DNA of 64,000 bases from Lytechinus pictus (taxonomy: Eukaryota). The position numbers were made by a program, and so were the translations under genes. Every line of letters begins with the position of its first letter. Within the stretch, counting starts at the first letter, position 1. Shown here in pieces: positions 1 through 64,000 of the stretch. The notes beneath the pieces are model-generated. The model searched no databases, was not told the origin of the DNA, and saw only the letters and a program-made list of their open reading frames with translations. The stretch is taken from contig NC_087250.1 of assembly GCF_037042905.1 (NCBI RefSeq), positions 24,368,001 through 24,432,000 on the forward strand. The letters are read 5' to 3'.

Positions 1-309
1 ACATGTAATTCCATTATTCTAACATTTTGTGGTTCGAGCAAAGGGGCACTAATATTATCGAATTCGTAAAAATTGAAATATTGTATTATTCAAACAAAAA
101 CAAAAGAAATAGTGAGTGAGTGACATCATCGTCTCTCTCATTTGCATATCACCGAGTTGAGTATAGAACTGTTTTGTGAAAAATAAGCCAAATTTTAAAA
201 TGTCGTAACTCTCTTATTTTACATCCGGTTTTGATGAAATTTTCACCATTATTCAAGTTTGATTTGTCTCTATTTATTCAAATCATTTTTTCTGGGGTGG
301 ACTTGACCT
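1..309. mobile_element. Right part of a Kolobok-like non-autonomous DNA transposon
   Basis: Ends GGGGTGGACTTGACCT followed by TTAA; same family as 2899-3286 and 4146-4748. Confidence 0.7.
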
Positions 310-1295
310 TTAATGACTTTGACATTATTTTCCTGCTATATATTACTGTCATGCGAACAAAAGAAGCAATTCTGTGGAACAAGTTTATGAGGAAATGTGT
401 AAAATTGTCATTGTCATTTTACATGTGGAAATATAGAATTTCTTGCTTTTTAAGTGACTCCATTTAGGAAACTTGGGGCCATGTGACTTCAATTAAACTG
501 GCATCATGAAGAAATTACATAATTAACCCAAATCAAGGGGAGTGTCAATTTTGAAGGATATAAAGTTGCTACCCTCTTTCCATATACATGTATACCCAGT
601 AGGTATATTCAAGAAGACATCGTGGCCTCGGAGGAAACTTTCGAGAGCTTTGTTCTGTTGGATCTTCAAAGTCGTTGTTCCCAACTGTTTGGACATATGC
701 AGGATGGAATCTCTGATAGAATGACGTTAATTACCCGTCGCCATCACACCATATATGAAAAAAACGAAGATATATGTGATCAAGACTTGTCTGATTTGGT
801 AAACACGCAAGAAACTGAATTTGGAAACCGCGCGCTGTATAATTATGTATAGGCCTACAGTACACAATACAACCAGGGAGTTGGGAGTCTCCCTGATACA
901 ACATCACGGCAGACGGTACAGTACACAAGTCTATGGCTAATGTTGTGCTGATTTGTGCGATCCGATTGATTATGTGTGTGTGTGTATTGTATATGTAATC
1001 TATATACGATAGTCTACGCTCAAAAACCTTATTGTAGGTATCAGGGGAAACATACACGATCCGATTCATTTATGATGTTTTTGTGTGTTTAATTTGATTT
1101 CTTTTATAAATTATTTACAACAAAAAGTCCTTTCTTAGGTAATTAATATTCATTTTATCGGTAGATCACACCATATTTCTCAACCCAGTAATCTTCCCTG
1201 CTGTTAACAAAGACTAGCGGCTGAACGGGAGGCGTGTCCACTTTTAACGACTTTCCCTCAAAAATCTGAGGGAGTGACGTCACCGCTGAGCAACT

Positions 1296-1420
1296 GTTCT
1301 AGACGATATTTTTCTCGGAGTACAGGTTCTCGGTTTTGCGCGCACACTCGGCGGGGCGTACGCACGGAATAGAACGTATATATCGGTGAAAACAAATTCG
1401 TTTAATATCGTCTAGAACTA
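1296..1420. mobile_element. Short MITE with about 16-bp TIR (possibly Academ-like)
   Basis: TGTTCTAGACGATATT ... AATATCGTCTAGAACTA inverted termini. Confidence 0.5.
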
Positions 1421-1474
1421 GACTAGTTCCACACACGTGTGAGCACTGCAGTGCGTGGGCGGAAGTGGTGACTT

Positions 1475-1952
1475 TTGTCATTCATGCTAATCCTAGCGGG
1501 AATGATAACTGACAGCATTTCCGGTCATCGCTGGTTTTGCGCGCCCAATTTTGTGTGTTGTCACCCACGTCCGCATAAGTGGATGTCATGTGACTTTTCT
1601 AACCAATCAGAGACATGTACCCTGCGAGATACCGTGCATACGGCACTTCGACAGAGTATATAAGGCCTGCTTTTACAAACTTTGCTCATTCTCTGACAGG
1701 TCAGACTAGTCTATAACGCCGAGGACATTGATGCGGGAATTAAGCAACTAACTCGGAAACGACCTGGCGCAGATAATCTACCAGATTGAAGAGCGCCAAC
1801 TTAACTCCAACACCAACCAACCAACCTTTGCTCATTCTCCTGAGGACGACAAGAACACAGTTGTCGAAACGTCGAGATTGGGTGGTCCTTTTCAGGACCA
1901 ACATCTGCCCAAGAAAGATACATGGTGTACCGTGAAACCTACTACACTATGA
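1475..1952 (+). mobile_element. Penelope-like element pseudo-LTR (solo, no ORF)
   Basis: CCAAT box near 1602, TATATAA near 1657, hammerhead motif at 1831-1882, and a CCGTGAAACCTAC 3' end resembling PLE pLTR ends. Boundaries approximate. Confidence 0.55.
1831..1882 (+). ncRNA. Minimal type I hammerhead ribozyme
   Basis: Stem I CTCATTCTC/GAGATTGGG; core CTGAGGA(C); stem II GACAA-GAACACAG-TTGTC; GAAA; palindromic ACGT stem III; GTC cleavage triplet (cut after 1873). Confidence 0.8.
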
Positions 1953-2898
1953 CATCATATATGATGAGAAATTACATATTTCTTTACGAATCATGTTTTC
2001 AGACACTGAGTAGTCCACTCATAACTCACAGTCAAATGTTTTTGTGGAGCTCATTTTTCCCCATTCAATTTGTATGTAAAAGAGTATACAGGGATCCATG
2101 GGAGCTATTTTGAATATCAAGAAAAGAGATATTTTGTCTAAAAAATGTTTTCAGACAGTATTTTACTCCTGCAGGACTATTACAGGCTTTTTATAGTAAT
2201 AATTTTGTAGAAATAGTCTGCTTCGGCATATGGAATAAAATAATCACAAATGATTTATTAAATGCCGTAGAAATAAAATTTTAGATTTTAAAAGGAGTGT
2301 AGCTCTCAAAAATGAAAGGTAATGTCACACTCTTCGTCAGTGCCCATGATGTGACAAAAAAAAAGAGTTCAAAATCCGTTTCTGAAACAGTCGTGAAAGG
2401 ATGCTAATACATCAAGAAAGCATTGAGACATAGTATGGTCTTTGTTTCATCAGGTTTAATACGAGCTTTAATCTGGCCATCGGGGCTAGTTTCTTCAGGT
2501 ATCAATTTAAGAGTAAATGCTTGACCAAACAGGTGATTTATGTGTACAAGTGAATGTAAATAAGTCGGAGGACCAGGCTACGTGCCAATGCTTTCTTGCT
2601 GCATTACCATCTTTTCAATATTTCTGACACAAAAAGCACCCACGCAATTTTGAGGTCCTTGCTCTTCACATTTGTATACATACACTGTAATTTCAAAAAC
2701 GCTGTTTACCATGTGAATCGCACAGTAGTTGTTTTAAACATTGAAAACAAGTGTTTGAAATATTAAACTACAAAGTTTAACTTCAAATATTTAAAAATAA
2801 ATAATTTGAGCATGGTTGTTTAAGATTTTATTTAATCGGGATGTTTAAACCGTTTAAACAGCTACTGTGCGATTCGCATAGTAAACAGCGTTGTTTAA

Positions 2899-3286
2899 AG
2901 GACAAGTCCACCCCAACAAAAAGTTGATTTGAATAAAAAAAGAAAAATCGAACAACTATAACACTGAAAATTTCATCAAAATCGGATGTAAAATAAGAAG
3001 GTTATGACATTTTATAGTTTCGCTTAATTTCACTAAACAGTTAAATGCACATCCTGGTCGGTATGCAAATGAGGAGAGGGATGGTGTCATCCACTCACTA
3101 TTTCTTATGTATTTTATTACATGAAATATGAAATATTATAATTTTCTCATTGTCAAGTGAAACAACTCCCTGAACATGTGGAATCAGCATTGTTTAATAC
3201 TATATGGTTCAGTCAACTTGGTTCGTACTGTCAAATATGTAAAAATGAAATATTGTTTTATTCAAACAATAAAAACAATAGAAATA
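2899..3286. mobile_element. Truncated Kolobok-like MITE inserted at TTAA next to a palindromic CACTG-type MITE (about 2683-2898)
   Basis: TTAA|AGGACAAGTCCACCCCAAC start; homologous to 4146-4748. Confidence 0.7.
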
Positions 3287-3343
3287 CTCCGATCAGTACT
3301 TCATTAATCAGCACAGCTCCGCTGTATTTCTCCCAGTTTGTGA

Positions 3344-3601
<258 letters not shown>

Positions 3602-3630
3602 AAGAGGAAGTTGGTCTAGTAGATTGTATG

Positions 3631-4118
3631 CCAGAGGGGGGGGGGGGGCAGTCAAATGTATTGTTGTACACACGTGTGACCAAATTATTTCCAAACACCC
3701 CCTAAACGAGTGTTTCTCTGTGTGCAAAATAACCCCTTAAACAAGTTTTTCGCTGGTTTCTTTCACACAAGTTGTCACCAGAATATGACCCGGTCTGAAC
3801 AAGTTTTGTCTACTTGCTAACAATAAGCTATAGACAAAACTATTTTCATGGGTATAGAATACCCCCCAGTAGAGGGTTAAAATCCAACAATCGGGAAGAA
3901 CCCAAGCACTTTTCAGAAACGAGGAGAAATTAAAAAGCCCTGGGGTAAGAGCCTGGGGAAAAACATACCCTAAACACGTTTAACTAGTCTTTAAAAAAAA
4001 GCTTTGGAAAAAATACACTTAATACATTTGAACCCCGTGATTGACCAGTCTTTCAAAAACACCCCTTTTTGGTCACGCGTGTGTACAGCAATAGACTGCA
4101 CCCCCCCCCCTACCCGGG
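3631..4118. mobile_element. MITE with G-run/CCCGGG termini immediately after the calponin stop codon
   Basis: TATTGTTGTACACACGTGTGACCAAA ... TTTGGTCACGCGTGTGTACAGCAATA inverted repeats. Confidence 0.6.
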
Positions 4119-4145
4119 ATTGTAGGACCATGTTCATATATTTAA

Positions 4146-4748
4146 AGGACAAGTCCACCCCAACAAAAACTTCATTTGAATAAAAAGAGAAAAATTCAAC
4201 AAGCATAACACTGAAAATTTCATCAAAATCGGATGTAAAATAAGAAAGTTATGGCATTTTAAACTTTCGCTTCATTTCACAAAACAGTTATTTGCACATC
4301 TCGGTCGGTATGCAAATGAGGAACTGATGACATCACTCATTCACTATTTCTTTTGTATTTTATTATATGAAATATGAAATATTTTTATTTTCTCGTCATT
4401 GTCATGTGAAATGAAGTTTCATTCCTCCCTGAACACATGGAATTTCATTATTTTAACATTTTGTGCTTCAGGCAAGGAGGTCCTAATCGTCAAATTCGTA
4501 AAAATTGAAATATTGTATAATTCAAACAATAAAAAAACAAAAGAAATAATGAGTGAGTGACATCATCGACTCTCTCATTTGGATGTAACTGGCTCGTTCA
4601 TATAACTATTTTGTGAAAAATAAGCGAAACTTTGAAATGTCATAACTTTCTTATTTTATATCCGATTTTGATGGAATTTTCAGCATTGTGCTTGTCTGAT
4701 TTTCCTCTATAGATTTAAATCAACATTTTTATGAGGTGGACTTGACCT
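4146..4748. mobile_element. Full-length Kolobok-like MITE
   Basis: TIR AGGACAAGTCCACC / GGTGGACTTGACCT; TTAA left flank and TCAA right flank. Confidence 0.75.
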
Positions 4749-4893
4749 TCAAATTCGGATAAAATTAAACAAACGCATTGCACCAGCTGGTCACGACAGG
4801 GGGTGTGAGGAAACGACTTTCTTGCATACAAGGCTTTGGTTTAAAAAAGAGAGAGAAAAAAACAAAAGTTAGATGGGAAAGACCCTATCGGAA

Positions 4894-5066
4894 TACCTCA
4901 GTCACGTTTGCTCTACGGCGGCCGTACGGCCAGTCGAAAACAGCCGTTTTAATATTTTTTTATTTGCAATCGCTATTTAGGCTGATAGGTGGTTTGAATA
5001 AAAATGAATAAAACGGCCGCTTCCGACTCGCCGTACGGCCGCCGGAGAGCAAATGTGACTGAGGTA
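4894..5066. mobile_element. Palindromic MITE
   Basis: TACCTCAGTCACGTTTGCTCTACGGCGGCCGTACGGC ... GCCGTACGGCCGCCGGAGAGCAAATGTGACTGAGGTA; a related left end is at about 8589. Confidence 0.75.
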
Positions 5067-5670
5067 TAAATGTCACTAAAACAGTCCTATTCGTATTCGA
5101 CCGGTTAATGGTATTGTGTTAGATCTCTTAAATTATTAAAAGCAAGATTTTAAAACACCTTTGTCTCTTTACACTGACTATTTATGAATGCGTGTTAGTG
5201 AGGACCGCCTATCCCATTAGCTGTTGGACATTACAAATTATATGCTATTGGGATAATGGTAATTTTAATAATAAATTAATAATGTTCAAAATTATTCTTG
5301 TAGAGCACATATCACTATACTAGGCACTTGGTGACTTGGATGTTATTATGTACAACAGTTATCTAGTCTTATTAGTTTCAAACTGTTGACAATTTTGTAT
5401 GAGTTTTTAATTGATTTTCTTGTCATCTTTACTTAAAGGTAAAACAAATATATACTATGCTTTAAGTGCCTTTGAAGCGAAGAGCTAGCAAAATGGCTTT
5501 GTGTAAAGGGCAGTACTGCATATAATCATGACTTATCTAATTAGTTATCATTTATATTTTGTATATGTTATATTAGGTGGAGGCCATTATTTCTGATAAT
5601 TTGAATAATTATTTGAATAAAAAAGAAAATGAAGAAAATGGTGTATTACAAAGTTGACGATGGCAGATTA

Positions 5671-6060
5671 CACTGCAAAAAACACCGTTGTTGATTTAAC
5701 ACCAGCCTGGTATATGTAAAAAAAACACCAGTTAAGAATCAAACCGATATTGGTTTGACTCTGATGAGTGTTGATTAAATGCCTATCTGGGGCCCGTTGC
5801 ATAAAACTTTTTACCTGAGAAAACTCAGGTTGTTTTACCAGAGTTTTTGCCCTGTGTTAAAGTCAATGGCAGAAAGCAGACTAACCTTAGTTTTCAGTTT
5901 TACCACAGTTTTCTCAGGTAAAATTTTTTATGCAACAGGCCCCTGGTGTTAGGCTAAAGCCGAAGTGGTGACGTTTCAACACCTCTTTCAACACTTCTCT
6001 GGTGTTTTCCGATAAAGATACCGAGCTGGTGTTAAATTAACACCGTTTTCTTTTGCAGTG
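5671..6060. mobile_element. CACTG-terminated (CMC/EnSpm-like) MITE containing a nested Harbinger-like MITE at 5790-5942
   Basis: CACTGCAAAA...TTTTGCAGTG outer TIR; inner GGGCCCGTTGCATAAAA...TTTTATGCAACAGGCCC flanked by a 3-bp CTG duplication. Confidence 0.7.
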
Positions 6061-7423
6061 TGTATCTTGTGACTCTACAAGCATCGGATAGAGCAGTATA
6101 GTGGTTATAATAAGCATGCATGATCAGCAACGATACACTGGGAATTTTACATGTAACATAGTTTAGCACCTTTCTGAACTGAAATGTGTATAGGTTGCAC
6201 ATAGCTCCAAGACGAGAATGGTACAAAGTTAAACCCTTTTACCAGAGCTTGGTGTGAAATCCCGCCAATATGAGGGACAATATCTTGGCACTTAACATCG
6301 GTGTTACATATCTAGATATCGTGTCGGACATTTTTGTATTTATGTATGCAGGGCCTTTAAGAAAAACAGTGTTCAAAATCAGTGTGTAAATCAGACAAAA
6401 CGATGATAATATTTCAAAAAGGTTGGGACGTTCGGGTATTTTTAAAAACTACACTGCTTCACTACCCAAAATATAAATGCATACATGAAAAAAAAATGAA
6501 TGTATATTTCTTCGGGAAAAAAATCATGCGTATTTTCATATTTTGAAAAAAAAAAACACACACCAAAGATTACTGGATCACAACCTTATGTTCAAACTTA
6601 GATTTCATGTATGGGTTCCAAGATATTCGGGCTGAAGGCAGTTATACGTCAATTATAATAGTTGTTTCGTAAGGCAGTGTTGTATTTCATGATAAAATAT
6701 ATATTATGTCGAGTGAGTAATTTGGAAAGTGTATGTTTTCTTTTGGCTTGTTATAAAAGGCCGTGTAAGCTGTGCGTTTCTGGTAAATTTCTATGTATGG
6801 GCAGCTGTAATGTGAAAAAAATTAAACCGCCTGGTATTAAAGAGAGTGTAAGCTCGCCAGGCGGCTAATTTATCCTACGGTTTCTTTCACAGTACAAAGC
6901 TAAACGAAATTACACAAGTGATAGAGATCCATAAAAAGATACTGGATTAAATATTGAAACAGATTTGAATCATCAGAGTGATATCAGATAATACAGGTAG
7001 TACGATGAAAAATGTTTAAAAGAAGGGGATAGAGGCAAAGAGAAAGAAAGAAAGGAGAAATAAAAAAAAAAGACGGGGGAAGAGAGAGAGAGAGGGGGGA
7101 TTACAAACAAATGAGCGGTTCAGGGCCCATTGGATGTTGACCGGGCGCCGATTGAATGTTTAAATTAAGGGGGCCAAATTGATGTTTGAAATAGGGGGCG
7201 CCAAATTGATGATCGAATGGGAGGAGGCGCGAAATTGTTCGAACTGGGGGGCGCCAAAATGCGAGTGGATTAAAGTATCCCGTTTTTACGATATTGTACA
7301 AAAAACAATGTGAATCAGAGCTTAAACAAAAAATCCTTAAGTCAGTAAAACGTTTTTGCTCGCGCTTTGGGGGTTACATAATGTTTCTTTTATTTTATCA
7401 AAAAGACGGTTAAAATTGGGACA

Positions 7424-7510
7424 TCCCGATAGTCCGCGGGTCCGTTAGTCCGCAGGTCCGATAGTCCGCAGGTCCGATAGTCCGCGGGTCCGTTAGTGCG
7501 CGGGTCCGAT
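7424..7510 (+). repeat. 16-bp minisatellite (CCGATAGTCCGCGGGT), about 5 copies
   Basis: Directly visible tandem units; one more unit at about 7582 after a short interrupting fragment. Confidence 0.8.
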
Positions 7511-10500
7511 AATAATAATCAAAGGTTTATATAGCGCACATATCTGTCGATGACACTCAAGGCGCACAATTAACAACTAGTCCGATAGTCCGCAGTGTGT
7601 GTAAAATTATGATCAGATATATCAAATGCTATCGAGAGGTCCAAAGATCAAATGATACGAGACCATGGCGTTCTATCAGGTGCAGATCCATGGGGGGGGG
7701 GGGGGGGGGGGCGAGGGGCCTTACCTTATATAGAGATATGCCTATTTCCTTTAAGAATGGGTTGGGTTTACTGCGGAAAGCCATCAGCATGGTAATTTGT
7801 TAATTCGTCTATTGCCAATTAGTCCACACAACATATGCCATGTTGGTCTACCCTCATTTAGTCTAATTCCATTCCGTCCTTCAACATTTCGTCAAACAAT
7901 TTGGTCCAATAATCACCAATTCGACTATGATCATTTCGCCTCATAACCAATTGGCCTAATACCCACTCTCTTTTCATTCATTTGTTTGCCCAAATTAGAT
8001 CAACTGGTAATTGTACTGAATGGCTAAATAAGACGAAATTGTGAATGGACGAAATGGCAATTACACTGTTAGAAAATTTGTCCTTAAAATAAAAAGGGTT
8101 CCTGCAGCAGTCTCGAGAACGCCTGTAATCTTATACCAGATTGCGTAATCTTACAGGAAATTGGTATTTGGTGTATGGAACCTTTCAAATTTCCTTTAAT
8201 AAAACACCCTTTTCCCCTTTTTAAACAGGCCTGTTCTGTTAAATTGCAGAAAAATTCCTGTTTTATGAATTTACAGAATGATTCTGTTATTGCTTTTTGC
8301 AAAATCTTCTTTCTTTTTTTCCCTGTAAAATCAGGGTTTTTTTTTAACAGTGTAGACCATGTGTAAAGTGGACGAACTGATAGTAGACCAAATGATAGTT
8401 GTCGATCGAGTTAATAATTGGACGAATTGGCATTATACCAATTGAAAATAAACCGTCAGGAATACCCCTCCTACCACCATGATCTCAAACTTAGAGCCGC
8501 TAGAAAAATGTATTTGGGAATTAAATCTAACATAACAATCACCTAAATTTTAAGGTTTCGTGATATTAATGATAATTTTCACGTTGCTATACCTCGGTCA
8601 CATTTGCTACGGCCGCGTCACGTACGTGCAATCGCCGCTGGCTAACGTCAGCTTAATGGACGACGCCATACTGCAAGATTTGGCCCGCGCCCTCACCGGC
8701 TAACGCTCGAACGCCATTCATCCATACACTAATTCCTCTTGATTACCGTTGATAAAAACCTCGTTCAAATCTTTTCCAGAGTTCCTATGAATTAGCGATG
8801 GATGTTTTTCCGTTAATCAAATATCCTTTATTATACCAATATTTTTGTTATATTTATAACATTTTTATTTTAATCACAATTTCAGTCCAAACGCGGGTCT
8901 GTTTTTGTGGACCCACGTTGTTTGTGCATGCCCACGTATGGCCTTACGCGTATTGAAAGGAATGATGTTGGGTCGAAAAACAGAATTGTTGTTATTGTTT
9001 GTTCCGTGTTTGTTGGGGATGAAACTATGATGGCGACCAGTCACGTTTGAATGTACCGCCAGATAGTTAAGATTAATTAATTAAGGTCAAGGTGAGATAA
9101 GAGAAATGAGCAAGGGGCTTTGTGGTGGGGGGGGGGGGGGGAGTTAAGATGGCGAGTGGGGGGGGGGAGTTAAGAGGGCCGAGTGGGGATACAGTTTCAT
9201 CATGCAGTACAGGGCGTCGATGAACACCTTAATAATTTTTTTCTTCAAAATATGGAAAGTGACAGAATAATCAGAAAAAGGTTGATTGGTTCTGATTTTG
9301 AAAAAAACAAAAAAACAATTCAAACAGAATTAATCAAGATTGCTGTTATTCTTCATGGTTGTAGAATTTAATTTAGTTTCTCTGATAAGTTCTTTCAAAC
9401 AACTCAAATTTTGATTAATCGTATTTGATTTATTTCACTCTTTTCTTTCACCCCGTTTTTTTTTCTTCCAAAAAATCAGGGAGCTGAAAAAGATGAGAGC
9501 TAGAACCTTAAGATATGGGGTAGCTATGACGTTGGAGAGGGCGCAGCCCCGCAGATCCAGATCGATTTTCATAGGGGACACTTAGAGTAGCCCCTATTTC
9601 TTCAATATTTTTTACAAGCAAAAAAAAAGAGTCAATGAAGACATCATGCCACCGACACAGCTGCCTCGTCAAAGGGGGGCGGTCGATTATTTTGAGCATT
9701 TTTTTCTTCATTTTGTCCTCAATAGGGGAGCTAGGGGGGGGGGGTCAATTAATTCTATATACACTTATATTGTGTTTATATATGGGGGGGGGGAGGTCTG
9801 CTACTGAGCATATTTTTAAAAGGGCTTAATATAACAGAAATTGTATGATTTTAACACAATAAAATGTATCATGGAGGTTAATACTAAATCAATACATAAT
9901 TAATGATAATTGTTTTAATTGAAAATGAAAATAATAAAGGCACCCATAGATCTTAACATCTCATAAATACAGACCTAAACCTATATTGGAAGTTGAACAG
10001 GCATAAAGTATGTTTAGCTGTAGCTGATGCTTTGATCCCGCAACCAAATAATGTTAGCTTAAAGTAGCTGTTATATCAGTGGCGTAACGAGCGAAAAAAA
10101 ATTGAGGGTTACCGGTATACGATATATGGCATATCAGGCAAAATTTATAAAAGTATATAGTTGCAAGCAAGCGACATGAGCATAATTTAGACGTTTTTGT
10201 TACAAAAATCCAATTAAACAATTTCGCAAGATTCTCTTTCCTTTTCCTTTTTTTTATCTTGTTCGTGAATTGGGGGCATGCAAGACCCCCCCCCCCCCAC
10301 CCCCTAACAGCACCACTCTTTGCATTGTTATGTCACTGTCTAAAATTGGATTTCAACTTTGAGAATTTGAATTTCTAATCCAAAGGGATAAGACAAAAAT
10401 ATTTGCAGATTACTTATTTCAAAGTATTTTTACCTAACTCCCCAACTCTGCTCTAGCTGCACTGCACGTTGCCCAACGGCCTTCCACCAAAGGGCCAGGC

Positions 10501-10699
10501 CGACTCGCCCCGTGAGCAAGTGACCGCGTTCGCGTAAGTTCACCCGAAGCCATGACTAAATTCTGACCATAAACATCACCTAACTAATCACTCTCTGACG
10601 ATATTTAAAAGTATCTTTTATTACAGTCGATCCTTTGGGCCATTAAACAATAATATTTCCAATGTTATCATGACAAACAATTTTAATGAGATAGTGGCA

Positions 10700-11076
10700 T
10701 TGTAGAAAAAACTAATTTATAAGTACGAAACACTCATCCTTCAAATCCCGAGGTCATTCTCAAAAACTCATGATTCCATTTGCAAATACGGAATGTTACA
10801 AAAATTCCTTCTTTCCTGCCACTGCCAGGTTATGGAATTCCCTACATCAGGACGTCGTAGACAGCACCTCAGCAAACATATTCAAGAGTGAGGTGCAACA
10901 TGTCAGACTATGTTAGTCTGCATTTGTTTGTAGATATGTAAATATTATATATATGTTGGCTTTTTTTACCACAACTTCAACGGTGGATACTCAGCACTCA
11001 GCATTCAAGTCCACAATACAGTACGACAATACACCAAAGGTGGTATGTACTTATATAGGAAGAAGAAGAAGAAGAA
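10700..11076 (+). mobile_element. 3' end of an L2/CR1-group LINE with a (GAA)n tail
   Basis: Translates RGHSQKLMIPFANTECYKNSFFPATARLWNSL...IFKS, a typical RT C-terminus, then a 3' UTR and (GAA)6. Confidence 0.75.
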
Positions 11077-14000
11077 ATGGCACCAGATATATCATCAAAC
11101 ATACAGCGCAGCGTTCGGGACTGGTGAGTGGTACGGCTCGCTTGGAGTTTTCGCCCCGACGAATTTGGCGAAAACGTTACCATTGCGCCGTGCGAATGTT
11201 CAATCTACGGCTCTCAATCAGAGACTTGAATGTCTCTTTTCGCATTATCGAAAATGTATCATAGTCATTGTTTGATTTGTTTACAAGTAAGTTGCATATC
11301 CGTCGTGATAATTAGGAAAATCCACAATGTCTTCTTCTAATTCTGTAACAATTACGTCTTCAAAGTGCCTGTGTCAGAAAATTGCCTAAAATTTCTCTTT
11401 TTGAAAGTTCATCCATGGTCTGGAAATTTTTTTTATAACTTATGTAGACATGTACCGGGAACAAATGCATCCTCGATCACTGAAATAAAGTATTTGCTAA
11501 GATTTTTTATCTCAGGCCGCGTTATCATGGCAACTTGGAAAAATCCTTATTTTTTTAGAATAAAATTCTGGTTTTAAGGGTCATTTTAGAGACATAAAAC
11601 TTACCCTATTTTGAAGTATTGGGTTTAAATTTCACATAAAACTGAATTATCTATGTTTATACTTTCGTATATGAATATTCATATTTCTTGTAGAATCTTA
11701 GTTTTTGATTGGTCAATGTTTCAGTCACGGCTATATGACTGAGTGTAAAAAAATCTGAAAATGCGCTATGCACGTACGTGGCGTAGATACTAACATTTCT
11801 ACGGCGAGTAGCATTTCCCCCCGCATTTCCCCGAGGGATACCATGAATACCATGCGCGACAAAAAAAAACACCAAAAAAATACTAAAATGTTTTATAAAG
11901 GATGTACTTTTTGCCCCAGGAGTCAACACTACGTGTTTAGAGTACGATTTGCGCGAGATGGTGTTGTACTAAAATGTAGGTAAAAGTAAAACCGACGTCT
12001 GTGACATAACAATAAAAATATCGCTGTACTTGTTTAGGGGATCAATTCAGGGAATACTTGGCAAGAGTATCGTTTTGTTGCCAATACTTGTTAAGGGTAG
12101 GGTTTTACACGCCAATACTTGTTAAGGGGTGCATTTTCAGAATATGGAAAATACGTGTTTAGGGTGCTTTTCGAGACCCCATGGTCGCGCATGGTATCCA
12201 CTCGTCAATGGAAGTGCCCCCTCCCCCCCCCCGGGCAACCAATGTAATTCAACTGACATTTAATTAAAATTAAGGCCGTCTTTGCCCCCCCCCCCGGCCC
12301 TTCTGGTCCCCTATGATGATCAAAAAGCCTTTGCTCTGAGGCATAATGCAAGTTATGATTTAATTTAATCAAATATTAGATGACCGTCCACCAACAAAAA
12401 ATAGGTGATTTGAAAAAAAAAAACACGAAAAATCAAACGCATAACACTTTTATCAAAATCGGATGTAACATAAGAAAGTTATGACATTTTAAACTTTTGC
12501 TCAATTTTACAAAATAGTCATCCTGATCGGTAAGCGAATAAGGGAAGCTGATCGCATCACCTATTCGTGGTTTATTTTCATTTTTTGTAAGAAATGGTTT
12601 AGGCCTATTAAACAAAAATCGTTTGCGTCCCACTAAAGGCCAAATTACAGATTTTCATCCAAAAGAGGAATTAGACCTGCATCGAAATTACATGAAAACA
12701 CAAAATAATCAAATACGGTCACACAGGCCATTTTGTGTGAAATGTTCAACATTTTTTATCATGGTCACAATCATGACAATGTGAATCGAATCCGGAAAAA
12801 ACATGTCGATCATCGTTTGAACATGTTGTGGCTCGGCCGAATAGGTCACTATTGTAAAATCTGTAGAGACTGAAGTAAACATGATAGTCAGTTAGAGACC
12901 TTATCGACTGTTTCATTTGTATCACTGAGTTGTGCACATAACTGTCTTCTGGAAAACAAGCAATTTTAAATTTCTTTTACATCTAATAATATGAATGAAA
13001 TTATCATCGCTTATGCTTGCATGATTTTTCTCTTTTGATAAAAATCATTTTTTCTGGGGTGCTACATCCGCCTTATCATCCGATTCCTTTATCTTTCTCT
13101 CTTCTTTTTTTCATCATCATCTTCTTCCTCCTCCTCTTCTTTTTTCACTCTCATCCCTTTTCTCCCCCCCTCTCTCTCTCTCGTTTTCCTTTTGCTCTTC
13201 TTTTGGGGGGGGGGGGGGGGGGGGGGGGCTTGGTGCTGTTGCCCCATTACCCGAGGGGGAAACAAGACAAATGAATGCAATGAAACTAGATTTTAATTCG
13301 TCATGAGGACGAATTAGGTGGTCTGTCATGATTTTTCATTCAGTGTCGGCTAATGTTGTATGAAATGAATCATTTAGATATGATTGATAATCTTGATCAT
13401 AGACATCATAGGAATGCATTTTGACCATTGCTAAATGTGATTATTAATGTGGTGATGACAACCGTGATGATTATAATGATGGTGGTGATAATGCAATACG
13501 GTAAATACAAAATTAAGTTTGGAGCACGTAAAATGCCTTAAAAACTCCTCAAAAATTTCAGACGATTTACCGAAATTGGCTTTCCAAAATTGCGCAATAA
13601 AAGGCGCCTTCATTTTCAGAGCAGTTAATTTTTAATGGACAGTTTCATATTTTTTATGCAAAATCTTTTTAAAATTTCTTTCTACTGTCAGCAATTTTTC
13701 TTTTAAGATTTCAAGCAAGAATTTCCACAATGTCAGTGGGTATCAATTTCACATTCAAAAATCCAGGATTTTCCGCAAAATGTCTAGAATGAAATTAATC
13801 AACCAAATAGCGTTTCAATGCATAAATGATGTTTTACAATGTTAAAACTACATCTTAAAAAGTTCCGGCAATATTAAAAAAAATGTCCTACATAAAAAAA
13901 CGCAAAGCAAGTGGGCTTGATATTTTCAGCAAGACCGTACAATTGATTAATAAAGCATTTTCATAAAAAAATTCTCAAAAATTAGGTCCAGAAAAAATTT

Positions 14001-14910
14001 ACAAAAACTTAAACAGGTAATAACACACTAATGCTGTGGTTGAAAGTGAAAATCATTCACACATTATTTGTAGAGGATTGTTTTCACTACATCATATCAA
14101 AATTTGAGAGAAGATTGACTAGTAATAACGAAGATATGGTCAAGTACGTTGACGTTTGTTGCGAAAATATGTAATTTTCACTAATAACTTAAAATTGACG
14201 TAATTACAAAATCTGCAAATGATATTTTGACTATATCCAAGAGTGAGGAAAAGTAGGGGGTCAACGGACTCCCTGAAGAGCTACAGTGAATTTTATATAG
14301 GCATATTTTTGCCCATTTACGCGCGAGTAATGCAAATTTGAATGGACGCGCATTCCCGTATTATTGGTCGTAAGAGGCTGAATGAGGTATCAAATTAATC
14401 AGAAGCTAATGGACAATGGACAGACATAAAATAAATGATGACTCGAAGATGCATACCGATGGTAGGTGACCCGAAACGTACCCAAACTTGACCACGGTTG
14501 ATTTGGGGAATTTTTGAATTTTGACGCGCGCGTACGTGCGCGTCGTGACCTTTGCATGACCTCTGATGACATGTCCTGATGACCTGTCACCTGAACTTGA
14601 TATGATGCAAATATGGATGATTTTTTATGATTAGTTGCGATGATATGATCAATCATATAATTTTACAAAATGGCGCCTAGATGACGTCATCATGATTTGA
14701 TAACCTTGAAAAGTTTCGTTTCACGATTCCATAATAATTTCCATACATGACATGAAAATCAAGAAATTTTACAAGCCCGATTTTGAGATAAAGTGGGAAC
14801 AAAATTTGGCAATAAAAATAAATAAAGTAAATTCTGACGAATATAATAGGTGATCTGTCATATTCATGACAGACCACCTAAAAAGGAAAAAAAAAAAAAA
14901 AAAAAAAAAA

Positions 14911-14982
14911 AGGCAGGCAAGGTTTGAACCACCGACCCCTGCTTTACTAGTCAGGTGCGTTATCCAGTCGACCACAATGTTT
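14911..14982 (-). pseudogene. Degenerate tRNA-Thr(AGT)-derived sequence followed by a long T run
   Basis: A box TGGTCGACTGG, anticodon arm CCTGA-CTAGTAA-AGCAGG, B box GGTTCAAACC; acceptor stem does not pair. Confidence 0.6.
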
Positions 14983-16078
14983 CCGACAGACGGCAAATGC
15001 AAAACAGGAAACATATTGTCAATGTAAATTTTTGCAAGTAGAAAATTGGCATGATGACAAACCTCTACAAGTTCTAGTTTTGAGAATAGCACAAGCTTTA
15101 AAATGATACAATGGACATATTGTCTAAAGGGTACATTCTAAGCTAAAACATATTGAAAATTTGGCGAGAAAAGACCAATATTTACGGAATTAGAATCAAT
15201 TTACATGAGTGTGGTGACATCATGAAACAGAAAACGTTAATTTTTAGTTCCGACGCCATTTTGATGACGTCACGATGTTTTTAAGGGTCAAATGTGGCAT
15301 GAAATCATATTTCCTATTCATACTCTATTCGAATAGGAAAAAAAAAATGGGGGTCAACGGACTCCCTGAAGAGTCACAGTGAATATTATATAGGCATATT
15401 TTTGCCCACTTATGACTTATTTTGCGAGTTTGCACGCGCGTGTAATGCAAATTTGAATGGACGCGCATTCCCGTATTATTGGTCGTAAGAGGCTGAATGA
15501 GGTATCAAATTAATCAGAAGCTAATGGACAATGGACAGACATAAAATAAATGATGACTCGAAGATGCATACCGATGGTAGGTGCAAGAACGCGCACGCAT
15601 ACCTGTGCGCGCGCAAATTCTTGACATGCTCAAAATGACCCGAAACGTACCCAAACTTGACCACGGTTGATTTGGGGAATTTTTGAATTTTGACGCGCGC
15701 GTACGTGCGCGTCGTGACCTTTGCATGACCTCTGATGACATGTCCTGATGACCTGTCACCTGAACTTGATATGATGCAAATATGGATGATTTTTTTATGA
15801 TTAGTTGCGATGATATGATCAATCATATAATTTTACAAAATGGCGCCTAGATGACGTCATCATGATTTGATAACCTTGAAAAGTTTCGTTTCACGATTCC
15901 ATAATAATTTCCATACATGACATGAAAATCAAGAAATTTGACAAGCCCGATTTTGAGATAAAGTGGGAACAAAATTTGGCAATAAAAATAAATAAAGTAA
16001 ATTCTGACGAATATAATAGGTGATCTGTCATATTCATGACAGACCACCTAAAAAGGAAAAAAAAAAAAAAAAAAAAAA

Positions 16079-16150
16079 AGGCAGGCAAGGTTTGAACCAC
16101 CGACCCCTGCTTTACTAGTCAGGTGCGTTATCCAGTCGACCACAATGTTT
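16079..16150 (-). pseudogene. Second copy of the tRNA-Thr(AGT)-derived sequence
   Basis: Identical to 14911-14982, offset 1168. Confidence 0.6.
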
Positions 16151-18656
16151 CCGACAGACGGCAAATGCAAAACAGGAAACATATTGTCAATGTAAATTTT
16201 TGCAAGTAGAAAATTGGCATGATGACAAACCTCTACAAGTTCTAGTTTTGAGAATAGCACAAGCTTTAAAATGATACAATGGACATATTGTCTAAAGGGT
16301 ACATTCTAAGCTAAAACATATTGAAAATTTGGCGAGAAAAGACCAATATTTACGGAATTAGAATCAATTTACATGAGTGTGGTGACATCATGAAACAGAA
16401 AACGTTAATTTTTAGTTCCGACGCCATTTTGATGACGTCACGATGTTTTTAAGGGTCAAATGTGGCATGAAATCATATTTCCTATTCATACTCTATTCGA
16501 ATAGGAAAAAAAAAATGGGGGTCAACGGACTCCCTGAAGAGTCACAGTGAATATTATATAGGCATATTTTTGCCCACTTATGACTTATTTTGCGAGTTTG
16601 CACGCGCGTGTAATGCAAATTTGAATGGACGCGCATTCCCGTATTATTGGTCGTAAGAGGCTGAATGAGGTATCAAATTAATCAGAAGCTAATGGACAAT
16701 GGACAGACATAAAATAAATGATGACTCGAAGATGCATACCGATGGTAGGTGCAAGAACGCGCACGCATACCTGTGCGCGCGCAAATTCTTGACATGCTCA
16801 AAATGACCCGAAACGTACCCAAACTTGACCACGGTTGATTTGGGGAATTTTTGAATTTTGACGCGCGCGTACGTGCGCGTCGTGACCTTTGCATCACCTC
16901 TGATGACATGTCCTGATGACCTGTCACCTGAACTTGATATGATGCAAATATGGATGATTTTTTATGATTAGTTGCGATGATATGATCAATCATATAATTT
17001 TACAAAATGGCGCCTAGATGACGTCATCATGATTTGATAACCTTGAAAAGTTTCGTTTCACGATTCCATAATAATTTCCATACATGACATGAAAATCAAG
17101 AAATTTGACAAGCCCGATTTTGAGATAAAGTGGGAACAAAATTTGGCAATAAAAATAAATAAAGTAAATTCTGACGAATATAATAGGTGATCTGTCATAT
17201 TCATGACAGACCACCTAAAAAGAAAACAGTTAGGCCTATACTAAGATAATGATATTTATTGCAATCTATCATGAAATTATATACAATATCGATGTGAGCA
17301 GGACTCCTTTATTATTATCATTTCTGTTGGTACAGATGATTTTTGTTTTATTCTTTACTCACCTCAATTTGTTTCATTCGGTAAACCCAGTTGTTGTGGG
17401 CCCAGACAGGTTGTGTGTCCGGACGATCACTTTTAGAAAGTCATTTGGAAAAATTTACAAGCGAAGTTTCATAAATTTTTAGTACAAAATATTAGGAAAT
17501 ATTATAAAGAACAAACAAGAACATGATTACAACTATTAAATTTATATTTTTTGTGTAATCCAAAGACAAAAAAGAAGGCTTCAAAAATATAAAGTGTCCG
17601 GACACCCGACCCCCATCCTACGTCATGGATTCAAGAGCCCACTAACCATCAGTCTCCATCTAATCAGTGCAATAATTTACAGACGAAGAGGGCGTTACAA
17701 GAAACTATTTGCAATCAGTAGCAAATATTCTGTTGCGATTTTACAACGGACAGATCTATTTCAACTGTAGCAGATCAGATCATATTCATTGTCCAAAGAA
17801 GAAAATTATCAATCAATCATAAATTTGCAATTAATGTCAAGAATTTTTGTTGATACAGGAACCGAAAACAGACATGCAATATTGATCTTGAATTTCTTGC
17901 AACGCCTCATTGGACTAGGCCTACTATTAATTTATACGAATAACAGATTTCCGTTCATCATTTATATTAATTTTTCTATTCGATTAAACCCAATCCTTAT
18001 ATCACTAATGATATTTTTAAAAACACCTTGGCTCTCTACCAGGTTATAAAAAAAAAACATTTTGAATCGCAAAATTAATTTTCTCAACTTTTTAATCAAA
18101 CTGGATTAGTTAAACGTAATATTCATTTTCAGTTCTTGTATACGGCATTAGAGGATGTACACAATTCTAAGGATGTACACAATTAATTGAACACAAAATG
18201 TATCCAATTTTGAATTAGCACTGAAATAACATGGTAACATGCAATACTCAATTTTATTTTTTTAGTACTGCATTAGAAGTTATACAAGATCAGCTGCACA
18301 TAGGTGGGTTATTTTCATTTTATTTTATTTAAAAAAAAAAAAAAAAACTATATATCTCTTAACCTACATTCCTTTAAACTTACACGCGGAATTATATCCC
18401 CTATATACATGATATGATTAAAAATGAATAGGCATTATGACATATTCAAACTTTCATTGTTTTCTACAGCATTGTGATTAACATATACCTTCCTCCATAA
18501 ACCAACTTTCAAGTTTCGGTTCAAAATAATCAATTACTTTCCCCACTTTCATCATCTTGGCAGATTTTGTTAAAAATATAATGGAAACAAAAAATAATAT
18601 TGTACACAAAGGAAAATTCACAATTTTGGTCATGACTATTGTCATAATAAATCCTG

Positions 18657-18895
18657 CACTGTAAAAACTGTGGTGTTAAAACTGACACCAATTGGTGTTA
18701 ATAGAGGACCACACCCTGAGGTGTTAAAATAACACCCTAGAGATTGAACATGACACCAAAGAGTGTAATTGTAACAACCATAGGTGTTGTAATAACACCT
18801 ATAGGTGTAAAACTAACACCACAAATTTAACACCGGTGTAAAATAACTGATGTGGTCCTCTATTTACACCGGTTAACACCACAGTTTTTGCTGTG
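18657..18895. mobile_element. CACTG-type (CMC/EnSpm-like) MITE with 2-bp TSD TG
   Basis: CACTGTAAAAACTGTGGTGTTAA...TTAACACCACAGTTTTTGCTGTG. Confidence 0.75.
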
Positions 18896-19183
18896 TGTAA
18901 TTCATAATTATATCCAAGAAAACCAATACGATTTGAATATTAAAGAAGATGTGAACCAATAGCACTATCTCGAGTCCTCAACTACTCATACCTGGCCAGT
19001 TTCCTGACCCATAATGCTAGTATAGGCTAATAATATAGACCCACTTGAATGATAACATGCCAATTAAGTACTCAGTATATTATACCGCAATAATTGTGTT
19101 ACCAAGCAAAAAAAAAAAAAAAACATTTTAGTTTCTCTATACAAATACAATTATAGGTCAATTTATTTTCTGTAGTATTCGTA

Positions 19184-19420
19184 CACAGCAAAAACTTTGG
19201 TGTTAACCGGTGTACATAGAGGACCACACCAGTTATTTTACATCGGTGTTAAATTGGTGGTGTTAGTTTTACACCTATAGGTGTTATTACAACATCTTTT
19301 TTGTTACATTTACATTCTTTGGTGTTATGTTTAATCTCTATGGTGTAATTTTAACACCTCATGGTGTGTTCCTCTATTAACACCAATTGGTGTCAGTTCT
19401 AACACCGCAGTTTTACAGTG
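19184..19420. mobile_element. Second copy of the same MITE, inverted, with 2-bp TSD TA
   Basis: Reverse-complement match to 18657-18895. Confidence 0.75.
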
Positions 19421-20169
19421 TAGAAATCTGAAAACGTATATTTCAAGACTATGTATTTATAACACACAGTCAATGAGAGACCACACACAGTTCACTCCCC
19501 CTTTGAGTCTATAATACAACTGGTGTGAAATATATCCACACCAAACCTAGAAAAAAAATATCTTGACAGATAGAGATGGTAGCTCTACCAAAAAGGCTGT
19601 TGCAATTACATAGTTGCATTTTACTAAAAAAAAAACCCTACATAGATTAATATACTTATTGTACAAAATGTATCTTATAATTTCAAAATGTTAAAATAAT
19701 GCGCTGTAAGTTTGTATTTCTGATAAGCCAAAACAAATACATGTAAAGAGCTTGAACAATCTTCAAATACCGTGAGACTGTTGAAGTCCTATATACATGA
19801 TATAAGCCTACTGTTTTGTAAGTTTGTATTTCTCATAAGCCAAAAAAATACATGTAAAGAGCTTGATCAATCTTCAAATACCGTGAGACTGTTGAAACCC
19901 TATAGCCTACTGTTTTGTCCCCCCCCCCTCCCCTTCCACGAGATGAACATTTTCTTTCTTTGAAGTTTTAGTTCATAGCCTACATAGTAGTAACAATGCA
20001 TGGAATTGTGAGAACAAAATATTTGTTTTGTCAAAACGTTGAGCACTGTACAAAAGAATGTAAATGGTGACATTCGGAACGGTTTTACTCAAGTAGTATC
20101 ACGTCTTAAAGCCTTGTCAATACTTGGTAACACACAATCATAATAAAAAGAAGAATATGAAACATGTGC

Positions 20170-23100
20170 TAAATGTACATAGGCCTATTATGAGAGCCCA
20201 TGTATTCATAAGGTAAATATTTAGGCCAGTGTTATGATATGATACAAGAATAAGTACTGTAAAGCCTGTAATACTCATTAAATATTTACATTTTCACACA
20301 TTGAAAATTAATATGCATTTCAGGCATAGTAACTTTATCACGTTCAACGTTGATATTTTGTTGTAAGTATTGCAAGTGCCTTTTTTATGTTTAAATTTTG
20401 CGAATATTGACAGACTTTGACTGTAAAGATATCCAGAGCCATTAACAAAGGAAATTCGAAGTATAGTCATTATGAATATTGATTCAAGTATGGCTTTTTT
20501 TTACTCAGTGGCCATGCGAATTCATTCACCTTCTACGAAAAATATGTGTAATAAGAAAACAAAACATCCAAATCTAAATAACTGCTGTACACATTAATGC
20601 TCTTATGAGCCCAAAAGAAAAGGCATAAAAAGGCACAAAAAAGCTGGAAAGGTTTATGTTTATCACAATAATCATTAAAAACAAACGCTTTATACAATAC
20701 TCTTTTTGCATGTCCTGCGACTCTAATGACTGAAAGTTTTGTGAGAAGTCAAAATTGCATATGGATATAGGCCTCGTTCCTGTTGACAAACCTTATTGTT
20801 ATTTCGATTTTTTTACACCTAAATACTGGAATTCTGTGTAATTTTTCAAGTAAATGAAATGTCTTTGAATAATAATTGCCATACATTATGTTATCAACAA
20901 ACGTGTAATTACAATGCATACCATGGTTGATGAAACGTCTTAAAATATATGCATGAAAGATTAATTATTCATTATGACCCTTATTTCTCTTTCTGTATCA
21001 AGCCTTTTTAAATACAAGTGTTTCTCGATTTATACATGTACAAAACATTCATCTGTTACCGAGACACATTCATACAACATACATGACATAGGAAACAAGA
21101 ATGCCTAATATACAAAATATATAGAGAAAGTCAATCAAGATATTGATTAAATTAGTTTTGTTCGCTAAGATACTTAAGCCTAAAATTCTGCTTAAATGGA
21201 TTTGAAATGCGGTACTTTCTAGCATCGAAGTTACTGCACATATCTTATTCATGTTAACAGGACCATGATACAAACACGTACAGTTGAGGCCGAAAGTTTA
21301 CATACACCCATGGAATTCAGTGAAATTCGTTCGTTTGCCAAACATCGTAAACTTTATTATATCTTCAGAAATATAAATACTACCATGACAAATTTGGTGT
21401 CAAATGAAAAAGCATATGACGCTCTTTCACATGATTAAGATGCCACTGGGATTAAAGTAAATTTTAGGTGGATTTTTTTTGGAAAGAAAAAAGTAATATT
21501 TGTGTCAAATGTATTCTATTGTTTGTTATTACATTTTCAAACATCGTTTCATAGAAATATATAAATGTCAAATCTATGATTTATATTAATTTTTCTATCA
21601 TGATATGTCACCACTGAACAAAAAATGTAATCTGAAATGTTTGTGGTCAGAAGTAACTAGCACAAATATGAAATGTTTTTGTCAAGTTTTTTTTGTTTAA
21701 TTGTCTAAAATATGAAGATTTTTGGGGGAAAAATGACACCTAAATATTTTTCAGCTCCTGATGACAAAGCAATGTGATGAAGTGGCATGACATACTCATT
21801 TGCTTGATATCAAATTTGTCATGATAGCACAAATATTTTATAAGATACAGTAAGTTTTATGATGTTTGGCAATTGTCAACTTTTTAAAGAATTTCCTGGG
21901 TGTATGTAAACTTCTAGCCTCATAGCTTTTTATGAGAGGCCATGTATTCATAAGGTTAAACATTTAGGCCAGTGTAATGATATGATACAAAAATAAGTAC
22001 TGTGGGTCTATAATATTGACATTTTTACATATTAAAATGAATATGCATTTCAGGCATAGCAGCTTCATCACATTCATCGTTGATATTTTGTTGTAAGTAT
22101 TGCAAGTGCATGACGTTCTTTCAAAATCTTTAACTTTGCGAATATTGACAGACTTTGACTGTAAAAATATCCAGTGCCATTAACAACGAAAATTTAAAGA
22201 CAGTATAGTCATGAATATTGATTCAAGTATGGCTTTTTTACTCAGTGGCCATACGAATTCATCCACATTCTACGAAAAATATGTGTAATGAGAAAACAAA
22301 GCATTTAAATCTGAATAACTGCTGTACACATTATTGCTCTCATGAGCTCAAAAGAAAAGGCATAAAAAGCAACAATAAAGCTGGAAAGATTTATGTCATC
22401 ATAATAATATTGAAAACAAACACTTTATACAATATTCTTTTGCATGCCCTGCGACTCTCATGACTGAAAGTTTTGTGAGAAGTCACAATTGCATATGGAT
22501 AAAGGCCTCGTTCCTGTTAACAAACCTTATTGTTATTTCGATTTTTTTTTTACACCTAAATACTGGAATTCTGTGTATTTTTTCAAGTAAATAAAAAGTC
22601 TTTTGAATAATAGTTGCCATACATTATGTTATCTACAAACATGTAATTACAATGTATACCATGGTTGATGAAACGTCTTAAAATATATGCATGAAAGATT
22701 AATTATTCATTATGACCCTTATTTCTCTTTCTGTATCAAGCCTTTTTAAATACAAGTGTTTCTCGATTTATACATGTACAAAACATTCATCTGTTACCGA
22801 GACACATTCATACAACATACATGACATAGGAAACAAGAATGCCTAATATACAAAATATATAGAGAAAGTCAATCAAGATATTGATTAAATTAGTTTTGTT
22901 CGCTAAGATACTTAAACCTAAAATTATGTTTCAATTATGGATTTGAAATACTGTACATTCTAGCATCGAAATGAAGTTACTGCACACATCTCATTCATGT
23001 TAACAGGACCATGCTGAAAACACGTATGAATAGGCCTATTGTGAGAGGCCATGTATTCATAAGATTATACATTTAGGCCAGTGTAATGATATCATACAAA

Positions 23101-23220
23101 AATAAGTACTGTGGGTCTATAATATTGACATTTTTACATATTAAAATGAATATACAATTCAGGCATAGCAGCTCCATCACGTTCAACGTTGATATATTGT
23201 TGTAAGTATTGCAAGTGACT
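20170..23220. repeat. Local duplication of an AT-rich unit of about 1.1 kb (two copies plus a partial third)
   Basis: 20180-21280 matches 21930-23027; the unit start recurs at about 23030-23217. Confidence 0.85.
21281..21925. mobile_element. Tc1-type MITE with Sleeping Beauty-like termini
   Basis: TA|CAGTTGAGGCCGAAAGTTTACATACACCC ... GGGTGTATGTAAACTTCTAGCCTCA; right end degraded. Confidence 0.7.
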
Positions 23221-24014
23221 ATCTGCCATAATATTATTCAACCTGTTAATTTAAACATCTTTTTTTCTCACTATCGATGATTTAGAACCCCCTTCTTTAC
23301 ACAAGACTTTACCCCTCCCCTCAATTTGTTTTATATGTTGTGTAATAAATTGGACACGAGACCGCCCATCTCATTCATCAGTGGAATAATTTGCAGACTT
23401 AGACTACCAATATTTCTGCAGAAGAAATAGTTTTTCTGTTCATAATTTTCATTTATTTAATTGAATTCAATCCAATCTCTATTTTATTAATGAAATAAAA
23501 TAAAACAACATACATTGATAAAGGTTGATAAAATATTAAAGGGGTGGCTTCCAAATAGGGTATAAAAACATTGATCGATGAAAGAATATAAACTGCACAT
23601 AAATTCTTTTTTTTTTTATCAGCGCTTAATAATGTGTACATGTTATATTCAATTTCAATTGTTAGTACCAGGCCTTAATTAGAAGTTTCGTACTTAGAAT
23701 GGCACGAATGCATGATAAACTGCATATAAATGGGTATATCATGATAAATCATTCAATCCGAGAAAGCCAACGCAATTTCAATATTAAGTCTATAAAAAAA
23801 TGACATCTTATCTTTTCTAACAGTATTTAGTTCTTGGCACTTCGACACTCATCCAAACTCTAATTCTTTCTTTTTTTGTGCGCCGCGGAATAGAATAATT
23901 TCTAAATAGATGGCGCCATTAAAATGCTTATAATTATCATTATTTTCACCAATGGAAAATAGCTCTGAGCCTATATTTTTTCTTTAAAACATAGTGGATA
24001 TTATGTACCCTATA

Positions 24015-25416
24015 CAGTGCGTATAACAAAAAACGGGACAGATTTGAAAAGTCTATAAAAAAATTGTTTCAAATTATTATATCTATATTTTGATGTTAAT
24101 ATATGCTCTGATATCTTTTCTTTGAAATGCAATTTTAAAAAGTATATTTTGTACATGCTTGAGCGAACATGGGACGTTTTTGTCGGGGGTTCAAAAAAGA
24201 GGCTTGCGCCAAAATGGCAGAAATGAGAAATTAGATGATTATACTTTTGGTCAATCAGCAGACTTCCTCTTAATCTTGTCATTATCTATGCCATAATTTT
24301 CAAATTATGCTGTCAAATTTCATTTACAAATTTATTTATTGACCTGAATTATTTTGTTTCATTTAAACTTCTTTTACCTTTGAATTTTCCTTCATAGGTA
24401 AGAAAAGAAGACTTTTTGTCAACCCAAGTTAGAAGATTTGCATTATTAATTGGGAGAATTTGTAATTATTCAAATTCTTTTATTATGTGAAACAAATTAT
24501 GTAATGGTACCTCTAAAAGACATGAATCCTATTTTCAAAGGATTATTGAATCCTTCAAGTTTAATTATGTGCTTGGCAGGACAAACAGGAAAGGATTCAT
24601 GTCTTTCAATGGCAATGATGTAGCCTATTGAGTCGATTTTGAAGGAGCAAGATAAGGCAGATCGGGTAAAATGTATTAAAAAGTTGTGAAGCGAGCAAGC
24701 AAAACATTTCCACTTTTTTTCATTAAAATATCAAATTTTGTGATTTTGACATAACATTCAGAAAATGATATATTTCACTTTTTATGTTTTCTGTGATTTT
24801 CCTTTTCACTTTTTGTTATTTTATTTTATTTTATTTTATTTTATTATTATTATTATTATTTTTTTTTTTTCGGGGGGGGGGGGGGTGGGCACCCCCGGGC
24901 CGATCCCCCACCCATCAGTATGTTACTGTTCAAAGGCACCATAACCTTTGTAGCACACAATGAAAGGATTTGAAAATAAATGACGCTCTCCCATACTTCG
25001 GTTGAAAAAAAAAAGTTTTTTGCTTAGAGAAGGAATATTCGAAGCTGAAAAAGAACATATTAAAAACGAACAACAACAGAACTATTCAAGCAAATATGTA
25101 GATTTGGAAACGAATTTTGGCCGCATAATTCGAAAATTATGGCAAAGATAATGAAAAGGTTAAGAGGAAGTCTGCTGATTAGCAAGAAGTCCGACCATCG
25201 TGTTTATCATTTTATGCCATTTTGGTGCAAGCCTCCTTTTTAACCCCAGACAAAAACATTCCGTGTTCGCTCAAGCATGAACGAAACTAAATTATTTTGA
25301 TGGCATTTGAAGGATAAGACGTCAGAGCACTTATTGACACCAAAATATAGAGATCATAATTTGAAACAAAAAATGTATAGACTTCAAATCTGTCCCGTTT
25401 TTTTTTATACGCACTG
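24015..25416. mobile_element. Tc1/mariner-type non-autonomous element with long TIRs and TA TSD
   Basis: TA|CAGTGCGTATAACAAAAAACGGGACAGATTTGAA ... TTCAAATCTGTCCCGTTTTTTTTTATACGCACTG|TA. Confidence 0.8.
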
Positions 25417-26220
25417 TATAGCTAAAACATGCGAAGCAATGCCATTTGCCTGTGACTGGCGGGTACATTCAACAAACTTTTCTTGTTTTTACAACATTGC
25501 CCGACTTTGATAGCAATTTCATACCACCATGATTAACACATATACCTTTTTCATATACCAACTGATTTTCAAGTTTATGTTTAAAAAAATCTTCACTTTT
25601 ATCATCGCGGTAGATATTGTTTAAAAAAAAATAATAGTATTTTACAATAACTGCATATAAAGAAGAATTCACACTTTTGTTCATGACTATTATGATAAAT
25701 TACGTATATTAGGCCTATGATACATACAACTTAAGTGAAAATCCATATCAAACAACAGATGCATAAAGCCTATAGGGCCTAAAGCTTTACTAATAAAAGC
25801 TGCTGCAATATCATAATTACATTTTGATATTACAAACCTACATAGTATCTAATAAGTTTTGAAATGTTAATATTATGCGCTATGATCATAAATGTAGCTT
25901 TTATTTCGTTCTCCCAAGCAAAATAACTATGTAAATAGCCAACATATCGTAAGACTGATAAACACAAAGGTGTATACTGCTTTTTTGTAGACATTAACTT
26001 CTACGAGATGAAAATTTTTTTTCATTGGCGTTTTCAAAGCTTATAGTGATAAAAATCTAACAGATAAGATAAATGCAGCTTTTGAATAACACTAAAGTGT
26101 AAGTACAAAATTAGTTTTGTAAAAACGCTGTACACTTTGTATAATAAAGAACGTAAATGATGAAATTCGGAACAGTTTTGCTTAAGAGGCATCACCGTTC
26201 AAACCTTTTCAATACTTGAT

Positions 26221-29200
26221 CAGGGGCGGATCTAGCCTTTGCCAATAGGGGGAGGGGGCGGTTTTTTTCAGCCATATTTTCCAAGATCAGCCGCTCGAAG
26301 ACGATTTTTTGTTTCTTTGAAGAGGTAATCCTAATAGTCACTTTTTAGCTTTATTCTTATTAATCAACATAAATATATAATATCATAATCGTTATTTATA
26401 CAGTGCATATCAAAAAAAAGTTTACACTTAGAAAAAAATCATGTAAAATCATACATTCGTAATATCCTGAAGATTTTTCCACATTTTAACATCGGTACAG
26501 ATCCATTTAAGCAAATGATGATATAACTGTCGAAAAATATTTCCGCTTGAGTGAGCACCACTTACTTTTTAAAGTAAGTGAAAATGATTTGCGCAGAACT
26601 TTGTAATAGTTATGCGAATAAAAGTAGACCTTAATCATGAAGAACATGTGGAATTTAGCTAGTAAAATTGATTTGAAGATATATTTTACCTTGTTAAAAT
26701 TGTTTCCTTGCCCAAAACACTTCGAAGAGTGCATTGCGCCCCACCCCACTCCCCCACACACCGAGGCAATCGTGACGATATTTGCTTTACACTGAGTTGT
26801 GATTTACATGAAGTGGCTTAGGATTGGTTTTCACTTTGTTTATCATTGTCAAGCTTGAAAAAAGTGTGGAGAAACAAGTATTACAAGGAAAATGAAATGC
26901 AAACCCACTTTAAATGATTAAAAAAATGCTGGAGATGTCTGATATAAACTTTTGTTCAGATTCAGTTATGTCCTCAGATCCAGCTGGCACAGAAAGGGTA
27001 AAGGTTGTTCTTACTAAGTGTTGAAATTTCGATCTGGGTGGAAATTTTTTTACAAAATGCTTAAATGCATCTGTTTTATTTCAATTGACTAAATGTGCAA
27101 GGGAAATGTATGAGAAATATTTCGCAGGTTAAGTTTGATTTTGCCCTTTCCACTTGACACAGTGTAAAAATGAGCATTTCTGCGCAAACAGATTTCTGCG
27201 AGCTTTACAAAAATGGACAGTGCTCACTCAAGTGTAACATTCTGTCAAAACTTTTACTTTTATTGGATAGATGAGACCCAAACCCAAGATTATATATGAA
27301 AAAAATTACCCACTTGTTGTACACTTTTTATTCCCAGGACTTTTTCAAAGTGTAAACTTTTTATTGATACGCACTGTATAGTGCGACCGCGAAGCGTGAG
27401 CAAAACTTTTGGGAAATCTTTTTTTTCCCTAAAATTTGATCATTCGGGGCAATGTTTTTTATCCTGAAAAAGATGTGTATGCAATTTAATAATTACAACG
27501 TACGCGAAGCGCGAGCAGAAATGAACTGATGGAAAGGGTACCTGTTAAAGACTGCATGCAGTTAGCCATGAAGATATTTCATATTTTGAAAATCAAGTGA
27601 TGCGAGCGTGAAGCGCGAGCTAAATTTTTTGGAAATCTTATGTATTTTTTCCTAAAATTTGAACATTATGGGCAATGTTTGTTATCCTGAAATAGATGTG
27701 TATGCAACTATATAATTACTGCAAACGCGAAGCGCGAGCAGAAATGAACTGATGGAAAAGGTACCTGTTAAAGACTGCATGCAGTTATCTATGAAGACGT
27801 TACATATTTTAAAAATCAAATAATGCGAGCGCGAGCTGAAAATTTTTGACATTTTTACCCAAAGAATGGAAATTCTAAGCACTTCTTGTAACTTAAACAT
27901 AATATGTATATAACTAAACAATTGATGCGAGCGTAAAATTTCGAGATTAAGACCTACTGAACGAGACACTCTATTCATGTTTTGTAAATCATGAAAAGGA
28001 GTACTTTCATATGCGTTTTGAACTAATCGAAAAGGTACCTGTTAAGGACTGCCACTTAGCCATGAAGACATTACATATTTCAACAATCAAATAATGCGAG
28101 CGCGAAGCGCGAGCTGGAAAAATTGATATTTCTACATAAACAATGGAAAATTTTTATCAAGTTTTATAATCGTAAACAAGATAGCTATATCACTAAACAA
28201 TAGATGCGAGCGCGAAGCGCGAGCGGAAAAAATCGAGATTAAGACCTAAACACTCTGTTCATGTTTTGTAAATCATGAAAAAGATGGGTAATTGGGGATC
28301 TTTCTACATTTAATAATGCGATCACAAAACGCGAGCAGAACATTTTTGATATTGTGATCTGAATCTGGATAATGATTTAAATAGAGAACAAGTTGAGTAT
28401 CGAATAAACATGCGCGCGCCTGTTTCATATTTATACGTAGAATATAGGCATTCTAAATACATCTTTTATTGTGAAAATCAAATATCATAAATTTCAAGCA
28501 CTTTGCAGGAAAATTGTAAGGTGGATATGGATCGCACTTAATAAAGAGCTGATATTTTTCATTATTATTACTTTGAGTTTTGGCATAGGACCGGTACATC
28601 CTTAGGACATGTCATCATATGAAAATGATAACTATCTTCCAATTCCTCTTGCTAATAAAGCGCGAGATGAAACAAAAGAGACAATTCAATTATTAAATTA
28701 ATATCTTATTCATTAATGCCTAATGAGGGCGCGAAATCTGATGATATAATGGCCTGAAAACTGGACATTTCAAGCACTTTTGTAATTATAACTAGGATGC
28801 ATCAGTTAATATAATATAAACCATTAATGCGAGCGCAAATTGCGAGCCTAAATTTTTTTATACACTGTAACGAAAAGGGGATTTTAAGAAGTTTGTTGTA
28901 TAATCATTATTGAGACATACATAACTCGCCAATCAAAATGCGAGCGTGCAGCACTAGCTGATACGTTTTGACAAACAAACCTGAAAAGGGATATTTTGAC
29001 AACTTTATGGAATACACGAAAATAATAGGTACCTGATCAAAATTTGCAAGCGCGCAGCGCGAGCAGAAAATGTTAACATTCTGACCATAAAACTGACATT
29101 TTTACAGAGCACTTTTTCAAAATCGATTCGTAAATCACGGAAAATAATGAAAGTTCGATTTCTGAGATGAAATATGTTTGTTTGTATATTGACTTCCACA

Positions 29201-29476
29201 CTTGATATTTAAACTCCATATTGAACAAGATATGTAAATCACCTAAAGGCAATGCGAGCGCGAGCGAAAATCTTATATAGTGTCATGAAAGATTTTCTTA
29301 TTATTTTCCAAGTCTTCTCCTCATCTTATTTTATTCACTCGTCTTCTTCCTCTTGTGTTTCCCTTTCTTTTTTTTCCTCTCTCTTCCCTTTTTTTTTTCT
29401 TTCCCCCTATTTTTCTTGTTTTGCTCCGCCAATAGGGGGGCCCGGGCCCCTTCCCCCCCCCCTGGATCCGCCTATG
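26221..29476. mobile_element. hAT-like non-autonomous element rich in GCGAGCGCGAAGCGCGAGC motifs
   Basis: CAGGGGCGGATCTAG ... CTGGATCCGCCTATG termini, flanked by TTGAT on both sides; related copy at about 55356-56731. Confidence 0.65.
26401..27376. mobile_element. Tc1-type MITE nested in the hAT-like element
   Basis: TA|CAGTGCATATCAAAAAAAAGTTTACACT ... AGTGTAAACTTTTTATTGATACGCACTG|TA. Confidence 0.8.
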
Positions 29477-29639
29477 TTGATGGCGTACAATTATATTCCA
29501 TTTAAGAAGAACATAAAACACATATCATATAGAACTACATGTATTACAGCCTATACATTAATGAGGTGAAACGTATACCCTAGCGTAATGGTATAATTCA
29601 AAGATAATTTGCCGATGTCAATCCCGAATCGTTTGTGCT

Positions 29640-30717
29640 TTAGACGGCAGGTCCCAAAAAAGTGGCTTCTTTCATCCAAGCGATATTCATGACTTGAGAT
29701 GTTTTGCATATTTAATGAGCTTGATGCGGACCGAAACACCTCTTTTCATTCGGTCATTGCTGCTCTAATTTTGCATCGAATTTCATGAATTTGGTATCAT
29801 TGTAAAGAAGAAGAATCATTCTTTTAGATCATGTGTTTGAATTTATTCAAAGATTTTGTAATATAGGTTGAAATTTTGATCTAAAATATGCTACAAAATA
29901 ATTATTTTCACCTGACAAAAGCTGCTATTTTCACACTTTATTTTTGTTTGAGCCCAAATGATTTTTAAATCATGATAAAGCTGAATATGAATGCTTTAAC
30001 ATGATATAGGTTTCAAGATAAGAATTGGTTTAATCGGGTCAAGACCACACTTTTCATTTGCCATGTACATAAAGCAGCTTGAAAACAAGAATACTGCACT
30101 GTGATCGGTCAAAGAGACCACACACTGGCAAATTGCAACGGTTCCAGTGCCTGGGTTCATGGGAAGGTTACACTTCCTCTGTGGTAATCTCCTCAAATAC
30201 CCCGCGCCTGTTGTTCTGTGAACCTTATCCAGCCAATCAGAACTCTGGATTTCATGCAAGTACAAAATTTCAGAAATCTTGTCTTGTACCTTGGTGGGAA
30301 AAGTGTGATCTTGACCCGATTAAAAGGTGCCGCGTATCAAGAGTGGCATTGTGAGAAAGTACAGAAGTTCAGCTTTATGGTGATATAGATTTCATTGAGG
30401 CTCAAAATAAAAAGTTTTGCACAATATGCAAAAGAAAACAGAGGAAGACAATTCAATTTTGAGGCACATTTTCAGGCCAGAAATTTACTTATTTAACAAA
30501 ATATTGTACACAAAATAAATGACCAATATGAAAGAGTAACATTTACTCTATCTGATGGTGCAATAATATTTCATTTAACTTGAGGTTAAAACAGGTAAAT
30601 TCTTAGAGAAAGAAAATCTCACAAATCACGAGATTTTGCAAGGAGATTCAGCCACGAGATGATTTGGATGAATCTGGCCTTTTTGCTCATTAGCATAGGG
30701 ACCTGCGGTCTGACTGT
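29640..30717. mobile_element. Unclassified TIR element of about 1.1 kb; second copy at about 41900-42915
   Basis: AGACGGCAGGTCCC ... GGGACCTGCGGTCT termini; internal homology with 41930-42915. Confidence 0.6.
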
Positions 30718-33700
30718 AGATTGCTTAAGTGTGACGTCATAAGTTTTTTTTTAGGCATATCTTGGTAGAGCATGATGGAAACACACCACAACCCAAATTT
30801 GGTGGGAATCGGTCCAAGATATGACAGAACACAGTGTCACTCAGTGTGTTCACATGATGGGCTATTATTAAAAAATGCTCAAATATAACAATGCAATAAA
30901 ATATGTTTACACTGTGGACACCTCGATAGTGTGGTTGTTCACAGCGTGTTCACTTACTCGACTATGCCAGCGTGTAATTCACATTGTTAAAATTCCCACT
31001 TTAACAGTGCGAATGTCATTCACATAGTGCTCCACACTGTGGTTCACACTGTGGGGCGCTGTATTCTGTCCAGTAGGGATATACCATCGGTCAGTTTGAA
31101 ATTGCTTTCTTTGGTGTGAGCGTAGGAATAGATTTGATTGAAAACTATGAAAACAATAGCTAGTATCCCACAATTAGTAACCATCTGGAATAAAATTATT
31201 GGATTTTTTTTTCAAACTGATTTGAGTAGGTATGGGTGTCAACATTTAGCAATAAAAAGTTAGGAGCAATGCGGGTTGGGGAAAGTGTTTTTCGTAAGGT
31301 CAAAGGTGAATGACCTTTTCATATATACTGTATAATGGTATCTCTGAGATGAAAAGGCGCAGGTTGGTGATCTTGGTGACGAAATGCAGAGTTTCTTACA
31401 AGAAGATAAACTAAAATATAATAAAATAAAATGAAGGTCAATATACAGTGCGTCCCAGAAAAGTAATTTGGCGGGCTGTATCTGGGTTTCAAAAAGAAAA
31501 CCACATTAAAAAAAAAATCAATATATGTTCTTTAATTTGATACCTCAATTACCGAAAATGGACAAGAAATAACAAAGTTCTGGTTATTGGAAATAAGGCT
31601 TGAATTTCAATAATTTCATAAAATGAAGAGGTTTTACAGGCTTAACTTTTTTACTTCTTGACCAATTTTTGTGATTAAGGTATCAAATAAAAGAGCAGAT
31701 ATTGAACTTTTTAGGCATGTGATTTTCTTTTTGAAATTCAGATACCCGTCGCCAAATTAGTTTTTGGTATCCTTTCTTCAAATTGTTTTAACTCACTCAT
31801 GCGTGAATGAGGAATAATCTGAGTAATATCAGATGAAAGAGGAGATTCTAAGCTTTACAATGGTAGGTCATTTGTCTATTGCATTTGTGACTAAGTTATG
31901 ATAAATCATCGCTTAATCTCGGTTAAAGAATAGTCATTCACCTTTGATATCCAAAGTCAAAGGTCAAAAGTTAACAAATATCCATGTATATCCATGCATG
32001 ATTTCCCCGAAAAGAAATTTATCCATTATATTCGCATTTTATTTGTGAATTTTGTAATGAAAACCTGGATGTTTAATAATTTCACTCTGAAACAAGGATA
32101 AATGAAGGTCATGAAAATTTTACTTAGGGGTGAGAGGTCGTATTAACTAGTTCAATAACGCCAGGGGGATTTAAGTAAATAGGTCGATAACTTGATTGTG
32201 GTCTGTAGGTATAGTGATTCTGATGTAAAAAACAAATGGCTTACGTGAAAAATTAACACAAAAATAATAGTTGAATCCTTGATCAATGATATGTCAAAAT
32301 ACAAGTTTGAGGTGAAATTTAGATGAAATACCGTTTCTTAATATATATTGTAATGCATTGACAAAACTGAAAAAAAATCATGTTTATAATTTGAAATGGT
32401 GTAGTTGTCTAAAGTAGGAGCATTTAGATATGCATTTCATAAATCTAAATAAAGGTACTCATTTCGTTTTCATTGTAGCTTTAGGTCATTTACCAAAAAT
32501 GTTACAATGAATACTATAAACTACAACTTAATCTGTAAATGGAAAGGATGGGCCTAACTCTTATGACCAGCATCATCCGATAACATTTTCAAATAGCCAG
32601 GGACAATGATGAAGAATTAAAATAAGGCAATCATTAGAACTGCAGCTTTTGTCATAGTAAATGAGAAGTGAAGTGTATGGTTGCTTTTATCTGGCCCATT
32701 CCATGAAAGCCTAACGTTTTGTCAAGGTTGATCAAACCAGGATCTACATGTATGTTATCACTGATATGTTGCTCAGCTTGGTTCTTAAGAACTGGAAGTG
32801 GTGCTATAGGAATAGTTCGGTATGGATGTGTACTTGTAAGCCATTATCTCCTTTTGAATTTCATCATTATATGCCTTAATTTGTGCATGATAACAATCAG
32901 TTGTTCTGGACCAAATACATGATCCTTGTAAAAAAAGAAACCTAATAGAAATAGTATCATGTTTGATGTAGGGCGGAGAGCAGATATGAATGTTTGTCAT
33001 GTTTGTCCTGCAGCATTAGCATCCCAAAAAAATTCCAGCAGCTCGTAATAAATGGTAATGATAGGTAATTTACAGTAATAAGGGAATTCATCTTGCTGAA
33101 GTTAAGATACGTAACGTCAGACACTTGGAGATGCTCTCAGATGATGCTAACTGTAACATGAGGGTTGGACCTATCCTATCCATTTTCAGAAGATGAAGTT
33201 AAAAGTATATAGTATTTATTTATAGCAATGAAGTGAGCGTCCTATCACTGGAGAGAAAGACACGGCTATCTTTATTTAGATATTATGATACATTAAATGC
33301 TGCTACTTGAGATAAAATCATTTCAAATTATATACCTCATTTTTTAATATTTCCATTGCTTTTAGCAACGCATCGATAGATATAAAGAAATATTAAATTT
33401 GATCTGAATTTCACCATGAACTTGTATTTTGATGGCATTATTGATCAAGGATTTAACTTTTAATTTTTTGCTCAATTTTCAATGCAGTTCAGTTGTTTTT
33501 CCACCCGAATCACTAAATCTCCATGCCACAATCAGGTTATCAACTTTTTTTTAACTTTATTTCCACTGATGGTCTGGAAAGAGTTCATTGACCTCTGACC
33601 CCTTAAAAACATTCTTCCTGACCTTCATCTTTCTTTACATTATTCATAAATAACATTTGAACAAAAAGGATAATTTTCTGGTCATTTTTATGTCACACAT

Positions 33701-33823
33701 GTATATATATATTTTAAAGTTTACTCTTTATGCTTATTTTGTGTTTTATGTTCTTGTACAAATCTGTGCATTTTGCACCAAGATCACCAACATGCAGTGT
33801 TTTATTTTAGAGATACCCGTATA

Positions 33824-34634
33824 CAGTGCCTCCCAAAAAAAAAGAAACCGAGATCAAGCGATGATTTATCATAACTTAATCATAAATACAATAGACAAAT
33901 GACCTACCAATGTAAAGCTTAGAATCTCCTCTTTCATCTGACATTACTTAGATTATTCCCCATTCACGCATAAGTGAGCAAAAACAATTTGAAGAAAGGA
34001 TACCAAAAACTCATTTGGCGGGGGGTATCTGAATTTCAAAAAGAAATCACATGCCTAAAAAGTTCAATATCTGCTCTTTTATTTGATACCTTAATCACAA
34101 AGAATGGTCAAGAAGTAAAAAAGTTATGTTCCCTCGAAAGAATGCTTGTATTTCCATAATTTCATCAAATAAACGTGTTTTCACCGGTCCCCACAGAAGC
34201 TATCGCACGGTTAACAAAAACTTAATGGATGGCTGATCGTCAACAAAACGGAATGTCGAGTGAGTTTGAACGCTAGCCTGTAAAACCTCGTCATTTTATG
34301 AAATTATTGAAATTCAAGCCTTATTTCAAATTACCAGAACTTTGTTATTTCTTGACCATTTTCTGTAATTGAGGTATCAAATTAAAAAGCAGATATTGAA
34401 CTTTTTAAAAATGTGGTTTTCGTTTTGAAACCCAGATACAGCCCGCCAAATGACTTTTTTGTATCCCCTCTTTAAATTGTTTTTGCTCACTCATGCGTGA
34501 ATGAAAAATAATCTAAGTAATTTCAGATGAAAGGGGAAATTGTAAGCTTTACAATGGTAGGTCATTTGTCTATTGTATTTGTGATTAAGTTATGATAAAT
34601 CATCGATAAATCTCGGTTTCGTTTTTTTTTTTTT
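33824..34634. mobile_element. Tc1-type palindromic MITE with its right end lost at the LINE junction; partial relative at 31446-31922
   Basis: TA|CAGTGCCTCCCAAAAAAAAAGAAACCGAGAT ... ATCTCGGTTTCGTTTTTT. Confidence 0.7.
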
Positions 34635-34636
34635 AG

Positions 34637-37043
34637 AAACACGTGGAAAATAATTAACAGAACATTAAAGAGAAACAGTAAAACGCAAAATAATATTAAA
34701 ATTAAATCAGAGACTAACGATTTTATTGAAGAACCTCAAGCAATAGCTGATACTTTTAACGCGTACTTCTCTCAAATTGGCGAAAAACTTGCAGAAAATA
34801 TACCGACAACTGACAGTAAATTTGATAATTATCTTCCTTGTTTTTTGTCCCTACCAACCGTGAGGAAATTATCGGTTTAGTGAATAGGTTAGAAGGAAAG
34901 AAAAGTTCAGGACACGACGAGATTGATAACCGTCTCCTCAAATCCATAATCTTAACAATAGCGACTCCGCTGGCCCACATTTTTAACTTATCACTAAGTA
35001 GTGGCAATGTACCTAATAACATTAAAATTGCGAAAGTAATCCCAATATTTAAAAAAGAGACATATCTAAAACAAAAAATTACAGACCAATATCACTATTA
35101 CCATCATTATCCAAAGTTTTGGAAAGGATCGTATTTATTAGAGTGACAGACTTCTTAAACAAACATAGTTTTTGCGAATCACAGTTCGGTTTTCGAGCTA
35201 ATCGTGATACTACTCAAGCAATATTGAAATGCACTGATACATTATCACATGCAATTGATCAACATTTACACACTATTGGAATATTCCTTGACTTTTCCAA
35301 GGCTTTTGATACAATTAATCATAATATCCTTTTAGTAAAGTTGTCACACTATGGTGTTAGAGGGAAAGCCTTGGAATGGTTCAGGAATTACTTATCAAAT
35401 AGAAAACAATATGTACAAATAGATAATCATAATTCAGCGTTACGATTAATAAATTGTGGAGTTCCGCAGGGAAGCATCCTTGGCCCCTTGTTATTTATCA
35501 TATACATAAACGACTTTTATAAATCTTCAGACGTTCTATCTTTCATTTTATTTGCAGACGATTCAAACTTATTTTATTCTCATGCAAACTCAATTACTCT
35601 TCTTTCTGCTATAAATCTTCAACTAAAACGTGTAGTACAGCGGGTTAAAGCCAACAAATTATCTCTAAATTTTGTTAAGACAAATTTTATGTTATTAAGT
35701 AACACTTTGCGAAATCTACCCGGAGACATCATTTTGGACAACACGCCTCTCAATAGGATCACATCAACCAAATTCTTAGGGCTCACAGTTGACGATAAAT
35801 TAAAATGGGACATTAATATTCAAAATATTTCCAAAACTGTATCGCGGAATGTTGGTATAATGAACAAACTTCGACATTTCTTTCCAAAATCAACACTATT
35901 TACACTCTATTTCTTACTTATACTTCCGTATTTTAATTATGAAATACTGGCTTGGGGTAACGCCTACAAGAGTGTCACCGACAAAATGCTTATTCTACAA
36001 AAGAAAGTTATTAGGATTATACATAATGCTCCTTTTCGATGTCATACTGATGATTTGTTCTACAAGTCGAATCTCCTCAAATTTCCGGATTTATTTCTTT
36101 TTCATACAGGACAATCTATGTACAAACTGAACACAAATGAAGTACCAAACATTTTGATGATCATGTTTACAAAAAACAACGCTATTCACAAAATCCTACC
36201 CGACAATCCCGACGCTTCAATCCCGACGCTTCAACCTTCGCCGTACCCGTACTCTCTTCGCACAAAAAACAATTACCTTCTATGGCCCGAAATACTGGAA
36301 CTCACTAAGAAATGACACCATAAATGCTGCCAGTTTGAACTGTTTTAAGATTAAACTGAAGAAACAAATTATTGAATCATATAAAGCAAATTGCAACTGA
36401 ACAGTCGGTAACCGATCCCCTGTACCCTCCTCTTTCTCTTTCCCCCCCTCCCCCTCCCTGACCGTCTCTCTACCTCGCTCTCTTCCGCTCATTCTCCTTC
36501 ATCGGTCTTATCCCCTTCACTCTTTTGCTTTTTTTGTTACTCCTACTTCTCTTCCTCTTTCAACCACACATGTGCACCACCTTATCCTCTTCTTCCATTA
36601 TCTCGGTATTTCTTCATCAACCATCACATCAACCTTATTCTTTTTTTTCTCTCATTCTCATATTCGTTTTATACCTGTACCTACAAATCTTTGATTCATT
36701 CTTTGAGAGGTCCACACTCAACAAGCCCTGCTTTTTAGTGGATCCCTCCATTTACTCAACTTTATTTATTGAAAAAAAGGAATTATAAAGGTAGCCTTGC
36801 AAATTGTTTTATTGAGAATGGTATACATTTTTTTTCTATTTCCATTGCATATATTGTTATTGGATAATATGATTATAACGTTAGTGTTTTCCATAAACAT
36901 TTTACTTTTCTTGTATAATCATATTGCTTGCAATGTATATTCATTTGTATTGATTTGTATATATGGTTATCATTTTATATCTGTGTAATTATTTTATTAT
37001 GTTGTATTGAGTTGAGAAATGAAATCAACTTGAAACTTGAAAC
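34637..37043 (+). mobile_element. 5'-truncated, frameshifted non-LTR retrotransposon (L2/CR1 group, Crack-like) RT, 3' UTR and (AACTTG)n-like tail
   Basis: ORFs 34838-35146 and 35119-36315: QFGFR, FLDFSKAFDTINH, GVPQGSILGPLLF, FADD motifs. Confidence 0.92.
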
Positions 37044-37477
37044 TTTCTACTCAAATCAGTTGAAAAACCATTTCCAATAATTTTATTCCAGATTGGCTAT
37101 TTTGGGGTCTAATTTAGGGATACTAAGCTTAGTTCTCAACAATTTAATGTACAACGAGCTCCTATAGATCTAAAAAAAAGATCCGAATATATGAAAGGCA
37201 GCCCTCCCGAGTTTCCTAGATACCCCCTCCCCCTCCCTAAATTAGTTATGTGCCTGACTTGGGAGGGTATTCAGTTAGAAATCTGACGCCCCACCGCCCC
37301 CCCCCCCGGCGAAAAAAGTGTGTTCAGATAAGTAGGCTTAGGGACATACATGTACTTGTCTTGATAGGGCGAAGGTGGGGGAAGGGCAAAGGAGAAAATA
37401 TAATGTGACGATATATTCAAGCCTTTCTGCCCATTTTTTTCATCCGACATAATCACTGGTGACCTTTTTCTTGTTCT

Positions 37478-39545
37478 TATAATAATAATAATTATGGATA
37501 TTAAGAGCCGCTAAAACAAAAAGTACCATATAGCGCGTACAATGTATGAATGATTATTTAACATTTGCAATAATAACCACAATTAGTAATTCGAGATAAA
37601 AAGGGAAATTAATTATTGAGGAAAAAAGGTATGTCTTAAGGGAAGATTTGAAGCCAAAAATACTGGAAGCATTATTTATTTGAAGAGGGATGGCATTCCA
37701 AGTCTTGGCAGCTGCTACAGCAAAACATTTTTCGGCAGAGGAGAGTTTCGACAAGGGAATGCAAAGTCTGCATGTGTCGGTGATTGAACGAAAATTACGA
37801 GAGGGTGTGTATACTTTGATGGTATTATTAAGATATTCAGGTACCAATTGATTTAGAGTTTTGTATACATATAACAGACTTTAAACTGAATACGTTGGAA
37901 TGGAGGTAGCCAGTGAAGTTCCTTAAAGTAGGGGTGTAGTATGAGTTCGGGATCCAAAGCCAAAATTTAATCGAGCGGCACGATTCTGAATATCCTCGAG
38001 TTTTCTTCTATCCCTAGCTGACAAAACAGTATATAAACTATTGCAGTGATTTAACCGAGAAAGAATAAGTGCCCGCACAGCACGGTAACATGTCTTAAGA
38101 CATGTAAGATCAATGAATCTACAAATCCTCCAAAAATTGCTGAGATGATAATTACAATTACGGACAACCTGATATACCTGAGCAGACAGTGTGAACATGT
38201 TATCAATGCATACTCCAAGAACAGTAGTTTTAGTGGAGATGGGGATGCATTGACCATTAACATTAAGCTGGATATGTGATATTGTTAGCAGATGGCGGGC
38301 AGAAGAACAGAGAGCTATGAATTCTGTTTTGCTATTATTCAGCTGGAGATAGTTAGATGACATCCATATACTTATTTCTGAAATACAAAGAGAGGTTTTC
38401 CCAAGTGTTTCATTGATATTTTCAAAAGAGCACGGGTCAAAGGAACAATACAGTTGTATAACATTGGCGTAACAAATAAAATGTAGACCATGTTTATTAA
38501 TAATGTCAGAGATGGGAGAGATACACAGACTAAACAGAATCGGCACGAGAACTGACCCTTGAGGTACCCCAAACTAAGTGACCAACGGGTCAGACAACTC
38601 TCCCGTTATGCTTACCCTAGATGACCAACCAGTCAGATAAGACTTAAACCATCTCAGAGCTAGACCAGAAATGTGAAATCGAGATTCTAAGCGATTCAGT
38701 AATATGGTATGATCCACAGTATCAAAAGCTGCACTTAGGTCCAATGAGACTAAGAAAACACACTTATGTTGATCAAAAAGTGACAAATCAACATTCTCCG
38801 ATTTCAAAAGGGCTGTCTCAGTGCTGAAATAGGATCTATATGCTGACTGCATTGGATCGTATAAGCCATTATCATTAATTTATGCGTTCTGTTAGTTTAA
38901 TTGATACTACCTTTTCTATCACTTTAGCAATATGTGAAATATTGCTAACAGGCCTATAATTACATAATGTGTCTTTATTCAAATTGTTTTTTCTTGATTA
39001 TTGGTGTAACAGTAGCCTGATGAACACCATCTGGAAATGTACCCGATGATAATGAACTGTTTACAATATAATGTAGGTCAGAGCAGGAATATTGCAATTG
39101 ACAATTTTTTTTCAAAAGCCAAGTAGGTTGAGAATCTGTTAAAGAAGTGACTTTAGACATATTGCTTACAATGCGTTTGATATTATCCTTAATGACGACC
39201 TCAAAACAATTGAACATACTTTCATGAAAAGAACTGACTTCTTGATTATCTCCACTTCTTTGTGGAGGTGTATTTGTGACATTGTTGCGGATATCACTCT
39301 TCTTGACTAAAAACAAAGAAAGACGATTTGCTAGATCAAGAGGATTTTCATACACAGGAAGAAATTCAACATTCTTGTGGATCAGATTATTATCAATTTC
39401 AAAATCTGTTTCGACATTAGCTTTACAATGTAATTCCGTATAGTATTTTGTCTTAGCCTTTACTATGAGGTCGTTAACATGCTTGTTAGCTAGCTTAAAA
39501 GCTGTGTGATCAGTGTCAGAAGAACTTTTGATTCATTTCCGTTCA
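37478..39545 (-). mobile_element. Decayed L2-clade LINE RT with an (ATT)n tail
   Basis: [46 protein letters not shown]; several frameshifts. Confidence 0.9.
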
Positions 39546-39792
39546 ATCTTGTTCTGGGACGAACTAAATTCATTACCTTGACAAGATTTATCACAAATCA
39601 TGCCTTATACAATAAAATAATTCCCTGGGTTTATGATGAATCAAGATGGAGCAAATGGCCTTTTTCACATTATGATATGATAAAGGAAATACAATTTTTT
39701 TAACAGTATTAGGAAATCCACGATTTCCTTCCTCATAAATGTAGCTTCATATGATAAATGTACAGTATTTGTTTTTACCCCATTTGTAAATC

Positions 39793-40095
39793 CTATAGCT
39801 CACTTTCTTTTATAATATCTACGAGTAGCTGCTTCTTTTTTTCCGTAAATATTTCTATTAGTTTCTGAGCATCTCGTCCATTTTTCAAGACAAACTTATC
39901 AATAATAATCTTGTATCTCCTCTGCGGATCCATAGTCTGAATCGACGTATGCTCTGCAGAAGTTGCGGTGGCACCATCAAAGCCCAGATCTACAGCAAAC
40001 TCACTAACTGGATAAACCGTGGAATTAATTTGGTTGGCAAGTTCAAGCAACATAGCATCACTCAGTCTCCGTCCCGGCATGTTTACCTTATCTAC
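39793..40095 (-). CDS. Last exon of the ZU5-death domain gene; death domain
   Basis: LSDAMLLELANQI...EFAVDLGF...YKIIIDKFVLKNG...KLIEIF...LVDII* fits the death-fold pattern; acceptor either at 40095 (phase 0) or 40091 (phase 1). Confidence 0.7.
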   Translation of the reverse strand, partial: VDKVNMPGRRLSDAMLLELANQINSTVYPVSEFAVDLGFDGATATSAEHTSIQTMDPQRRYKIIIDKFVLKNGRDAQKLIEIFTEKKKQLLVDIIKESEL

Positions 40096-41832
40096 CTTAG
40101 AGGAACTGGTAAAGGGAAAATAATGTATTTTTTATGGTTAGAAACATAATTTTCCGATAAACTTAACAACATGTATAGTGAAAATATTAAATTAGGTCCT
40201 ACTGAAAACTTAAAAGTGGAACAGCTTACGGGATGGAATTCAAGTAACGTTGAAAATTGAAAGATCGTGTAACCCACTGTATCGGACAAAAATAAAGAAT
40301 GTGTCGAACTAAGCTAGGTCATATGTTTATAATAAATATAACATTACTTAAACATGACACTTTTACAAGAGTGAAGTAGTTATTTGTATTTTTTAATCAA
40401 ATCCTTGCAAAAATTGCCCTTTCTGCAATTATATAATTTCCCATAAAAATTATATTCTGAACTTCTCAGGGAAAAAAAATCTTGATAAAAAGTATTTCAA
40501 ATGATAAAGTACCCCCTATCGGCAACATTGATACATATCGAATTGGCACTCGATCTGAATTTATTAGTAGCTTTCTCGAGGTCGAAGATTTTGAAGGAAA
40601 AAAAAAACCGGGAGGGGCATATTGGGTCATGCAACAAATTGGACAGTATTTGGAAGAAGTGTTGAGCCCTCTATCATGTCTATCGGACAAATACAGAGTG
40701 TGTGTTTCTGTGAATTCGTAATTAAGTTTTTACAGACATATAACAATGATATATGATCATTTAGGATTGTGATCGGAAATTAAACATCTGTAGCGCATCT
40801 AATTTTGTCTGAAGGAGAGCAGCAATAGACATTCTACTTTGATTGATGAACAGGCTTAGTCCTACAACATCGTTGGAGTAAACTAAACTAAACTAAACTA
40901 AACTAAACTAAACTAAACTTAAATCACCAAAGTTCATCGACCTCATTGTGCCCCAAAGAGGGCACATTTGCAAAGAACATGGTAGATCTATAGTCGAGTT
41001 GACAGTCCCATAGACTCAATATACTAACCTAGAAATGTTTTTTTTTCTTGATTTGTGTTCCTATAGGGTCCTAGAACAAATTCAACTTGGTTGCCTAAAG
41101 TTGCCGTTTGGGCAATTTTGCTAATTGTAATAAATAAAAAATGGCCGCCAGATGCCCTCTTGAAAACATAAGTTTTTAACCCCTTGCCCCAAAATTATGA
41201 AAAATTACTCTTTATAGGGGTCTAGGGGTGTGTAGAATCGATTTATATGATCATTTTTGCGATAAGGTCATCTTCACGTCAAATCTAAGATGGCCGCCAA
41301 ATGCCATTTTGAAAAAAATCAACTTATGGACCCTCTGTCCTAGAATCATGAATTATACCGATTTTCGTGAGTTATTTGGTATTATGATTCCATTTCTGAT
41401 TATAATTTTGCAATATATATAGGACCATCTTAACACCAAATTCAAGATGGCCGCTAAACGCCATATAAAAAAAACTGCTTCCCGAGACTTTTGGACCTTG
41501 AACCTTAAAGAAGTACTCTCCCAAAAAGCTGTCCTGAAGAGGGTTACCTGTGTAGGAGCTCATGTAAGAGGATTTCATTGAGAATAATTCATTTCTTTTA
41601 ATCTCTCCATTTTTAGTTTGAGGTCAAGTCAGGTCTAAGATGGTCCGATTGTTTTATAGATTTCGTCCTTAACCTCTCACCTATAGAATGAAACCATTCA
41701 AGGTTTGGGCTATGATCCATTTCGGGAGATCTAATCATTTTTGTATGTCCAACCATACTAGTGAACAGTGAAATGGCTTCATAGTATTATTTGAATTAAA
41801 AAGTGATTTTCAGAAATTAGTCAATTTATTAC

Positions 41833-41864
41833 CTTCCTTTTTATCATTGGGCTTTTCGTCCTGA
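41833..41864 (-). CDS. Tentative micro-exon of the ZU5-death domain gene (SQDEKPNDKKE)
   Basis: Good GTAATA donor; phase 2 to phase 1 bridges the 45235 and 40091 exons, but the AAG acceptor is weak. Confidence 0.35.
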
Positions 41865-42939
41865 CTTGGTCAGCAGGGGTGCATTTTTTAGCCTCCTAAG
41901 ATAGGCTGTCCCCCAAAACCTGTTCCTTGGTGCGGACCAAAACACCTCTTTTTATTCGGCCATCGCTGGTCTAAATATTAACCAAATTTCATGTTTTAGG
42001 TATCTTTATAAAGAAGAAAAATCATTCATTTAGGTCATGTGTTTGGATTTTTAAAAAAATGTTGTAATATAGGTTAAACTTTCGATCTAAAACATGAAAC
42101 AAAATAATTATTTTATGCAACAATAGTTGGTGTTTTTACCCTTTGTTTCTGTTTGAGCACAAATGATTTTTAGATTATGATAAAGCTGGAGATCTAAGCT
42201 TTAATATATAATTTTTATAAGAAGAGGTATTTTAGATGGGTCAGCAGCCAGCTTTTCATAGGCCAAGTACATGTAGCAGTAAAAACAGGAATACTGCGCT
42301 CTGATTGGTCAGAGAGACTACACACCCACGCAAATTCCAATGTTCCCCACACTGGGCCTCTGAAGGTCACACTCACCATGTGGTAATCTCTTCAAATTAC
42401 CCGCCGCTGTTTGTTTTGAAAACGTTATTCAGCCAATCAGAACTCTAGATTTTATGCTACTCAAAAATTTCAGAAATCTCGTCTTGCATCTTGATGGAAA
42501 AGGCTGGCTGCTGACCCATCTAAAAGGTGTCACATATCGAGAGTGACATTGTATGAAAGCAGAGAGTTTGAGCTTTCTGAGGATATAAATAATGTTTGTG
42601 CCGAAAACACAAAATTTTGCACAATTTGCAAGATTAAACAGGAAGAAAACTCTTTTTGAGGCCTCTTTTCATGCCTAAAATTCACCTATTTATCAAAATA
42701 TTTTATTCAAAAGAAATAAGTAATATTAAAGAGTAACGTTTACTCTTTCCTACTGTACAAAAATAATCAATATTACTAAAGGAAAAAGTGGTTAATTTCT
42801 TTGAGAAAAAAGTCTCACAATTCACGATATTTTGTAGGGATATGAATTCAGCCACGAGAGGACTTGGATAAACCTTGCTCATATGCTCATTAACACAGGG
42901 GCTTGCAGACTGACTGCCTGTAAAAGACAGACATCCTGA

Positions 42940-43660
42940 TCGACCCATGACTGTTCTCCAGATAGTTCGCAATTGGATAGTGACTTTCTGTCTCCATCTC
43001 CATTTCACTGGACAAGAAGATCAGCACCAGGATAGGAAAATCTGCAACAGTCATGGCCAAACTCCTGTATGGAAGTAAGTCCTGGAAAATGTACGCCGAT
43101 CAAGAAAAGTGGCTAAGCATCTTCCATTTCAGCTACCTCGGACGTATCCTGCACTTTAAATGACAGGACAGAGTGAAAAATGCAGAGGCCCTGCAGCGTA
43201 CATGCTTGCATCCCCAACTTATTCTCGCTCCTTGGTCAAAGGCGCCTCAAATAGTCATGATAGTTGAGGCATGTAAGCATGAAACGTACCTGTAAGGTCA
43301 GCTGTTCGACAAGTCTCGGCCCATCGGTTGACAGGTTGACGTGGTTGATAACACATGCAAACGTGACATATAACTTGCCGGCATTGGCACTAACACTTAT
43401 GTGGAGATGTGGATAGTCGACATCTATGGAGAAGTACAGGTGTGAAGACGTCATAAAATAATTGGAATGCTAAATTGGCAGACCAAAGGCTTAGGAGGAA
43501 GGCCAGGGCAACATCTGTATCTAAATCTCAGCGCCATCCTCCATCTGTACAAATTGTTCTAGAGACCGCCACTCAAGAGCGGAACTCTACAGCCACTATA
43601 CAAAGTGTAAAACCTAGCTCTACACCATCGTCTTTTGAGACGAACGGATGCCTACCTATC
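42940..43660 (+). mobile_element. Decayed RTE-clade LINE 3' fragment
   Basis: RIGKSA...LYGSKSW...IFH...RIL...QDRV.N...QRRL, a terminal C..C.RD.HSR..LYSH motif and an RTE-like end GTCTTTTGAGACGAACGGATGCC. Confidence 0.8.
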
Positions 43661-44185
43661 ATCGGACACTTTGATTTAGGAAAAATATGGAGAAAACACT
43701 TTAAAATTCAAATAAGACTTTAAAGCCTCTTCAGTACAAAAGTATGGATAGACATTGAAAAAAACATTGATAAGAACACGCGAAACCCTAAGGCGAGCGT
43801 TTAATGTAGAAATCTGACAACCTTCTGACTATCTTAGATCTGACTTCACCTTAACGTAAAATTGAGAATTAATAAAAAAAAGTGAGTATTCTAACTGAAA
43901 TCCCCTTACATTAGCTCTTACACGTAAGCCCCGGAAAGTAATTTTTTCAAGATGGCGTTTGGCGGCCAACTTGGATTTGATCTGAAGATTATTCTTTATT
44001 GCAAAATTACAACACTAATTGAATCATACCTAATAACTCACGGATAGAGTTATATTATTCATGATTCAAAGGGTTTCAAGATGGCGTTATCTGGCGGCCA
44101 ACTTGGATTTGACCTGAAGACGACCTTATATTGCAAAAGTAATAATATAAATGGATTATACACAACCCTAAACCCCTACAAGGAG

Positions 44186-44753
44186 CCCGGGGTGCCACTT
44201 TCATTGACGAGTAGATACCATGCGCGACCATGGGGTCTCAAAAAGCACCCTAAACACGTATTTTCCATGTTCTGAAAATGCACCCCTTAACAAGTATTGG
44301 CGTGTGAAACCCTACCCTTAACAAGTATTGGAAACAAAACGATACTCTTGGCAAGTATTCCCTGAATTGAACCCCTAAACAAGTACAGCGATATTTTAAT
44401 TGTTATGTCACGGACGTCGGTCGTAGTTTACATGTACCTTTAACTACATCATTGGGTATAGTACAGCCCCACCTCCCACACCTCGCGTAAATTGTACTCT
44501 AAACACGTAGTGTTGACTGGGGCAAAAGTACATCCTTAATAAAACATTTTAGTCCTAATTTTCTATACCCTCGCAAATTTGACCCTAAACGCGTAGCTCT
44601 TCTAGCGAAAATAGATACCCTTTTTTCATTATTTTAGTTATTTTGACACCCTTATTACGTCACGTGCCCTATCTTGAAAAAGACACCCTTTTTACGTGTT
44701 TTTTTGGTCGCGCATGGTATCCACTCGTCAATGTAAGTGCCCCCCCCCCCGGG
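44186..44753. mobile_element. CCCGGG-terminated MITE with 2-bp TSD AG; degraded inverted copy at about 11830-12235
   Basis: CATTGACGAGTAGATACCATGCGCGACCA ... TGGTCGCGCATGGTATCCACTCGTCAATG. Confidence 0.75.
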
Positions 44754-45234
44754 AGAAGGAGTTATTCCTCGTCATTTTGGGGCAAGAGGTTCAAAGGTTT
44801 GGTTATCAAGATGGCATCTGGCGGCCATTTTTTATTTATGCAAATTAGCAAAATTGCCCAAACACCAACTTTGGGCAACCAAGCTGAATTTGTTCTAGGA
44901 CCTCATAGGAACCTGAATCCAGAAAAAACTTCATCGGAAAAAACATTCTAGGTTCGGAAAATGTAATATTGACTACTACCTGTGAGTTCTTCTGCACCCA
45001 ACTGAATCGACATACAATAGGGGAATATCCACACAAAAGAAATGAAGTGGGTCCTACAAATGATTTCCTGTCTATGATCCAGACTATCACGTCTTCTGAC
45101 TTTTCATAAAATGCCTCGCGAAACTCAAATTCCTGACAGACAACCTAATTCGTCCTCATGCCGAATTAAACCGATTGTTGTCATTCACTATAGTAATGCT
45201 TTAAAATAAATATGAATTTAAATTGTAAGCTAAC

Positions 45235-45385
45235 CTTGTTGTAACGCCGGATGATGAATTATCTAGGGATTGAGCGCCTACAGCGGTAGCATTGTTTTCG
45301 TGTTGCTCTTGAGATGGATCTAAATCTGAAGTTGGCGAACTGTCAGGTCTAGAATCGTGGTATCTCGGTGATGCAAGAGGCGTTT
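45235..45385 (-). CDS. S/P-rich linker exon of the ZU5-death domain gene
   Basis: TAG acceptor and GTTAG donor; phase 1 matches the previous exon; open frame ETPLASPRYHDSRPDSSPTSDLDPSQEQ...SSSGVTT. Confidence 0.6.
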
Positions 45386-45764
45386 CTAATTGTTAGAATC
45401 AAACAAATCGAATCTTCAGGAAAATGGCTCATTAATAACCAGTATTTTGTATTCATGTGTGACAGCCGTATCCCGGCACAAGCTTTCCTTTCAGGGAATT
45501 ACCCTTCTTCGGTTAACAGAATCTTTTCTTAATTACACTATTTTTTTATATTGATTTTGCATGGATTATAGTGAAAAAAAAATAGATTTGATTGATTGAT
45601 TCTGATTCTTTGAAGAAATTGCGCCAAATTTTTTTGTGGAGTTTATTTTTATTTCTACAATTAATAGTTTTGCCTTACACCCCTGCTTTTTACCCCCAAA
45701 ATGAGAACAAAAGCATGAATAAATACCATCTACTTCTGATTCTTGAACAGTCAGCCCCCCCCCC

Positions 45765-45798
<34 letters not shown>

Positions 45799-46383
45799 TT
45801 AAAACCGTTCCGTGACCCCAGCAAACTTCATACTTTCAATTACCATGTATTGTACTTTTCCTCCAGAATCATGCAGTTCGTCTTGAATACTTGCTGTGAT
45901 TTTTTTTCAGTTTCCGGAAAAGTATTTCCATTGTTTAAACACCTACGAGCAACAGCAGAATGTCGCGAATCGATACCTTTCCCAATAATTCCAGTATGTA
46001 CAAAATAATATTCAATTAATACACGCAGACTTAATTAGAATGCATTGGAACTAAATGAAAGCACAGCAGCGTGTTCAAATCAGCTAGATATTCAAATTCA
46101 TGGCTGCTTTGTACACTATTAAAAATCATATAAACAACGCTGTTTACTATGAGAATGGCACAGTAGTTGTTTAAACAGTAAAACAAGTGTTTAAAATCTT
46201 AAACAACCATGCTTATATTATTGATAATTAAATATTTGATTCTAAAAATTAGTTTAAAATGTTTAAACAACCCCTATGCGATTCACATGTAAACAGCGTT
46301 GTTTATATTTTTAACAGTGTAGGTGGATAGAATATCGCGATGCCATCGACGGTTCATTTAGTTATACAAATATGAAGAGTTAC

Positions 46384-46534
46384 CAATTAACTGCATTGGA
46401 ACCAGGAGTTCACTTGTTGTGCTTTGTTTCAAGACGAAAGTGACTATCATCTCAGCATCTTGGATATCTTTTGTGTCCACTTTGAATTTCGGTTGGCAGT
46501 CTGTCAAGTAGCGTATCTTGCGTTCCTCGAGAAT
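46384..46534 (-). CDS. Exon of the ZU5-death domain gene (UPA-like beta region)
   Basis: TTACAG acceptor, GTAACT donor, phase 0 to 1; ILEERKIRYLTDCQPKFKVD...VTFVLKQ. Confidence 0.7.
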
Positions 46535-47384
46535 CTGTAATATAATTATGAAAAATAAGTAAATAAGTAAATACATAAGTAAACTCAACAAATTAGGTAT
46601 TAAATATGTTAAATTATGTGGGTTTGGGGGGGGGGGCATCACCATCAGTATTAGAGCATGATTACAATGACGATTGTTTGCAAAGGGCGAGACAGGCACA
46701 TATACATTGCTTAATACAAACATTAATGTTGACAAAAAATAAAATTGTCATTTTTACTGCATATATCAAGCACAACAAATAGTCCAGTCATTGTAGCCCA
46801 AATTTTGACCAAACTTGGAACAAATTGCAACATAATTTTTTGTCACCACAATGCATTTCTGTGAGGTCCCTAGTACAACATACTAAAAGTCCCAAACTAT
46901 CCAAATAGGGGAAAGGCATCTATTTTGCATAAATCCAAGATGGCTGCCATAATTAATTGATATACCTTATCCTTAATATTATTTGTACAGATAATGGGAT
47001 AATCTATGATTAAGATATTATAAATCCATTGCAATCGTTTTCGGGACTGTCCGCTTAATATTTTTTGAAAAATGTGAGAATTTATGCCAAAATTTTCATG
47101 TTCTCGGTCAAAAAGTTGCATGTGCGTTAATATCTTTCTGTTTCATCACTAGCATCAACAACTAATGCACAAGATTAAAGGCAAATACATCCGAATGTAT
47201 TATTCGATATTGCAGTAAAGTGACACCAAACACCAACCTCCGTGTCTTAGTCACACTTTTGATATCGACCACAACGCGATCGCTGGCATGCCTTTGAAGG
47301 GAGTACAATATATTAAATTGGTCTTGCCTAGCCTTTGTTGGTATGACCATGAGCGTATAGCGATAGAAAGGTGTATATTATCAA

Positions 47385-48957
47385 TTGCAATAACAAGTCA
47401 ATTTGCTAAAATTGCAGAATCTTTTATAGCCAAATGGCTTCTTAAAGATATCACTGACAAAATTGACTCACGACAATTCGGAAACCGCTCTGGTTTTTCG
47501 ACCACTCATTATCTTGTGAGTTTGCTCCACAAAATGTATGAGAATGGCGAAAAGAGCAAGAGTCTATCCACGGTTGTGTGTACTGATTTCACAAAGGCAT
47601 TTGATAGGCTGGATCATATTAAACATCCTCGTTAGGAAGTTGATCAAACTCAATGTACGACCTTGTATCATTAGATGGATTATAAGTTTTTTGGAAAATC
47701 GTCAACAATATCAAGGCACTTTGTCTAATTACTTACCCAATCACGCTGGCGTACCCCGAGGGACTAAATTAGGTCCTATCCTCTTCCTGATTATGATTGA
47801 TGATGCTTGTGAAAACACATCAGTCGATTGCTATAAATATGTAGACGATCTTACTTTGTTGGAATGTCGTAAAGAAAATTATCCTTCTGACTTACAATCT
47901 ACATTATACAATCTGGATCAGTGATCCTCCTAAACCATGTAAACCACATGAAGTTGAACCCTTCAAAATGTTCTTCACTAATTGTGACATTCTCCAAATA
48001 TCCTCCTGCTGAGCCAAGCTTTTATATTGATAACTTACCTCTACAAAAACTTCAATCTGTTAAAATTCTCGGTGTAATCGTCCAATCCAATCAAAAATGG
48101 GACCTACATATCATGGAAATCATCAAAAATGTAACAGGAAGTTGAACATGTTTAGGCTTTTGAAGCGATATGGGCTGTCTCTATCGGATCTGAAATTGAT
48201 ATACATGGGCTACATTCGTCCTGTTATGAAATATTGCACCCCAGTTTTTAATGGTGGGCTTACAAAGAAACATGTAAGAAGTTTAGAGCAAATTCAAAAA
48301 AGAGCTTGGAGAATCAGGTTGGGCCAAAACTACACAGATGATGCCAGTGCTTGCCTATCATGTAAAATTCCTACTCTGGAATACAGAAGGGAGAAACTCA
48401 GCCTGGATTTCGCAATGTCTTTAACCAAACATCCAACATTCAGTACCTGGTTACCTCCTCCAAAAAACTTAACCATCAATCTCCGACATACTCCTAGATA
48501 TCAGCAATACAAATGTAAGACAAATCGATTTCGCAATAGCCCCATACCATATTTCATAGATCTCCTGAATAAAGACATGCCTAATCAATAAACCCATTGC
48601 TCATTTGAAAGCAATACCAGCCTACTTGCAATATCAAGATTTTTCATGAATGAGGAAATCAACTCTTTTATTTAATATCCATATATTTTTATTGATCTTT
48701 TACAGCTTACTTATTTTGTTTTTATTATTCTTAATTTACCTTTTCCTCATTATCTTATGTACATGTTTATACATTTTCATTGCCTAAGTATTCTTGCCTA
48801 TACACATATTTATCATGTCAGTTTTTACAAAGGTGTACTGCTTTTTAATGTTTGAAATATGTAATGAGTCTTTTAATTGTTTTAACTTTGTATACATGAC
48901 CAATTCAGCCATTTGGCTGCGACTCATGTTTTTAATAAACCTTGAATTGAATTGAAT
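47385..48957 (+). mobile_element. 5'-truncated, frameshifted non-LTR retrotransposon RT (L2/CR1 supergroup) with an (AATTG)n tail
   Basis: QFGNRSGFSTTHYL, DFTKAFD, GVPRGTKLGPILF, KYVDD, LEQIQKRA, RFRNSPIPY. Confidence 0.9.
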
Positions 48958-49239
48958 CGAAAATTGATATGTGGGTAAAGGGCTTTTTCTACATATTAAA
49001 GCAACTGTTGTATTAATGAAATCTCTTGGAAAAGTTAGAGGATGCATTGTTCTGCGTGCTGCATGCAATTACGTTCAAGAGCATTAAAGCAGTCCCGCAA
49101 TAGCCTGTCAAAGCTACCCCCTATCCGTAGCTCAACTATTAAAATATCGTGCTTTTGGGGGCCCCCAATGTGACAAAGTGGTGTTTAGCTACAGGGAAAA
49201 ACTATTTTTATTGTCTTGAAATCACTTGGAGGCAAAAGA

Positions 49240-50450
49240 GGAGGCTTTTCTCTACCAGTTACATATAACATGTATAAAGAAGTGATGGCACAGCAAATCC
49301 TACCCCCTAAGGGGACTGCCGAAGTCACCAATCCCTTTTCGTATTTTGCCCATTTCTTGGAAAGTTCGCCATTTTTAGCCCCATTGAGGCAAACGGCGTT
49401 TCCCCTTTGCAGTAAACCACTTTTATTGTTTTGTAAGCACTTGGGGATGAAAAACACATTTTCCTCTATCAGCTGAATATAAAGAAGTGCTGGCACAGCA
49501 AACCCTACCTCTCAGGGGTTTGCCGAAGTCACCCACCCCTTTTCCATATTTTGCTTATTTATGGAAAAATCTACCAATTCGGAGCCCTCATTGATGTAAA
49601 AATGTTTTTCTGATATATAGCAAACCAATTTCATTGTTTCGTAACAACTTGGAGATAATTTTTTTTCGCTGAGAAAAAAAACATCCGATTGCACCGTAAA
49701 AGTAAGTTTACCGTGGGCGAGTAGTTGGTTAGATCTAGCCGTAATTAGTGTCGGTCCCACAGCCTTACAATGGCGTGCAGTATGCCTAAAGTACCAAAGC
49801 AATGGTGCTTGGGTAAAGACGAATCTTTTGTACACCTTTAATTTTGATCCTAATTTTGCTTTCTTCTAATCTGAGTCGGTAAAAAAAAGTAGATTTCCCT
49901 CTATCAGCTACATATAACGAAGTGCTGGCTCAGCAAAGTCTACCCCCTCAGGGCTTGCCGAAGTCCCCCCACCCTTTTGCCTATTTTCCCTCTTTATTAA
50001 AACAAAATCGCAGTTTTTGACCCCCCCCCCCCCTTCAGGCAAAGAGGCATTTCTGCTATATGGCAAAGTCACTTTTATTATTTAAAACCACTTAAAGATG
50101 AAACGATAGGTTTCGTCTATCAGCTACATGTAAAAAACTGGTGGCACACCGACGCTACTAATCCAGGGGCTGCTGTAGTCTCCCCATGTTTTTGCCGATT
50201 TTGCCTAATTGTTAGAAAATTAGTCAATTTTATCCCACCGTTGAGGCAAAAGGCGTTTCTACTGTAGAGAAAAGTCACTTTAATTTTGTTAAACCACTAG
50301 GAGATGAAAGATAATGTTTTTTTTTTCTATCAGCTATATATTTGTTAGCACATCGACCCCTTCCCTCTTCAGGGGCTCCAAATTGACAGATTTTCCCATA
50401 AATTGGCAAAATACGGAAAAGGGGTGAGTGACTTCGGTAGTATAATAGGA
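49240..50450. repeat. Degenerate direct repeats of about 215 bp
   Basis: Recurrent CTATCAGCTA...TGGCACAGCAAA..CTACCCC..AGGGG..TGCCGAAGTCACC at about 49250, 49465, 49900, 50117 and 50328. Confidence 0.65.
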
Positions 50451-51131
50451 TGTGGCAGGTTTAATGGCTACATTTCATTTTTTCTCTTGAACTGAGATCG
50501 AGCAGGCAGAAAATATCATTATTTTTTTGTACAATGTCACGTGACTAGCATAATTATGATAGTTTCCGTGCCTAGACCCTTTCATGTTAAGCAATATTAA
50601 TACAGTCCAAACAGAATCGAAGTTATGCATTAGTATTAATAGTAACAATGTTCTTGTAGTAAAATCTTTGCTTACTGATATTTATGATAAAGCTTTAGTT
50701 TGAGGAGGCCAATTATTTATAGTAATATCGAGTCCGGAGTTGATATGATTTGCAATCGGGTCTGAGTACAAAATAAACACTAGCATCGCCTGCTACGTAA
50801 ACTAAATGAGCGAATGTGACCAAAACTAATCATTATGTTTATGCAAATTAAAACACTTTCCCCTATTCTGATTTTTTGAGACTTTTAGTATGGTCTTCTA
50901 TGGACCTCAAAAAAAATTCTGCATTGGAATAAATTCTGTTTCAATTTGTTTTAAGTTAAAATGACTGGACTACTTGGTTACGGTAATAAAAAGTATTGAT
51001 CTCCACTACAAAGTTGCATCATAATTATTTATTATTGAGTCTTAATTATTTGTCGCTAATTCCGCCACATAGAAACTATAAACGCTTTAAACATTACACT
51101 CCTGATCAACTTATATCTATGTGAATTTTAC

Positions 51132-51242
51132 CTTTGGAGAATCTCCCATGGTGCTTTCTGGACAAGTAATTTCCATTGGGCCAGTTCCCCACTCAAATAG
51201 AAATTCTTCTCCTTTAAACGGAGCTTTATATCGAGTCGGAAC
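51132..51242 (-). CDS. Exon of the ZU5-death domain gene
   Basis: CAG acceptor, GTAAAA donor, 111 nt, phase 0-0; VPTRYKAPFKGEEFLFEWGTGPMEITCPESTMGDSPK. Confidence 0.7.
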
Positions 51243-52142
51243 CTGGTGGGTTTGGCAAGTTAAAAAAAAAGTATCAGTTACATCGTATATCTATATATAC
51301 ATGAAGAATATGAAGGCTTGAATGTATGAAAGTTCATCAAGCTGGTGCTACACCAAAACCGAATTCTCCTGAATAAAGTCGGAGCGATTCTGCCCGAATA
51401 TAGCCTAGTTCGGGTTGATTCAGAACATATTCGTTTCTGATTTGGGGAGCGCCCCGAATCAGAGACGAATTGGTCCAGAATAAGTCACGAATAAAAGCAG
51501 AATTGACAAGAATTGACTGCCCAGAGTGCCCCTAATGCCTCCCAGAATTGAGCCAAATTCCATCCGAACACCTCCCGAATGTAGACCGAATGATATTTGT
51601 CATGGCCTCATTCGGGATTATTTTGGAGGATACTTTAATAGTTGGTTTTGAACATTTCAAAACGAGCTGAATCTGTTATGTTTCCGAATCCCTACCGAAC
51701 TTTTTTGTATTCTTGGAGAAAGAATAAAATACGACCGAATCCTCCCGAATAAGTGTATTCTGATGGATTCGCAGCTGATTCGTTTCCGGCGTAACCCAGG
51801 CTTTAATGGCATAGAATCGTACTTCATGGTGGTTAGTGAATTGTGTCGTAAAATGCGTGCCAGTCGTGCCATGACCATCAGACACTGGACTTGACCCGAC
51901 AAACTGCCTACAGTTTTAGAATATTTCTCGACTATCGTCCCCCAATTCTGTCGTGCCATTTTTTTTTTTTGGGGGGGGCACGACACTAAAAACATTATTC
52001 TTCCACTAAAAACGCAAATTATTGCTTTTAGTGTCGGCGTATATCGTGATTCGATGCCATAACTAGTCAGGGCCCCAAATCGTGCAAGTATCATCGTAGC
52101 TTTTTTCCATACTGTATCGTGATTATAAGCGAAGAAACAAAC

Positions 52143-52402
52143 CTCCCCCTCTTTCTTGTGTGCATCTCTTACGTAGACAAACAGAACTTGCATTCCGCTC
52201 AGAAATGGTGGCAGTGGAACATAAGGCGTACAGACAAGACGCTTTCCGATGAATATTTCCTTCAATCTGTTGAACATGTTGTAGACAGACACGAACCAAT
52301 ATTCGCAGAAGTGTTCGAAGTAGACATCGAGGTCCCTTTCTCTTACCACACACCACGGACTGATGTGTTTGGTAGAAGGTATCGTAACAAACTGTTCAGA
52401 AG
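52143..52402 (-). CDS. Exon of the ZU5-death domain gene (ZU5 C-terminus with HFC, start of UPA-like region)
   Basis: TAG acceptor, GTTTGT donor, phase 1 to 0; ...CVVRERDLDVYFEHFCEYWFV...KRLVCTPYVP...LFVYVRD. Confidence 0.75.
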
Positions 52403-52851
52403 CTATCAGATAAAGGAAACAAAGTTTTAACGCATCGTTCCTAATTGTCTACTTTTTAAGCGTGTCTAGAATTTGGTGAATATTTTATATCGAAATTAAA
52501 TGGAAACAATGAACAAAAATAACAACTGGGCCACTTTTCATTGGTCTATTTTCTCAGGACCTTTTGACATGAAAATTATTTCACTTTTTTAGCGTTCACT
52601 TTCAGTCGTATCGATTTTTTTTGGTGGGGATCACTCTCCCATTTACCAAAATTAGAATGCTAAAAATATTTTGATATTGACTCTCATTTACAAGTTTCGT
52701 GTGCCTATTTATACAAAAACTGAATATTGGATTGAATCTCGGGTGACCCATTTTATTCACTGAAATTTCATAGGCTTCTCGTTTACATGTATGTTATCTT
52801 TATTTTAAAGGAATAAGGGTAATTTGAAAAGGAACAATCTGAAAACGAAGA

Positions 52852-52986
52852 ACTAATTTAGCTCTTAAAGAGCGTGTGTAGTGACTGCACTTCGGAGTGC
52901 TGATTTGTCTACTTCAAATTTGAACGAGCAAAATCAGCGCTCCAAAGTGCAGTCACTGTACATGCTCTTTAAGAGCTAAATTAGCT
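52852..52986. repeat. Near-perfect hairpin of about 135 bp in an intron
   Basis: CTAATTTAGCTCTTAAAGAGC...AGTGACTGCACTT... / ...AAGTGCAGTCACT...GCTCTTTAAGAGCTAAATTAG. Confidence 0.85.
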
Positions 52987-53022
52987 CATCGTTTTTTAAG
53001 GTATAAAATATAATAAATTTAC

Positions 53023-53316
53023 CACTTTTCCGATAGTATAAAATGATTTCCGCCTTCTCTGGTTGTGTAAATATTGCAGAGTGAGGCATCGTCACTTTAA
53101 CAGGATGTTCAAAGATTGCGTTAGAAGGCGCCTTTATCTTCAAGCCAAAGGTAATGATTGCTTCTGTTTCCTTGATTTTCAACTCGGATGGAACATCGTT
53201 AATCACTTTAACCGTAATATCCTTTGCATTGTAAGCTTCGTTTGGTGGTATTTGTACTTCAATGCCATATTCCTCGAGTCGAATTATTTCAGGAATACCA
53301 TTTGATTCCTCGACAT
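53023..53316 (-). CDS. ZU5-domain exon of an UNC5CL/PIDD-like ZU5-death domain protein
   Basis: TTTGCAG acceptor, GTAAAT donor, 294 nt, phase 1-1; LEEYGIEVQIPP...E.IITFGL...FEHPVKVTMPHSA is a ZU5 signature. The 5' exons were not identified. Confidence 0.8.
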
Positions 53317-53959
53317 CTGCAAAATTTAGAAGAATGTTTCACAAAACTAAAGATAAATGTTGATAAACATTTTTCTTTTAAAGAATACATCAATTAAAAT
53401 GGTATACAGGTATCAAAATGTCATGAAAGCAGATGGATATAATGAATATAAAACAAAATCAAATAAAGTGAAGACGAACAAAAATAGGCCTAAGTCGAAA
53501 TTGAATCACAAAGAGTAGTACTGTATCATAGAAACATCTGTCTGAGGATCAGCTCTATGATTAATGTGACAGAATTGTAATAAACGCCTGACAAAGACGT
53601 ACGACGAAAATGTGGGTGCAATGAATACTTATTGGCCCAAAAAGTACTTTCAACACTATATACACAACAAAAATAAGTTCCTCCTAAATCATATTGCTGT
53701 AACTTTTGAACGGAACAGTTTTGAGATATAACATTTCGTAGGTGGTTGTCTTTACTCATCAAGCAACTTCTGAGGAAAAATGAGATTGATTGACATTGAA
53801 TCAAAGAGTCAACTGCGGTATAAAACCCCTATTTACACAAGTTACATCAACATTATGAGCTATATATCTGACCAGAAAAGTGTCAGGAATCAAAACAATA
53901 TAAGCAATATCAACTTCGACCAAGCAAAAAGTCTGAAATTGACCCCAAAACTGCAACCA

Positions 53960-54972
53960 AAATGGCGTCAGTCACACCGGCGACACAGAAATAGAAATTG
54001 GACATGCCCTACGCCGAAACCAAGCCGACCGTGAAGGTAAAGAACGCTGCTAAGAAAACTGAATCAGAAAGTGCCACGCCCTAGTCAGCGAATCCCGACA
54101 TAGCAGCTCAAGGGGCAAGACCGCGCACTAGTGCACTCATGAACCAGCACGGAGAACATGGAGAAGGAGTTTCGGCCAGTATGATTACTGCGATGTCGCA
54201 AGCAGTCAAAAGTGCCGTAGCGGAGTCAAATTCTGAGATAAACCGCAAATTAGATCAAGTTTTGCGGGATATCGCTCATTTTAAGTCAGAGCTAGATGCT
54301 ACTAACAGAGCGGTAGCTGAGCTACAGGTTTTCGTTAGTGACACTTCCGAGAGGATTTCTGTCGTTGAAACTACCACCATTCCAGATGCCATCAACGAAA
54401 GCAGAAATTTTTGGAGACCTCGAAGAAAAGTTGCTTCTGCATGAAATTTACCTAAGGAAAATGAACCTTCTGATTTATGGTGTAAGTCAGAAACAAGATG
54501 AAGACGTCCTTAACGGATCTACTAATGCAATCACTGAGCTTCTAAACATAACACATAATGATGCCGAGAATATTCCCATTTCTGATGCACACCGCCTTCC
54601 GACAACTCGCAATCCTAGAAATCCCAGCGCCTCTTATTCTCCCGATCCTATAATCATCAGATTTTCCAGGATGGCCGATCGAGACAACGTCTTGAAGGCA
54701 TTCGAGCACCCTGATTACGCTCGCCGTTAACAACCAGTCAGCAACAACAAAAGTGCTGGAGCTCGACGACGTATCACCGTACGGTCAGATCTTCCACCAT
54801 CTATGAAGCGCGAACGAAGTCGACTGTCCTCCATCATGTCCACTGCCTACACGCTTAGGGAAAAAAAAGAAATTAATGACAAGAATCGAAGTCGTCAATA
54901 CATCGGTCACTCTTCAAACAAAACGAAACAGAGAGGACGCCTGGACAACCTGGAATGAGCAACATCCTTAGG
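53960..54972 (+). pseudogene. Frameshifted LINE ORF1p (coiled coil plus RRM-like) with no ORF2 downstream
   Basis: Heptad-rich segment, then RKMNLLIYG, DAHRL, PIIIRF and ITVRSDLP motifs, split over several frames. Confidence 0.7.
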
Positions 54973-57566
54973 TGAATATTATAAATCAGATTTGATGTCT
55001 CCATTTCAATATTCATCAGGTCACCATCTTGACAAAGTCATGCATGTGACTTACCAGATTTACTTACAAACTTCGCACAATATGGTTATCACTTTTTAAG
55101 CTTACCTGATGATTATGACAAATGACTCCTCGTTTTAAAAAATACTCAGAGTCAAACTTCATGGATATTTCAATCTTACCCACACTTCCTACATGCTTGA
55201 AGAGGATGCATAACCTAGCAAGTTGTTGACTGAGAGAAATGTATCTAGCCCGTATATACTCAAAGATTTAACACAAATCGACGTGCAATATGCATGACAT
55301 ACTTTCTAGATTCATTGAATGTATGAATTTAAGTTGACAACTTCTTACATAATAACAGGGGCGGATCCAGCCTCCGCCAATAGGCGGGGCCGAAATTTTT
55401 TTCACCCATATTTTCCCCGATCGGCCACTCAAAGTTGATTTTTGTTTGATTCTTTGAAGGGGTTGTCCCAGTGGTGTAATTAGTCCAAATTTTTTAGAGG
55501 GCTCGATATGGCGTATCGCGTAAAATTAATAAGAAGTTACGAGCGAGCGAAGCGAGCGAGCAAAAATTTTGACATTTTTATTACAAAAATCCAAGTTCGT
55601 TATAGATTTTGACATAATATTTGGAAAATAACATTATATTTCACTCTTATCCCTTTTCTCTTCTCTTTATTTTTCTTGATTGTGATTTTTTTTTTGGGGG
55701 GAGGAGCAAAACGCCCATATCCTACAGTAATTTCTTAGCTTTATTCTTATAAACAACATAAATGTTTAATAATTTCATAAGCACTATTTAAGCGCGAAGT
55801 GCGAGCTAAACAATTTGAAATTTCATGCATTTTGTCCTGAAAATTGAACATTCTGGGCAATGTTTATGAACCTAAACAAGATGCATATGTAACTAGATAA
55901 TTACTGTGAGAGCGAAGCGCGAGCAGAAATCTTGATAATGCGTACTGGCCTTGTCAAAAAGGGACCTGTTGAGACGTTTTGCAGTCAGAAATTAAGACGA
56001 TACATATTCCAATGATTAGATAATGCGAACGCGAAGCGCGAGCTGAAAATTTTTTGACGTTCCGGCATAAAAAATTAACGTTCTATGCACTTTTGTAATC
56101 ATAAACGGTACAAGTATATAACCAAACAATTGATGCGAGCGCGAGGCGAGAGCGGAAAAAATTGAGATTTCAAACCTAAGAACGGGACACTCTCTTCATG
56201 TTTTGTAAGTGGTGAAAAATATAGGGTATAATTTGGAATCTTCCTACATTAATAATGCGAGCGCAAAGCGTCAACAGAAAAATTTTGATATTCTGATCTG
56301 AAACTGGATATATAGGCTCATAATGATTTAAATAGAGAACAAGCTGCGTGTCTGAATAAACATGCGTGCGCGTGTTTCAGATTTCAACCTAGAATCTGGG
56401 TATTCTAAATATCCTTTTTCACCATGAAAAAAAAATATTTAAATAATCTTTTTTTTTTATAATTTAAATATTTGATATTCCGATCTGAAAAAAGGTCAAT
56501 TTAAGCTCTGTATTTCGAGCACTTTGTAGGAAAATTGTGAGGTGGATATGAATCACAGTTTAAAAAAAGGTCTGATATGTTTCATTATTATTACTTTGAG
56601 TTTTGACATAGGACAGGGACATTTTAAGAACATTATGTCATCATATGAAAATGATGATTATCTTCCTATTTCTCTTCCTAAGCGGGAGATTAAACTTGTC
56701 GATATTCCGTTCTGAACAATGGGTCCGCCTATAAATAATGCAATTAATCACAAAACGAATTGCATACTCAATTTATGTGATCTATAGGAGAAGGCGGGGT
56801 AAGTTGTGACACTTTTTGCATTTTGCTTGTTAGAATTGATATGACTGATAAAATTGTAGTATTAAGTACCTTGCCTTTAAATTTGATTCTTGGGAAATAT
56901 TTTTCACCTTTATATGACTTTCTACCCCCACCCTGAAAGTCATTGTGACCTTTGAAAAAATTGGTCACGAACATCACGAAAAAGGTTGAGAAAAATAATT
57001 TCAGTTACCAAATTAAAGAATTACTTGCCAATGATATTTGAAAATCGTATTTTTTGTTTCCATTACATGTTCATTGAGCCGTGAAATGATGAATATTGTT
57101 GAAAATACTCTTCCCCAAAATAATTGTCATCATGTTCGATCATTTATATCGATAGAAATGTCAAATGGCTCAACTTGCCACATCTGTGGGGTAAGTTGTG
57201 CCACCTTCAGGGGTAAGTTGAGCCACAAAAACTATGTACAAAATGTATGCATAAAGAATCGGCATGTGTTTTTTTTTTATTTAAAGTCTTTTCACTTGCT
57301 AATTCTCTATAAACACTAACATCCTCTAAAAGTAAAAGAACTGTCATGTGAACTTGCTCCGTTCTGGCTGCATATCAATGGCTTTTTAAGGTTTGTTTGT
57401 TTGTTTTTCTATTATACATTAGCATAAGAATTACCATGGCTCAACTTGCCCCATGTTGGCGGGCACTAATTACCCCAGTCCGAACTTAATGCGATATTTT
57501 CACATCCACACATTTGTTATGCATCCATCATGTAAAAGACTATGACAAGAATGAGAATCTATACTT

Positions 57567-57725
57567 GGGGAGTGTTTCATCAACATTTTCATCCGACAAG
57601 TTGTCAGATCTGACATCTATCTCTGATGTTGATTGGCTGAGAGGTACTGTTACTATGGTAACTGTCGGATAAAATGGGACTTGTCGGATAAAACGTCCGA
57701 CAAGTCCTTTCATGAAACGCTCCCC
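57567..57725. mobile_element. Harbinger-like MITE
   Basis: GGGGAGTGTTTCAT ... ATGAAACGCTCCCC. Confidence 0.65.
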
Positions 57726-59315
57726 AGGACTAACAATATTGTTCTTATTTCTTTATTATATTTAAAGACGTGTCTGGGTAAAAACCACTGATCTAGTCCA
57801 CACCCTTGTTTTACATTTTTGGCTGAAATTTGTATTTTTCCCTCTAAAAAAAGTACTTTTTGTTTCAAAGTTGAAAACAGTGTGGTGGGCTTAAGGGTTA
57901 TGTAATGGGTTACAGTGGCGTAACAGGCGGGAGGGCAGGGGGGACAAGCTGCCCCCCCCCCCCCCTGGCGGAGCTCACCGGGAAAATAAAAAACCGGAAA
58001 AATAAAATAAAAAAAAGGGGAAGAAAGGGAAAGGGAAAGGAAAAAAAAAGGGAAAAGAAAACTAAGAAAAACCATAAAGAAGGGAAAACGGAAAGATAAC
58101 GGGAAAAGGAAGGAAAAAAGAACAAGTGAGAAAGACAATTCGCCCCGATATACAAATACATTAGCGTGATTAGTAAGACAGAGAAATAAATTAAAGATGA
58201 CAAAAAGGCAAACAAAAGCGGGAAATAAAGGCAGAATGGAATTAGCCAAAATCTAAATTGGAAAATAAAGAATAGGGACAAGATAACGTACACTACCGGA
58301 CTGCCGAGGATTGAGATAACGAGCGGGAAGAAAAATGGATGTTATATAGCATAATGTCGTATGAAAGTCTATCACAAACTTGCTAAATCTCCAAAGGCTC
58401 TGTCCAACTTCATCTGTAACCTTTAATGGGTTCTTTAACGGGCCCCTATATGGACCCTTCCTGCATTAAGCTTTACGTTGAAGCACTGGCGTACCGGGGA
58501 TGGTTCCACAGCCAAGGGGAAATAAAAGAAAATAAAGGAGGCAGCGAAATGAGATGAATGAAAAAAAATAGATGTCATGATAATTGCTATAATGATGTAA
58601 AAATCCATCACATAATTAGAATTTCATTTTAACAGGCCTTTTTTTTTCTGGCTCGCTTCACTCGCTGGCGACTTTTTACAAATTTTCCCACATTTGCTAT
58701 GGTGTGCCCCTCACAATATTTGGATGATTACGATACACAACTGCATTGAATTTATGTGTTGTGTTAAAGCTATATAATATACACGCAATTTGATTAAAAT
58801 AAGTGGCCATCTGTAAGGTTTAAAATGGCTTTGATATCAAGAGGTTCCGGGGCTCTGCCCTGGACCCCACCCATAAAGCACTGTTATATGGATGAGTTTG
58901 GACCATGGCTCCCAAAAGTTCTACAATCAAACAAAAAAAAATGAGGAAAGAAAGGAAAGTGTATTATATTTTTCTGAATATCACGTTAAAATCTATCCTT
59001 ATGTTAGATTCTCATGAAAAGGTGATTTTGTTTATCTCGCTCACTTCGCTCGCTCGGGATCTATATTAAGCTACTTCTTGCCAGAAGCGCCATACTCGGC
59101 CCCCTCGAGCATATAGAGCTTCGCCCTGATGCTCACAATCATAACAAAAATCCTGTTCACCGTGGCGTACAAAAAAAGAGAGAAAAAAGGAAAGAGGGGA
59201 GGGTGAATATGATATCATCTTTTTATCATTATGTCAAAATCTATCACAAAATTGGATTTTTGCAATAAAAATGTCAATTTTTTTTTGCTCGCTCGCTCGC
59301 TCACTTATATATATA

Positions 59316-61211
59316 CACTACTCAAAAAAAGTTAAGGACCACTTTTTAAAACGTACATAAAGATTTTATACAAGGTGTTTTATTTCTGGAAATACCTCAG
59401 TACAACTGTCCTAAATGTCCTTAAACACGCTGTAATCAATTTCACGCATGGGTGGTTTCAGTTGTTGCACAATGTCTCTCGCATCACTGCACATCCTGAA
59501 AAGTGGGCCCCGAGGGGTATCAGCTACCGACATGAAGTGGTAAAAACGAATGTCTGAGTGTCTTTCAGGCAGTTCAGTAACGAGTGTGACCACCTCATGC
59601 AGCAATAACGGCTTCACAGCGCTGTCTCATGGAGCTGATGAGGCGATTGATGTCTCTGACGTCCATTGCATCCCATGCAGCCTCCAGAGCCACACCCAGC
59701 TGCTGCAGTCCAAGTGGATGGGCTTCGAGCTGGTCGAGACTCCTCCCCATCATGTCCCAGACGTGCTCTATCGGGTTTAAGTCCGGGGACCTCGCTGGCC
59801 ACTCCATACGCTCAATCCCCTGGCCCTCAAGGAACTCGGTCACCACCCTAGCTCGGTGGGCACGGGCATTGTCATCCATGAAAATGATGTTTTGTCCCAC
59901 ATTTTCTGCAAATGGCACCACTATAGGTTCAAGGACCTCATCCCTGTACCTCACTCCTGTCATTGCTCCCCCTGGGACCACGTAGAGACGAGTACGGTTG
60001 GCGTAGGTGATGCCTCCCCACACCATGACGCTGCCTCCCCCATAACGGTCATGTTCTGCAATACAGGGGTCTGCAAATCTCTCTCCTGGTCGCCTCCAGA
60101 CTCTCGAACGTCCATCATTGTGGTCAAGGGAAAATCTGCTCTCATCTGTGAACAGAACTCTACGCCATTGCTGTCTGGTCCATCTGACATGCTCCCGGGC
60201 CCAGTTGAGACGAATTCTTCTGTGAGCAGGGGTGAGTGGGACACACTGAGCTGGCCGTCTGGCATGCATATTGGCTCTGTGAAGTCGGTTACGGATTGTT
60301 TGAGTGGAAACAATCACTCCAGTTGCTGCAGCGAAGTCATTGTTGAGGCGGCGTGCACTGTGAAAGCGGTTGCGGAGGCTAAAATTCGTCAAGTAGCGAT
60401 CATCTCTAGGGGTTGTCGAAACTGGTCGGCCACTGCGGGGTCTCTCGGAGTATAGCCCTGTCTCTCGGTGTCTTTGATTTGCTCTGCTAATGACACTGTG
60501 TGACACGCCCATCATTCTGGCTACTCTTCGCTGACTGAGGCCAGCTTCCAGCATCCCTAGGGCTCTGGCTACATCTGTTTCACTTAGGTGGTGTCTTGGC
60601 ATTGCTGTTGTAGGCAAGTTGTTGATTGTACAGACTAAAGACGGAAAATGCTTTGGAAGACACTTGTCTTATGGCCCACTGCAATGATGCCAGAGACATC
60701 ATGAAAGAACTGCATGTGTGAAATTGATGTCATTGTGTTTGATGGCATTCTGGACAGCTGTATATTGGCATTGCTATTGTCAGCAAGTTGTTGATTGTAG
60801 AGACTAAAGACAGAAAATGCTTTGGAAGCCACTTTTGTACGGGCACATTGCAATGATGCAAGAGACATGAAAGAACTGCATGTGTGAAATTGATTTCATT
60901 GTGTTTGATGGCATCCTGGACAGCTGTATCTTGGCATTGCTGTTGTCAGCAATTTGTTGATTGTAGAGACTAAAGACAGAAAATGCATTTGAATCCACAT
61001 TTGTACCACTTCACAATGGGCCCACTTTTCAGGATATGCAATAATGCGAGAGACATCATGCAACAACTGAAACCACCCATGTGTGAAATTGTTACAGGGT
61101 GTTTGAGGAGATTCAAGACAGCCATATTCGGGTATTTCTAGAAATACAACACCCGGTTTGAAAATTGTATACACACATTAAAAAGTGGTCCTTAACTTTT
61201 TTTGAGTAGTG
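59316..61211 (-). mobile_element. Full-length Tc1 transposon with imperfect TIRs of about 195 bp and TA TSD
   Basis: TA|CACTACTCAAAAAAAGTTAAGGACCACTTTTTAA at both ends; encodes a transposase. Confidence 0.95.
59595..60602 (-). CDS. Tc1 DD34E transposase with a premature stop 7 codons before the ancestral end
   Basis: HTH region, GRP motif, FTDESRF, VMVWGGI, FMDDNA-34aa-E in WPARSPDLNPIEHVW; first ATG at 60602. Confidence 0.95.
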   Translation of the reverse strand: MPRHHLSETDVARALGMLEAGLSQRRVARMMGVSHSVISRANQRHRETGLYSERPRSGRPVSTTPRDDRYLTNFSLRNRFHSARRLNNDFAAATGVIVSTQTIRNRLHRANMHARRPAQCVPLTPAHRRIRLNWAREHVRWTRQQWRRVLFTDESRFSLDHNDGRSRVWRRPGERFADPCIAEHDRYGGGSVMVWGGITYANRTRLYVVPGGAMTGVRYRDEVLEPIVVPFAENVGQNIIFMDDNARAHRARVVTEFLEGQGIERMEWPARSPDLNPIEHVWDMMGRSLDQLEAHPLGLQQLGVALEAAWDAMDVRDINRLISSMRQRCEAVIAA

Positions 61212-61561
61212 TATATATTTGCCCGATATGCCATATCGCCCCCTCAAAAATTTTGCCTTATGACGCCATTGCCTGTTCCATGATATGACCGGGAAATTTT
61301 TGGCTCTTGCCCCCCCCCCCCTGGCCACCGACCCCTGTTACGCCGCTGATGGGTTATCAATGCATGACACCACCACAATGTCTGACTCATTCATTATTGG
61401 TCTGGGTTGGTGGCTCAACTTGCCCGTATGCTTAACTTACCCCGCCTTCCCCTAGTATTACATTATTTTGTATCCTGCAAAACCTCGAAGTAGATGACGA
61501 CATTTTGCATCACACACTCTTCTGAAACAACGCTCCTTCTGACATTTAAGCAGGATCATAC

Positions 61562-62300
61562 CATGGACCTATGAAGAGATGGACATTCATCGCTTAGATA
61601 ATGAATTCACTAACAGGTGACGGTAATTGTCATCTGAATAACATTCTCTTCATACTAGTCTTCTTTGGTCCTATGATCGTCACCGTGAGAAGGGACTGAA
61701 TTAGTTCGTTATTGGACATTTATATTTCACAAATTATATGTGCAGTTGATAGAAAATCAATGAAATAATGGATAATCGATGTGCAGTTTTTGTTTACCTT
61801 TGTTAATCTTAGTTCCATGTGTTTTATTTGGGGAAATGTCTGCATATTTTGATATAGAGGCAATATTGTGATTGATTGTTTACCATTTAAAATTCAATTT
61901 TCCCAAGTTTCTCCATAATATTCCAGATATACGTGGCACATAACATGTGTAGATCGTGTATCTTTCAATGTTATTGAGGTCCTTATGTGTGAGCGGTAGT
62001 TAGCGGATCGAATAATATCATATTTTATATCATAAAAATCGTCTGCTTCTCAAGTTTGCTGATCCATATATGAAGCAAATTGACTGAAAGGCACATACTG
62101 AAACAGGGGATCAGCCAACAAAAGTCAAGACCGGGAAACTGTTCCGTCTTTGAGTGATCAGATACCCTTGGTAGTCATGGTAATTGCTATTGTTACAACA
62201 CCTGTATGTTCTCATTAAGATGCGCATAACCAGGTGACGGTGACTATCATTGGGTCAAAGAAATGCTCGCGTTAATCGTCCATCTTTTCATAGGTCCATG
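61562..62300. mobile_element. P-element-like non-autonomous transposon with 7-bp TSD ATCATAC
   Basis: CATGGACCTATGAAGAGATGGAC ... GTCCATCTTTTCATAGGTCCATG; TSD at 61555-61561 and 62301-62307. Confidence 0.75.
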
Positions 62301-64000
62301 ATCATACTAAGCTCTTAATGCTATGCAGGCAATCGCGTAATTTTCTATGAATATATACACAACAAAAAAAGTAAGTCCCCCCTAAGTCAAAATGCTGTAA
62401 CTTTCGAACGGAATAATTTTGAGACATAATATTTCGTAGGTGATTTTTTACACTCATTAGGCAACTCCTGGGGGAAAATGAGATTGATCGATTGGGTCAT
62501 GCATGAGTAATCAAAGACTAAATAAAAAATGACAATTTTTGAAAGTCACAGGAGTCGTTTTTCAGATTGTGTAAATACAAAGTTGGGCAAAGGTTGTTTT
62601 TTGGTGAATTTTATGGCAATAATGTTGTTTTACTATCCATCGTTTAGCCACTCCACACAAAATGTTGATAACGTATGTTCATGGTTGAGTGAGCACATTG
62701 TTTTTGTGATGACGCATCCTCTCATATGGGTTTATGGTAGTATCCTTTGTAACTTGTTAAAACATGTTAAAATCGGAAAATGTTAGTGGCTCCCTTCCCC
62801 CAATTTCTCGACACCTCCCCACTCTCAAATTCTGGATCCACCACTTGTTTTTCTATAAATTCAACTGATCCGGAAAATTGTTAGGAAAAGAATACATTTA
62901 TGCAGTAAATTGAGTATTAATTCCCAAGTTTTCGAGTGTGCTCACTCAACCATGACAGTGTAAAAGTTCGGAAAGTGTGTGGTGATAAAAATGATGGTTG
63001 ATAAAAACAACACGAATTATTAAAAAGTTACACCTGAAACCGAATTTGCCCCCATTATTCACTTTATAACCCCTAAAAATGAGTCTGTGACATTAAGAAT
63101 GCCCCCTTTCCCCCTTTGAGGCGTGCTCACTCATCCATAAACAAACAAATCGATTTCATTTTTGCATAGAATTCTGCCCAAAGGTTGATAAACATTACTG
63201 CCAAATGATGGTGCTAAAGATAGCTTTGAAAAAAAGTTCCACCATATTGAATAGGGATTACTTATTCTCAAAAATATGCGCTCATAGTGTACACAATGTC
63301 TATGAGAGAGGAAGCCAAAATTTTAACAAAAGTGAAATAAGGGTTTGTTTCATAGACGGTTTTTGTTACTTCTGCCAATAATTTCTTCGCACATGGCTTC
63401 AGTATAACACTATCCAAAGGGCTCGCACACTCGAATAACCATTCGATACGGCACAGAGCGGGGCCAAGGCCTTGAACTTTCTTCTCATTTGCATAATTTT
63501 CGAATGTTGTGTGCTCACTGAAGCATTAAATATCGGGATTTTCATAAAAATCCAATTAAATTAACTTTTCAAGAAGGTTTGTGACAGATATCCATAGTTA
63601 GCAATTTCATTTTTTCCAATAACGTAAAAAAGAGCTTATCACATTCCACATGTTCATTCAAGCGTAAATGCTTAACTAAACGCCTTTGAATCATTGAAAC
63701 ATGTTAATTGGTCACGAACATCACGAAAAAGGTTGAGAAAATAATTTCAGTTACCAAATTGAAGAATTACTTGCCAATGATATTTGAAAATCGTATTTTT
63801 TGTTTCCATTACATGTTCATTGAGCCGTGAAATGATGAATATTGTTGAAAATACTCTTCCCCAAAATAATTGTCATCATGTTCGATCATTTTCATCGATA
63901 GAAATGTGTAAAAATTCCATTAATGGCAAATTTTGACTGTGTTTATTCAACCGTGAAATTTAGCAAAAAAAGTTGTATCGTCTTTAAGAAAGTACCTTTT

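Follow-up and report, generated by a model that had tools for sequence, protein, structure and literature searches.

A histone-type stem-loop behind the minimal hammerhead ribozyme of a Penelope-like element fragment in Lytechinus pictus

Introduction

The window analysed here is a stretch of 64,000 nucleotides (64 kb) from Lytechinus pictus, and near its beginning it carries a minimal hammerhead ribozyme which is followed, ten bases after the cut, by a stem-loop of the type found at the end of replication-dependent histone mRNAs, and then by a purine box that may be a histone downstream element. The hammerhead is real and of a known kind, namely the pLTR ribozyme of a Penelope/Poseidon-type retroelement; by itself it is ordinary, as minimal hammerheads in pLTRs are already known. 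What appears to be new is its histone-type neighbour, which relatives of the motif suggest to be conserved across a clade of echinoderm Penelope-like elements (PLEs). The sequence-only reading of this DNA, from which the analysis started, had described the hammerhead and mentioned neither the stem-loop nor the purine box.

Sequence reads were drawn from 4 of 24 runs (RNA runs X23 and X24, DNA runs X2 and X10), with about 6% of each raw run covered, and the organisms A and C of the read runs may not be the species of the window. Most published sources (PMC2377424, PMC3884669, PMC4209133, PMC5054213, PMC7026596, PMC8557442, PMC11167929, PMC13725137, bioRxiv 2026.07.22.740005 and bioRxiv 2026.10.14.759114) are cited for their accessible sections.

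Structure and detection of the hammerhead

The motif is a minimal type I hammerhead on the forward strand (1840-1877). Its core is formed by CUGAGGA (1840-1846) and GAAA (1866-1869), with an extra C at 1847; stem II has 5 bp (1848-1852 with 1861-1865), the palindrome ACGU occupies 1869-1872, and C17 corresponds to 1873, so that the cut falls between 1873 and 1874, just before the 3' arm of stem I. The core, the extra C after A9, the 5-bp stem II and the stem III reduced to ACGU were all found exactly where the sequence-only reading had put them. Its stem I of about 8 bp held in part: the window copy folds with 4 bp, a U-U mismatch and five further pairs, but relatives keep only the 4-bp UCUC/GAGA, and a transcript starting at A1834 of the cap box would retain at most five pairs. 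Most copies of the family have a C at 1860 (179 of 199 and 180 of 192 reads in X23), which extends stem II to 6 bp; the window copy has lost that pair. The motif agrees with the minimal hammerhead consensus in the supplement of Cervera and de la Pena 2014 (PMC4209133) in its CUGANGA, one unpaired base, stem II with G10.1-C11.1, GAAA, palindromic 15.2-16.2 and NUH. Covariation among genomic copies, whose absence the sequence-only reading had named as part of a refutation, was also seen, with two stem-II pairs changing on both sides among four copies and the 4-bp stem I invariant.

A descriptor scan of the 64 kb on both strands returned this hammerhead as the sole intact match. In 200 dinucleotide shuffles of the window there were three descriptor matches of any kind, and none had a minimal stem III together with a stem II of at least 5 bp. 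The Rfam hammerhead models, which had been proposed as a check, gave no match to the motif, whether E values as high as 10 were allowed or the gathering score was applied, and it is not a canonical hammerhead with a stable intramolecular stem III and a covariance-model match. The folding energy is unremarkable (z -1.8; 9 of 200 shuffles fold equally well), the intermolecular stem III of the monomer has 4 bp at about -1.7 kcal/mol, and the computed dimer fold did not yield the active form. HDV-like and twister readings of the neighbouring stretch 1694-1825 were dropped after inspection by eye.

Organization of the inserted element

The hammerhead is one part of a composite insertion of about 660-700 bp, which is almost certainly a non-coding pLTR fragment of an echinoderm Penelope/Poseidon-type retroelement. 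The parts follow each other as promoter, cap box, minimal hammerhead, histone-type stem-loop, purine box and insertion end, and in longer copies the AUG of an ORF for reverse transcriptase (RT) and GIY-YIG comes next. All features of the element lie on the forward strand.

The first part is a GC- and CpG-rich, non-coding, promoter-like segment (1284-1679) with a GC content of 0.47 vs 0.29-0.32 in the flanks. Its 5' boundary is uncertain (about 1250-1290); repeat depth begins in bins 1246-1327 (X23, X10), and a possible 8-bp target duplication with one mismatch (1275-1282 and 1950-1957) is tentative. A TATA box at a fixed spacing ahead of an initiator motif is a common arrangement at transcription starts. 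The segment contains a CCAAT box (1603-1607), to which a promoter function is ascribed from its sequence, and a TATA box (1657-1663), which precedes the A of a TCATTC initiator by 31 nt (A1688, corresponding to A1834 where the insert is lacking). Besides these, the sites 1275-1282, 1331-1342, 1533-1544 and 1584-1593 hold what we take to be one CRE-like, two E2F-like and one E-box-like motif, presumably a proliferation-type layout, and a 15-bp inverted repeat is found at 1296-1310/1404-1418. A bacterial promoter scan was empty, which is irrelevant to the element. The promoter of Drosophila Penelope is described in the accessible part of PMC2377424 as internal and TATA-less, so the promoter proposed for the window family would not be general.

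Between promoter and cap box lies a 146-nt unit (1680-1825), formed by one copy of a 14-nt direct repeat and a 132-nt insert, which is absent from other copies of the family. In the RNA runs X23 and X24 and in the DNA runs X2 and X10 the segment 1284-1679 is joined directly to 1826, and in such copies the TATA box therefore lies 31 nt before A1834. A minus-strand intron was ruled out as the source of this joint, because it occurs in DNA runs too and has the 14-nt direct repeat. The unit has several hairpins and is also found elsewhere, starting at 1694 in an unlike flank (X2). Within it lies a degenerate second pair of hammerhead core boxes (1719-1726 and 1756-1763), the only other such pair on either strand of the 64 kb. 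A non-LTR retrozyme, with tandem units that each have an intact hammerhead, does not describe the insertion, as there is one intact motif in 64 kb beside this degenerate core.

The cap box, which includes the 5' arm of stem I, spans 1834-1839, with A1834 as the putative transcription start; no capped RNA end was seen there in about 6% of runs X23 and X24. At the other end of the element, a conserved CATGG motif and an AC-rich end (1921-1950) form the 3' insertion boundary and probably the site where reverse transcription starts. The ORF of full-length copies begins 12 nt beyond 1950; this start is absent from the window copy, and neither the ORF-start motif nor a PLE ORF was found elsewhere in the window.

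The histone-type stem-loop and the purine box

The stem-loop (1884-1899) has 6 bp and a 4-nt loop, and is identical, letter by letter, to the hairpin of a Drosophila H3 processing substrate (PMC3884669). Its 16 nt include G2-C15, U6-A11 and the loop residues U1 and U3; a G-C as the second stem pair, together with a U at loop position 3, are given as diagnostic for histone hairpins in the accessible text of bioRxiv 2026.10.14.759114. With the Rfam model RF00032 the hairpin scores 16.6 bits (E 0.042), below the gathering cut-off of 34. No other hairpin in the window is both fully paired and consensus-like, and a looser match (at least 14/16) occurs within 4-30 nt after 96 of 42,628 sampled positions, the true site included. 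Its 5' flank is G/U-rich vs the A/C-rich flank of histone hairpins; in the three relatives L001-L003 and in most copies of the genome G001, described below, this flank is A/C-rich.

The hairpin is followed by AACA (1900-1903), where a histone-type cleavage is predicted 4-5 nt after the hairpin, and six bases later by the purine box CAAGAAAGAT (1910-1919), a candidate histone downstream element, or U7 pairing site. CAAGAAAGA is presumably the sea-urchin form of that element, for which the literature searched gave no printed source. Cleavage of histone mRNA is placed 5 nt downstream of the hairpin (bioRxiv 2026.10.14.759114), and the conserved U7 box UCUUU (PMC5054213) is complementary to the AAAGA that the purine box contains. 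No histone-like ORF was found in 1-3700; relatives have a GIY-YIG ORF upstream of the hairpin. A tandem duplication of exactly the hairpin and purine box (1883-1918, joint 1918>1883) is supported by one DNA contig and by RNA reads, 12 and 15 of them, from a single strand.

Relatives and covariation

The pattern of hammerhead core and hairpin was found in two metagenome contigs (L001, L002) and at no viral locus, and a related pattern in one contig among prokaryote genomes (L003); 20 viral matches to a looser pattern, which had no hammerhead core upstream, were treated as chance. L001 and L002 are 3' ends of PLEs in which a GIY-YIG ORF and its stop codon are followed by cap box, hammerhead, hairpin, AAAAGAGAT and CATGG motif, with the hairpin 75-76 nt after the stop codon; the assignment to a Penelope-like element made by the sequence-only reading is thereby borne out. 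In L001-L003 the hairpin equals that of mouse H2a, and RF00032 gives 33 bits for L002 (E 4e-7), 29.8 for L001 (E 6e-6) and 28 for L003, all below 34. L002 continues into MQSFKHHLV, of which 7/9 residues are identical to the start of the full-length protein P0040 (MQTFKHHLI).

The nearest named homologues of the GIY-YIG ORF come from Asterias, Patiria, Lytechinus and Diadema and have RT with a C-terminal GIY-YIG. In the 7/7 proteins listed, the 70 residues preceding the GIY motif contain 0-1 Cys, and the RT-EN linker has no Cys finger. Since a zinc-finger linker motif marks Neptune and Nematis, unlike Penelope/Poseidon (PMC8557442), this criterion, rather than a tree, indicates that the clade is Penelope/Poseidon. 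The link of the window copy, itself devoid of an ORF, to such elements runs through its relatives, with GIY-YIG upstream in L001 and L002 and RT in the full-length homologues; the copies also end sharply on the 3' side, with an optional tail, are truncated to varying degrees on the 5' side, occur in inverted pairs and sit in AT-rich targets. L003 is a mini-copy without purine box that starts at the cap-box A (plus or minus 2) and lies in a SINE with a 5-bp duplication; read by eye, the contig has a transporter-like exon as well as SINE-like repeats and seems to be animal DNA that ended up in a MAG. Protein hits and likeness to the Patiria motif only suggest that the hosts of L001-L003 are starfish.

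Further copies were found in 14 small contigs (257,758 bases) of a genome labelled Nitrospirales (G001), where a profile made from 8 seed copies gave 28 matches at E up to 0.05, not all of them complete. Among these, L045 is a double hairpin that does not belong to a PLE, and two others are repeats of the tail alone. Many of these small contigs (about 257 kb) are animal-like, with exons, SINEs and PLE fragments, and are probable host contamination; host histone genes, U7 and a full PLE ORF were not found in G001. Among 31 rows, with the window, L001 and L002 included, 13 have all six pairs and at least 14/16 consensus letters, the rest being decayed, truncated or tail-only. In L036 (7338-7620) a mini-copy is followed by tandem repeats of the segment from CATGG to AUG. 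L045 (10760-10836, L027) has two tandem histone-type hairpins and then AAGAGAGAT, with 37 bits for RF00032; no histone ORF was seen nearby, a transposase-like ORF lies upstream, and it appears as a non-PLE element with a histone-type end.

Hairpin variation stays within the histone consensus at 14/16 positions, loop included. A set of 12 copies, picked because their hairpin is fully paired, shows two-sided changes at pairs 1, 3 and 4, while G2-C15, C5-G12, U6-A11 and loop U1 and U3 never vary; none of 500 shuffles reached the covariation score, a result that is inflated since the set was chosen for pairing and its members are related. In an unselected test with four copies there were four compensated pairs (2 of 500 shuffles). 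The bottom pair is A-U in 5 of the 12 selected copies and also in the commonest G001 type, which has no AAAGA box. The distance from cut to hairpin varies from 10 to 22 nt among copies, while in the window, L001, L002, L045 and the commonest G001 type the end of the purine box lies 20-22 nt beyond the hairpin. AAAGA is present in the window, L001 and L002; in G001 copies the box is variable or deleted, and in several subfamilies it is the 3' arm of a second hairpin. By eye, the box is deleted and the hairpin spared in 5 of the 28 G001 matches (L037, L040, L042 and two copies in L043), which belong to different subfamilies, and such deletions might reflect either skipping by the reverse transcriptase or escape from U7 cutting. 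A hammerhead-first scan of the G001 contigs, in which the hairpin was ignored, gave three intact motifs, one with the hairpin and an inverted pair of another PLE family (L046) without it, so that the hairpin marks a subclade.

Reads of the family

Repeat depth rises steeply toward the 3' end of the element, and in all four runs it breaks at 1947-1950, either into AT-rich flanks or into a continuation common to many copies, with 267 reads of X23 and 97 contigs of X10. Past 1950 this continuation has an ATG 12 nt on and by eye reads METFRS (compare METFKD in P0038); as it reads like an ORF start, this would place ribozyme and hairpin in the ORF's 5' leader and, where elements stand in tandem, directly behind its stop codon.

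Among the 5' junctions listed, two fall on sites of predicted meaning: 1834, the predicted cap site (43 reads in X23, with one contig of X2 at 1835), and 1874, the exact ribozyme cut, which is among the best-supported loose ends (38 reads in X23, 44 in X24 and 15 contigs in X10). Others lie at 1845 (68 and 62), inside the catalytic core just before stem II. Clipping of alignments at common variants could add to the count at 1874 and perhaps explains 1845. By eye, four or five of the G001 matches start at the cap box, about six start inside the core, two extend upstream, and one inverted pair (L049) has its joint within plus or minus 2 of the cut site. The junctions at 1845 and those in the core of about six G001 copies may mark a reverse-transcriptase stop, a further RNA end or alignment clipping. 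A junction pile-up at 1906 (17 contigs, X10) was not used as a U7 product, since it is probably explained by clipping of alignments at two common variants, 1904 and 1905.

RNA 5' ends at 1874, another check proposed by the sequence-only reading, did not appear: in about 6% of the two raw RNA runs, which are dominated by read-through of dispersed copies, there was no pile-up of RNA ends at 1874 or near 1903, nor were there reads on the unique flanks of the locus. Sense and antisense depth over the hairpin is near-equal (299 and 295; X23, bin 1861-1901), and 93-94% of the aligned reads continue into unlike sequence, i.e. they are passive read-through.

A possible histone-type end for the element mRNA

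The reading we prefer, and whose chances we regard as evenly balanced, is that this echinoderm PLE clade ends its mRNA in the histone manner via U7, and that the hammerhead is able to sever that end. That the host stem-loop-binding protein (SLBP) binds the hairpin of the element, taken alone, is probable from its sequence. PLEs sit in partial tandems, and the same block therefore follows the stop codon of the preceding ORF. In this downstream repeat the U7 snRNP would cut behind the hairpin and leave an mRNA with a histone-like end and no poly(A) tail, which would be translated alongside histone mRNAs in S phase, eggs and early embryos. The hammerhead, placed between stop codon and hairpin, would serve as an off switch, in that dimer- or protein-assisted cleavage would remove the SLBP-bound end. 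RNA that escapes both cuts would become the template, and reverse transcription starting at about 1950 in the 5' repeat would end by run-off, either at the cap (1834) or where the ribozyme cuts (1874), giving abundant mini-copies of 77-117 nt. The hammerhead of the Anolis element cleaves only with the protein of the element, and the uncleaved RNA is the template (PMC11167929), which fits both a feedback switch and copies that keep the sequence past both cuts. It counts against the mechanism that all genomic copies extend beyond the predicted U7 cut, where their templates were accordingly uncut.

This mechanism is supported by the order of hammerhead, stem-loop, box and AUG, which recurs in relatives behind the GIY-YIG ORF and in the short copies of G001, by the identity of the hairpins with known histone hairpins (Drosophila H3, mouse H2a), by the covariation of the hairpin, in which the positions diagnostic for histone hairpins stay fixed, and by the spacing of the purine box, which appears steadier than the distance from cut to hairpin, as a U7 ruler needs (PMC7026596). 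The 5' junctions at 1874 and the L049 pair joined at the cut are suggestive only. The main objection is that hairpin and box are also present in the 5' repeat, where they should cut the mRNA short. Also against the mechanism are the window hairpin, below the Rfam cut-off and with a G/U-rich 5' flank, the A-U bottom pair and missing AAAGA of the commonest G001 type, and a purine box that in some copies is an arm of a second hairpin or is deleted, as are the lack of RNA end pile-ups, the near-equal strands and the passive read-through in the RNA runs. The 75-76 nt between stop codon and hairpin exceed the 25-60 nt quoted for histones in the accessible text of bioRxiv 2026.10.14.759114.

A wider version is offered tentatively, as a conjecture we hold more doubtful than sound: the clade may have hijacked the histone mRNA pathway, with a U7-cut, SLBP-bound end in place of poly(A), expression with replication and in eggs, a hammerhead acting as protein-triggered switch, a box that changed with the U7 of each host, and 5' junctions of mini-copies that record the cap site and ribozyme cleavage in vivo. 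If so, the mini-copies, possibly tens of thousands per genome at the density of G001, would scatter potential U7 sites through introns. The SLBP/U7 route is described as processing no mRNAs other than those of replication-dependent histones (accessible part of PMC5054213), and this pathway would gain a non-histone client in a clade that keeps a histone-type end by its ribozyme in hosts among the sea urchins and probably the starfish. Such an end would suggest how an element is timed to replication in germ line and embryo, and the minimal hammerhead would thereby have a concrete job.

Comparison with known elements and signals

Lunse and colleagues, in 2017, are said to have dealt with the minimal hammerheads of metazoan Penelope-like elements. 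The window motif is like those of Cervera and de la Pena (2014; PMC4209133) in core, extra nucleotide after A9, G10.1-C11.1, palindromic 15.2-16.2 and short stem I, in the predominance of solo truncated copies, and in a Patiria example whose stem II is nearly that of L001; it differs in the histone-type hairpin and purine box behind the cut. The Patiria line of their supplement ends 10 nt after the cut in GGUUC, a possible start of the same hairpin. With the Poseidon element PAc of Anolis (Frangieh et al. 2024; PMC11167929) the family shares a Penelope/Poseidon ORF with C-terminal GIY-YIG, a hammerhead in the pLTR, an insertion that ends in an AC-rich stretch, about 100-115 nt beyond stem II, an optional tail and AT-rich targets. 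PAc differs in an ORF placed at the start of stem II, whereas here the AUG lies behind the insertion end, in the lack of any histone signal in the accessible text, and in having no reads at the ribozyme cut, where the genomic 5' junctions of the present family are enriched (suggestive only).

The likeness to the 3' end of replication-dependent histone mRNAs (RF00032, SLBP, U7 snRNP) comprises the 16-nt hairpin, an ACCA-like flank, an AAAGA box at similar spacing and, in relatives, an intronless ORF that ends shortly upstream. The differences are that there is no histone ORF, that the ribozyme stands between stop codon and hairpin, that the signal also occurs before the AUG, and that the window 5' flank is G/U-rich, the stop codon more distant and histone-type processing here predicted only. 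Animal non-LTR retrozymes (PMC7229834; bioRxiv 2026.07.22.740005) are likewise non-coding, PLE-derived and endowed with a type I hammerhead, but they are tandem arrays with a ribozyme per unit and not a single intact motif.

The combination of a PLE hammerhead with a histone-type hairpin was not found in the literature searched, a scope outside which Repbase, Dfam and Lunse et al. 2017 lie. The word histone is absent from the accessible text of PMC4209133, PMC11167929, PMC8557442, PMC7229834 and bioRxiv 2026.07.22.740005, as is stem-loop from that of PMC4209133, and three supplement files of Frangieh et al. 2024 contain none of the motifs looked for.

Alternative explanations

The position of the hairpin upstream of an ORF start raises the alternative that an SLBP-bound hairpin acts at the 5' end, either by protecting hammerhead-cleaved, uncapped RNA, which would start 10-22 nt before the hairpin, or by recruiting ribosomes to the AUG about 60-85 nt downstream, the purine box being an attenuator or irrelevant. 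It would agree with a hairpin more constant than the purine box, with 1874 junctions that suggest persistence of cleaved RNA, and with viral 5' UTRs in which hammerhead cleavage permits cap-independent translation (accessible part of PMC13725137); we nevertheless judge it improbable, given that the box holds a histone-like spacing in most types and that a stop codon stands 75-76 nt before the downstream hairpin. Nor is there a case known to us in which SLBP acts from a 5' UTR. Another possibility is that the hairpin, whether captured from a histone gene or convergent, serves the element's own reverse transcriptase by binding or positioning it near the initiation site, and that no host histone factor takes part. 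The Anolis PLE protein requires the region directly following its hammerhead, where it initiates within a stem-loop (PMC11167929); here, conservation extends to a second small hairpin and to the CATGG motif, the non-canonical A-U bottom pair is common (5/12), and processed RNA was not seen in about 6% of the two raw RNA runs. Against it stand the variation, which respects the histone consensus even in the loop, and the L046 family of the same host, with hammerheads and no hairpin, which implies that PLE enzymes do not need it in general; this explanation is rather unlikely, and a histone-type end remains the reading we prefer.

The remaining alternative concerns the host gene. The last coding exon of an MP20/myophilin-like gene of the calponin family lies at 3386-3601 on the forward strand, has a Pfam PF00402 calponin repeat and matches the Lytechinus pictus MP20-like protein (P0156) at 71/71 residues; residues 1-130 have no match within the 64-kb window, and the upstream exons would lie before base 1. 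The element accordingly sits in sense in the last coding intron, which agrees with the placement given by the sequence-only reading. That reading went on to suggest that the ribozyme could cut the host pre-mRNA, and a lone minimal hammerhead might do so in cis or by pairing with another transcript, with an effect on the gene: the orientation is sense, the core is intact and a degenerate second core lies 121 nt upstream. This is very improbable. The second core is altered at U4 and U16.1, the motif is a monomer whose intermolecular stem III amounts to 4 bp, and published monomers show no self-cleavage in vitro (PMC4209133) or depend on protein (PMC11167929); reads were found neither on the flanks of the locus nor ending at the cut in the portions of the RNA runs covered. 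The assessment applies to the intron from base 1 of the window on, its earlier part lying outside. The intronic copy is probably a dead, monomeric and inert leftover.

Other features of the window

The rest of the window holds RT fragments (PF00078), unrelated to the PLE clade by tblastn, an exon with a ZU5 domain and a 357-aa frame for a Tc1/mariner-type transposase, located among 35053-36315, 37923-38573, 47219-47924, 52976-53338 and 59595-60668. At 4908-5052 there is a long, near-perfect, MITE-like inverted repeat with a weak match to MIR5635.
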